A model generated the notes under the pieces. The model saw only the letters and a list, made by a program, of their open reading frames with translations. It ran no database searches and had not been told where the DNA came from. Below are positions 1-47,184 of a stretch of DNA of 47,184 nt, in pieces (the stretch's first letter is position 1; each line of letters opens with the position of its first letter). This stretch comes from Planctomycetota bacterium (GTDB lineage: Bacteria; Planctomycetota; GCA-002687715; DRQF01): the NCBI GenBank assembly GCA_036479435.1, contig JAZGFI010000263.1, positions 1 through 47,184 on the forward strand. Reading direction: 5' to 3'. The position numbers were made by a program, and so were the translations under genes.

Positions 1-53
1 TCACTCGGTTCCAGCTGGTGGTCGACCTTGGCCGGATGGGATTGGGTACCCAT
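1..53 (-). CDS. possible 5' end of a gene running off the left edge (MGTQSHPAKVDHQLEPS...)
   Basis: ATG (cat at 51-53) opens a frame with no stop up to position 1; co-oriented with upstream DUF885 gene; product unknown. Confidence 0.35.
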   Translation of the reverse strand, partial: MGTQSHPAKVDHQLEPS

Positions 54-124
54 AGGGTTTCGAACAAAGTTTCAGATCTGACTAAGTCATTTCGTCCTCC
101 TTGACTGAGCTTTCCCAGCGCACT

Positions 125-150
125 GACACCGTATGACGACACCGTATGAC
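125..150. repeat. 13-nt perfect tandem repeat (GACACCGTATGAC x2)
   Basis: Read directly from sequence, intergenic. Confidence 0.9.
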
Positions 151-166
151 CGATTTTTGGTTTTTC

Positions 167-1849
167 TTAGTGGTTGAAGCGCCAGTTGGGGCGGCGGCGT
201 TGGTCCCAGGTTTGTTGGCGTAAGAGGCCGCGGAGGGCTTCGATGGGCATGCTGTTTGCCTTGAGGATGGCGTCGTGGAAGGCGCGTTCGCTGACACCCT
301 TGGGGACGACGAGTTCTTCGCGGAGACGCCACAGTTGCAGGCCGCCGATGAGGTAGCCGCACTGATAAAGGGGGCTGTAGACACCGCCGATGTAGCGCCG
401 AACTTCGGCGGTGGCACCGTCGCGTTCGAGGCCTACACATTCGCAAAGATAGTCGACCATCGCTTTGGGTTCCATCTCGCCGAGGTGGAACCTTAGGGAC
501 ACGATGACGCGCGCGCAGCGATGAAGTCGCCAAAACAGCGCACCGATTTTCTCCTCTGGCGTGCGAAAAAAGCCGTGGTGCCAAAAAAGCATCTCGCCGT
601 AGAGCGCCCAGCCTTCGATGTAGAAGGGAGTTCTAAACTGCAAACGATAGGTATTGGAACGGCGGGCGATGTAGGTCTGAAGGTGGTGTCCCGGGATGAG
701 TTCGTGAGGAGTCACCAAACGGCTGAAGTGCCGGTTGTTGCCGCGCATGCTGTCGACTTTTCGTGACTCGTTCATAGCGGCGGTAGGATAGGCGACGTTC
801 ATGCGCAAGTTGCCATAGCTGGCGAAGGGCAAGGTCTTTTGTCCTTCGGCCGAGATCATCTCCAAGTGCCAAAGCTCGCGACAAAGCGAAGGAATCGTCA
901 CAAGGTTTTTGTCGTCGCAAAACGCGATCGCCTCTTTGGCTTGACGGGCGACCAGCTCGTCTTGAGTCCCCGGAGCAACGTGCGCCGTCTTCACTTTTTC
1001 TGCCAAGGCCTTGCGCCAGTCATCGCCGTAGCCGAGTAGATTTGCGGCCTTTTTCATTTCGGCGTAACACCAAGCCTCGTGTTTTGTGGCCGCTTCGATC
1101 AGCCCTTTCGGATCGTAGCTGAGCATTTCGTGCGCCAAGTCTTCGGCGAGAGCCTCCGCGCCAATAGGCACGCCCACCAAGGCTTTCGGGCCGTCACGAT
1201 CTGCGGCCTTGGTGAGTTTTTCCCGGTAGTCAGAGATCTTGGAGCCAAGCGCGTCGTAAGCCGCCTTCACCCGCCAATGAAAGTTGGGGTCGTAGGGACC
1301 GAGGTTGCGATAGAAACGATCGAGCACGCGTTTACTTGCGCGTGTTGCTCGGGCGGCTTCACTGAGGAGCCAAGTCGGCGTGGCTTCACCTTTTTCGTCG
1401 AGATTTTTGGTGGCGGCCTCGACTTCTTTGATCGCGCCTTGGAGAGACTTCGCAGCGGCCGCGGGCGGTGCCGGTTCCAAGCGCCGGCGCGCGGCTTCTA
1501 AATCCGCGAGGCGAGCCGCGAAGGGAATCCACTCCGCGAGACTCGCGCGTTTCTTGGCATCTCGCTGCTCCAGCACCAACTGGTACTCGACCTCAGTTTT
1601 CAGCAAGTGCCAGTCGATGCGCTCCGAAGGCGTCAACTTTTTGAAGGGAATCGCGTCCATGAAACGCATCCAGTCGCGATGCAGCTCAAGGTGGCGCTCG
1701 CGGTGTGCAGCCGAAAAGCGGAGATCATAAAAACGCCGAAAGTCGCGGCGATCCTGTTCGTAGCGTCGGATGTGACTGGCCATCGTGGCTTGGGCGAAAA
1801 GGGGCGTGGCCATGGCCAGCAGCAAAGTGAAGGTCAATATGAAGCGCAT
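167..1849 (-). CDS. DUF885 family secreted protein (putative metallopeptidase-like)
   Basis: 560 aa, signal peptide; family motifs HELIPGHHLQ, EGWALYGE, RVIVSLRFH, EVRRY, YLIGGLQL. Confidence 0.85.
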   Translation of the reverse strand: MRFILTFTLLLAMATPLFAQATMASHIRRYEQDRRDFRRFYDLRFSAAHRERHLELHRDWMRFMDAIPFKKLTPSERIDWHLLKTEVEYQLVLEQRDAKKRASLAEWIPFAARLADLEAARRRLEPAPPAAAAKSLQGAIKEVEAATKNLDEKGEATPTWLLSEAARATRASKRVLDRFYRNLGPYDPNFHWRVKAAYDALGSKISDYREKLTKAADRDGPKALVGVPIGAEALAEDLAHEMLSYDPKGLIEAATKHEAWCYAEMKKAANLLGYGDDWRKALAEKVKTAHVAPGTQDELVARQAKEAIAFCDDKNLVTIPSLCRELWHLEMISAEGQKTLPFASYGNLRMNVAYPTAAMNESRKVDSMRGNNRHFSRLVTPHELIPGHHLQTYIARRSNTYRLQFRTPFYIEGWALYGEMLFWHHGFFRTPEEKIGALFWRLHRCARVIVSLRFHLGEMEPKAMVDYLCECVGLERDGATAEVRRYIGGVYSPLYQCGYLIGGLQLWRLREELVVPKGVSERAFHDAILKANSMPIEALRGLLRQQTWDQRRRPNWRFNH

Positions 1850-1957
1850 TGGGAGTCCTTTCGGCCAAACTGGTCCGCGTTATCCTAACGCGCATCGCGG
1901 GCCAGGGTTTGGCTGGGGTGTCACCTCGTTGTCCCACTTCGGCTTCACGCCCTAGTA

Positions 1958-2899
1958 ATGAGATCCATGCCCTCTCGCCTGCACCCTCCGACTCCGGTTC
2001 CAGCTCCGCCTTCCGTCCGCGAACGCAACGCGGCCTTTGTCGGCATCATCTTCGTGCAGTTTTGCTTCGCGAGTTTTCCGGTCGCGGGCAAGTTCGCTTT
2101 TGAGGGCTTCGCTCCCTTATCTCTGGCGACTTGGCGGGTCATCATCGCGGCGTCGATCTTTGGCTTTGCGGCTTGGTACCGACATCGCGGCGAGCTGTGG
2201 GTGGGCTGGCGTGACCTGGCTCTTTTGGGCCTGCTTAGTCTGTTGGGCATAACCTTCAACCAAGTGCTGTTCATCAAGGGGCTTTCGCTTTCCACCGCGA
2301 CCAACGCAGGGCTCATCATGCCGGTCATCCCGGTCGCCACCTACGCATTCGCACTCGTTCTGGGCCGTGAGCCCATCCGACCCCGGCGGATTTTCGGATT
2401 GGCGCTGGCCTGCTTTGGAGTGGGACTGTTGTTCGTGAAGGGAAAAGGCGCCGAGCTCGGCGGCGACACGACGGCCGGCGACTTGATGATGGTCGGCAAT
2501 GCCTGTTGCTATGGGCTCTATCTCGTGTTGGCCAAACCGGTCTTGCTCCGCCACCAACCCTTAGTGATCACGGCTTGGGTTTTCGGTTTCGGCGCGATCT
2601 GTGTGCCTTGGTTTGCAGTTGGGAATCCGCTGTTTCCGGCCAACGCTGCGCCCGCAGCCTGGATGGCGCTGGCTTGGATCATCGTGTTCCCAACTCTGAT
2701 CGGCTACTTTTTGAACCTCTGGGCGCTGCGCCAAATGGACGCCAGCATCGCGGGGATCTTCATGTGCCTGCAGCCGATGATTGCGATCTCTGGCGCGGTG
2801 ATCTTTTTGGGAGAACCCTTCACTTCCTTGACGGCCGTCAGCTGCGGGCTTGTTTTGGCGGGGGTGGCGCTAGTTTCACTCCGAATGCGAAGACCCTAA
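1958..2899 (+). CDS. DMT/EamA family transporter
   Basis: 313 aa, about ten hydrophobic segments, two EamA-like halves (GLSLSTATNAGLI...LGREP; IAGIFMCLQP...FLGEP). Confidence 0.9.
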   Translation: MRSMPSRLHPPTPVPAPPSVRERNAAFVGIIFVQFCFASFPVAGKFAFEGFAPLSLATWRVIIAASIFGFAAWYRHRGELWVGWRDLALLGLLSLLGITFNQVLFIKGLSLSTATNAGLIMPVIPVATYAFALVLGREPIRPRRIFGLALACFGVGLLFVKGKGAELGGDTTAGDLMMVGNACCYGLYLVLAKPVLLRHQPLVITAWVFGFGAICVPWFAVGNPLFPANAAPAAWMALAWIIVFPTLIGYFLNLWALRQMDASIAGIFMCLQPMIAISGAVIFLGEPFTSLTAVSCGLVLAGVALVSLRMRRP

Positions 2900-3097
2900 G
2901 CCGCCACTACCAATGTCCTTATGACACTCAGGACTTGCTCAGCATTGAAGGAGCCACAAAGATCGAAATCAAGCCACCGGGCGAACGTGTATCTTCTTGA
3001 AGCCCCGGCTATGATTTCGTGTTCCCGTGTAAATTTCGCGAACCGCGAAGACCCGTGCTTCGCCCCTCGCACTTTGTCCCAGAATAGGAAACAAACC

Positions 3098-4309
3098 ATG
3101 CTGAAATCGAGGCTGCTCCTCGTTGTTTTGATGGTCACGATGGGCATCGTCCCGACGTGGGCCCAAGAAGCAACGAAGGATGCCACTAAACAAAGTGACC
3201 TTGAGTCGACGATCAAAAATGCGATCGACGAACTCGCTGCCCTTGAATCCAAATTCGACAAGAAGCTGCGCGCCATGCCGCGCAATGAGCAACGAGCTTA
3301 TTACAACGAGAACCAGCCGGATGCGGCCCCCTTCATCGCACGCGTCAAAAAAGCCGTCAGCGCCAACAGCGCCGACCCAGCGGCAGCCGCAGGATTGAAC
3401 TTTCTCATCCAGCGTTCCCAGCGCGGCGACGACAAGACCAAGGCTTGGGCCAGCGACCTTGCACTCAAACATCACCGCAATGACGCCAAGTGCATGGGGA
3501 CCGTTATTGGCGGCTGCGAACGCGACTACAGCGTCAAGTCGGCTGGTATCCTCGAGTCATTGGGGACCCATCGCGACTCGCAGATCGCAATTCCAGCCTT
3601 GTTCTCAAAGATCGAACGCTTGAAGAGTCTCGCAGGAGCCGCGAAGCGTTTTGGCGGCATCACCGACGACAAGATGAAAAAGGGCTGGATCGATCACTTT
3701 GGCGATGACGTCATCGCCTCTTTCACCGATGTTGACAGTGCCAAGACCGAATCCAAAGCCGAGACAATGCTCAGGGCATTGGCCAAAAACCCCGACCTCG
3801 CCAAGGTCAAGTACCGCCGGGGCACCTACGCCGACGCGGTCAATGACAAGCTCTTCGTCCTCGACAACCTCGCCGTGGGCAAAAAAGCTCCCGAGATCCT
3901 CGGCACCGACGTCGATGGCACCGAGTTCAAGTTGTCCGACTATCGCGGCAAAGCCGTGCTCTTGGACTTCTGGGGTCACTGGTGAGGCCCCTGCGTGGCC
4001 ATGTTCCCACACGAGCGGTCGCTCGTTAAGGCTTACCAAAACCGTCCCTTCGCCATCGTTGGCGTCAACTCCGACTCAGATCTCAAAGAAGTTAAGGAAA
4101 AGAACGCCAAGCAGAACATCACTTGGCGCTCCTTCTGCGACAAGAGCGGCGGCCCGATCGCCAAAGCCTGGAGAATCCGAGGCTGGCCCACGCTTTACTA
4201 CATCGATCACGAAGGTGTCATTCAGCACATCAACGAACGCGGTGAAAAGAAGATGGAAGAGATCATCGAAGCGATGGTCGTGAAGGCTGAAGCCGCCCAA
4301 AAGGGCTAG
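3098..4309 (+). CDS. secreted TlpA/thioredoxin-like disulfide reductase, probable selenoprotein (UxxC; UGA at 3983-3985)
   Basis: ORFs 2921-3985 and 3995-4309 are in the same frame; reading through TGA gives [60 protein letters not shown], a complete TlpA fold; ATG at 3098 follows AGGA and starts a signal peptide. Confidence 0.88.
4011..4026 (+). promoter_or_regulatory. candidate bacterial SECIS hairpin
   Basis: ACGAGC-GGTC-GCTCGT perfect 6-bp stem, loop begins with G, loop about 31 nt downstream of the in-frame UGA. Confidence 0.6.
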
Positions 4310-4337
4310 ACGCTTTCGTCCACTAAGCAAAGAACGA

Positions 4338-4380
4338 CCCCGTCGCGGATTTCATCGTCTGCGGCGGGGCTTTGTTTTGT
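4338..4380 (+). terminator. intrinsic terminator between convergent genes
   Basis: CCCCGTCGCGGA...TCTGCGGCGGGG stem followed by CTTTGTTTTGT. Confidence 0.75.
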
Positions 4381-4391
4381 CTCGAAATTTT

Positions 4392-5189
4392 CTAACCCGA
4401 AAAGTCTTTCGGGGTGATGGGCCAGCGACGCCCGCAACGCGGGCAAGTCACATCGACGGAATCGCGATCAGAAAACAGGGTCTCCCGGTCGTCAGCCCAG
4501 GCCGCCGTCACAATGTGCGCGACTTTCTCTTTGCTGCATCCGCACTGAAACCAAAACTCGCGCTCATCGAGCGACCGGAGCTTGTCGTAGTTTTTGCGGG
4601 CTTGGTCTCGATCGAGCTGCTCGATCCAGTCATGGTGTCCCACCGGCAAGCTGGCGACCATAAGGTAGTCGTTGAAATCTAACTCGAAATAGCGCGTCAT
4701 GGCCTGATCGGATCGACGCGAGTATTGCTCGAATATCTGAAGGACATCCAAGCCCTCCACTTCGACGACGCTGCGACGGTCTTGCCCTTGGCTCCGCCTC
4801 GAATCGACGTAAAGGCGCGAAGTCTGGGCGGTCTGCACATCTTCGGCGTAGAAGCAGCCCGTGACACCGCGGCTTACCGTGGACCCCGTCGCAAAGAGGT
4901 TCATCGCCGGTTCCTTGATGTTCAAAGTCCAGGCGAGGTTTTCGTCGTGCGGGCGCGAGGAAAGATAAAGGGCCGATCCGCCTAAGAGCTGGTGCATCAT
5001 GATCTCGCCCAAAGGATCGGGGTCAACCTGCCACAGGCGGGCGTGATCGTCATAGGCGGCGCTAAGAGCCGTGAAATCGCCGCGCGCGTAGATGGCTTCG
5101 TTTTTTTCATCCAGCATGCGCCGCACCAAAACACGACCGGGCATCGGCGGTTCGGTCGGCGCTGGCTTGGAATCTGAAGATGAAGTCAA
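4392..5189 (-). CDS. hslO: Hsp33 family redox-regulated chaperone
   Basis: C-terminal zinc motif FQCGCS...VTCPRCGRRW; EQYSRRSDQ resembles the YF..SEQ motif; start codon uncertain. Confidence 0.75.
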   Translation of the reverse strand: MTSSSDSKPAPTEPPMPGRVLVRRMLDEKNEAIYARGDFTALSAAYDDHARLWQVDPDPLGEIMMHQLLGGSALYLSSRPHDENLAWTLNIKEPAMNLFATGSTVSRGVTGCFYAEDVQTAQTSRLYVDSRRSQGQDRRSVVEVEGLDVLQIFEQYSRRSDQAMTRYFELDFNDYLMVASLPVGHHDWIEQLDRDQARKNYDKLRSLDEREFWFQCGCSKEKVAHIVTAAWADDRETLFSDRDSVDVTCPRCGRRWPITPKDFSG

Positions 5190-7639
5190 AGGCGCGATTC
5201 ACTCCGATTATTGCTGTCGTTGGCCTGGCGCGAGGGAGATCTTAGGAGGTGGTCCGGCAAAGGAAAACCATCCACCTGGATGGCATCGTCGCGCGCGGCG
5301 AGCGCGGCTCGGTAGATAGCGGCTTCCTCGGGACTGACGATAGCCGCATTTTCAGCGGCAGCCAAAAGTGCAGCGGGCCGGCCCTTCGGCAGTTTTCTGG
5401 CCTGCGAAGCCTGACGGATTTTATTGGCGATCGGGGCTGCCTCTTCACCCAGGGTGTGAGCGCGTTCCAGGCGCAGCAAGGCGTCGTCTTCGTTCTGCGG
5501 GCGAAAATTACCCGCCGTTAGGCGATCGCGTTGTTCGGACATGCTGCGGCAAATGCCAGCGACTTTGGAGCCTACTTCGTCACTCGGACCAGTTCCAATC
5601 GAGTTGAGTCGCGCCCACCAAAGGACCGGACCGCGCAAGATGAGCCCGACACCCGGGAAGGGGAAATTGCGGTAGATCCCCTCGAAGGAGATCTGAATCT
5701 GCCGGAAGGTCTCGTCGATCGCCCATTGAAAGACCGGACGGTCTTCGGGACGCTGGCCTTCGGCTTCGAAACGCCGCAGCACGGCGGTGCCGATGTAGAG
5801 CCAGGACAAAACGTCGGCTAACCTCCCGGTGAGTTTCTCGCGGCGTTTCAAGTTGCCGCCAAGCGTCACCATCGCGAGATCTGCAATGAAGGCGAAGCTT
5901 GCGGAAGCCCAAGCGAGCTTGCGCCAAGCCCCGGCCGCCGGGCCGGAAACGGGCGCGGGGATTAGCATGCCGCGCGTCAGGCTGAAGGTGAAGGCACGAC
6001 CGGCGTTTCTCACCATGTGCCCCACGTGACCCCAGAGGGCTTTGTCGAAGGCCTTCATGTCGCCCTTGATCAGCGCTTCCAACTCTTCGCGCGCGAAGGG
6101 ATGGCAACGCATGGCCCCCTGCCCGAAGACAATCATGGTTCGGGTGAGGATGTTGGCGCCTTCGACGGTAATCGGAATTGGAGCCGCTTCGTAGCTTGAG
6201 GCCAACAAGTTGCGCGGGCCGCGCGAAATGCCGGCCCCAGCCATGACGTCCATGCCGTCGTTGACGACGCGCCGCCAAAGCTCGGTGAGCTGGTACTTCA
6301 CGATGGCGGAAACCACCGAGGGTTTCTCGCCGGCGTCGACGCCTTTGACCGTTAGCACGCGCACGGCTTCAGAGAGGTAGGCCTGCCCGAGAATCCGAGC
6401 CAGTGGTTCCTCGATGCCTTCAAAGCGTCCCACTGGCATGCCGAACTGGTGGCGCACGGCAGAGTAGGAGCCCGTGATGCGAGCGGTCATCTCGGCCGTA
6501 GCAACGCAGGCTGCCGGCAAAGCGATACCGCGACCCACAGCGAGGCATTCCATGAGCATGTGCCAGCCGCGGCCCGCTCCGTCCGCGCCCCCGATGATGG
6601 AATCGACCGGCGCAACAACGTCATGTCCTTCCATCGGACAGTTGTAAAAGGGGATGCCCAAGGGGTCGTGGCGTTCTTCAATGACAATGCCCGGCGCATC
6701 GGCGGAGATAAGGGCACAGGTGATGCCCGGGTTTTCGCCCTTGCCGAGGAGATTGTCCGGGTCGCGCAACTTGAAGGCCAAACCCACGACGGTCGAAACG
6801 GCGGCGAGGCTGGTGTAGCGCTTCACCCAGTTGAAACGAATCTTCAGAGTTTGGTCGTTGTCGAGAAAGACCTCGCCTTCGGCCGACAAGGCCCCCGCAT
6901 CCGAGCCCGCGTTGGGTTCGGTCAAGGCAAAGCAAGGCATGTGTTCGCCGGTAGCGAGCTTCGGCAGGTATTCGTTTTTTTGTTCTTCGGTGCCGTAGTG
7001 CTGTAGCAGCTCGGCCGGGCCGAGCGAGTTCGGAATCATCACCGTGACCGAAAGCGGAAAACAGCGCGACGCGAGTTTTTTGATCACCGCACTGAGACCC
7101 GAAGCACTGAGTTCATGGCCGCCGTACTTTTTGGGAACGATGAGCCCGAAGAATCCCTCGCGCTTCAAAAAGTCCCAAAGCTCGGGCGTAAAATCACCGT
7201 CGCGATGCGCTTCCCAGTCGTCGCACATCCGGCAGGCTTCTTCGACCGGCCCGTCGAGGAAGGCCTGTTCATCCGCGGGTAAGTCGGTGCTGTAAGGTTG
7301 CGCGGAGAGCTTTTTGAGATCGGGGCGGCCAGAAAACAGATCGCCATCCAACCAGACGGTGCCCGCTTCCAAGGCGATGCGTTCGGTCTCCGAAATCCGG
7401 GGCAAAAGACCCATGCGTTTCATGAGGGCCGCCAGCGGCGTGGACACGACTCTTTGTCGCAGTACCGGCAAGTTGAAAACAAGTCCCAAGACGGCAGCTA
7501 GCGCCCAAAACCACAAAGGGGCCCCTGAAAACAGCATGATCGCGACCGCAACGACGGTCCAAGCGATGAGGGGGGCTCCCACGAATGCCAAGATCACGGC
7601 GGCCAAAGCCGTCAGAGCCAAAATCCAGAACAAAGCCAT
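5186..7639 (-). CDS. fadE: long-form membrane-anchored acyl-CoA dehydrogenase
   Basis: N-terminal TM segment; LPRISETERIALEAGTVW, PNSLGPAELL, CFALTEPNAGSDA, PIPITVEGANILTR, GGNLKRREKLTGRLAD motifs. Confidence 0.92.
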   Translation of the reverse strand: MALFWILALTALAAVILAFVGAPLIAWTVVAVAIMLFSGAPLWFWALAAVLGLVFNLPVLRQRVVSTPLAALMKRMGLLPRISETERIALEAGTVWLDGDLFSGRPDLKKLSAQPYSTDLPADEQAFLDGPVEEACRMCDDWEAHRDGDFTPELWDFLKREGFFGLIVPKKYGGHELSASGLSAVIKKLASRCFPLSVTVMIPNSLGPAELLQHYGTEEQKNEYLPKLATGEHMPCFALTEPNAGSDAGALSAEGEVFLDNDQTLKIRFNWVKRYTSLAAVSTVVGLAFKLRDPDNLLGKGENPGITCALISADAPGIVIEERHDPLGIPFYNCPMEGHDVVAPVDSIIGGADGAGRGWHMLMECLAVGRGIALPAACVATAEMTARITGSYSAVRHQFGMPVGRFEGIEEPLARILGQAYLSEAVRVLTVKGVDAGEKPSVVSAIVKYQLTELWRRVVNDGMDVMAGAGISRGPRNLLASSYEAAPIPITVEGANILTRTMIVFGQGAMRCHPFAREELEALIKGDMKAFDKALWGHVGHMVRNAGRAFTFSLTRGMLIPAPVSGPAAGAWRKLAWASASFAFIADLAMVTLGGNLKRREKLTGRLADVLSWLYIGTAVLRRFEAEGQRPEDRPVFQWAIDETFRQIQISFEGIYRNFPFPGVGLILRGPVLWWARLNSIGTGPSDEVGSKVAGICRSMSEQRDRLTAGNFRPQNEDDALLRLERAHTLGEEAAPIANKIRQASQARKLPKGRPAALLAAAENAAIVSPEEAAIYRAALAARDDAIQVDGFPLPDHLLRSPSRQANDSNNRSESRL

Positions 7640-7730
7640 CAATTGCTCCGTGATAGGGGTCGGCGCTGGACCTAAAGGCCCAGCCCTCTACTATCGGTAG
7701 AGCGGCCCCCATGAGACAAGGGTAGCGCTT

Positions 7731-7740
7731 ACTGATCAGT
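7731..7740. promoter_or_regulatory. 10-bp palindrome (ACTGATCAGT), possible repressor site in divergent promoter region
   Basis: Perfect palindrome 20 nt upstream of ATG 7761. Confidence 0.35.
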
Positions 7741-7760
7741 CATTTAGGACAAGTTTCGCC

Positions 7761-8187
7761 ATGCGCGCTTGGGTCTTGAGAGAAAACTTTGGGCCGGGAG
7801 GATTGTCTTTGGAGCAGATCCCCTCCCCGCGGCCCGGGCGCGCTGAGATCTTGATCCAGGTCAAAGCCTCAGCTCTTAATCGCGCGGATCTGCTGCAAAC
7901 CCATGGGCACTACCCCGCCCCTAAATCTGACATCGAAGTGCCGGGCTTGGAGTTCGCGGGTGAAGTCTTAGAAGTCGGGGCCGAGGTACGGGGCTTTGCG
8001 GTCGCGAAGTGACGACGAAAAAAGCGAACTCATCGCCGAGCTGGAGAACGCCTGTCGTTCCCGTCTCGAGGCGGGCCGGCTCGATCCTGTCGTTGACCGC
8101 GTTTTCGACTTTGAGCAGACGCCAGCCGCTTTGGAGTATCTGGCCTCACGCGCGAACCTCGGCAAAGTCGCACTACGCCACACCTGA
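7761..8187 (+). pseudogene. NAD(P)H:quinone oxidoreductase (zeta-crystallin/PIG3 type) with large internal deletion and frameshift
   Basis: N-terminal part (VKASALNRADLLQTHGHYP..PGLEFAGEVLEVG..GFAV) joins directly in another frame to C-terminal part (LRSRSDDEK..LDPVVDRVFDF..GKVAL); nucleotide-binding domain is absent. Confidence 0.85.
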
Positions 8188-8226
8188 GCCGGTGAGATTC
8201 CAGGGTAAAGTGGCTATGATGCGCCC

Positions 8227-9315
8227 ATGAGTAAGACCCTGAGCCGCGAAGTCATCCACCGGATGCCCAAAACCCTCCTCCACGATCACTTGGACGGAGG
8301 CCTCCGCCCGGAGACCGTTTTGGAACTTGCCGCCGAGCGCAAGATTCACCTGGAAGCCGACGAGCCCGATGCTCTTCGTCAGTGGTTTTTCCGCGGCGCC
8401 AACCGGGGAAGTTTGCCCGAGTATCTAGAAGGCTTCGGCGTCACCTGCGGTCTGATGCAAGACGAAGCCGGCCTGGAGCGCGTGGCTTACGAACTCATCG
8501 AAGATATGGAGGCCGAAAACATCGTCTACACCGAGGTGCGTTTTGCCCCGAACCTCCACCTCGATGGCGGCCTCAATCTTGAACAAGTGATGTCGGCGGT
8601 CATTGATGGGCTTGAACGGGGCCGGGCCGAGTTCGGCGTTCAGTACTCGCTGATCCTCTGCGGCATGCGCAACATGGACCCGGCGATCTCGCTCAAGATG
8701 GCCGAGCTGGCGATTTCCTTTCGTGAACGCGGCTGCCGCGGTTTCGACCTCGCTGGTGACGAATCCGGCCACCCGCCCAAAGATCACCTCGACGCCTTTC
8801 ATCTGTGCCAACGCGAAAACTTCAACATCACCATTCACGCCGGGGAGGCCTTTGGCAAGGCGAGCATCTGGCAGGCCCTTCAGTACTGCGGCGCCCATCG
8901 CATCGGCCACGGCACGCGCCTCACCGAAGACATGACCATCCACGACGGAGAAGTTGTCGCCTTGGGCCCGCTGGCTTCCTTCGTTCGCGACCACCGCATT
9001 CCGATCGAGATTTGCCTGCAAAGCAACGTCCACACTGGGGCTTGCGACACGATCGAAGATCACCCCTTCCGCCTGCTCTTCGATCAGCATTTTCGGATCA
9101 CCCTCAACACCGACAACCGCCTCATGTCCAACACCTCGATGACCGACGAACTCGAAGTGGCCCATCGCATCTTCGGCCTCGACGCCGCCGACATCGAAAA
9201 GATCATGATCAACGGCATGAAGAGCGCCTTCATCGACTATCCCGAGCGCTGCCGCCTTATCTATGACTCGATCAAAGCGGGCTACAACGCGATGCGACAA
9301 GAGAAACTCATTTGA
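8227..9315 (+). CDS. add: adenosine deaminase
   Basis: MPKTLLHDHLDGGLRP, YTEVRFAP, GFDLAGDE, TIHAGE, RIGHG, LNTDN motifs. Confidence 0.93.
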   Translation: MSKTLSREVIHRMPKTLLHDHLDGGLRPETVLELAAERKIHLEADEPDALRQWFFRGANRGSLPEYLEGFGVTCGLMQDEAGLERVAYELIEDMEAENIVYTEVRFAPNLHLDGGLNLEQVMSAVIDGLERGRAEFGVQYSLILCGMRNMDPAISLKMAELAISFRERGCRGFDLAGDESGHPPKDHLDAFHLCQRENFNITIHAGEAFGKASIWQALQYCGAHRIGHGTRLTEDMTIHDGEVVALGPLASFVRDHRIPIEICLQSNVHTGACDTIEDHPFRLLFDQHFRITLNTDNRLMSNTSMTDELEVAHRIFGLDAADIEKIMINGMKSAFIDYPERCRLIYDSIKAGYNAMRQEKLI

Positions 9316-9330
9316 GCCGCAAGCTCAGGC

Positions 9331-11682
9331 CTATTCGATTTCGACGGTGATGGGTGCGAAGGGCTGCCAATAGTGGCGGCCTTTTTTTCCGATGCGAGCC
9401 GCGAATTGATAAGTCCGCCCGCCAAAGGGAATCGAGTAGAGGAAAGACTTGGGCCGTTTCCCGGATTCCTCGACGATCTGTTCGAAAGTTCCGAAGTCAT
9501 CCAGGTTGATGCTGAGGCTTGAGCTGAGGCGAGAGCGCTCAAGACCCAACATCAACTGACCCTTGCTGGTTTCCACCCACAAGAACACCGGAGAGTTCTT
9601 AGCCGCCGAGTGGCTAAGCTCCGTCGACATGAAAGTCGCTCGGTTTCCGGAGTAATTCTCCCAGCCCGATAGCGGCTGTTTGGGGTCGGTGATTCGGTGG
9701 CCGGAAAAAGCTCGGGTGAGCAGCCCAATGGCCTTGACTTCACATTGACTCGAACTAACCACGAACGAGTTGCGCGTCAGGGCTTTTGTAGCGACGTCGA
9801 TGACAATAGTCCCGTCCGATTCGATCTTTAGGCTCGCCGACATATCGATTTCGATGTTCGGGCCCACAGTCATCTTACCTTGAGGGTCCCAACTTCGGAC
9901 CACGGCTTCGTGTCTCGGTGTGATCACAAAGGGCTCGCCGTTCAAGGTTCCGCTGCGAGGTGCGGCTTCGTGGAGATCGCCCAAACCTTCAAAACGTATC
10001 TTGCGAAAATCGATGTGAGGCAGCGTTACGGTGGCACTCAGAACTCCAGCGGAATCGCTCGGGGAGATCGCTGTGCGCAACAGGATTTCTGAGGGCATGG
10101 AGCCGAAAGCAGTCAGTCTGCGTTGAATGGCATGCATCGACCCCAGCCTAATGCGCACCGCGAATTCCCAATCTCCCTCGGGAATGTCCTCGAACTTCCA
10201 TTCCAATTGCTTACCGCTTCGCTTCCGATAAGAAACCCAGGAGTCAACTCCCGGTCGTTCCCCCATTTGCACCAAACAGCCGTCGATATTCATGGATGTG
10301 TCGGCGGGAGCATTCTTGGCAATGACTCTCAGCAATCTTCGAGGGGATAGCTCCAACTCGTAGAACTCCGACGACAGCTCAACCAAGGCTGCTCTCTGAA
10401 CAGGAACTAGCGTCTTGCCCTGATAAAGATAGAGCCTCTTCGATTCCAGACCCTCAACCGCCAACAGTGATCGGCCCCGCGGTTGGAAAATGGTCCCCGA
10501 ATGCGAAGCAGACGACAGCGAGTAGTTCTCCTTGTTGACCGTGGAGTCTTCTTCCTTCAACTGGACGACAACCATGGGACGCTCCGGTCTTAGCTCATGG
10601 GTTCCCGCGCGGTTCTCAGGCTCAATGGCACTCCGAGGATCGGAGACCAGGCGCACGCGGTCAGACTTATCGGCCGAAGGCAACAACCAACACTCGATCA
10701 GCGATCCGTCTTTGCAGCCGACAACAAACTCGCCGTTTTCATCTGTCATGCCGTATCCATGGGCTCCAGATCCGCCACGACTCCACTCCGCAAAGACCTT
10801 GCGATGAGCCGATTCGCCATGCGGAATGCCCGTCAGCTTGAAGTGCCAAAGGCCTCCGAACAAGGCCCAGCGGACATGACGTCGCTCGCCCTGAACCAGA
10901 GGTTTGATCGAGAGAGACGGCCTTTCAAAAATGTAGTGGCCCGGTTTTGTTTTCGCCTGCGATTGAACCAGCCCAATCATGGCCCCTGGCCTTACCAGCA
11001 GTCCAAACGTAACGGGTTTTCCCAGACGACAAGTGACCCGTTTGTCGACGACCTTGTGCGATTCGCCATTGGACGTCGTGCGCGAAACCGCCCCTCCCGA
11101 CCTTGAGCTGGGTTGGCGCCAACTTTGGACGCAGTGGATCAAGAACCCGCCCGAGTAGTCGGCAGTCTCGAGTTCCACGGTGAGGTTGGGTTCCGGCGTC
11201 AGCCGAACCTCGACGATGCCCGGATCCGCCACTATGACCTCGGTGACCGAAACTTCGCGATCGACAAAACCCTCGGCCGAGATGCGAAGGCGAGCCCCAG
11301 TAAGAAGGGGAGCTGCGACCCTGGACTCAAAGTTGACGAACTGGCCCGAAAACGCTCCTTCGGCGACGACCCGGCCGTCATCATCGAGCGATTGAACTTG
11401 AAATTCCAAGATTCGAAAGATGTCGGGTCGAGTCGAACGAACCGCCAACCCGAGTTTTGAAGTCGGCGCCGCAGCGGAGCTTGGCTCGCTCGGGTCTACT
11501 TGCGGGAGAAAGCGAACATGGCGCCTCGCTTTTTCCGCTCCGGCTTCATCCCCGAGCGCCTCACCAAGCAACTCAACTTGGCTTGGTGATTCGCCGGGCC
11601 ACTCCGTGCCACAGAAAAACCCAAGGCCTGCCAATGCGACAAGGAGTCCAAGCATCAAGATCCAGCGCAACAAAGTCGGCAT
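9331..11682 (-). CDS. hypothetical membrane-anchored beta-rich protein
   Basis: 783-aa ORF filling the gap, N-terminal hydrophobic anchor; no recognisable family motif. Confidence 0.7.
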   Translation of the reverse strand: MPTLLRWILMLGLLVALAGLGFFCGTEWPGESPSQVELLGEALGDEAGAEKARRHVRFLPQVDPSEPSSAAAPTSKLGLAVRSTRPDIFRILEFQVQSLDDDGRVVAEGAFSGQFVNFESRVAAPLLTGARLRISAEGFVDREVSVTEVIVADPGIVEVRLTPEPNLTVELETADYSGGFLIHCVQSWRQPSSRSGGAVSRTTSNGESHKVVDKRVTCRLGKPVTFGLLVRPGAMIGLVQSQAKTKPGHYIFERPSLSIKPLVQGERRHVRWALFGGLWHFKLTGIPHGESAHRKVFAEWSRGGSGAHGYGMTDENGEFVVGCKDGSLIECWLLPSADKSDRVRLVSDPRSAIEPENRAGTHELRPERPMVVVQLKEEDSTVNKENYSLSSASHSGTIFQPRGRSLLAVEGLESKRLYLYQGKTLVPVQRAALVELSSEFYELELSPRRLLRVIAKNAPADTSMNIDGCLVQMGERPGVDSWVSYRKRSGKQLEWKFEDIPEGDWEFAVRIRLGSMHAIQRRLTAFGSMPSEILLRTAISPSDSAGVLSATVTLPHIDFRKIRFEGLGDLHEAAPRSGTLNGEPFVITPRHEAVVRSWDPQGKMTVGPNIEIDMSASLKIESDGTIVIDVATKALTRNSFVVSSSQCEVKAIGLLTRAFSGHRITDPKQPLSGWENYSGNRATFMSTELSHSAAKNSPVFLWVETSKGQLMLGLERSRLSSSLSINLDDFGTFEQIVEESGKRPKSFLYSIPFGGRTYQFAARIGKKGRHYWQPFAPITVEIE

Positions 11683-11849
11683 GGCGATTCCAAAAGGTGG
11701 TGATTCGAGGCCCGTTCCGAGATTTCAAGCGTACCCCGGACCCGAGGCCCAATGCCACCGCGATTTCCCAAGGTCAGAAAAGAGTTGGAGACAAGCGAGA
11801 AGAGAGACAAAGGCGCCGTTATACTCCGGCCCCTGAGGAGGAATTAGCG

Positions 11850-12581
11850 TTGCCCTACGTCTCTTGCATCATCTACGACCTTGACGGCACTTTGGCTGAC
11901 ACCGCACCGGACATCACTGCCGCCATCAACCGCTTGAGAAGCAGTTTCGGCCTCTCCGCGCTTGAAGAGGACCATGTGCGTCGTTTCATCGGCGATGGTC
12001 CCGAGGGGCTGCTGCTACGGGCCATCCATGGCCGCGTCGACGATCCCATCTGGAAGCCCGAAGACATCCTTCCGCGCAGCGCCATCGACATGGACGAACT
12101 CATGGCGCAGTTCCGCGGCATCTACAACGAAGACCCCGTGGTCTCGACCAAGCTCAAAAAGGGCGTGGCGCCGATGCTCAAGCACTGGCAGGCCCTCGGA
12201 ACCGCCCAGATCCTGCTCACCAACAAGCCCCACGACATCACCGAAAAAGTCCTGCAAGCGCTCTACCTCGACCGCATCTTCGACATCGTGATCGGCCGCG
12301 GCGCCACCAGCCACGACGGCCAAGTGCTCCCCCACAAGCCCGACGGCGCCATCATCGACTGGATCTTGGAAGAAATGGGCTCCGAGCGCGAAGAGACCTA
12401 CATGATCGGTGACGGCGTCGCCGACATCGAAGTCGCCATCAACGGCAAGATCCCCTGCATCGCCGTCCTGGACGGCTACACCGACGCCGAAACTCTCCTC
12501 GCCAAACTTCCCAACCTCGAACTCGCCGCCACCTCCATCGAGCACGCCCACCAACTCCTCTTGGAACGTCACGACGACTAG
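11850..12581 (+). CDS. HAD-family hydrolase, phosphoglycolate phosphatase-like
   Basis: IIYDLDGTLADT, LLTNKP, HKPDG, MIGDGVADI motifs; TTG at 11850 after GAGGAGG. Confidence 0.88.
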   Translation: MPYVSCIIYDLDGTLADTAPDITAAINRLRSSFGLSALEEDHVRRFIGDGPEGLLLRAIHGRVDDPIWKPEDILPRSAIDMDELMAQFRGIYNEDPVVSTKLKKGVAPMLKHWQALGTAQILLTNKPHDITEKVLQALYLDRIFDIVIGRGATSHDGQVLPHKPDGAIIDWILEEMGSEREETYMIGDGVADIEVAINGKIPCIAVLDGYTDAETLLAKLPNLELAATSIEHAHQLLLERHDD

Positions 12582-12657
12582 CTCCCTTCGCGAAACCTTG
12601 CCCGAACTAATCGTACAACTGTGTTCACATCGCAACGGACAGGCACGATCTGCGGTT

Positions 12658-12740
12658 CTGTAACAATCTTGTCGAACGTGGTTCATGGGCCGCTCCGCGG
12701 CTGGCGTAGCTAAGCGGCCCATGCACTTCACAAGACTTGA
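12658..12740 (+). other. long imperfect hairpin with attC-like left end
   Basis: TAAC-aatct-TGTCGAAC ... CATGGGCCGCT/AGCGGCCCATG ... TTCACA; correct terminal GTT is missing. Confidence 0.35.
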
Positions 12741-12825
12741 AGAACGAGAGGCGAGTTAGCCAAGAAAACTCCGCATCTTCTGTGAGTAGGTTGATCTTGG
12801 ACACCAACTACGCCATCGTCTTGAC

Positions 12826-14286
12826 ATGACTGATCTCGACAAGATCAAAGAACTCATTGCCAAAGGCGAATCGGAAGCCCTCGAGTTCAAAAAATCGACG
12901 GGCTCAGCCAAGGAAGCTTTCAAGACGCTCTGTGCTTTCCTCAACGGAAAAGGTGGAACGGTCTTATTCGGTGTCTTGAACGACGGCGAGATCGTCGGCC
13001 AAGAAATCTCAGACAGTACTCACAAAAAGATCGCTAGTCTTTGTCGCTCCCTCGACCCCTCAGTTGATGTCGATCAACTTGAGGTCGATTGCAAAGGCAA
13101 TTCGAAGGTTCTCAAGCTCACCGTGACACCGCCACGCGAAACTTCGATGTTCTTGTTCGATGGGCGGGCTTATCGCCGTATCTCAACCACAACCTCAGAA
13201 ATGTCGGCCGCCGAAATCGAACGCCGGGTCTCTACGCGACCGAATTTCGTGCGGGCTTGGGAAGGGCGCGCTGCGATTGGATTCAACCTCGATCACCTCA
13301 ACATCGACCACATTCAGCGTATGGTCAGCCACGGAGATGAAGCTCAGCGAGTTCCGACCCTTCGAGCCAATGACCCCAAGAGAACTCTCGAATCGTTGGA
13401 TCTCCTTACTGATGATCGAGAGATCACAAACGCTGCCGTCGTCCTATTTGGTAGACAGGGAATCGAGTGCAAAAGGCTGCCCCAGTGCACGATGAAATTG
13501 GCTCGATTTCGCGGGATCGATAAATCTTCCTTTGAGGACCTCACGACTCGCGAAGGTGGTGCTTTTTTCCTTTTGAATGAAGCTGAGAGTTTCATTCGCC
13601 GTTACCTACCGGTTTCCGCGAAGCTAGTGGAAGGAGACTTTCGGCGTCAAGAAACGCCGCTAATCCCTTGGGACGCTCTTCGCGAAGCGCTCATTAACGC
13701 TTTGATTCACAAAAACTACGCCGACCCTGACGGGTCCATCGACGTTGCCATCTATGATGATCGGCTTGAGATTCGCAATCTTGGAGGCCTCCCGGAAGGC
13801 GTGAAGGTCGAAGAGCTTTCCGGGCAGCACGATTCAGTGCGGCGAAACCGGCTTATCGCACAGATTTTCTTCAGGGCTGGTCTCATCGAAATGTGGGGAA
13901 GTGGAACCGCGAAGATTGCGAGGCTGTGCCAAGCAGCTGCCAACGTTGAGGTCGGCTTTCAGAACCGAGAGACTCACTTTGGCATTGTCTTCAGAGCCCC
14001 GTTCGTTTCCCGCGAGGTTCGTGGATCTGTTGACGCTGCGGAGAAGGCCTTACCTCCGACGGATGAGGGCCTTTCGGCACAGGAATACTCGGTACTCGTA
14101 CTCTTCCGCGGTGCCCACTCAGGCCTTTCCCGCTCAGAAATCGTGGATGGGCTGGAAAAATCAGGTTCGACAGTAGCGCGGACGTCCCTGACCAGAATCC
14201 TCGATAAACTGCTTTCAAATGGTTACTTAGAGAAATCTGGGCAGTCGGTAGCTACCCGATACGTGATGAAAAACGATCAAAACTGA
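12826..14286 (+). CDS. AlbA_2 (Schlafen-like) domain + RecG C-terminal HATPase_c_4-like domain + winged HTH protein
   Basis: GESEALEFKKS, CAFLNGKGGTVLFGV, ALREALINALIHKNY, DRLEIRNLGGLP, RNRLIAQIF, IEMWGSG, C-terminal wHTH ending GQSVATRY. Confidence 0.88.
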   Translation: MTDLDKIKELIAKGESEALEFKKSTGSAKEAFKTLCAFLNGKGGTVLFGVLNDGEIVGQEISDSTHKKIASLCRSLDPSVDVDQLEVDCKGNSKVLKLTVTPPRETSMFLFDGRAYRRISTTTSEMSAAEIERRVSTRPNFVRAWEGRAAIGFNLDHLNIDHIQRMVSHGDEAQRVPTLRANDPKRTLESLDLLTDDREITNAAVVLFGRQGIECKRLPQCTMKLARFRGIDKSSFEDLTTREGGAFFLLNEAESFIRRYLPVSAKLVEGDFRRQETPLIPWDALREALINALIHKNYADPDGSIDVAIYDDRLEIRNLGGLPEGVKVEELSGQHDSVRRNRLIAQIFFRAGLIEMWGSGTAKIARLCQAAANVEVGFQNRETHFGIVFRAPFVSREVRGSVDAAEKALPPTDEGLSAQEYSVLVLFRGAHSGLSRSEIVDGLEKSGSTVARTSLTRILDKLLSNGYLEKSGQSVATRYVMKNDQN

Positions 14287-14332
14287 GCCGCTTTGGGCCG
14301 CTTTGGGCCGCTTTGGGCCGCTTTGGGCCGCT
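14287..14332. repeat. decamer tandem repeat (GCCGCTTTGG x4 plus partial copy)
   Basis: Begins at the base immediately after the TGA stop of the AlbA-domain gene. Confidence 0.95.
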
Positions 14333-14820
14333 GGACTTTACACGAGCAAGCGCGTCTCGCAGTTCGGCGAGGCTGAGTCTACGTTGGCGTTTTCAAACCT
14401 GAAGAAATGTCGCCCAAATCGGGCGACATCGCTGAAGAAGCATTGGGTGCCAGTCAATAAATTTTGCTGAATCCATCACAAACCAATCGTCGTTGAAAAT
14501 CTGACTGACGACGACTACGGCCGTCTTGAAAAGGCTCGATTTCATGGCATGGCGTGTCGCTTCTATCCAAGCAGCGCCAAAGGCCTAGGTCCTACTGCCA
14601 TCACCTGTTCAGCGACAATCACCACTTCGGACGTGCCGCAGGGCTAGGATAAGTCGCTGAAAACGGCCTCGAAATGAGGGTTACGGAAGGTTTGCCTCCG
14701 TCACTTTTTTTTCGATGCGGATTCGCTGCACTTTCAACCAGACATGACGAATACAGATCGCAGATTCTCCCAGCGTGCGACCCTCGTTCATTGAAGAGGA
14801 GGAAAAGTTAACCTTGAACC

Positions 14821-15462
14821 ATGAATTTCGATCCCCACGACAAACTCGCCATGGCCTTGGTGCTCTTGCCTGACCGCGTAGCCGAAGCTCATATCCTCGC
14901 CTTCAATCGCGCACTTTTGGCCCAAACCTCAGATGGACCCGAAATCGAATTGGGACCAGGACCCCATGAAGCTCGCGCTCACCTAACCCTGGCTATGGGA
15001 ATGTGCGTTGCGGAGGACCTCGAAGACCTCAAGGCCCAACTCGCAACTCTCGCGGCCGCAACCCCGGTGCTCACTCTTCATCGGCCTCGAGTCGAGAATC
15101 GTCCTAGCCAAGATACTCGCGGCGTCTGTTGGCTGGCTTTCGACCCCGACAATTCTGTTCTTAAGCTCCACGAGCGCGCCCTTGAGTTATTAGCGCCAAA
15201 TGCTGGAAGACTGCCCCAAGACACCAAGTTCTTCGCCGATGATGTCGTCCAAGCTGGCGCTCGAAACTACTTGGCGTCTTTCGGCCGAATCTCCGCCGCA
15301 GAGCGTTTCAGCCCTCACATCACCTTGGGATACGGAGAGCTTCGAGGGGCCACAGCAGCGCTGAGTATCACTTTCGGCCAACTCGCTTTGGCTTGGGTTG
15401 GACCCAACTGCACGATGTCATCAGTTATTTCGATGACTTCCCTGGCCAGCAGGTCGCCCTGA
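14821..15462 (+). CDS. 2H phosphoesterase (2'-5' RNA ligase/LigT-like) family protein
   Basis: Two HxT motifs: AHLTLA and PHITLG; 213 aa. Confidence 0.8.
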   Translation: MNFDPHDKLAMALVLLPDRVAEAHILAFNRALLAQTSDGPEIELGPGPHEARAHLTLAMGMCVAEDLEDLKAQLATLAAATPVLTLHRPRVENRPSQDTRGVCWLAFDPDNSVLKLHERALELLAPNAGRLPQDTKFFADDVVQAGARNYLASFGRISAAERFSPHITLGYGELRGATAALSITFGQLALAWVGPNCTMSSVISMTSLASRSP

Positions 15463-15621
15463 TCTTTTTCATTCCAAATCCGGATTTTTCGGCACATTTC
15501 GCAAAACCCGGACATTGCCTGATCGGGGATGCGGACGGAGACCGTTTCTGGCGTCAAGATCGCGCAGCGTCACATCACCCTTGACACATGAGTAGAATTG
15601 ATAGCCGAGGGAGACAGGCAG

Positions 15622-16242
15622 ATGTGCGAACACAAAAAATGCGGACTACCGGCGCCAACAACCGTCATCGTGGCGAACGCCGTAGCTGGTGACATGGACG
15701 CCATTGGCTTGCTGTCGTTGCACTTCAACCCACTCCTCAAAGCACAAGCAGAACGCTATCTGAGAACAGGGCCTCCCGGTCTCTGCGACCCTGAAGATCT
15801 CATCCAGTACGTGTGGCAGATCGTGTTGTCGAAAGTTCAGAGCTGGGAAGATGAGGCGGCGCGCCGGACTCCGGCATTTGTCAGCTTTTTGACCAGAACT
15901 CTTCGATTCGGATATCAGTCTCAGTTGGGACGTTGGCGAAGCGGCGCCGGAAAAGGTGCTGGCACCCCACTGCCATCCAACATCGAAGCTGCGAACCCAA
16001 GCCCCTCAAGTCCGGCGAGACGATTGGAAAAAGTAGGCAGTCTCGTCGAGGCCATAGAGAGCCTGACGGTAGAAGAAAGCACACTCTTTGTAGATCGTGG
16101 GCTCGATCGCGTTCCATTTTCAGTCATCGCGGCCACCAACGGAGTCACTGCGAATGCCCTTCGAAAACAATACCAGCGGATACTCGAAAGACTCCGTGAC
16201 TTTCTCCCGCCGGACTTGATAGATGACTTCGAACAATCCTGA
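15622..16242 (+). CDS. ECF-type sigma-70 factor
   Basis: AVAGDMDAIGLL, DPEDLIQYVW (region 2), PSPSSPARRLE, FSVIAATNGVTANALRKQYQRILERLR (region 4); overlaps kinase start. Confidence 0.8.
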   Translation: MCEHKKCGLPAPTTVIVANAVAGDMDAIGLLSLHFNPLLKAQAERYLRTGPPGLCDPEDLIQYVWQIVLSKVQSWEDEAARRTPAFVSFLTRTLRFGYQSQLGRWRSGAGKGAGTPLPSNIEAANPSPSSPARRLEKVGSLVEAIESLTVEESTLFVDRGLDRVPFSVIAATNGVTANALRKQYQRILERLRDFLPPDLIDDFEQS

Positions 16243-18700
16243 AGAATTTGCCGATGATACGGTACCGCCCTACGTCCCCGCTCTGCTTGGAGAGTTCAAG
16301 CCACTTCGATGTGTTCATCAACACGCGAGTGGTCAAGGCACGGTCTTGCTCGCAAGGAACACCCTTGACCAAGAGCTTGTTGCCATCAAGGTCCTGAAGT
16401 CTGACCTTAGCACTGCCTCCAGTTCCCTGGCGCGTTTTCGCCGGGAAGTTGAAGTCCTCGAAAAACTAGATCACCCCGGGATCTGCAAGTTCCTTACGAG
16501 TGACTTGAACGCTATCGCGCCCTACTTCGTCATGGAGTACATCACTGGTGACCCACTCACCAGCCGGACCGGAGCCACTTCTCATGAGTCGGATGCCGCC
16601 CTCTTGGCATCCATCACCCGCATGGAGAAAGTCACTCGTGCTCTTGAGTACCTGCACAAAAACGACATTGTCCACCGGGATATTAAGCCAGCGAATATTG
16701 TCGTCCGTGAAGATGGCGAGCCAATCCTTGTCGATTTCGGGTTAGCCAGCGACGAACAGGCGATGGCCCTGACAATGACCGGCGCCGTCATGGGCACGCG
16801 ACCCTACATGTCTCCCGAGCAAACGCGCGGCAGCGGCATCAATCATCGGACGGACATCTACTCAGTCGGCGCGACCCTCTACGAACTCGTAACCGGGGAA
16901 ACCCCCTTCGGCCGCTACCTCTCCAACCAGTCCATCGTTGAGGCAATTTGCCATGACGCCGTTCCGCGCAAGAAACTCGAGGATTCGACCTGCCCGCACG
17001 ACCTCATCACGGTCATTGAACGGGCTATGGAAAAAGACCCTTCCCAACGCTACCAGAGCGCTGCCGAACTCGCAGATGACCTCGGAAGAATCGTCGCCAA
17101 GAGCAAAGTTCGAGCGCGACCCATCCACCCTTTGCGGCGGGCCCGCCGCTGGATCTCGCGTCATCCTCGCACCCTAATCGTCTCAGGCTGCCTACTCCTG
17201 ATCTCAGCGACGGGAGGTGCGGTTTTTGGGATCTTTCGTCAGGACATTGAGCTTGCGAAGTCTGTGGAGAGGCAGCGATCGATTGACGATCACCTTGCCG
17301 ACCTTGCTCAAGAGATCATGTTGAATCGAATTGAGGAGGTTCCGGCCCATGCGAGGCGCATTCTCGCCTTAGACTCTCAGCATCTCGAAGCGACGGTACA
17401 TCTCGCCATCGCCTATCACCGGATGGGAAACAACAGCGAAGCACTTCAAGCGCTTCGCACGATCGACCGATCACATGATCGTCCAGAGCTCCAACTGGTT
17501 TGGTCGGCTTTGGAAGGCGAAACTGTAACGACTGACTGTCTCTCATCCTCCCAAGACTCCGCGTTAGTGAGCTACTTTCACGGCAACCTTGCGCTCACGA
17601 AGAACGACTACGAGTCAGCCTTGAAGCAATTTCAGTCCGCTACCCAGCTCTCGCCGCAGGCACGCCGCCACTACTGGTACGCACGCGCCTATGCTGCCGC
17701 CAAAGCCAAAGATGAGACGGCCTGCCGGGCAACCGCTCGTTACATGACAGGCTTGTGGCCCCAAACCGCAGGGATCCAATGGTGCGCGGCCTTCGCTCTT
17801 TCGGGCTGGGATCGCGACGCGGCCATCCGTCACTACCGATTGGCCTTGGGGATCGAGCGCCATAGCCACACTCTTCACAATTTGGCGGTGATGATCTCCC
17901 TAAGCGAACCTGAGGAAGCCGCATCTCTGTACCAAGAGGCGATCGCGCACAACCCGAGTGCAATGAAATCCCAAGCAGGCCTCGCTCGTACCTTGCTCAA
18001 GCTACAACGTCGAGATGAGGCTATTCGCGTCCTGCGCGAAGCGGAATCCCAGGGATTCAACCAAGAGATACAGGCCCTTTTGGGCGTTGCCTTGGTCGCA
18101 AAGGGCGAACGCAAGGCGGGGTTCGAAGCCATCAAAAGAGGAACCGATGCGGGAACAACTTGGTCTAACCCCTACTTCATGCTGGCAAGAAAACAGATAG
18201 ACGAGCGCTCGCCAGGACTCGCGCTCGACACCTTGCGAAACGCCTTCAAATCTATCAGCCCACGGACACCTGCCGACACCAGAGTCCTCGCGCTCATGTT
18301 CGCCGAACTGGGGAAAGTGGAAGAGGGTATCCAGCTCATGTTGAGTCTCGGCGAGCAGCATGCAAAAAACGAGCACGACTTTTACGCATTGACGACACTG
18401 TATGTAGAAAGCCAGCAGGGAGAAAAAGCGCTGGAGAGCGTCAAGAGCTTGCTGGATCTAAACCCCGACCATCTCGCCGGCATTGGCTACCAGGCCCTGC
18501 TGATGGCTCAGTACCGCAAGCCCAAAGAGGCGCTTCCTTTTCTTGAGGTGGCGGTCGAAAAAGACCCCAAGAACTTCAATCTCTTGATGACTCTGAGTTT
18601 TGCCTACATGGCTACGGCCCAATTTTCCAAAGCGGGCGAACTTCGGCGACGCGCCAAGGCACTGAAGCCGACTCGCTCTAAATCAAATCAGAGCCGTTAG
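16223..18700 (+). CDS. Hanks-type Ser/Thr protein kinase with TM segment and TPR repeats
   Basis: VAIK, RFRRE, HRDIKPAN, DFG, GTRPYMSPE, DIYSVG; hydrophobic span LIVSGCLLLISATGGAVFGIF; TPR-like helical repeats. Confidence 0.93.
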   Translation: MTSNNPEEFADDTVPPYVPALLGEFKPLRCVHQHASGQGTVLLARNTLDQELVAIKVLKSDLSTASSSLARFRREVEVLEKLDHPGICKFLTSDLNAIAPYFVMEYITGDPLTSRTGATSHESDAALLASITRMEKVTRALEYLHKNDIVHRDIKPANIVVREDGEPILVDFGLASDEQAMALTMTGAVMGTRPYMSPEQTRGSGINHRTDIYSVGATLYELVTGETPFGRYLSNQSIVEAICHDAVPRKKLEDSTCPHDLITVIERAMEKDPSQRYQSAAELADDLGRIVAKSKVRARPIHPLRRARRWISRHPRTLIVSGCLLLISATGGAVFGIFRQDIELAKSVERQRSIDDHLADLAQEIMLNRIEEVPAHARRILALDSQHLEATVHLAIAYHRMGNNSEALQALRTIDRSHDRPELQLVWSALEGETVTTDCLSSSQDSALVSYFHGNLALTKNDYESALKQFQSATQLSPQARRHYWYARAYAAAKAKDETACRATARYMTGLWPQTAGIQWCAAFALSGWDRDAAIRHYRLALGIERHSHTLHNLAVMISLSEPEEAASLYQEAIAHNPSAMKSQAGLARTLLKLQRRDEAIRVLREAESQGFNQEIQALLGVALVAKGERKAGFEAIKRGTDAGTTWSNPYFMLARKQIDERSPGLALDTLRNAFKSISPRTPADTRVLALMFAELGKVEEGIQLMLSLGEQHAKNEHDFYALTTLYVESQQGEKALESVKSLLDLNPDHLAGIGYQALLMAQYRKPKEALPFLEVAVEKDPKNFNLLMTLSFAYMATAQFSKAGELRRRAKALKPTRSKSNQSR

Positions 18701-18895
18701 CGCCATCCTGATTCCGCTCCCGCCGAATGTTCTCAAGAATTCTCGTCACATCTGACTTCCGCATCACAGTGTTCTGGGCCAAGTGTCGCTCGCGACGAGC
18801 GGACCTTGCTTGGCACCAAGCTGAAACCCTGCCGGATGAGCTGCGATCAATTCTCACGCCCACCCGCGTCATCAATCTTGAGAAAGAGTTACATC

Positions 18896-20116
18896 ATGGC
18901 CAAGTTCGTCGTTTTCTTCTTAACGCTGGTGGTTACCAGCGGTTTGGCGCTCGCACAATTCCCTCAGATCGAGACTGAGATCGTCTCTGCTGACCCAAGT
19001 CCGACTTTGCTTTCATATGGACAATGGAGCGCGGGTTCGATCTCAATCGCCACGGACATCGATATCTTCGTTTTCCAGGGATCGCTCGACGAGCAGGTCA
19101 TTATCTCAGTCGATGGTTTGAGCACTAACCTAGACATATCCCTACGCCTGATTGACCCAGCAGGCGTCCAGCTTAATGCATGGACCTGTTCCGCCAACGG
19201 GTTCAACACCTGTTCCCTGTTCGTCGGAGACGTTCTCCAATCAAGCGGGATTCACACGCTTGTCGTCCAAGACTCGGGCAGCGACAACACTGGAAACTAT
19301 CGCATTAGTCTAGAGCAGGCTCCGCCGCAACTGAGCGCGCCTTTGATTCCCAGCAACTTCAACTGGACCGACTCCATCTCACCAACAACGGATGTCGATT
19401 GGGTGGCTTTTGCGGCTCAGCCCGGCGACCAGATTCAGATCAACATCGATGGCCTCACCACTAACCTCGACATGTTCGCCGCGGTCTATGCCCCCGACGG
19501 GTCTGTTTTTGCGTCACAAGCCTGTTCCGCCAACGGGTTCAACACTTGCTCTCTCACCATGACGCTTAGCGGTATTACCGTCGCAGGAATCTACCATCTA
19601 CGCTTGTCCGACGACGGCGTCGATAATGCTGGCGGCTATTCAGCCACCGTGCAGTGTATCTTCGGCCCGTCGTGTCCACTTCCGTTCGTGAATCTGCCCG
19701 GATCGAATGAAGATCTCTTTTTAGCCATCGGCCTCAACGGCGCGGTAGCGACCCAGTTCCCGGACACCCACACTGCCACGGGTGGCGATGTCATCGATAT
19801 CGTCATGTGGTCGCCCGCCGGGACCTTCACCGGATCAGCGCCGCTCATTGTGGCCGATGTTCGCGTTCCCGGCACTCCGTCCCCTTCGCCCTTTGGATTC
19901 CCAGAACTCCACGTGGATTTCGGCTCGTTTTTGTTGTGGAGCCCAGACACCACGGTCTTCGGTATTCCGGGCCTCCCGATAAATGGCATCAACTTCAGCG
20001 TGAACACTCCCGTCAGTCTCGCGAACTTCACGGTGATCATTCAGGGAATCGTGCTTAGCTGCGGGTCTGTGAATGGTGTACTTGCGGCAACTGACGCCCA
20101 TGAATTCGCGTTCTAG
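18896..20116 (+). CDS. secreted protein with two PPC-like (pre-peptidase) domains and a C-terminal module
   Basis: Signal peptide MAKFVVFFLTLVVTSGLALAQ; internal duplication (DVDW/DIDI, DGL[S/T]TNLD, CSANGFNTCSL, G.Y.L). Confidence 0.8.
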   Translation: MAKFVVFFLTLVVTSGLALAQFPQIETEIVSADPSPTLLSYGQWSAGSISIATDIDIFVFQGSLDEQVIISVDGLSTNLDISLRLIDPAGVQLNAWTCSANGFNTCSLFVGDVLQSSGIHTLVVQDSGSDNTGNYRISLEQAPPQLSAPLIPSNFNWTDSISPTTDVDWVAFAAQPGDQIQINIDGLTTNLDMFAAVYAPDGSVFASQACSANGFNTCSLTMTLSGITVAGIYHLRLSDDGVDNAGGYSATVQCIFGPSCPLPFVNLPGSNEDLFLAIGLNGAVATQFPDTHTATGGDVIDIVMWSPAGTFTGSAPLIVADVRVPGTPSPSPFGFPELHVDFGSFLLWSPDTTVFGIPGLPINGINFSVNTPVSLANFTVIIQGIVLSCGSVNGVLAATDAHEFAF

Positions 20117-20132
20117 TTGAGATTTGTGAAGC

Positions 20133-20165
20133 GAAGAGGAGGCGGCAGCGCTTCCTCTTCTCTTA
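20133..20165. terminator. hairpin terminator between convergent genes
   Basis: GAAGAGGAGGCG-GCAG-CGCTTCCTCTTC 12-bp stem. Confidence 0.65.
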
Positions 20166-21131
20166 CTTACGGCGTTTGGGGCGGGGAACGGGTTTAGGAG
20201 TTCGGCGAATTTTTTGGAGGGCGGCGGCGTGGAGAGGGAGCGTGCTGGTGAGGTGGTAGTCGGCCCAGTACCAGCTGTGGCGAGCTTGGCTGTCGAGGAG
20301 GAGTTCGGGGCCGTCGAAGGTGTTGTTGAGGCCGCGGTGTTCGAGGGCTTCGACGAAGTGGCGGGTACGGTCGACGTTGCCGATGCGCTCGTCGGCGGCG
20401 GAGCGGACGTGGAAGCGGAGGGAGCGGAGATCGGAGAGACGTTTGCCATTGGCTTTGGTGATGAGGGCCAAAGGGTTGTGGCGCTCCATCTTGCGGCGGT
20501 CCCAGGTCTTGGCCCGGCGAAAGTAGGGAGCGCAGGTGTCAGAGAACCACAGGATGTCGTCCTTGCCGGTGGCGCTTTCGCGAGTGTCGAGTTGGCCTTC
20601 CCACATGAGGCTGGGGTCGTAGGCGCCAGCGGAGCCGAAGAGGTCAGGGCGACTGGTCGCTAAGAACATGGAGGAGTAGCCGCCCATGCTGAATCCGTCG
20701 AGCGCGGCGTAGCCGCGACCTTGGCCGACGCGACAGTTGGCTTCGACCCAATCTTTGATCTCGTAGAAGTGGTCTTCGAAACGACCGTTGCCAACCCCCC
20801 GCTCTTTGCCGTCGGCACTCCAGTTGACCGGCACGCCTTGCGTCATGCGCGAGTTTTCCATGAAGCCTGCAAGGACGACGACGAAACGCGTGGCGTCGGG
20901 GCTGGCGATGTAGTGATCGAGAGTGCGGATGAGACCGGGCCGGCCGTCTTGACGTCCGACCCATTCGCATTCGTGACCGCGAAATAAGTAGAGAACGGGA
21001 TGGGGTTCGGATTGGTAGCCGTAGCTGGCGGGAAAGTAGATCCCGAAGCGTCTGAGCACACCCATACATGAGGTTGGCAGGGTGACCCAGCGAAGCTGTG
21101 AGCCCGAAGCTGTAGTTGACGATCGAAACAT
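20163..21131 (-). CDS. alpha/beta-hydrolase, putative esterase family
   Basis: IYFPASY..PVLYLFRG, nucleophile elbow GFSMGG, C-terminal HSWYW; start uncertain (21131-21191). Confidence 0.82.
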   Translation of the reverse strand: MFRSSTTASGSQLRWVTLPTSCMGVLRRFGIYFPASYGYQSEPHPVLYLFRGHECEWVGRQDGRPGLIRTLDHYIASPDATRFVVVLAGFMENSRMTQGVPVNWSADGKERGVGNGRFEDHFYEIKDWVEANCRVGQGRGYAALDGFSMGGYSSMFLATSRPDLFGSAGAYDPSLMWEGQLDTRESATGKDDILWFSDTCAPYFRRAKTWDRRKMERHNPLALITKANGKRLSDLRSLRFHVRSAADERIGNVDRTRHFVEALEHRGLNNTFDGPELLLDSQARHSWYWADYHLTSTLPLHAAALQKIRRTPKPVPRPKRRK

Positions 21132-21231
21132 GAAGGGCCACTCAAAAAAATGACAGCCCATGGTTTTCGCATGGGACCGAGCGGCTTTCAAGTTCAGTCC
21201 TTGATCCGCCGGTCCTGTCTTGGGCTTGTGG

Positions 21232-22278
21232 CTAAGGAATCGTGAAACAAAAGGCCGCGGTCAGATGGACGACGTCTGCATGGGGTCCGTAGACGACGGC
21301 TTGAAAGCTGCCGAGGATTCCCGGTGGCAAAAACGACAGGCCAAAGGACAAAAAGCTGCGGCCCGTGGGGTCGAGCACCGCGAAAGTGTCCAACAAGGAG
21401 TCGGGATTATTGCCGTCGAGGATGATGGTCAGATCGGCGAAGTTCGTACCCAAAAGGCCCAGATCCAAAGACCCGATGCCGCCACCGAAGATCACGTTGT
21501 TGAGATTTAGCGAGCCGAGCAACAAAATCCAGGGACAACCTGGGTCGCCTTGAACTTCGATATCGAGCGTGCTGCTTTCGGCAAAGAAAGGGCCGTTGCG
21601 CCCGATCTCTGGAGGGCGACCGTTGGCGTTTAATCCCCCACTAATGTCGAGGAAAGCATCCGCGCGATTGGCCTGACCACTGTCGTCTGGCGGCAGTAAA
21701 CGCAGGTCGTCGATCAGGACGCCGTCGAAGGGTAAAGCGCCATCGCTCGTTTGTTGGAAGATGATTTGGAATTGCGCATTCAACGCGATGCCCGCGGCCG
21801 CAGCCTCGGCGACCAGATCAATTTCTACCTCCTGCCAAAAACCAGAGAGGTTGCTGTGCGAAAAGATGAGCGCCTCGTTGAGGCCATCTGAAATCAGAAC
21901 GCCTTCGTTGGGGTCTTCTTCGTCGAAGGCTTCGCGGGCGTAGTAGAGCAAAGTTTGCACGTTGCTGGCGGGCATATCGACGAAGAGCGTCGCACGGTTC
22001 GTGACGGGGATACCGCCCGAAAGCGAGTCCATCACTAAAGCCAGCCCGCCAGAAACGGGCGAAGGGTTGTTGTCGATGCTCAAAAAGATGCGGCCCGCGG
22101 GGCTGCCCGGTGAAAGATCCCATTCACCGCCAAGCGGCCCCGCGTCGAAATCCTGCAAGTAGGGCGCCACCGTGATGGGCGACGGTGTTGACTGCGCCCT
22201 CAGTGAGTCACTGGCCAGGCCGAGCGACAACAAGACCGCCAACATCAAACTCGTTCCCGAAAGTTCGCGAAGCTTCAT
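21232..22278 (-). CDS. secreted hypothetical protein (jelly-roll-like N-domain) with C-terminal module shared with upstream S8 peptidase
   Basis: Signal peptide; PYLQDFD..W, WQEVEIDL, DGVLIDDL pattern; 4-nt overlap with S8 gene. Confidence 0.75.
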   Translation of the reverse strand: MKLRELSGTSLMLAVLLSLGLASDSLRAQSTPSPITVAPYLQDFDAGPLGGEWDLSPGSPAGRIFLSIDNNPSPVSGGLALVMDSLSGGIPVTNRATLFVDMPASNVQTLLYYAREAFDEEDPNEGVLISDGLNEALIFSHSNLSGFWQEVEIDLVAEAAAAGIALNAQFQIIFQQTSDGALPFDGVLIDDLRLLPPDDSGQANRADAFLDISGGLNANGRPPEIGRNGPFFAESSTLDIEVQGDPGCPWILLLGSLNLNNVIFGGGIGSLDLGLLGTNFADLTIILDGNNPDSLLDTFAVLDPTGRSFLSFGLSFLPPGILGSFQAVVYGPHADVVHLTAAFCFTIP

Positions 22279-24794
22279 AGCACAGTCACCTCCGTCGCGG
22301 CGCTAAAGGTCACCACGGGAACCGGTCCTGTCGTGTCGTAGAAAACAGTCTGGAAGGCTCCCAGCACTCCTGGAGGAAAGGCCGGCATCAACAACTCAAT
22401 GCGTTGAGTGCCCTGTGGCCCCGTGACGGCTAGAAAGTCGAAGAAGCTCGCAGGAAAAGCACCGTTCATGACCAAGTTCAAATCGGCGAGGCTCGGGCCG
22501 ATCAAGCCAATGTCGAGTTGGCCCGCGGCACCCGCGCTGAAGTTGCCGCGATTCAAGGGAGCGATGAGCAGCAAAAACGGCGTACTCGCAGCCCCTGAGA
22601 AACTAAACTCGATGGACTCGCCGGGTACGCGGCTGACGAAGAAGGGACCGTTCGTTCCGACTTCGGGCTTTTGGCCATTGAGGTTCACGGCATCGCGGAT
22701 CTTCAGCGAAGCCGCGATTTGATTGGCTTGGCCGCTATCGGCGGGGGCTGGGGCTAAGGCCTGGACCCCGCTGATCACCAGCGAAAAATCGGCGTCGAGC
22801 GCCGCGGTTTCGACGTGACCGTCTTCGTTGATTTCCTCGGCGGTGATTTCGATCGTCCAGGTGCCTGCCTGCGGGCTTGCGATCACGACGCGCTCGACGG
22901 TGTCGATGTGGTCGGGGCTTCCGCCCGAAGTCGACACGTTGCCGACCAACAGACCCGCATTGCCGTGGTAGATGATTCCGGTCGGTGAGGTCACCTTGAG
23001 GCTGAGATCGTTCACCCGGTGTACCGTGCCCGCCGGGTTACCGGGGGGATCGGCGAACACCATGGTCACGCGTAACTCCGGGGTGCTGGCGTTGACGGTG
23101 ACGATCTGCTGGTGGATTCCGAGCGGCGTCAAGACGACGGACTCGTCGATGAACTGCATGTTGTCGCGGTCGTCATAGAGACGCTGAACATCGGGGTGGC
23201 CCCAGCCCTGATGAGTGCGCGTTAGATCCGCCGCCAATCCGCTGAAGGCGTAGGAGCGCGCCGAGTTCAAAAGCAAAGCCTTGGCGAGCGTCATCGAGGG
23301 CCGGTTGTCGAAAACGTCCCAGCTAGCGAGCGCGTTGCCGAAGATTCCATCGGCCCACATCTCGTGCACCAGCCCGGCGGCTCCGGCGACGATGGGAGTC
23401 GCGGCACTCGTGCCGCCAAATGCCTGCAGGTAGCCGATGAAAGGTGACAGCGTAAAAACCGAGTCGGCGAAGGAACAAAGATCGGGTTTGATGCGACCGT
23501 CCGAAGCGGGGCCGATGCTGGTGAGCCCGGCCCATACATCATCGGCGAAGGCGGCGGTGTCGCCGTGCTGAACGCCACCCACCGAGACGATGTTCTTCGC
23601 CCAGGCTTCGGGACGCGAATCTTGGGTGCCAGAGTTGCTCTGCGACTGGAAGACTAAAAAGTCGAGGTCGAAAAGGATCTCATCCATGTCGGCGGAGATC
23701 GCCGAGTAGGTCGTGGTCAAGGGTGAGCCGGTACTATTGGTTTCCAGCACGCAGCGGTAAGGCGGCAAGAGAAGTTCGGCAGTTTCGGCCGCTCGGTCGA
23801 CAGTTGAAGATTCGGATTGAAAGACTCCCTGCGCATCGGGCAACAGACCACGCGCTTGCGAGTTTCCCAGGCCGGGACTAAAGACGATGCCGTACACGGC
23901 GGTGCCATGGCCGGTGGGACCTAGGGTGCCAACATGAGAAATCGGCGGGCCTAGCTGGAACTCGGCGTGGTTGAATTCAAGGCCGAAGTCGCGAACTTGC
24001 GCCCGCACCCCGATACCGCTGTAGCCCGCGACGAGTTCAAGCGAGTCAGCCCCCGTGGCGATGCGCGCTTGGTCGACGTCGGCTTCGGTTGGTCCCCAGG
24101 GTTCAGCGAAGAACAACTCGTCGCGATGGGCGACCTCGATGAGCTGTTCGCGGTTGAGTCTTACGGTGAGCAAGCGTCCACTGGGAGCCAAGGGGCGCAC
24201 AAGATCGCCACCGATGCCGCGCACGAAGGCGAGCAAGCGCTTTTTTTCTTCGAGGCCGCTCCGCGTCGTCATCAAGGTCCAGTTGTCTGGTACTTCGCTG
24301 GCCTTGCGGTCGCGAAAATCGAGGCGCCAATAAGGCTGATAGGGGCCGACCCAACGCACGAAAGGCAGGGCGCGCAACTTCGAGAGTCGGGCGATGTCAC
24401 CGCGAACGAGGCGCGCGCAGTCGTGAAAGTGCTGGAGGATCTCGAAGCCAGCTGCATTCAGTTCGCGCCGATATGGCGAGATCTCGGGTGTCCTGAATTG
24501 AATCAGGAACAGCCGCGTGTCGGGCCGAGAAAGTAAGGCCTCGGGAATGGACGCGGCGTAGCCCGGATGCGCGACGGGATCTAAAAGTCCTGAGCGCAAA
24601 CGAAGATGGCGAGCGAGCGGGCCGCGGCGGACCTCACCCTGACCGTCGCTTCTTTGTAAGGAGTAGGTATCGCCGCGAACCTCGAGACGAAGGCCATCGG
24701 CTTCGGCGCGGAAGTCTTGCGCGCTTAGGCTCACCAAGCTCCATGAGAGCGATGTGATGAATGTGAACATGAAGGGGAACGTGCGTAGCGACAT
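22275..24794 (-). CDS. S8 family subtilisin-like serine peptidase
   Basis: Triad motifs VRDFG, HGTAVYG, GGTSAATP; AKNIVSVG, DGRIKPD, QGWG; signal peptide and propeptide. Confidence 0.92.
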   Translation of the reverse strand: MSLRTFPFMFTFITSLSWSLVSLSAQDFRAEADGLRLEVRGDTYSLQRSDGQGEVRRGPLARHLRLRSGLLDPVAHPGYAASIPEALLSRPDTRLFLIQFRTPEISPYRRELNAAGFEILQHFHDCARLVRGDIARLSKLRALPFVRWVGPYQPYWRLDFRDRKASEVPDNWTLMTTRSGLEEKKRLLAFVRGIGGDLVRPLAPSGRLLTVRLNREQLIEVAHRDELFFAEPWGPTEADVDQARIATGADSLELVAGYSGIGVRAQVRDFGLEFNHAEFQLGPPISHVGTLGPTGHGTAVYGIVFSPGLGNSQARGLLPDAQGVFQSESSTVDRAAETAELLLPPYRCVLETNSTGSPLTTTYSAISADMDEILFDLDFLVFQSQSNSGTQDSRPEAWAKNIVSVGGVQHGDTAAFADDVWAGLTSIGPASDGRIKPDLCSFADSVFTLSPFIGYLQAFGGTSAATPIVAGAAGLVHEMWADGIFGNALASWDVFDNRPSMTLAKALLLNSARSYAFSGLAADLTRTHQGWGHPDVQRLYDDRDNMQFIDESVVLTPLGIHQQIVTVNASTPELRVTMVFADPPGNPAGTVHRVNDLSLKVTSPTGIIYHGNAGLLVGNVSTSGGSPDHIDTVERVVIASPQAGTWTIEITAEEINEDGHVETAALDADFSLVISGVQALAPAPADSGQANQIAASLKIRDAVNLNGQKPEVGTNGPFFVSRVPGESIEFSFSGAASTPFLLLIAPLNRGNFSAGAAGQLDIGLIGPSLADLNLVMNGAFPASFFDFLAVTGPQGTQRIELLMPAFPPGVLGAFQTVFYDTTGPVPVVTFSAATEVTVL

Positions 24795-24810
24795 GGCGCG
24801 ATCCTAAACA

Positions 24811-24844
24811 AAAAGAGCTGGGAACCGTGGCTCCCAGCTCTTTT
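24811..24844. terminator. bidirectional-type intrinsic terminator
   Basis: AAAAGAGCTGGGA-n8-TCCCAGCTCTTTT. Confidence 0.85.
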
Positions 24845-24881
24845 ACCGCACTAAGGTCGCAGGGCTTCGCGAATACCCTCT

Positions 24882-26420
24882 CTACTTAAGTCCAAAGACT
24901 CGCGGGTAGCGGTAGTAGACCTCTAAGCTCAGCGCCATGAGGGCGGTTGCATAAATACGCCCCCCGACTCCGCCCCAAGCTCCCTTGGGATCCCAAGATC
25001 CTGCGGCGCAGCCGTCGGCTCTTTGGGTCTCGACGATGGCCGGAACCATCGCGCGGTTCCAAGACCTCCAGGACGAACCTCCGACTTGGAACATCGCGAG
25101 CGTGCCGTAGTACCAGTAGTACATGTCGATCGACCCGCGGCTTTCATCCCAAAGGGGCAGGCACTCCACCACAACTTGTTCGGCACCGAGCTTGATCATC
25201 TTGTCCTCTTCGGGATCGGCCCCCGCGAAGATGCGCACCAAGATACCGGCGGCGGTCATGGCTTCGGACTCCGTACCGGGAAACTCTTCGAGCTTCCCTT
25301 TCTCGCGCACCGTCGCCGCCCCGGTCATGACGTATCCCGTCCGACCCGTTTCTTCGTCGGTCATCTGATCGATCCAATCCACGGCCCAATCCAAGCTTCG
25401 TTGGGGCACTTTCATGCCCGCCAACTTCGCTGATTTAAGCGCCATGACCATCCACCCCGTTACCGAAGTGTCGGAATCAGCGCCTTGCTCGCCGTAGCGC
25501 CAGCCGCCGTAAGGCACCTGGCAGGAGAGGCAGAAGTTGAGAGCTTTCTCCGCTGGCTTTTTGAACAGCGGCGATCTGGTCATGCCGTAGGCTTCGATCA
25601 TCGCCAAGCTGGCGATGGCATGGCTGTAGGTGAAGCCCTGGTGACGCGCACCGAAGCAGCCTTCAGCGTCTTGGGCATCCACCAGCCACTTCAAGCCCGA
25701 CCGCACGGTCTGGCGATAATCTCCCGCCTTGTGCGTTTCGCCCGCACCGAGATAGGTCAAGATCGCCATGCCGGTCAAGCCGACGTCGTGCAAAGGGTTC
25801 GCCCCGGCACCACGGCAGCATTGACAGTCTTTGGCATGAGGTTCGCCAGCCCGCGCGATGAAGTCGTCACCGTCCCAGGAGCCTTTGGCGTGCTGGTGGC
25901 GTTTCAACCAATCAAAGGCGGCACGGAGGGTTTTCAGGTGTGGAGGCCGACCGCCGGGGCCACCCAGACCATCGCCGCGACCAAATCCGTCTCCGCCTCC
26001 AGGGTTGCCATCGCCGAGGCCAATGACATTGGGGTTGAGACTGGGCTCGCCAGTTTGATCGCTGAAATCCGAGTCGTCGCGGTCAAAAGTGTTGAAGTCC
26101 GCGACGTCGGAGGCGTGATCCTGAGTGTCGATGTTCGGCACGTCAACGGGATCGACCTTGGGCACTTCGGGCACGTCAACGGGTTCGACGGGGATCACAT
26201 CATCGACCGGCTCGTCGGGGACATCCTCGTTGTAGGCCACTTCCATGGTGTTGGGCAGGTCGGCGATGGCGGCATCGGGCGACAACAGGATCACCAACAT
26301 GAAGACGAAAGCGTGCAGAGCGGTCGACACCAAAAACCATGGCGTCTTGCGCAACTGATCGGTTAGAGCGTCGTTGAAGTCCTGGCTAGGCGGGTTGGAT
26401 GAAGGATGTTCATATCGCAT
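24882..26420 (-). CDS. membrane-anchored prenyltransferase/squalene oxidase repeat protein
   Basis: PWFLVSTALHA anchor, acidic and Gly-rich linker, QW-like repeats (WLKRHQHAKGSW, WLVDAQDAEG, GGWRY, DTSVTGW, YYWYYGT, GSWDP, GGRIYATA); ATG at 26420 with AGGA. Confidence 0.85.
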   Translation of the reverse strand: MRYEHPSSNPPSQDFNDALTDQLRKTPWFLVSTALHAFVFMLVILLSPDAAIADLPNTMEVAYNEDVPDEPVDDVIPVEPVDVPEVPKVDPVDVPNIDTQDHASDVADFNTFDRDDSDFSDQTGEPSLNPNVIGLGDGNPGGGDGFGRGDGLGGPGGRPPHLKTLRAAFDWLKRHQHAKGSWDGDDFIARAGEPHAKDCQCCRGAGANPLHDVGLTGMAILTYLGAGETHKAGDYRQTVRSGLKWLVDAQDAEGCFGARHQGFTYSHAIASLAMIEAYGMTRSPLFKKPAEKALNFCLSCQVPYGGWRYGEQGADSDTSVTGWMVMALKSAKLAGMKVPQRSLDWAVDWIDQMTDEETGRTGYVMTGAATVREKGKLEEFPGTESEAMTAAGILVRIFAGADPEEDKMIKLGAEQVVVECLPLWDESRGSIDMYYWYYGTLAMFQVGGSSWRSWNRAMVPAIVETQRADGCAAGSWDPKGAWGGVGGRIYATALMALSLEVYYRYPRVFGLK

Positions 26421-26577
26421 TGCGCTGGTCCTTTGGTTGAAAGACAAACGCCCGGGCGCCGAATTTGTCGGCTGGTCGACCCGCGAAGAAACGCAGCTGT
26501 CGACGATCGGTTCAGAAGTTTTGATTTTTGGCGGACGATTGCGCTTGAGTGAACACCCATCGCAGCAAACAAGGAGC

Positions 26578-26684
26578 GGCGCCTAGGCCTCGCTGGTTCG
26601 CGTCCCCGACACCAGGTAACGCAAACCGTCGAGACGGCAGCTTACGGGATCAATGCGGTCTCAATCCCAGAGGTCTTTGGCGCC
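26578..26684. ncRNA. candidate multi-branched structured RNA, family not recognised
   Basis: Closing stems GGCGCC/GGCGCC and GGCCTC/GAGGTC enclose three hairpins (CTGGT/ACCAG, CCGTC/GACGG, GGGAT/ATCCC). Confidence 0.35.
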
Positions 26685-26712
26685 TGGCCTATAACGCGCT
26701 GATCGGCGTCGA

Positions 26713-27627
26713 TCATCCGCTGCCTCGCTGGGCACCGAGGCTTTCCCCGATAGCGGCGGCAAGAAGCTCGAACTCCGGCTTGCGGATTGAGGTTGGTCGC
26801 CAGGCCAAACCGAGAGTCCGCGACGGCTTGGTACCGCCGAAGGGTATGAGTGTTAGCCCGCGTTCGGCGCGGGCTTCAACGTGAAGAGAAGTCTCGGGGA
26901 GCAAGGTGACGCCCACGCCGCCGCAAACCATCTGGACTAAGGTCGTAAGACTGCTGGCGCGAAAATCATCCAGTTCCTTCGCTCCGACGGTTTGACAGAG
27001 CGCGAGCGCTTGGTCTCGAAGACAATGGCCTTCTTCGAGCAGCAAGACCTGCTCATCGATCAGGTCCTTTTCGCTCACCCGTTTTCTTTTGGCCAAGCGG
27101 TGATCTGGGGGCACGGCAAGGACAAAGGGGTCGAGCATGATGGGCAGCGTCTCCACGCCACCGAGGTCAACATCGAGGGCGAGCAATAAAAGATCAAGGT
27201 CACCTTTCTCCAGACTCTTGAGCAATCGATCCGTCTGATCCTCCCTGATAAGGACTCTTAGTTTGGGATAACGTTCGTGAACCGCCTTCAACGCCGGAGG
27301 CAAGACGTAGGGCGCCACCGTGGGGATCACCCCCAGCTTGATCGTTCCGGTCAAGGGCTCGTGGAATGTCTCCGTCGAGGCGCTGAGCTCATGAAGGTCG
27401 GCGAGGATCGCGCGGGATTTCTCCGCAATTACCGCTCCCGCTGCGGTTGGCAGCACCTTACGGCGATCGCGTTCAAAAAGGCGAAAACCGAACAGTTGCT
27501 CGGCTCGCTGAATCTGAGAACTCAAGGCGGGCTGCGTGATGAAGCAGGCTTCGGCCGCAAGGCGGAAGTTCAGCTTGTCCGCAACCGCCACGATGCATTC
27601 AAGCTGTCGGATGGTGGGTAATTCCAT
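26713..27627 (-). CDS. oxyR: hydrogen-peroxide-sensing LysR regulator OxyR
   Basis: LysR HTH (NFRLAAEACFITQPALS), GVIPTVAPY, LLEEGHCLRDQALALC with both redox Cys, ASSLTTLVQMV. Confidence 0.9.
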   Translation of the reverse strand: MELPTIRQLECIVAVADKLNFRLAAEACFITQPALSSQIQRAEQLFGFRLFERDRRKVLPTAAGAVIAEKSRAILADLHELSASTETFHEPLTGTIKLGVIPTVAPYVLPPALKAVHERYPKLRVLIREDQTDRLLKSLEKGDLDLLLLALDVDLGGVETLPIMLDPFVLAVPPDHRLAKRKRVSEKDLIDEQVLLLEEGHCLRDQALALCQTVGAKELDDFRASSLTTLVQMVCGGVGVTLLPETSLHVEARAERGLTLIPFGGTKPSRTLGLAWRPTSIRKPEFELLAAAIGESLGAQRGSG

Positions 27628-27628
27628 A

Positions 27629-27665
27629 ATAGGCTCAGCTTATCACGGTCATCAGCACTTGCGAT
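27629..27665. promoter_or_regulatory. OxyR binding site
   Basis: ATAG-N7-TTAT-N7-ATCA-N7-CGAT versus known consensus ATAG-N7-CTAT-N7-ATAG-N7-CTAT, between oxyR and the divergent operon. Confidence 0.8.
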
Positions 27666-27732
27666 TGGAATTTATTACCCGGAAGGGCGATACTTCCCGA
27701 ACTAGCAACAAAGCCCCTTTGGGAGACTCATC

Positions 27733-29145
27733 ATGACCGTATCGATCCGATCCTTGCTTGGTTCTATCGCAACTTTCGCGCTTATCTGCGGCGGGCTCCT
27801 TAGCCTTCAGGCCCAAGCCCAAGAAGTGGCCCCCCGTGGCAAGACCAGTTTCGCCCCGGTGGCGGGTACCGAGAAGTTCGCTGACGTCGTGAAGCGCATG
27901 AGTGCTGCGAAGGCGGAGGTTATTCTTAAGCACCAGACTTTGCTCAAAGAGCGCTACGACCTCGGCAACCGCCCCGCCACTGGGAGCACCATGTCCCGCG
28001 GCAAGAGCGTACAAGGCGGCGTCCGCGTCAAGCTCCCTCAGGGAACGACTTGGCAGAGTTTGGCGAAGCTCAGTCCAGAGCAAATCCGCGATCAAGGCCT
28101 TTGGCCGAGCGGGCTCTACCCCTTGCCTCACCCCAACCACGCCGAAGGAGGAATGCTATTTCCCCAGTACCACATCGACGAGATCAAAAAGCAAACCGAC
28201 CGCGACTTGGGTCGCTACGACCTCGACTTCGTGATGCCGGATCATTTTTTACCGGAGTATCCGCCAGCGATCTTCTTGACGACAAGATTGGACCTCGGCG
28301 ATGTCTCCCAGGGCAAGGTCGTCACGACGGAAAACTTCTTTGATCTGTTCAACGGCATCCTCAATCCGAAGCAGCTCGAAGGGCTACGCTTGTTGGTATC
28401 GCCGTTTCCGCAACAGCAGTTCAACGCCACGCACGATCGCCGCAGCCTAAGGCCCAGTCTTGGCGTCTCTTGTCTAGATTGCCATGTGAATGGCCATACG
28501 AATGCCGCAACGCACTTGGTTGGCGACATTCGGCCCCAGGAGTTCAGGCACCGCATCGACACGCCGACTTTGCGCGGCGTGAACATTCAGCGCTTGTTCG
28601 GGTCACAGCGAGCTTTGAAGAGCATCGAGGACTTCACCGAGTTCGAACAGCGCGCCGCCTACTTCGATGGTGACCACGTGATCGCCGCCAAAAAGGGCGT
28701 CAACGTCTTAGAACGCGGCAGCCAAGTTCACTCCATGGCTGAGTTTCAGGCCCTCCTCGATTTTCCGCCCGCGCCGAAGCTCGGATGGGACGGCAAACTC
28801 AACCCCGCCAAGGCCACAGCGCAGGAGCTCCGCGGCCAAGAAGTGTTCTTCGGCAAGGGGAAATGCGCGAGCTGCCACCAAGCTCCGTACTACACCGACA
28901 ATTCGATGCACAATCTGAAGGTGGAGCGGTTCTTCAAGCCGCGCATGATCAACGGTCGCATGGCGTCCGCCGACGGCCCCATCAAGACCTTCCCCTTGCG
29001 CGGCATCAAGGACTCGCCACCCTACCTTCACGACGGACGTCTCTTGACTTTGGAAGATACGGTAGAGTTCTTTAACCTGGTGTTGGAGCTCAAGCTGAAC
29101 GACCAAGAGAAAAATGACCTGACCGCGTTCATGCGGGCTCTTTGA
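27733..29145 (+). CDS. secreted diheme c-type cytochrome, bCcP/MauG superfamily-like
   Basis: Signal peptide; CLDCH and CASCH; DTPTLRG, RGQEVFFGKGKC, KTFPLRGIKDSPPYLHDG, LNDQEKNDLTAFMRAL. Confidence 0.85.
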   Translation: MTVSIRSLLGSIATFALICGGLLSLQAQAQEVAPRGKTSFAPVAGTEKFADVVKRMSAAKAEVILKHQTLLKERYDLGNRPATGSTMSRGKSVQGGVRVKLPQGTTWQSLAKLSPEQIRDQGLWPSGLYPLPHPNHAEGGMLFPQYHIDEIKKQTDRDLGRYDLDFVMPDHFLPEYPPAIFLTTRLDLGDVSQGKVVTTENFFDLFNGILNPKQLEGLRLLVSPFPQQQFNATHDRRSLRPSLGVSCLDCHVNGHTNAATHLVGDIRPQEFRHRIDTPTLRGVNIQRLFGSQRALKSIEDFTEFEQRAAYFDGDHVIAAKKGVNVLERGSQVHSMAEFQALLDFPPAPKLGWDGKLNPAKATAQELRGQEVFFGKGKCASCHQAPYYTDNSMHNLKVERFFKPRMINGRMASADGPIKTFPLRGIKDSPPYLHDGRLLTLEDTVEFFNLVLELKLNDQEKNDLTAFMRAL

Positions 29146-29159
29146 GGGAGTAAGAACTG

Positions 29160-29609
29160 ATGACGGACAAAAAGTTGTCGGAGCCCGCCGAGAAAGCTTG
29201 CAAGCTTTTGGCGGACTCCTACACGCTCTACTTGAAAACCCACAACTTCCACTGGAACGTCACCGGGCCGATGTTCTCAAGCCTCCACCTGATGTTTGAG
29301 ACCCAGTACACCGAACTCGCCCTCGCGGTGGACGAGATCGCGGAACGCATCCGCTCTTTGAGCTTCCCGGCCCCTGGGACCTACCGCGAATTCTCTGGCC
29401 TCACCTCGATTGAGGAACCAACGGGGCCGACTGTGGCCATGGACATGATCCGCGTACTGGTCGCCGATCAAGTGGTCGTCGCGGACGCTGCGCGCGCTGT
29501 TTTTCAGGCCGCGGAAAAAGCTGGTGACCAAGCGACAGCCGACTTGGCCGTGCGGCGCATCGAAATGCACGAAAAGAACGCTTGGATGCTGCGAAGTCAC
29601 CTGGAATAG
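29160..29609 (+). CDS. dps: Dps family DNA protection/ferroxidase protein
   Basis: KTHNFHWNVTG, LHLMFE, VDEIAERIR, HEKNAWML. Confidence 0.95.
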   Translation: MTDKKLSEPAEKACKLLADSYTLYLKTHNFHWNVTGPMFSSLHLMFETQYTELALAVDEIAERIRSLSFPAPGTYREFSGLTSIEEPTGPTVAMDMIRVLVADQVVVADAARAVFQAAEKAGDQATADLAVRRIEMHEKNAWMLRSHLE

Positions 29610-29626
29610 CGTCTCTAAGCTCATTG

Positions 29627-29668
29627 GACCTCCGCTCAAGGTGAGCGTGAGAGCGGAGGTCTGTTTCT
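29627..29668 (+). terminator. intrinsic terminator after dps
   Basis: GACCTCCGCTC...GAGCGGAGGTC 11-bp stem then TGTTTCT. Confidence 0.7.
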
Positions 29669-29780
29669 GCCCCCCCCCCGCCAAATCCCCTGAAATCGCG
29701 ACGATAAGCCTCAGGTCTCAATACGAGGATGGCCGATCCTAGCGTTGAAGACTGGGTGCCGAGCCAGCGAGGCGGCACTC

Positions 29781-30821
29781 ATGGCTGGGATTTCAGACCA
29801 ATTGGTGGTGTCAAAGATGATGGATCTCGATGCAGCACCGGCTGATGAACTCGAGGCGGCTGAGCTTTTGGATACCTGGAAGAGGCTATTTGAGAGCCAA
29901 AGCGAAGGTTCCTTAATCGGCCTTCTGAAGATACAGAGTAGCCTCGCGGATTCCGTTCAAGCCAACACCGAGATGCAGGAACGCAGCCGGAGCATTGAGA
30001 CTCGATTTAGGCGTGTTGTCGAACAAGCCGAAAACATCGGCGACTCCTCCGGCAAGCTTGCGGATTTTCTCGGGGACTCCAGGCAACACATCGAAGCGAT
30101 GCGTGAGCAAATTCGCGAAATCCTGGGCGCTCTCAAGGGCATTACTCGGATTGCGTCTCAGACGAAACTGCTCGCCCTCAATGCGGCCATCGAGGCGGCA
30201 CGAGCCGGTGAAGCCGGAAAAGGCTTCGGAGTCGTTGCCAACGAAGTCAAAGAGCTGTCGGGACAGACCACGGGGCTCGTCTCGTCGATCTCGGAGTTGG
30301 TAGACCGAATCTCAAAAAGCTCGACAAAAGTACAAGAGACCTTCGATCGCGCCGACGAACACGGGCGTTCGACAAACGAAACCCTCATCTTGTTGAATGA
30401 CGAGATCAAAGAGACTTTTTCGGACAACACCAAAGTCGCTCGCAACATTGAGGCGAACAGCGAACGTGTTTTCATCAGTCTCGCGAAGCTGGACCATGTC
30501 GTCTGGAAGGTCAACACTTACCTTTCGGTGCTGAAGTCTGAACCTGTCATCAAGTTCGTCGATCACCACAACTGCCGACTCGGCAAGTGGTACTACGAAG
30601 GCGATGGCCATAAGACCTTCTCAAGGACCAGAAGCTTTAGGGAGCTCGAACAACCCCACTCCAAGGTCCACGAAGCAACTAGGGCGGTTTTTGACGAACT
30701 CGATGCCGCCAGTGAGGGAGACTTCCAAGAGCTTGAGAACGCTCTTGAGCTCATGGAGTCCGGCAGCCGCGGCGTCTTCACCATCCTCGACCGCATGCTC
30801 GCCGAAAAACTCAGCGAATAA
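29781..30821 (+). CDS. soluble methyl-accepting chemotaxis protein with C-terminal CZB domain
   Basis: [37 protein letters not shown] ligands [25 protein letters not shown]; no TM segment. Confidence 0.9.
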
Positions 30822-30827
30822 CGCTTG

Positions 30828-30902
30828 TACGGCGTCAGACTAAATTCTCCCGCTTTTTTAGGCCTGACCTAAAAAAGCGGGAGAATTTAGTCTGACGCCG
30901 TA
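30828..30902. repeat. 35-bp perfect inverted repeat with 5-nt loop; possible MITE / IS-end remnant
   Basis: TACGGCGTCAGACTAAATTCTCCCGCTTTTTTAGG-cctga-CCTAAAAAAGCGGGAGAATTTAGTCTGACGCCGTA. Confidence 0.9.
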
Positions 30903-30920
30903 TGACCACTTTCTTGCGAG

Positions 30921-31628
30921 CTAGGTGGCGGCGGGTACGTCGGTGCTGAGGATTCCGTCCTCGATTTCGAAAACTCGATGAACTAAGTCCAATGCGCGAT
31001 GATCGTGCGTGACGATGAGGACGGCGGCCCCGCGTTCGCTGGCGGCTTCGCGGAGCAGTTCCATGACCCGGCGGCCGAGTTCTTTGTCTAACGATGCCGT
31101 GGGTTCATCTGCTAAGAGCAACGATGGGTTGTGGACCAGCGCACGCGCGATTGCAACGCGCTGCTGCTGACCTCCGGAAAGTTGTGTCGGCATATGATCT
31201 CCGCGATCGGCGACCCCCAATGTAGCCATGATTTCACGGCTACGGCGGGTAGCCTCGCGTCTCGACACGCCGTCTAGTTCCAAGACCAGCCTTACGTTCT
31301 CCTCGGCGGTCAAAAACGGAATCAGATTCGAGCGTTGGAAGACGAATCCCAATCTGCGGCGACGGATGAGGTTGGCGTCACGAACGGCGGCGCCGTCGCG
31401 AATGACGTCCTCACCACCGATTCGAAGCGTGCCGGTGTTGGGTGGATTGATCAAACCTAAGATCGTCAGCAGGGTCGACTTTCCCGATCCGGAGGGGCCC
31501 AACAAAGCGACGACCTCGCCGGGAAAGATCTCGAAACTGGCTTCTTTGAGCGCAAGCACCAAGGTGTTGCCTTCGCCGTAATGCCTGGAGAGCGATGTAG
31601 CGCTGACTGCGGGAGTTTTGGAGTTCAT
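30921..31628 (-). CDS. ABC transporter ATP-binding protein (MacB/LolD-like)
   Basis: GPSGSGKS, LSGGQQQRVAIARA, LLLADEPT, VTHD. Confidence 0.95.
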   Translation of the reverse strand: MNSKTPAVSATSLSRHYGEGNTLVLALKEASFEIFPGEVVALLGPSGSGKSTLLTILGLINPPNTGTLRIGGEDVIRDGAAVRDANLIRRRRLGFVFQRSNLIPFLTAEENVRLVLELDGVSRREATRRSREIMATLGVADRGDHMPTQLSGGQQQRVAIARALVHNPSLLLADEPTASLDKELGRRVMELLREAASERGAAVLIVTHDHRALDLVHRVFEIEDGILSTDVPAAT

Positions 31629-32839
31629 CCGGCCAATACCTCATTCGGGTCCGCGGCGAGAGCCTTCTTCATGCCGAACACACTCGCGGCGAACGAGATT
31701 GCGGCCACGATGCCAAGCAGCGCTAAGCGATGTTCATTTTCAACGACCACGCGCCGGGGGAACATCTCAAAAGCGTAGTTGCCAATAATCAAGGCCAGCA
31801 AGTAGGCGATACCGCCGAGCAGCAGTGCCTCTTCCAAGATCATCCCGAGGATCACTTTGATCGGAGCGCCCAACAACTTCAGCAACGCGATCGAGTGGAT
31901 CTTGTCGACGGTCATGGTGTAGATGATAAGACCCATGAGAATCGCCGAGATGACGACGAGAAGGGCACGAAACAGTCCGATTTGACGCCGAGTTTTCTCA
32001 ACCACGCCGCCGAGGATCAAATCGTGTTCTTCCGCCTGAGAGTACACCGTGATGTCTTTCCAAGTTTCCAAACGAGCCCGGACCATATCCAGTCGCGCGC
32101 CTGGCGCCAGGTTCAACATCACCGCCGAAACGGGCGCCGGCCCCAAAGCGGGTATGAGTTGCGATGACTTGCCCGAAAATCGCACCATCTCGGGATCTCT
32201 TCCGACGGCACTGGCCTGAACTCTCGCGGCCCGCGCTTCGCGGTCTAGACGCAGTGCTTCATTCGAAACGTCGTTCTGAATTTTCTGCGCATCAGCCATC
32301 GTGAAGAACGCGGCCGGATCACCCCCGGAAGCCAAAAGACCATCGGTGATGCCCACGACGGTGTACTCATCCCGCCCCAGTCGAATTCTTGCTCCCAGCG
32401 GCAAACCCAATGAACGGTCGACCAGAAACTCGAAGTGTGGTTGTGCGAGCGGCCGGCCTTCGACGAGCGGCAAGCCCTCGCCCAAGTCATCCGGCCAGGA
32501 CAGACCGACCGCGGTGAAACGAAGCGGCTTTCCGTTCGGAAGTTCGCGTTGGATCGTGTGCGACACATAACTGCGCACCTTGGCGACCCCAGGGACCGCT
32601 CGTGCACGCTCTTCCAAACCCCGCGGCACTCGCGAGAGTTCCGCGAAGGGCCCCCGAGTATCGCGTTGCACAATCCACAGATCGGCGCCAAGGGCGTCGG
32701 GCAGTGCCGTCGCGTCTTTGATGATGCCATTGTAGATTCCGGTCATCGCCAACACCACCGTCAGCAGCAACCCTAAGCCCGCGGCCGTCAGCAAAAATCG
32801 TCCGTAGTCGTGGCGAATGTCGCGTATTGAAAGGATCAC
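31625..32839 (-). CDS. ABC transporter permease (MacB/FtsX-like)
   Basis: One N-terminal TM, periplasmic domain, three C-terminal TMs; IALLKLLGA motif. Confidence 0.9.
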   Translation of the reverse strand: MILSIRDIRHDYGRFLLTAAGLGLLLTVVLAMTGIYNGIIKDATALPDALGADLWIVQRDTRGPFAELSRVPRGLEERARAVPGVAKVRSYVSHTIQRELPNGKPLRFTAVGLSWPDDLGEGLPLVEGRPLAQPHFEFLVDRSLGLPLGARIRLGRDEYTVVGITDGLLASGGDPAAFFTMADAQKIQNDVSNEALRLDREARAARVQASAVGRDPEMVRFSGKSSQLIPALGPAPVSAVMLNLAPGARLDMVRARLETWKDITVYSQAEEHDLILGGVVEKTRRQIGLFRALLVVISAILMGLIIYTMTVDKIHSIALLKLLGAPIKVILGMILEEALLLGGIAYLLALIIGNYAFEMFPRRVVVENEHRLALLGIVAAISFAASVFGMKKALAADPNEVLAG

Positions 32840-34023
32840 TGTTCAGTCTCCTTTCGTTTGGCCTCCGCAAGGCGAACTCGTTGCCCCTTCTTGAGCAACT
32901 TGTTTTTTCCAATCGCGGCGCCGAGGACGAGATCTCCGGAATCCAGCCCACCTATGACTTCAATGAATTCGCGGCCTCGGGTGCCAAGTTCAAGAGCCAA
33001 AAACTGAGCGCGGTCAGCATCCGCCACAAAGACGCCCTCTTCGCCGTCGATCTGCAAAATGGCGCGCGCCGGGATGCGAACCACATCAGATCGTCGGGTC
33101 AGTTCGATCCACAAATCGACGCGTTGGCCAAAAGCGATCGGGTCTGGCAACTTCTCGAAGGCAACTTCGACGAGCAATTCCCGCGTCTCACGGTCAACTT
33201 CGCGGCCGATGCGCACGACACTACCGCGATGGACGCGCTCGGGGTCGGACCTCAAACTAACTCGCGCTGGCAGTCCGAGTCTTAGAGCATCCAGATAAGT
33301 CTCGTCGACCCAAACTCTCGCCCAAACCGTGTCTGTGGCCGCCAGTCGAAGCACGGCTGCGCCGGGAACCGCGACGTCGCCGACCTCTCGTTCACGCCGC
33401 AGCACAAGTCCATCAAAGGGGCTGCGGACGATCGTGCGAGCGAGCGCTGCTTTAGCTCGATCAAGCCTGCGGCGGGCGACCAAGATCGCCTGTTGGCCCT
33501 CAAGCTGCGCCGCCATCGATCGCGCGAGTTCAGCGACCGCGACCTTGTGGCGTTCGTCGGCCACATCCAGTGATTCTCGTGAAGCGGCACCCTTCGCGAC
33601 TTGCGGACGTACGCGTCTGAGTCCGTCCTCTGCGCCTTTCAGGACGGCCTTCGATCGCTCAATGTCGGCGCCCAACCTCTTCATGATCGCCTCGGAAAGG
33701 GCGACTTCTTGTTCGGCCAGCCCCACTTCAGCGAGAAAAGTTCTGTCATCGATGGTGGCAAGTTCCTGCCCCTTGGTCACAGAATCCCCTTGGTCCACGT
33801 GGATTTGCACGACTCGGCCGGTGACCTCGAAGCCGACATCTACCGTCTGCCTGCTCTCCACCGAACCGGTACCCAGCGCCTCCACCACGACGCTGCCTTT
33901 CGACACCCGAGTTGTTTCCACGTCGATCGGCTTCAGAACCAAAAAATACAAGGCCGCGGCGGCAGCTCCAGCCAAGACCAGCCAAAAAGTGATGCGGCGC
34001 AGCCAGGCTCTCCATGTCTTCAT
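32836..34023 (-). CDS. efflux periplasmic adaptor (membrane fusion protein)
   Basis: GRVVQIHVDQGDSVTKGQEL, coiled coil, VRSPFDGLV, GDVAVPG. Confidence 0.92.
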   Translation of the reverse strand: MKTWRAWLRRITFWLVLAGAAAAALYFLVLKPIDVETTRVSKGSVVVEALGTGSVESRQTVDVGFEVTGRVVQIHVDQGDSVTKGQELATIDDRTFLAEVGLAEQEVALSEAIMKRLGADIERSKAVLKGAEDGLRRVRPQVAKGAASRESLDVADERHKVAVAELARSMAAQLEGQQAILVARRRLDRAKAALARTIVRSPFDGLVLRREREVGDVAVPGAAVLRLAATDTVWARVWVDETYLDALRLGLPARVSLRSDPERVHRGSVVRIGREVDRETRELLVEVAFEKLPDPIAFGQRVDLWIELTRRSDVVRIPARAILQIDGEEGVFVADADRAQFLALELGTRGREFIEVIGGLDSGDLVLGAAIGKNKLLKKGQRVRLAEAKRKETEQ

Positions 34024-34087
34024 GGTCTAAGTTTCCTTTCGATTCGATGAGATCCCGGGTGGCTCTTTTGAGGGAAACAGCAAGTTT

Positions 34088-34708
34088 TCATGAGGACAGC
34101 TCCTTTGCGGTGCCGCGCAGAAAACCCTCGAGGGTCGTCCAGACTTTCTTTGGAGACGCGTTCGACAGGGCTTTTTCACCCCTAACCCGATGGGAGCCGG
34201 TAGTGGCGGCTCCACGGATGACGCCAATGACCATCCACACCAAAAGCATCACCGGCACATCCGAACTGACGAGACCGCGACCCTGCGCCTGGGACAAGCA
34301 ACCGTGGATCAAGGTGACCGAGCGACCGACGAGTTGTTCGATGCGAGCCGCCCCCCGCTCCCCGGCGGCTTCGGTCAAACGGTCGTTGAACGCCAACCGC
34401 AGAATCTCTGGATTTTGGCGCACCAGGGTCAGCCGTTTCACTAAAAACAGGCCCAATCGCTCGAGCGGCTCGCCCTCGTCGGGCGGAAAGCTCTCCTCGA
34501 GAGCCGACGCAAACAAGTCGATCGCCGCGTCGACGATCTCCTCTTTGTTTTTGAAGTGGCGAAAGATCGCCCCGTCCGTGATGCCGACTTCTTCCGCCAA
34601 GGCCGCGGCTGTCAGGCGCCGCACGCCCGAGCTGGCGATGATCCGCAGTGCCGCCTCGGCGATCTGCCGCTGACGTTCGTCGGTTGAGAGGCGTTTTTGT
34701 GGGGTCAT
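34088..34708 (-). CDS. TetR/AcrR family regulator
   Basis: RQRQIAEAALRII..LAEEVGITDGAIFRHFKNKEEI. Confidence 0.93.
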   Translation of the reverse strand: MTPQKRLSTDERQRQIAEAALRIIASSGVRRLTAAALAEEVGITDGAIFRHFKNKEEIVDAAIDLFASALEESFPPDEGEPLERLGLFLVKRLTLVRQNPEILRLAFNDRLTEAAGERGAARIEQLVGRSVTLIHGCLSQAQGRGLVSSDVPVMLLVWMVIGVIRGAATTGSHRVRGEKALSNASPKKVWTTLEGFLRGTAKELSS

Positions 34709-34722
34709 GCCCCCACAATAGC

Positions 34723-34738
34723 AAGTAAGTACTTACTT
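34723..34738. promoter_or_regulatory. perfect 16-bp palindrome, probable TetR operator
   Basis: AAGTAAGTACTTACTT, 14 nt upstream of the tetR start codon. Confidence 0.75.
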
Positions 34739-34861
34739 TCCAATAAGAGGCTGGCCCCGGCTCTCGATTTGGGAGAAGACGAGATGGTTTGGGGGATTGG
34801 CGAGTGCGGTTATTCGGGAGGGTTACGACTGACGCCATCAACGAAGCCTTCTGGCTCGCTG

Positions 34862-36196
34862 GGGCGATCACAGTTTTGCGAGGACCTTACAGAAGAGTTC
34901 TTTCTATACTACTCGGCGCTCCCCACTCACTCGCGTAGAGAAATCGGAGATCCATGCCCATGCGTCAAAGTCTCATTCTCGTTATCCAAACCCTAGCCTC
35001 GATCGCGATGGTGGCGGCATTTTTCACCACGACCGCCTTAAGCCAACTTCCGATCCGCTTCACGGTGGACGGCGACTCTGCTGGCGACCGACTCGGCTTT
35101 TCCGTCAGTGGCGCGGGTGATGTCAATGGCGACGGCTTCGACGATATCATCGTCAGCGCGCCGCTCGACGACAACAACGGACCGGACTCAGGCAGCGCTC
35201 GCGTCTACTCTGGTTTCGACGGCGCGATCTTGTACACCTTTAATGGCGACTCTGCTGACGATCAACTCGGCTTTTCCGTCAGTGGCGCGGGTGATGTGGA
35301 TGACGACGGCTTCGACGATATCATCGTCGGCGCGGTGGGCGACGACAACAACGGATCGTTCTCAGGGAGCGCTCGCGTCTACTCTGGTTTCGACGGCACG
35401 ATCTTATACACCTTCAATGGCGACTCTGCTGACGATCAACTCGGCTTTTCCGTCAGTGGTGCGGGTGATGTGAATGGCGACGGGTTTGACGATCTGATTG
35501 CCGGCGCGTGGCTCGACGACAACAACGCATTCTCCTCAGGGAGCGCTCGCGTTTACTCTGGTTTCGACGGCGCGATCTTGTGCACCTTCAATGGCGACTC
35601 TGGTGGCGACCTACTCGGAGTCTCCGTCAGTGGCGCGGGTGATGTGAATGGCGACGGATTTGACGATCTGATTGCCGGCGCGTGGCTCGACGACAACACC
35701 GGAGCCAGCTCAGGCAGCGCTCGCGTTTTTTCTGTCTGCGGTCAGCAGCTCTACGGGTCGGGGATCGATCCAGCGCAAACGCTGACCTTTGAATGGCGGT
35801 CCTTTTCGGGGGGGTTAAATGCCGCGAATGGAGAGCTCATCGCCGATGGTTCAGCGCCCTTCAGTCCAGGAGTATTTGCTCTCAGCACGCAGCCCTCAAT
35901 GGCTTCCCTGCTCGGCTTCACGCTCTTGGTCGATATTGCGCCCAGCAATGCTCTCATCCTTGAGAACTTTAGCTACGACGCCGCCGGCCAGCTCGTCGTC
36001 CCGCTCAGCCTGCGGCAACCAGTTCTTGCTGGCCTCACCCTTTTTCTGCAGGTGGTCGAAGGGAACCCCGCGGCTCCGATGGGCCTCTTCTCATCAAATG
36101 GTCTCGAGCTACTCTTTTGCAACTAAGGTCGCGAAGTCATGAGACGCAAGATCCCATGGCAAGGGGCACTCAGAAAATGATGCGCTCGACCTCGTC
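34862..36196. repeat. segmental duplication copy 1 (upstream region + FG-GAP gene + integrase 3' end)
   Basis: Homologous to 37392-39245, including CTATACTACTC..CCCCACTCACTCGCGTAGAGAAATCG upstream and GGGGCACTCAGAAAATGATGCGCTCGACCTCGTC downstream. Confidence 0.9.
34960..36126 (+). CDS. secreted FG-GAP / integrin-alpha-like repeat protein (4 repeats)
   Basis: Signal peptide; 58-aa repeats LG.SVSGAGDVNGDGF.D.I.GA..DDNNG..SGSARVYSG with Ca-binding-type DVNGDG loops. Confidence 0.92.
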   Translation: MRQSLILVIQTLASIAMVAAFFTTTALSQLPIRFTVDGDSAGDRLGFSVSGAGDVNGDGFDDIIVSAPLDDNNGPDSGSARVYSGFDGAILYTFNGDSADDQLGFSVSGAGDVDDDGFDDIIVGAVGDDNNGSFSGSARVYSGFDGTILYTFNGDSADDQLGFSVSGAGDVNGDGFDDLIAGAWLDDNNAFSSGSARVYSGFDGAILCTFNGDSGGDLLGVSVSGAGDVNGDGFDDLIAGAWLDDNTGASSGSARVFSVCGQQLYGSGIDPAQTLTFEWRSFSGGLNAANGELIADGSAPFSPGVFALSTQPSMASLLGFTLLVDIAPSNALILENFSYDAAGQLVVPLSLRQPVLAGLTLFLQVVEGNPAAPMGLFSSNGLELLFCN

Positions 36197-36430
36197 GGGC
36201 GTGGCCTCTTGGCGACGCCGGTCCGAGAGTTTGCTTTTTCGCGGGCTGGTGTGGTCCGCCATGAATTGAGCATGCTCGAGTTGGCCTTCGTTCTTGAGGT
36301 ACGCCCCGATCCCGGCCGCCCTGAAGGTGTGGTTTGTGAATTGGTCAGCCCAACTACAGCCCCGATGCGCGCAAAGCGCCATCTATGCGCGGGTATCAAC
36401 CGCCGTCTACAGTCTCCTTCGAGCGGCTAG
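36170..36430 (-). pseudogene. tyrosine recombinase/integrase C-terminal remnant
   Basis: NHTFRAAGIGAYLKNEGQLEHAQFMADHTSPRKSKLSDRR..DEVERIIF; HxxR present, catalytic Tyr position (LYD) reads LSD; N-terminal part missing; left boundary approximate. Confidence 0.8.
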
Positions 36431-36539
36431 ATCGATCATCCGGCCATGAAGCATAAACGCCATTAAGGGCCATGCTTACGGTCGGCATGGGACCCGTTTT
36501 CTCCACGCGATGGGTCTTTCACTTGAGACGAGGTTCAGG

Positions 36540-36568
36540 TTGACCGACATACCACAATCTGGTATTTT
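36540..36568 (+). promoter_or_regulatory. sigma70-like promoter with overlapping palindromic operator for the TA operon
   Basis: TTGACC-N17-TATTTT; ATACCA-N5-TGGTAT at 36549-36565. Confidence 0.6.
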
Positions 36569-36595
36569 GATCGGAAGCAGCCAGGGGAGACAACT

Positions 36596-36850
36596 ATGTC
36601 CAAAAACACATCCTTCATCCTCGGTGAGCACTTCGACACTTTCGTGGCGTCGCAGATCGCGGTCGGCCGCTACGCGAACGCGACCGACGTCATCCGCTCG
36701 GGCCTTCGATTGCTCGAAGAGCATGAGCAGAAGGTCGAGGCCCTCCGCAACGCCTTGATCGCGGGCGAGGAGAGCGGCGTCGCCGGTCCGCTCGACATGA
36801 ACAAGATCAAAAAGCAAGCACGCGAAAAAGCTGGCCTAGCGCCATCTTGA
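36596..36850 (+). CDS. parD: type II TA antitoxin, ParD family (RHH)
   Basis: MSKNTSFILGEHFDTFVASQIAVGRYANATDVIRSGLRLLEE..LRNALIAGEESG. Confidence 0.92.
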   Translation: MSKNTSFILGEHFDTFVASQIAVGRYANATDVIRSGLRLLEEHEQKVEALRNALIAGEESGVAGPLDMNKIKKQAREKAGLAPS

Positions 36851-37140
36851 TGCGTGAGCTCGTCATCAGCGAACGCGCGGAGGCCGACCTGCACGAGATC
36901 TGGCGCTACAGCTTCGACAATTAGGGCGAGGCGCAGGCTGACCGCTAGGTCGACGAGCTTGATGCTGGAATGCGGAAGTGCGGCGCCGAGCCAGAAGGCG
37001 GCAAGCAGCAAGAAGCCGTGAGATCTGGCTACTGGTCGAGCCTAGTTCGCAAGCACGTCGCCTTTTACAGTTTCAGTGACGACGAAGTGCTGATCCAACG
37101 CGTGCTGCACGGCAGCATGGACCCCACCCGGCACGTTTGA
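36850..37140 (+). pseudogene. parE: ParE/RelE family toxin with two in-frame TAG stops
   Basis: MRELVISERAEADLHEIWRYSFDN*GEAQADR*VDEL...KHVAFY..VLIQRVLHGSMD; TAG at 36922-24 and 36946-48; ATG overlaps parD stop. Confidence 0.9.
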
Positions 37141-37235
37141 ATCCCGGGCCCCGACGACGACTGAGCATTAAGGGGGCCGCGGTTGGGAGTCCGGCAAACT
37201 TGACAAGCGGGTGTGCTCTGTGGCGTCGGTGATGG

Positions 37236-37382
37236 ATGAGTACAGAACTCACCACCGGATCCGGCGCGCGCCTTGATCCCGACAACCTGTTGCCAGCCGA
37301 GCTGCGCGAGCGCATCCCGCCGCTATAGGCCACCGAAGAGACTCCCGACCCGATCGTCCAAGCCACCTTGGACAACCCGTGA
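37236..37382 (+). pseudogene. DUF2958-like protein N-terminal fragment
   Basis: LLPAELRERIPPL*ATEETPDPIVQA..NP; TAG at 37326-28 where the family usually has Tyr; truncated at the start of duplication copy 2. Confidence 0.6.
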
Positions 37383-37391
37383 CCGCCGGTT

Positions 37392-39245
37392 GGGCGATCG
37401 TGGTTTTACGAGGACTTTTCAGGAGAGTTTTCTCTATACTACTCTGCGCTCCCCACTCACTCGCGTAGAGAAATCGAAGGTCCATAGCCATGCGTCAAAG
37501 TCTCATTCTCGTTTTCCACACCCTGGCCTCGCTCGCGATGGTGGCGGCATTTTTCACAACGACCGCCTTAGGCCAACTTCCGATCCGTTTCACGGTGGAC
37601 GGCGACTCTGCTGGCGACCGACTCGGACAATCCGTCAGTGGCGCGGGTGATGTCAATGGCGACGGCTTCGACGATATCATTGTCGGCGCAGCGTTCGACG
37701 ACAACAACGGTTTCAGCTCAGGCAGCGCTCGCGTCTACTCGGGTTTCGACGGCGCGATCTTGTACACCTTTGACGGCGACTCTTCTGACGACCGGCTCGG
37801 CTATTCCGTCAGTGGCGCGGGTGATGTGAATGGCGACGGATTTGCCGATCTTATTGCCGGCGCGCCTGCCGACGACAACAACGGATCAGCCTCAGGCAGC
37901 GCTCGCGTCTACTCTGGTTTCGACGGCGCGATCTTATACACCTTCAATGGCGACTCTGCTTTCGATCAACTCGGCTTTTCCGTCAGTGGCGCGGGCGATG
38001 TGAATGGCGACGGATTCGGCGATATCATCGCCGGCGCGTGGAGCGACGACAACAACGGATCAGACTCAGGCAGCGCTCGCGTCTACTCGGGTTTCGACGG
38101 CGCGATCTTGTACACCTTCAATGGCGACTCTGTTAGCGACATACTCGGCTTTTCCGTCAGTGGCGCGGGTGATGTGAATGGCGACAGCTTCGACGATATC
38201 ATCGCCGGCGCGCAAGGCGACGACAACAACGGATTCGACTCAGGTAGCGCTCGCGTCTACTCGGGTTTCGACGGCGCGATCTTATGCACCTTCAATGGCG
38301 ACGCTGCTGGCGATCAACTCGGCTCCTCTGTCAGTGGCGCGGGTGATGTGAATGGCGACGGCTTCGGCGATATCATCGCTGGCGCGCGTAGCGACGATAA
38401 CAACGGATCGAACTCAGGCAGCGTTCGCGTCTACTCTGGTTTCGACGGCGCGATCTTGTTCACCTTCAATGGCGACTCTGCTGACGACCAACTCGGCCTT
38501 TCCGCCAGTGGCGCGGGCGATGTCAATGGCGACGGCTTCGACGATATCATCACTGGCGCGCGTGGCGACGATAACAACGGATTGAGCTCAGGGAGCGCTC
38601 GCGTCTACTCGGGTTTCGACGGCGCGATCTTGTTCACCTTCAATGGCGACTCATTTGGCGACATACTCGGAGACTCCGTCAGTGGCGCGGGTGATGTGAA
38701 TGGCGACGGATTTGCCGATGTCATCGCCGGCGCGTGGAGGGACGACAATAACGGATTGGACTCAGGCAGTGCTCGTGTTTTTTCTGTCTGCGGTCAGCAG
38801 CCCTACGGGTTGGGGATCGATCCGGCGCAAACGCTGACCTTTGAATGGCGATCCTTTTCTGGCGGGACGGATGCCGCGAATGGAGAGCTCCTCGTCGGTG
38901 GTTCAGCGCCATTCAATACGGGAATTTTTGCCCTCAGCACGCAGCCCACGATGACTTCCATGCTCGGCTTCACGCTTTTGGTCGATATTACGCCCAGCAA
39001 TTCCTTCACTGAGAACTTTGTCTACGACGCCACTGGTCAGCTGATTGCTCCGCTCAGCCTGCGGCAACCCGTTATCGCTGGCCTCACCTTTTTTCTGCAG
39101 GTGGTCGAAGCGAACCCCGCGGCTCCCATGGGCGTCTTCTCGTCAAATGGTGTCGAGCTACTCTTTTGCAACTAAGGTCGCGATGTCAATAGACGCATGA
39201 CCCCATGGCGAGGGGCACTCAGAAAATGATGCGCTCGACCTCGTC
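37392..39245. repeat. segmental duplication copy 2
   Basis: See copy 1; homology ends after ..CGACCTCGTC at 39245. Confidence 0.9.
37490..39175 (+). CDS. secreted FG-GAP / integrin-alpha-like repeat protein (7 repeats)
   Basis: Paralog of 34960-36126 with seven 58-aa repeats. Confidence 0.93.
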   Translation: MRQSLILVFHTLASLAMVAAFFTTTALGQLPIRFTVDGDSAGDRLGQSVSGAGDVNGDGFDDIIVGAAFDDNNGFSSGSARVYSGFDGAILYTFDGDSSDDRLGYSVSGAGDVNGDGFADLIAGAPADDNNGSASGSARVYSGFDGAILYTFNGDSAFDQLGFSVSGAGDVNGDGFGDIIAGAWSDDNNGSDSGSARVYSGFDGAILYTFNGDSVSDILGFSVSGAGDVNGDSFDDIIAGAQGDDNNGFDSGSARVYSGFDGAILCTFNGDAAGDQLGSSVSGAGDVNGDGFGDIIAGARSDDNNGSNSGSVRVYSGFDGAILFTFNGDSADDQLGLSASGAGDVNGDGFDDIITGARGDDNNGLSSGSARVYSGFDGAILFTFNGDSFGDILGDSVSGAGDVNGDGFADVIAGAWRDDNNGLDSGSARVFSVCGQQPYGLGIDPAQTLTFEWRSFSGGTDAANGELLVGGSAPFNTGIFALSTQPTMTSMLGFTLLVDITPSNSFTENFVYDATGQLIAPLSLRQPVIAGLTFFLQVVEANPAAPMGVFSSNGVELLFCN

Positions 39246-39273
39246 TTTCCTAGCGCAGTGAAGCGGTCTAGGG

Positions 39274-40371
39274 CTAGACGACGTCGAAATCGCCGAGGGT
39301 GTAGTACCAGTAGCGATTGAGTTGGTCTTCGGTGACGAACTTGGGGTCGTAGCTGTGCGTGACCATGCGGAAGTGCTCTTTGGTGTTTTCGAGGTCGTAG
39401 CCTTTGTCCTCGAAGATCCGCGATTCGGGAACCATGTGGTTGAGAAGGATGCGGGTCTTTTCGTGACCCGTTTGCTTGGTGACGTGCTCGCAGGCGAGGA
39501 TCAAGGCGGCGTCTGCCCCGGCCACATCGCTGTCCACCATCCAATCCGCGATGATCAAGTCGGGATCGCCTAGCCAACGATCGCGCGTCACCGCGACCCC
39601 GCAAAGCTCACCCGCGGGCGTCCGCATTTCGATTTGACGGTAGTCCCAGTTGGGATTCGTGCCGTAGCGCCAGTTCATGTAGGTCTGGTCGCGGTGGGCG
39701 ATCACGCCGTGGCGCTTTTTGACTTTCTCCCACAGGGCATCGTGCTCGTCGCCGAAGCGCTCGAAAAACGTCGGGCGAAACTCGTTGCGCACCGCGATGA
39801 GGCGCTCGGGCAAGGGCGACAGTGAGGTGTCGGGTTCGACGCGCTTGCTATGCGTATAGACCTTCGTCATCGGAACGTAGTAGCAGGTCTGCACGCCGAT
39901 GCGGTAGGCGATCGGGTTGGGCAAGCCAAACTGCACGATCTCGCGGTCGTGATGGCCGAGGCTGAAGGCGTGCGCAAGCAAAGTCAGCGCGAACAGTCCG
40001 CGCTTTTTGAGTCCCTCGCGGCACTTCGGCAGCACCATGGAATCGACAACCTGACCAAAAACCAGATCTTCATCACCGACCTTCACATTGACCGGCAGGG
40101 CGCAAAACTGGCTGACCACCGTGCCGTCAGCAAGCTTGCCGAGCCAGGCGTGAATACCGTGCGGGTTGTCGCGATACTCCCAGTTCCAGCTCTCAATGCT
40201 GCGCTCGACTTTGAAGACTTCACGAAAGCACTCAAGGAGGCTGACTTCGTCGCCCGGCGCATAAGGGGCAATCTTCACCGGTCCTAGGCTACTCTCGTAA
40301 TCAAGAACCGGCTCGGTCGTCTGCACGACATAGTCAATAGCTTGGCGGTCGAAGCCGCGAATTCCGGACAT
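39274..40371 (-). CDS. GNAT family N-acyltransferase (tandem GNAT-like)
   Basis: WNWEYRDNP, QVVDSMVLPKCR, FGLPN, RDQTYMNWRY..NP..DY, LGDFD. Confidence 0.75.
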   Translation of the reverse strand: MSGIRGFDRQAIDYVVQTTEPVLDYESSLGPVKIAPYAPGDEVSLLECFREVFKVERSIESWNWEYRDNPHGIHAWLGKLADGTVVSQFCALPVNVKVGDEDLVFGQVVDSMVLPKCREGLKKRGLFALTLLAHAFSLGHHDREIVQFGLPNPIAYRIGVQTCYYVPMTKVYTHSKRVEPDTSLSPLPERLIAVRNEFRPTFFERFGDEHDALWEKVKKRHGVIAHRDQTYMNWRYGTNPNWDYRQIEMRTPAGELCGVAVTRDRWLGDPDLIIADWMVDSDVAGADAALILACEHVTKQTGHEKTRILLNHMVPESRIFEDKGYDLENTKEHFRMVTHSYDPKFVTEDQLNRYWYYTLGDFDVV

Positions 40372-40424
40372 GCTTTGAGTCTCTAAGGAAAGGTCTTCAA
40401 CTCTTCATCGAATGCGGTGGTGTC

Positions 40425-43127
40425 TTAGCCGTTCTCTGCATGTTCATGCCCGTGGTCGCCTTCAGCGCCAGATTCAGCGTCTTCGCCTCGGCCACCGCCA
40501 GCGGCGACTTTGGCGAAGTAAATCGCATTCATGTAGAGCCGCGTGCCGCCGCGCCACCAGGCGCGAAAGTTGAGGTTGTCGATGATGCGCACCACCGCAC
40601 CGCGACCCAAGCGGCGGTGATTCACGGCCGCGGTGCCGGCGATCGCCTTGGCCTTGTTGTCCGAAGCAAATCCCGCCAACAAGGGATCGGCGGTGTAGCG
40701 CACCACATCGCGAACGGCGTTGCTGTCGACCGCCATCACGGCCGTCGAGTTCTTGAACAACGCCAGCTCACCGTCTTCGTAGCCGTAACCCAAGGGGTGA
40801 GTGAAGTCGATGCTCGCTTGGAAAATGGCGCCGCTGATGCGGCGGCGCGCGGCGGTCTTCCCTCGATCCGCGTAGATGGCCATCGCTTTCTTTTTAGCAT
40901 CAGGCTTTTTGGCGTCGGCCGTTCGAGACGACTTCTTGGCCTTCGAAGCCGATCCGGCCTTCGCCGGTTTCAACCCCAAGATCGAGCGGCCCGCCCAGGT
41001 CGCGGCGCTTCTAGAAGTAATGATAATTCCGCCGTCGCGAACCCAAGCTTTCACCCGTGTCACCGTGGCGTCCTTCAAATCTGAGTAACTACCCCCCACC
41101 ATCAACAGGTGCGTGTAGCGTCCCAGCGGCGCGCGCGCGAGGTCGCGCTTTTGCAACAAGCTGACGCCCAAATCCATTTGCTGATCCAACAGGTGCCACA
41201 CCTCGCCCGCCTCGTAGGCGGACACGCCCCGCCCCACAATGAGGGCCAGCTTCGGTTCTTCCAAAGCCACCAGACTCGACGAGCCGAGGTCAACTCCCTT
41301 TTCGGTGAGGCCCCCCAAGATCGCGTGCGGCGGCAATCGCCTTGAGGCCGCGGCAATGATCGCACGCACTTCCTCGGGTTTTTTGTCTTGGATGCCCAGC
41401 GGCACGATGATGGCGCCGTAGCCAAAGTCTTTCGGGCCCTCTGGGGTCGCAGCGGTGAAGGACTTCGTGTTGACCCGAACACGCAAACCCTGCTTCAGCA
41501 ATCCTGCCAGCAAGGGCATGACTTCGTCTTTTCGCCAGTCATAGGCAAAGGCGACTGCCTTGGCGTTGAGCTTGGCTTCGGGGCCGAGCGACATTTGCCC
41601 GATCATCGCGAGGTTGGTGGTCACCGCTTGTTGGCTGCAAAGCCCCGCAACGTCAACCTCGGCTCCGACCTCGGCAAAGGGCAAGTCAAAGGCCAAAGGT
41701 AATGTCCAGGCGGAGACGTCGTAGAAGGTTTCGTCCTCAAACTCGGTGCGACGTTCAAAGAGCGCTTTCGCCAGACGATACTGCGGTTGTGCCGCCGGAA
41801 CGATAAAGGTCTCGTTCGCTTTGAAAGCTAGCCCGCCCTGCTCGAAATCCTTGGCGAGTCCGTACACCAAGATGTCGTGACGAGCCAAAACCTCCAGGGC
41901 TTCGAAGTTGCGTTTTGGGTTGGCAACGTCGCCGAACACCCAAGCCTTCACCGGATCTGCGGCGGCCACAAAGCTGGCGCGCCGGTAAAACTCAGCCTGC
42001 CAGTCCAAAAGCTCGCCGCGCATCTGCACCGCAGCCTCCAAAGTCGAAAGGCTCACCGTCACTTGGTTTTTGATCGTGAAGGGGAAGCTCAAATCCCCAT
42101 TAACGCTCTCTTGCAGGTGTCCACGTGAACTCGCCTGCTCAAAGAGGATGCCAATGCCCCCGTGAACATCCGGGTAAGTCGAACCCTTGCCGTAGTAAAA
42201 GTCGTCAAACTGTTCCTCGGTGAAGTAGAGGCTGCCGATCTGGTCGAGACGCTTAGCGTGAAACTTGGCGATCTTGGCGGTGAGTTCGAAGTTTTTGGCC
42301 GGGGTCAGGGGATTGCCGCGCGCGCGCACGCCCGCTTGGAAAAAGAACGACGAGTTCGTGCCCATCTCGTGATGGTCGGTGAGGATGTTGGGCATCCAGC
42401 GGTGAAACTGCTCGACGCGAGCTTTGGACTCGGGATGGCGCAACAACAGCCAATCGCGGTTGAGATCAAACCAGTAGTGATTGGTACGGCCACTCGGCCA
42501 AGCCTCGCGGTGATCGCGGTTCATCGGGTCGCCAACGAGCTGTTTGCCGCGGTGCATGTTGGCCCAGTTCGCAAAACGCGACAGGCCATCTGGGTTGAGA
42601 CAGGGGTCGAGAAGAACGACGCTCTCTTTCAACAGGCGGTCTGCGACTTCACCTTTGGCTGCGGCCAAGATGTAGGCCACGATGATCGCGGCATTCGTGG
42701 CACTAGACTCGTTGCCGTGTACCCCGTAGCCGAGCCAAGTGATGACGGGCATCTGGCTTTTGTCTTTGATCGCTGCGGGCTCGTGCATCAGCCGCAGGTG
42801 CTCTTCGCGAATCTTCTCGAGGTTTCTATGATTCTCAGGCGATGAAAAGGCGAGCAAGCAAAGTTCCCTTTGCTCGTGACTGAAGCCCGTCGCCAGATAA
42901 GTCACGCGATCCGACTTTTCGGCCAAGACCTTCATGTAGGAGATAACTTGGTCGTGCCGCACATGCCAAGTGCCTGGCTCCCATCCCAAAACTTCCGCGG
43001 GCTTGGGGATCGCGGGATCAAACTCGGTGTCGGCTGGTAAGTAGTACGACAGACTCAAAGGGCTTTGCGCGCCGAGAGTCGCGGCGGTCATCAGTCCCAA
43101 AAACAGCAGGCAAGCAAGACGCGGCAT
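40425..43127 (-). CDS. M14 family zinc carboxypeptidase
   Basis: Signal peptide; VHGNE, NPDG, DLNRDW, DHHEMG, GILFEQAS. Confidence 0.92.
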   Translation of the reverse strand: MPRLACLLFLGLMTAATLGAQSPLSLSYYLPADTEFDPAIPKPAEVLGWEPGTWHVRHDQVISYMKVLAEKSDRVTYLATGFSHEQRELCLLAFSSPENHRNLEKIREEHLRLMHEPAAIKDKSQMPVITWLGYGVHGNESSATNAAIIVAYILAAAKGEVADRLLKESVVLLDPCLNPDGLSRFANWANMHRGKQLVGDPMNRDHREAWPSGRTNHYWFDLNRDWLLLRHPESKARVEQFHRWMPNILTDHHEMGTNSSFFFQAGVRARGNPLTPAKNFELTAKIAKFHAKRLDQIGSLYFTEEQFDDFYYGKGSTYPDVHGGIGILFEQASSRGHLQESVNGDLSFPFTIKNQVTVSLSTLEAAVQMRGELLDWQAEFYRRASFVAAADPVKAWVFGDVANPKRNFEALEVLARHDILVYGLAKDFEQGGLAFKANETFIVPAAQPQYRLAKALFERRTEFEDETFYDVSAWTLPLAFDLPFAEVGAEVDVAGLCSQQAVTTNLAMIGQMSLGPEAKLNAKAVAFAYDWRKDEVMPLLAGLLKQGLRVRVNTKSFTAATPEGPKDFGYGAIIVPLGIQDKKPEEVRAIIAAASRRLPPHAILGGLTEKGVDLGSSSLVALEEPKLALIVGRGVSAYEAGEVWHLLDQQMDLGVSLLQKRDLARAPLGRYTHLLMVGGSYSDLKDATVTRVKAWVRDGGIIITSRSAATWAGRSILGLKPAKAGSASKAKKSSRTADAKKPDAKKKAMAIYADRGKTAARRRISGAIFQASIDFTHPLGYGYEDGELALFKNSTAVMAVDSNAVRDVVRYTADPLLAGFASDNKAKAIAGTAAVNHRRLGRGAVVRIIDNLNFRAWWRGGTRLYMNAIYFAKVAAGGGRGEDAESGAEGDHGHEHAENG

Positions 43128-43209
43128 CGCGGTGGTTTCCCTTTGCGGATTAAACCTTCAGCCCAAAATGGCTGCCGCTGAGCTTACCCGGAGTGGCGCG
43201 GTCCTGCGA

Positions 43210-43536
43210 TCAGTCCCAAAAGTGCTCGCGAGGATCGCTTTCGATGTCCTTGCCGCTTTCCTTTTGCTTTTTGATCTTCTCCTTGGCTTCGCCGAAGAGA
43301 TCCTCCAGGCGGTCCTGATTGCGTTCGTAGTCTTTCTGGGCCTTACCGAAGGCATCCCCGGAACCCGCTTCGCGATCCTTCACCTTTTTCAGAACGTCAT
43401 CGAAGATCTCGGCTTTGTCCTTTTTCGGGTTGTCGGAATCGAGGAATGGCTTGTGGGAGAGGACTCTTTGGCGGGAAACGTCGATTTCGAGGGTGCCGCG
43501 GCATTCCGGGCATTTGACGGTGATGACTGAGTTCAT
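43210..43536 (-). CDS. small hypothetical protein with N-terminal CxxC and charged helical tail
   Basis: 108 aa, ITVKCPECRGTLEID; co-oriented with M14 gene. Confidence 0.7.
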   Translation of the reverse strand: MNSVITVKCPECRGTLEIDVSRQRVLSHKPFLDSDNPKKDKAEIFDDVLKKVKDREAGSGDAFGKAQKDYERNQDRLEDLFGEAKEKIKKQKESGKDIESDPREHFWD

Positions 43537-43675
43537 GGGCTCAGTTTAGCAGCCCCTTCGCCAAAACCTGCAGGCTGAAGCCCTGGGTTTTTTCCCAATT
43601 TCCTCAACTTGAGGCGCGAATAACTCCGATTCAGGGGACGGAAGAACATTTCGGCCACCGTACAGGAAGATCAGG

Positions 43676-44674
43676 ATGCTCCGAATCTCAACCCAACCCA
43701 GCACCGAGAACAACTCGGCCAGCGGCACTAGCCCCGAGAGTCATCCCGCCATCGATGAGAGCGCCAACCACGGCCCTCGCGAGTGGGTCGATCCGATTGC
43801 GGGTCTCAACCATGGCGCGCAGCTCGTGCCCTGGGTGACGAACGAACTCCGGTTCCACAGCGTCATTGACCTGGCCTGCGGCGACGGCGAGGGTGTTCGC
43901 GAACTCATCAGTAAAGGCTACGAGGCCCACGGGATCGACATCGCGCCGACGCCAAGCGCCGGTGCTGAGATCATCAAGGGTGATGCCTTCCAGGTTGCCC
44001 GTGAAGACGGCTACTACGACCTCGTGATGTGCGCGAACTTTGCCCAGCAGGTCGAAGACCACCGCATGTCGCAGCTCTTGGCCGAGATGCACCGCCTTTC
44101 GAACTCTTACATTCTGATCAGCACGCCGGATGATCCGGCCCTCAATCGCTCAAGCGCTTGGTGGTGCCAACGCATCGCCGACTTCAACTGGCAGATTCGT
44201 CTGCTGCGTCAAGACCCTGATACTCATCAGATCGTCATCTTGGCCGAGAAGGAAAACAGCCTCGCCTCCCAGATCCTGCCGCTCATCGATGCGGGCATGA
44301 ACACTGAAGAGATCGTCGCGGCAGCGGAACAGGGCTCGGCTCCCACCAGCCCCTCGATTCCTCCGAGCAAGCAAGATGTTCGAACGGCCGAAGTTGCGCC
44401 AGTGGCTGCCTCTGCGCCCATGGCCGTTTCAACGGCAAGCGCGGCTCCTGCGCTGCGTCTGCTGGACGAAGCTCTGGAGAGATTCCAGGCCAATGAAAAC
44501 GACAGCGGATTTTTGAAAATCTCGGACATGGCTCACGCCATCGGCCCGATCGGTAACAGCATCGACGGCTTGCATGACATTCTAGGCCGGCTCATCGACG
44601 CGATGGAACGACGCGACACGACGGCGGTGGTTCAGATCCTTCGCTTGGAACTTCGCCCCACACTCGATCGCTAA
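43676..44674 (+). CDS. class I SAM-dependent methyltransferase with extra C-terminal helical domain
   Basis: SVIDLACGDG, HGIDI, KGDA, YDLVMC, LAEMHRLS, ISTP. Confidence 0.82.
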   Translation: MLRISTQPSTENNSASGTSPESHPAIDESANHGPREWVDPIAGLNHGAQLVPWVTNELRFHSVIDLACGDGEGVRELISKGYEAHGIDIAPTPSAGAEIIKGDAFQVAREDGYYDLVMCANFAQQVEDHRMSQLLAEMHRLSNSYILISTPDDPALNRSSAWWCQRIADFNWQIRLLRQDPDTHQIVILAEKENSLASQILPLIDAGMNTEEIVAAAEQGSAPTSPSIPPSKQDVRTAEVAPVAASAPMAVSTASAAPALRLLDEALERFQANENDSGFLKISDMAHAIGPIGNSIDGLHDILGRLIDAMERRDTTAVVQILRLELRPTLDR

Positions 44675-44717
44675 AGTTCGCGAACGATCTCTAACGATCA
44701 CTAAGAATCAAAGCTAG

Positions 44718-44758
44718 CGAAGACCTGGGCCCGGCATACCGCCGAACCCAGGTCTTCG
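44718..44758. terminator. hairpin between convergent genes
   Basis: CGAAGACCTGGG...CCCAGGTCTTCG 12-bp stem. Confidence 0.7.
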
Positions 44759-44796
44759 TTGATTACTGACGCTTTGTCGCAGTGCCCCTCGCGGAG

Positions 44797-45351
44797 CTAC
44801 TCTTCCCGGCCGCCGCTTTGGTGCCGCAGTTTGGGTCGCGGCTCAAGAGTCTTTTTGGCATCGGCGAGTTTTTCTTCCTCGGCTTCGCGCGCCTCAATCT
44901 TGGCCAGCCACTCCACGAACTCGTCGTAGAGTCCTCGATTCGCCAAGAACGTGTCGTAGTGCCCGGCGCGAGCCACGTTCCGGTCGTTGAGGTCTAAAGC
45001 GTGTTCGAGCCAAAAGCAGTCTCGGGCCCGATCTACCACCTTGGTTCGCATGGCATCCAACACGAGCTCGTCGCGCATTTCTTTGTCAAGCTCGAGGACT
45101 CCCGCCAGTTTCATCAAGACTTCACCCGAGGGAACCAGCCCATCGTTGAGAATCTGCGACAGATGATTGCGGGATTTGCCAATCCTGGAACTCAGCTCAC
45201 GGCCCGAAATGCGGCGCCCCTGCCGCAATTCGAAGTCGGAGATGAGGCGACTTACTTTTGTTTGTAGTGGTGTCACGTAAATCTCCGATGAACCGAACGT
45301 CTCCAGTTGAATAATAGAAGCAGCTAGGCCTTCGTGCCCGAGAAAACTCAT
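44797..45351 (-). CDS. XRE-like helix-turn-helix protein
   Basis: ISGRELSSRIGKSRNHLSQILNDGLVPSGEVLMKLAGVLEL; start uncertain. Confidence 0.72.
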   Translation of the reverse strand: MSFLGHEGLAASIIQLETFGSSEIYVTPLQTKVSRLISDFELRQGRRISGRELSSRIGKSRNHLSQILNDGLVPSGEVLMKLAGVLELDKEMRDELVLDAMRTKVVDRARDCFWLEHALDLNDRNVARAGHYDTFLANRGLYDEFVEWLAKIEAREAEEEKLADAKKTLEPRPKLRHQSGGREE

Positions 45352-45464
45352 TTCTTATGCTTGGGCGTTTACGCAGAGGCCCAGACATGGAAGGATTTCC
45401 CTCGCTCGTGGGGTGATCCGGAATACCCGGCCACTTTGCGCCGTCTCATCGAAGGAGAACTGCC

Positions 45465-47000
45465 ATGGGGCCGGTAAAGACCATTTCTTTGACTTTGATG
45501 CTGCTCACCGCGGCTTGCCAGCCCCTGTGGGCGCAGTATGCGCAGGCGGAAGCGGTACCCGAAGAATACCGCGCGGGATGGGAAGACTTCGACGCCAAGA
45601 CCTGCAAAAAATGGCTCACGATTCTCGCCAGCGATAAATTCGCGGGCCGGAGCACCGGCACGAAGGGCTATCAGCTCGCCGCCGACTTCATGGCCAAGCG
45701 CTTCAAAGAGTTCGGCCTGAAGCCCATCGGCGACAACGGGTCCTATTTTCAGCACGTCCCCTTCGCCCGCTTGGAGACGCAACCCAAAAAATGCTGGATT
45801 GAAGTGGTGGGCCAAAAGCCATCGCGTTTGAAGGCAAGCGCGGGCATCGCTTTCGGGCATCGCATGAGCGGCCGACCGGCGCTGGGATCTGGAAAATTAG
45901 AGGGCGAAGTGCTCTTCATCCGCGCGCGAGGAAAAAACGCTGCGCTCAAAGATCCGTCGATCATGGACGGCAAGATCTTGCTCATCAACTCGCGCAACGA
46001 TCTCAAAGCACCGCTGCGCCGCCAAGTCCGTGAGTCGAAAGCGCTCGCGGTGCTCATCGTCAAAAACTCGGTCAGCAAAGCCCACCTGCGTTCGCAGTCT
46101 GGATTGAAGATGGCGGCCGACCTTCACATCTCCGCCTTCATTCAAGAAAAGGCGGCCAAGAAACTCGCGAAGTCACTCGGCCTCGACCCCAAGCTGATGA
46201 CCAAACCCAAAGAGGACATGATTGAGTTCCAAGTCTTGGAACGGCGCATCAAGCTCAACGCCGCGGCGAAACGCAAAGACATCTTGGTGCCCAACGTCGT
46301 CGGCCTCATCGAAGGTTCTGACCCCGATCTAAGCAAAGAGGTCGTCATCCTCGGATCTCACCTCGATCACATCGGCAAAACGGGAAAAAAGATCAACAAC
46401 GGCGCTGACGACGACGGATCGGGGTCGACCGCCATCTTGGCGATCGCGCGCGCGATGTCTCGCACCCCAACCAAACCCAAGCGCAGCATCATGTTCATCG
46501 CCGTTTGCGGCGAAGAGATGGGATTACTGGGATCTCGCTACTACACCGAGAATCCGATCCTGCCGATCAAAGCCACGGTTTGCGAACTGCAAATGGACAT
46601 GATCGGCCGCAACGAGGAAGACAAAAGCCGCGGCGAGCGCGCGCGCGACAACATCGACACGCTGCATCTTGTAGGCAGCAAGCGTTTGTCGATGGAATTG
46701 CACGAGTTCATCATGGATTGCAATCGCCACCTGAAATTCAAGTTCGAGTACGACGAGGAAGACGTCTACACCCGCAGCGATCACTACAACTTCGCCAAAA
46801 AGGGCATCCCGGTGGCCTTTGTGTTCTCTGGTTTTCACCCCGACTACCACAAGCCCACCGACACCGTGGACAAGATCAATTTCAAAAAGCTCGTGAGCGT
46901 GGCGCGCCTTTACTACCTCGTGGCTCTGAAAGTCGCGAACCAAACCAAGCGCATCGTGGTCGACTCTGGCCCCCTCGCGACGCCCGGAGTCGGAAACTGA
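45465..47000 (+). CDS. M28 family aminopeptidase
   Basis: Signal peptide; GSHLDH, NGADDDGSG, GEEMGLLGS, DMIG, RSDHYNF, DYHKPTD. Confidence 0.93.
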   Translation: MGPVKTISLTLMLLTAACQPLWAQYAQAEAVPEEYRAGWEDFDAKTCKKWLTILASDKFAGRSTGTKGYQLAADFMAKRFKEFGLKPIGDNGSYFQHVPFARLETQPKKCWIEVVGQKPSRLKASAGIAFGHRMSGRPALGSGKLEGEVLFIRARGKNAALKDPSIMDGKILLINSRNDLKAPLRRQVRESKALAVLIVKNSVSKAHLRSQSGLKMAADLHISAFIQEKAAKKLAKSLGLDPKLMTKPKEDMIEFQVLERRIKLNAAAKRKDILVPNVVGLIEGSDPDLSKEVVILGSHLDHIGKTGKKINNGADDDGSGSTAILAIARAMSRTPTKPKRSIMFIAVCGEEMGLLGSRYYTENPILPIKATVCELQMDMIGRNEEDKSRGERARDNIDTLHLVGSKRLSMELHEFIMDCNRHLKFKFEYDEEDVYTRSDHYNFAKKGIPVAFVFSGFHPDYHKPTDTVDKINFKKLVSVARLYYLVALKVANQTKRIVVDSGPLATPGVGN

Positions 47001-47184
47001 CGCGACGGTCGGACCTGCCCCGCCTCATCTGCGACGAGCAAGTTCTCTTCGCAGAAAGGGCTTTTCAGGGCTTCGAACTCCAATGTCTTCCGTTTGATGC
47101 CATCGACGCCAAGGCGATTGAAGGCGCCGAGGCGCTCATCGTCCGCTCGACGACGGCCGTTGACGAATCTTTGGTCGGCGCCGC
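46997..47184 (+). CDS. pdxB: 4-phosphoerythronate dehydrogenase-like protein, 5' partial
   Basis: Frame not in ORF track: RLICDEQVLFAERAF..AEALIVRSTTAVDESLV resembles PdxB N-terminus (ADALMVRSVTKVNESLL); start codon uncertain. Confidence 0.7.
   Translation, partial: MTRRSDLPRLICDEQVLFAERAFQGFELQCLPFDAIDAKAIEGAEALIVRSTTAVDESLVGA

Follow-up and report, generated by a model that had tools for sequence, protein, structure and literature searches.

A probable exported TlpA-like selenoprotein, annotated as two genes, in a planctomycete genome

Organization of the gene and of its product

The stretch of DNA analysed here (47,184 nucleotides, hereinafter referred to as the window) contains, at positions 3098–4309 of the forward strand, a gene of 403 codons plus TAG, provided that the TGA at 3983–3985 is read as selenocysteine (Sec); full-length homologues carrying Cys are similar in length. 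The frame opens with the ATG at 3098, preceded by 8 nt by an AGGA (3086–3089, +) that resembles a Shine-Dalgarno sequence and might function as such; it reaches TGA as codon 296, within DFWGHW-TGA-GPC, and continues for 107 codons up to the TAG ending at 4309. A 13-pair stem with a T tail (4338–4369, +), similar to a terminator on the basis of a consensus match, lies past the real stop. The initial annotation had placed this in-frame TGA where the thioredoxin motif WCxPC has its first Cys, and re-reading of the sequence gave the same result, the motif (W-U-G-P-C) being of the TlpA/ResA type. It had also stated that standard annotation splits the gene; indeed, under translation table 11 the first frame stops at 3985 and is followed by an ORF of 104 aa (3995–4309), and the 295-aa front and 102/104-aa back pieces are filed as separate entries in the public protein collection. 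The two annotated fragments likely represent one thioredoxin-like redox protein, predicted to be exported, whose calculated mass is 44.7 kDa (42.2 kDa without the signal peptide). No differences exist over 1.4 kb between two assemblies from different studies; each of them is possibly where this DNA comes from, and their agreement is therefore weak as independent support.

Residues 1–22 (3098–3163, +) form a predicted cleavable signal peptide, with a basic start, a hydrophobic core and T-W-A before Q, scoring 3.09 according to a hydrophobicity rule and otherwise judged by eye, in agreement with the one proposed previously. Judging from this stretch, the 403-residue protein is probably exported. 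In the predicted structure (pLDDT 94.5, pTM 0.87), residues 23–257 (3164–3868, +) are all-helical apart from one short hairpin, consistent with the helical N-terminal domain of about 240 aa described earlier, and residues 258–403 (3869–4306, +) constitute a TlpA/ResA-like thioredoxin domain. The model is thus predicted to combine a TPR-like alpha-solenoid with a ResA-like domain. The Pfam models AhpC-TSA (PF00578, 260–378) and Redoxin (PF08534, 260–389) span the TGA above their cut-offs, AhpC-TSA being the best match and being accompanied by a weak match to GSHPx. The C-terminal domain has a thioredoxin fold with TlpA-type insertions, and its top structural matches are DsbE and ResA; SdbA-type proteins are also among its structural neighbours, and so are DsbF-like proteins and peroxiredoxins, which do not belong to this type of reductase.

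The W-C-x-x-C motif and the Pro loop of this fold are present (W295, U296, C299 and P364), with Sec in place of Cys. The in-frame TGA (3983–3985, +) would encode Sec296 at the attacking position of UxxC and Cys299 (3992–3994, +) would be the resolving cysteine, while the G-W-P-T sequence (4181–4192, +), aligned to ResA/DsbE, occupies the position of the cis-proline loop, the cis geometry being presumed from the thioredoxin fold. Both Cys299 and P364 are invariant in 70/70 aligned sequences. Three residues past the second Cys, Met302 is found where ResA has Glu.

The protein was not assigned to the ResA, TlpA or DsbE orthologues, its NCBIfam scores being far below the respective cut-offs (82/170, 47.3/230 and 32.9/123 bits). 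The WAxxUGC protein (NF041054), likewise ResA-like and carrying Sec close to its active site, was rejected as well (37.1 bits vs. a cut-off of 300), the motif here being W-U-G-P-C. No curated model covers the subfamily combining TPR-like and TlpA domains.

The neighbouring genes (EamA, Hsp33-like, DUF885 and acyl-CoA dehydrogenase) do not form a cytochrome c maturation locus, and a conserved gene neighbourhood pointing to a substrate was found in none of 56 loci. The gene for the Hsp33-like redox chaperone (4392–5189, -) is convergent with the selenoprotein gene and is not conserved beside its relatives. Elsewhere in the window, at 7761–8188 (+), an 83-codon ORF, which we take to resemble the start of a quinone oxidoreductase, is followed by its possible last 50 codons in another frame; the pair is likely a gene remnant with an internal deletion. 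Two genes labelled by eye as FG-GAP-like secreted proteins (34,954–36,126 and 37,490–39,175, +) have nearly identical N-termini and flank a small ORF, antitoxin-like by eye (36,596–36,850).

Selenocysteine machinery, predicted SECIS hairpin and distribution of the family

The host genome (5.47 Mb, 92% complete) was searched for the Sec machinery, as suggested in the initial annotation. Its phylum would be Planctomycetota, judging from an NCBI protein of that label which matches a gene of a same-family genome. It harbors selA, selD and tRNA-Sec together on one contig (C117) and selB on another (C237), all above curated cut-offs. The only tRNA with a UCA anticodon is tRNA-Sec, and the Trp tRNA has CCA only. 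The selD gene itself carries a TGA, and both SelD and FdhA have it at their known Sec sites.

Bases 4011–4026 (+), embedded in the H-E-R-S-L-V codons, form a predicted SECIS hairpin with a 6-bp stem and a GGUC loop (4017–4020) that begins 31 nt after UGA, with an energy of -7.9 kcal/mol (in-house script). All these values lie within the bSECIS model (loop of 3–9 nt, stem of 4–16 bp, G in the first two loop positions, spacing of 16–37 nt, at most -7.5 kcal/mol) given in the available text of PMC13188914, so that the downstream SECIS postulated at the outset has a candidate counterpart in the sequence. The hairpin of the selD gene of the same genome has the same GGUC and nearly the same spacing (loop A-GGUC-U, 32 nt). 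When folded in isolation, the 68-nt RNA prefers another structure and has no more stability than its shuffles (z -0.14); for the hairpin to emerge, at least the first 9 nt that follow UGA have to be omitted.

The 16-mer of the hairpin is identical in 42/42 gene copies encoding HERSLV, with varying neighbouring codons. In the 46 copies that were tabulated, Arg is always CGG (34/34) and Ser always TCG (34/34), and four or five codons each are in use for the nearby Pro, Arg and Leu; the five hairpin codons would be expected with a frequency of 0.0045 per gene from the codon usage of the genome, it being understood that the copies are related. Within this genome the 16-mer occurs five times, each 28 nt downstream from the start of a TGA. 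The invariant pairs offer no covariation, with one pair-keeping change only (on contig C112). The 16-mer is absent in 13 of 55 UGA copies, about eight of which have no convincing hairpin; canonical SECIS elements are reported for 87.4% of the BSepDB entries, and some misses are therefore usual.

Some UGA copies of the HEKEMV type (L029, L030, L034, L040 and L143) have no hairpin fitting the model, and the selD hairpin of their genomes looks ordinary. HERSLV was found in only two genes of the Cys form, one of which (L146) keeps the exact 16-mer and the other shows two changes. Among Cys-coding loci, L146 (301–347), L145 and L045 keep, respectively, all, most and half of the 16-mer; it is possible that these remnants are traces of a Sec-to-Cys change.

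The genome has six close paralogues, this gene included, and the family is widespread and of a kind already in print. An in-frame TGA is present in 14/21 thioredoxin-fold domains found in this genome, and among the 31 genomes searched (matches at E 1e-30 or better), 23 have family matches, all of which (54/54) hold TGA; because of these two figures, the in-frame TGA cannot be ascribed to chance. In a sample of 151 genomes of the phylum, matches occur in 39, that is, in 38/150 besides this genome, and 68/73 matches hold TGA. The W-U-x-x-C motif was read directly in 55 distinct gene copies, which are those at the loci in hand and not all match rows. Furthermore, the UGA aligns to the catalytic Cys of homologues: in the 120 homologues listed of 233 protein matches there are 89 W-C-x-x-C motifs and 11 cases of other residues there, and several entries are fragments starting with M[FY]PHERSLV or ending in DFWGxW, as expected for UGA genes that were split. 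The alternation between Cys and UGA that had been suggested as a check thus takes the form of TGA in the genomic matches and Cys in homologous proteins. At three loci of relatives (L021, L023 and L037), two complete units, each helical plus TlpA, are fused in a single frame, which contains two UGAs and a pair of identical hairpins; the middle piece appears in databases as a "redoxin domain-containing protein".

SelA was found in 49/49 genomes with a TGA-holding match (in G115 as two pieces below cut-off), and the TGA form in 0/15 genomes without a SelA match, one of which (G092) has a stop-free match. This co-occurrence is supportive rather than decisive, since SelA is common in the samples (28/30 and 47/60) and kin are not independent.

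The machinery, the homologues and the hairpin strongly support the 403-aa protein with Sec at residue 296 put forward in the initial annotation, and the TGA at 3983–3985 is almost certainly decoded as Sec. The alternative that had been raised at that stage, i.e., a nonsense mutation or a sequencing error, does not agree with the presence of the Sec genes, of TGA in close homologues and of concordant assemblies.

Candidate selenoproteome of the genome

A scan for TGA flanked by coding-like sequence and by a SECIS-like hairpin, with TAA/TAG as control, returned 31/238 for TGA vs. 12/332 for TAA and TAG (Fisher p 4e-5); from these rates, about a quarter of the raw scan matches are expected to be false. 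On the whole, 36 candidate selenoprotein genes were picked by eye in the genome, 34 of which were tested against NCBIfam and 30 against Pfam. They include SelD, FdhA and a VPGUxxT protein above cut-off, two AhpD-like proteins, Ogt, two DUF3179 proteins, three HMA matches, one ASPIC/FG-GAP protein and one peroxiredoxin of the BCP type; TlpA/redoxin-like proteins account for about a dozen, and several belong to no family. A signal-peptide-like start is present in 27/36 candidates vs. 629/1356 long ORFs, according to the same crude rule. The ten largest selenoproteomes reported for BSepDB count 46–63 members, compared to which the 36 found here are a large but lower number.

The only DsbD transmembrane match in the genome (L092, C271:81187-84207, -) is fused to a thioredoxin domain with U-P-N-C and has a SECIS-like hairpin. 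In relatives, U-x-x-C is present in 26/30 loci and C-x-x-C in three, none being found in one. As far as sequence allows one to judge, the candidate set, with its many signal-peptide-like starts and this DsbD, points to a reducing relay that would run on selenium in the envelope of what is likely an aerobe; the three COX1-family genes of the genome would suggest oxygen respiration.

Among the candidates, a frame of at least 1257 codons (L110, C181:4389-8159, +), open at the contig end, contains three UGAs, corresponding to two TlpA-like domains (WUTPC and WUGPC) and to a GGYGUTC site in the middle. A redoxin-like protein (L106, C218:402-1931, -) has U-E-E-U, with one GGUC hairpin for two UGAs, and a gene belonging to no Pfam or NCBIfam family (L111, C55:7110-8111, +) carries an adjacent UGA pair (AQ-U-U-SGG) directly past a signal-peptide-like stretch. 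Four putatively exported HMA-like proteins (on C124, C146, C109 and C96, -) would have Sec in the metal-binding loop; the first of them (L093) has three repeats with a UGA in each and no Pfam match. For the candidates on C295, C209, C283, C262 (at 50376), C294, C46 and C97 there is no catalogue match at the Sec site; the uncatalogued sites include an FG-GAP repeat protein (W-U-C-I-G-M-C), C-U, a BNR-like protein (P-G-U-P) and C-V-U. Finally, a VPGUxxT protein of type 2 (L090, C274:3989-5113, -), which has a signal-peptide-like start and whose MsrA-like domain contains another UGA, is a possible client of the envelope reductases.

A wider and tentative reading, which we hold to be somewhat doubtful, would be that envelope reduction in these Planctomycetota runs on selenium, with a Sec-containing DsbD feeding an enlarged group of exported Sec-TlpA proteins whose clients would be chosen by variable TPR-like or other domains; an oxygen-respiring bacterium would then have at least 35, mostly exported, selenoproteins, Sec would be ancestral in this family with its SECIS fixing HERSLV, and the Cys forms would be reversions. 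If true, dozens of selenoproteins would reside in the oxidising envelope of a likely aerobe, DsbD itself being one of them, and the question would arise of how the relay avoids wasteful oxidation. Such a reading would be at odds with the review PMC13188914, according to whose available text the largest selenoproteomes belong mainly to anaerobes, selenoproteins are seldom retained by aerobes and the Sec-to-Cys change is rare in bacteria; Planctomycetes are not mentioned in that text.

Proposed role and comparison with known systems

The analysis points to a role of the protein as an envelope disulfide reductase fed by DsbD, to which we assign a probability of roughly 0.65. In such a scheme, SelB would bind the GGUC hairpin and deliver Sec-tRNA, as established biology implies, placing Sec at residue 296; without selenium, translation would halt and leave a 295-residue piece lacking the active site. 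The signal peptide would be cut after Ala22, giving a predicted soluble envelope protein of 42 kDa. By analogy with the ResA/TlpA fold, the selenolate of Sec296 would attack a disulfide or an oxidised cysteine of the client, and Cys299 would then release the client, closing an Se-S bond. The N-terminal Ig-like domains of DsbD might re-reduce the Sec protein. The least certain step is the last one, according to which the predicted TPR-like domain would bind and select clients, and the divergence of paralogues would split the work. DsbD is described as the source of envelope reductant, and the attacking cysteine of the E. coli DsbD as held unreactive, with a pKa of 10.5, in the available text of PMC2631958.

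The best surviving alternative, in our opinion an unlikely one, is that the exported Sec protein works as an oxidase or isomerase, forming or shuffling the disulfides of clients held by the TPR-like domain, much as a thioredoxin domain is paired with a binding domain in DsbC/DsbG. The large putative binding domain, the replacement of the ResA Glu by Met and the DsbF-like and SdbA-type proteins among the TlpA-like neighbours, some of which act as oxidases, would fit this possibility. On the other hand, C-G-P-C is the reductant motif of cytoplasmic thioredoxin. The closest structures, ResA, DsbE/CcmG and Etrx2, are described as reductant carriers (in the available text of PMC2631958 and PMC3914529). 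Less probable still is a Sec protein acting as a direct scavenger of envelope peroxide or of selenium/metals rather than a protein disulfide reductase, which might account for AhpC-TSA as the best Pfam match with GSHPx beside it, and for the many Sec antioxidant candidates found together with the COX1-family genes. It is very improbable that translation really ends at TGA, leaving two small genes, a pseudogene or an erroneous sequence, or that UGA encodes Trp or another residue in a variant code. The splitting by gene callers, the start codon after TGA (3995/4001) and the preference of the isolated RNA for a fold other than the hairpin speak for a stop, but this would sever the thioredoxin domain at the catalytic position in no fewer than 55 copies across many families, SelD and FdhA carry TGA at known Sec sites, and UCA is the anticodon of tRNA-Sec only, Trp having CCA.

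A gene family common in Planctomycetota is cut in two by annotation at the catalytic residue, so that the half with the active site is deprived of its signal peptide and the remainder has the appearance of a hypothetical protein. The well-supported selenoprotein, whose export is predicted and whose SECIS is unusually rigid, might serve as a clean test object for an RNA signal constraining the protein that contains it. It is a selenoprotein of a known kind, and a selenoprotein specialist would find no surprise in the gene taken by itself; its genome context, i.e., the candidate envelope selenoproteome, is more interesting.

Selenoprotein families described as UxxC thiol-disulfide isomerase-like (cd02966), Redoxin and Prx-like are listed as predicted in the available text of PMC13188914. 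The first two share with this protein UxxC in a TlpA-like/Redoxin domain and an in-ORF SECIS; they are likened by description, being predicted rather than experimentally verified and tabulated without domain architecture or location. A family of UxxC thiol-disulfide isomerase-like selenoproteins was named from the Sargasso Sea (available text of PMC1088965), and split "thiol-disulfide isomerase-like thioredoxin" candidates were reported in 2016 for planctomycete P1 (PMC4807772, Table S9, in the part available). Like the gene studied here, the latter are planctomycete genes annotated as two and with Cys in the closest homologue; they differ in that bSECISearch gave no SECIS for those two, the likeness being again by description. 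BSepDB may already hold this family. TlpA and Planctomycetes are absent from the main text, as available, of PMC13326102 and PMC12013277, and our literature search found no paper on a Sec subfamily with TPR-like and TlpA domains. Bacteroidota proteins with a helical domain and TlpA (PDB 4yod, BACCAC_02376) are similar in architecture only (rmsd 4.9, 16% identity). Compared with ResA (Bacillus), TlpA (Bradyrhizobium), CcmG/DsbE and the pneumococcal Etrx2, the gene is flanked by neither ccm nor msr genes, and its product differs in having Sec in place of the first Cys, an extra helical domain of 235 residues and a predicted cleaved signal peptide instead of a membrane anchor.
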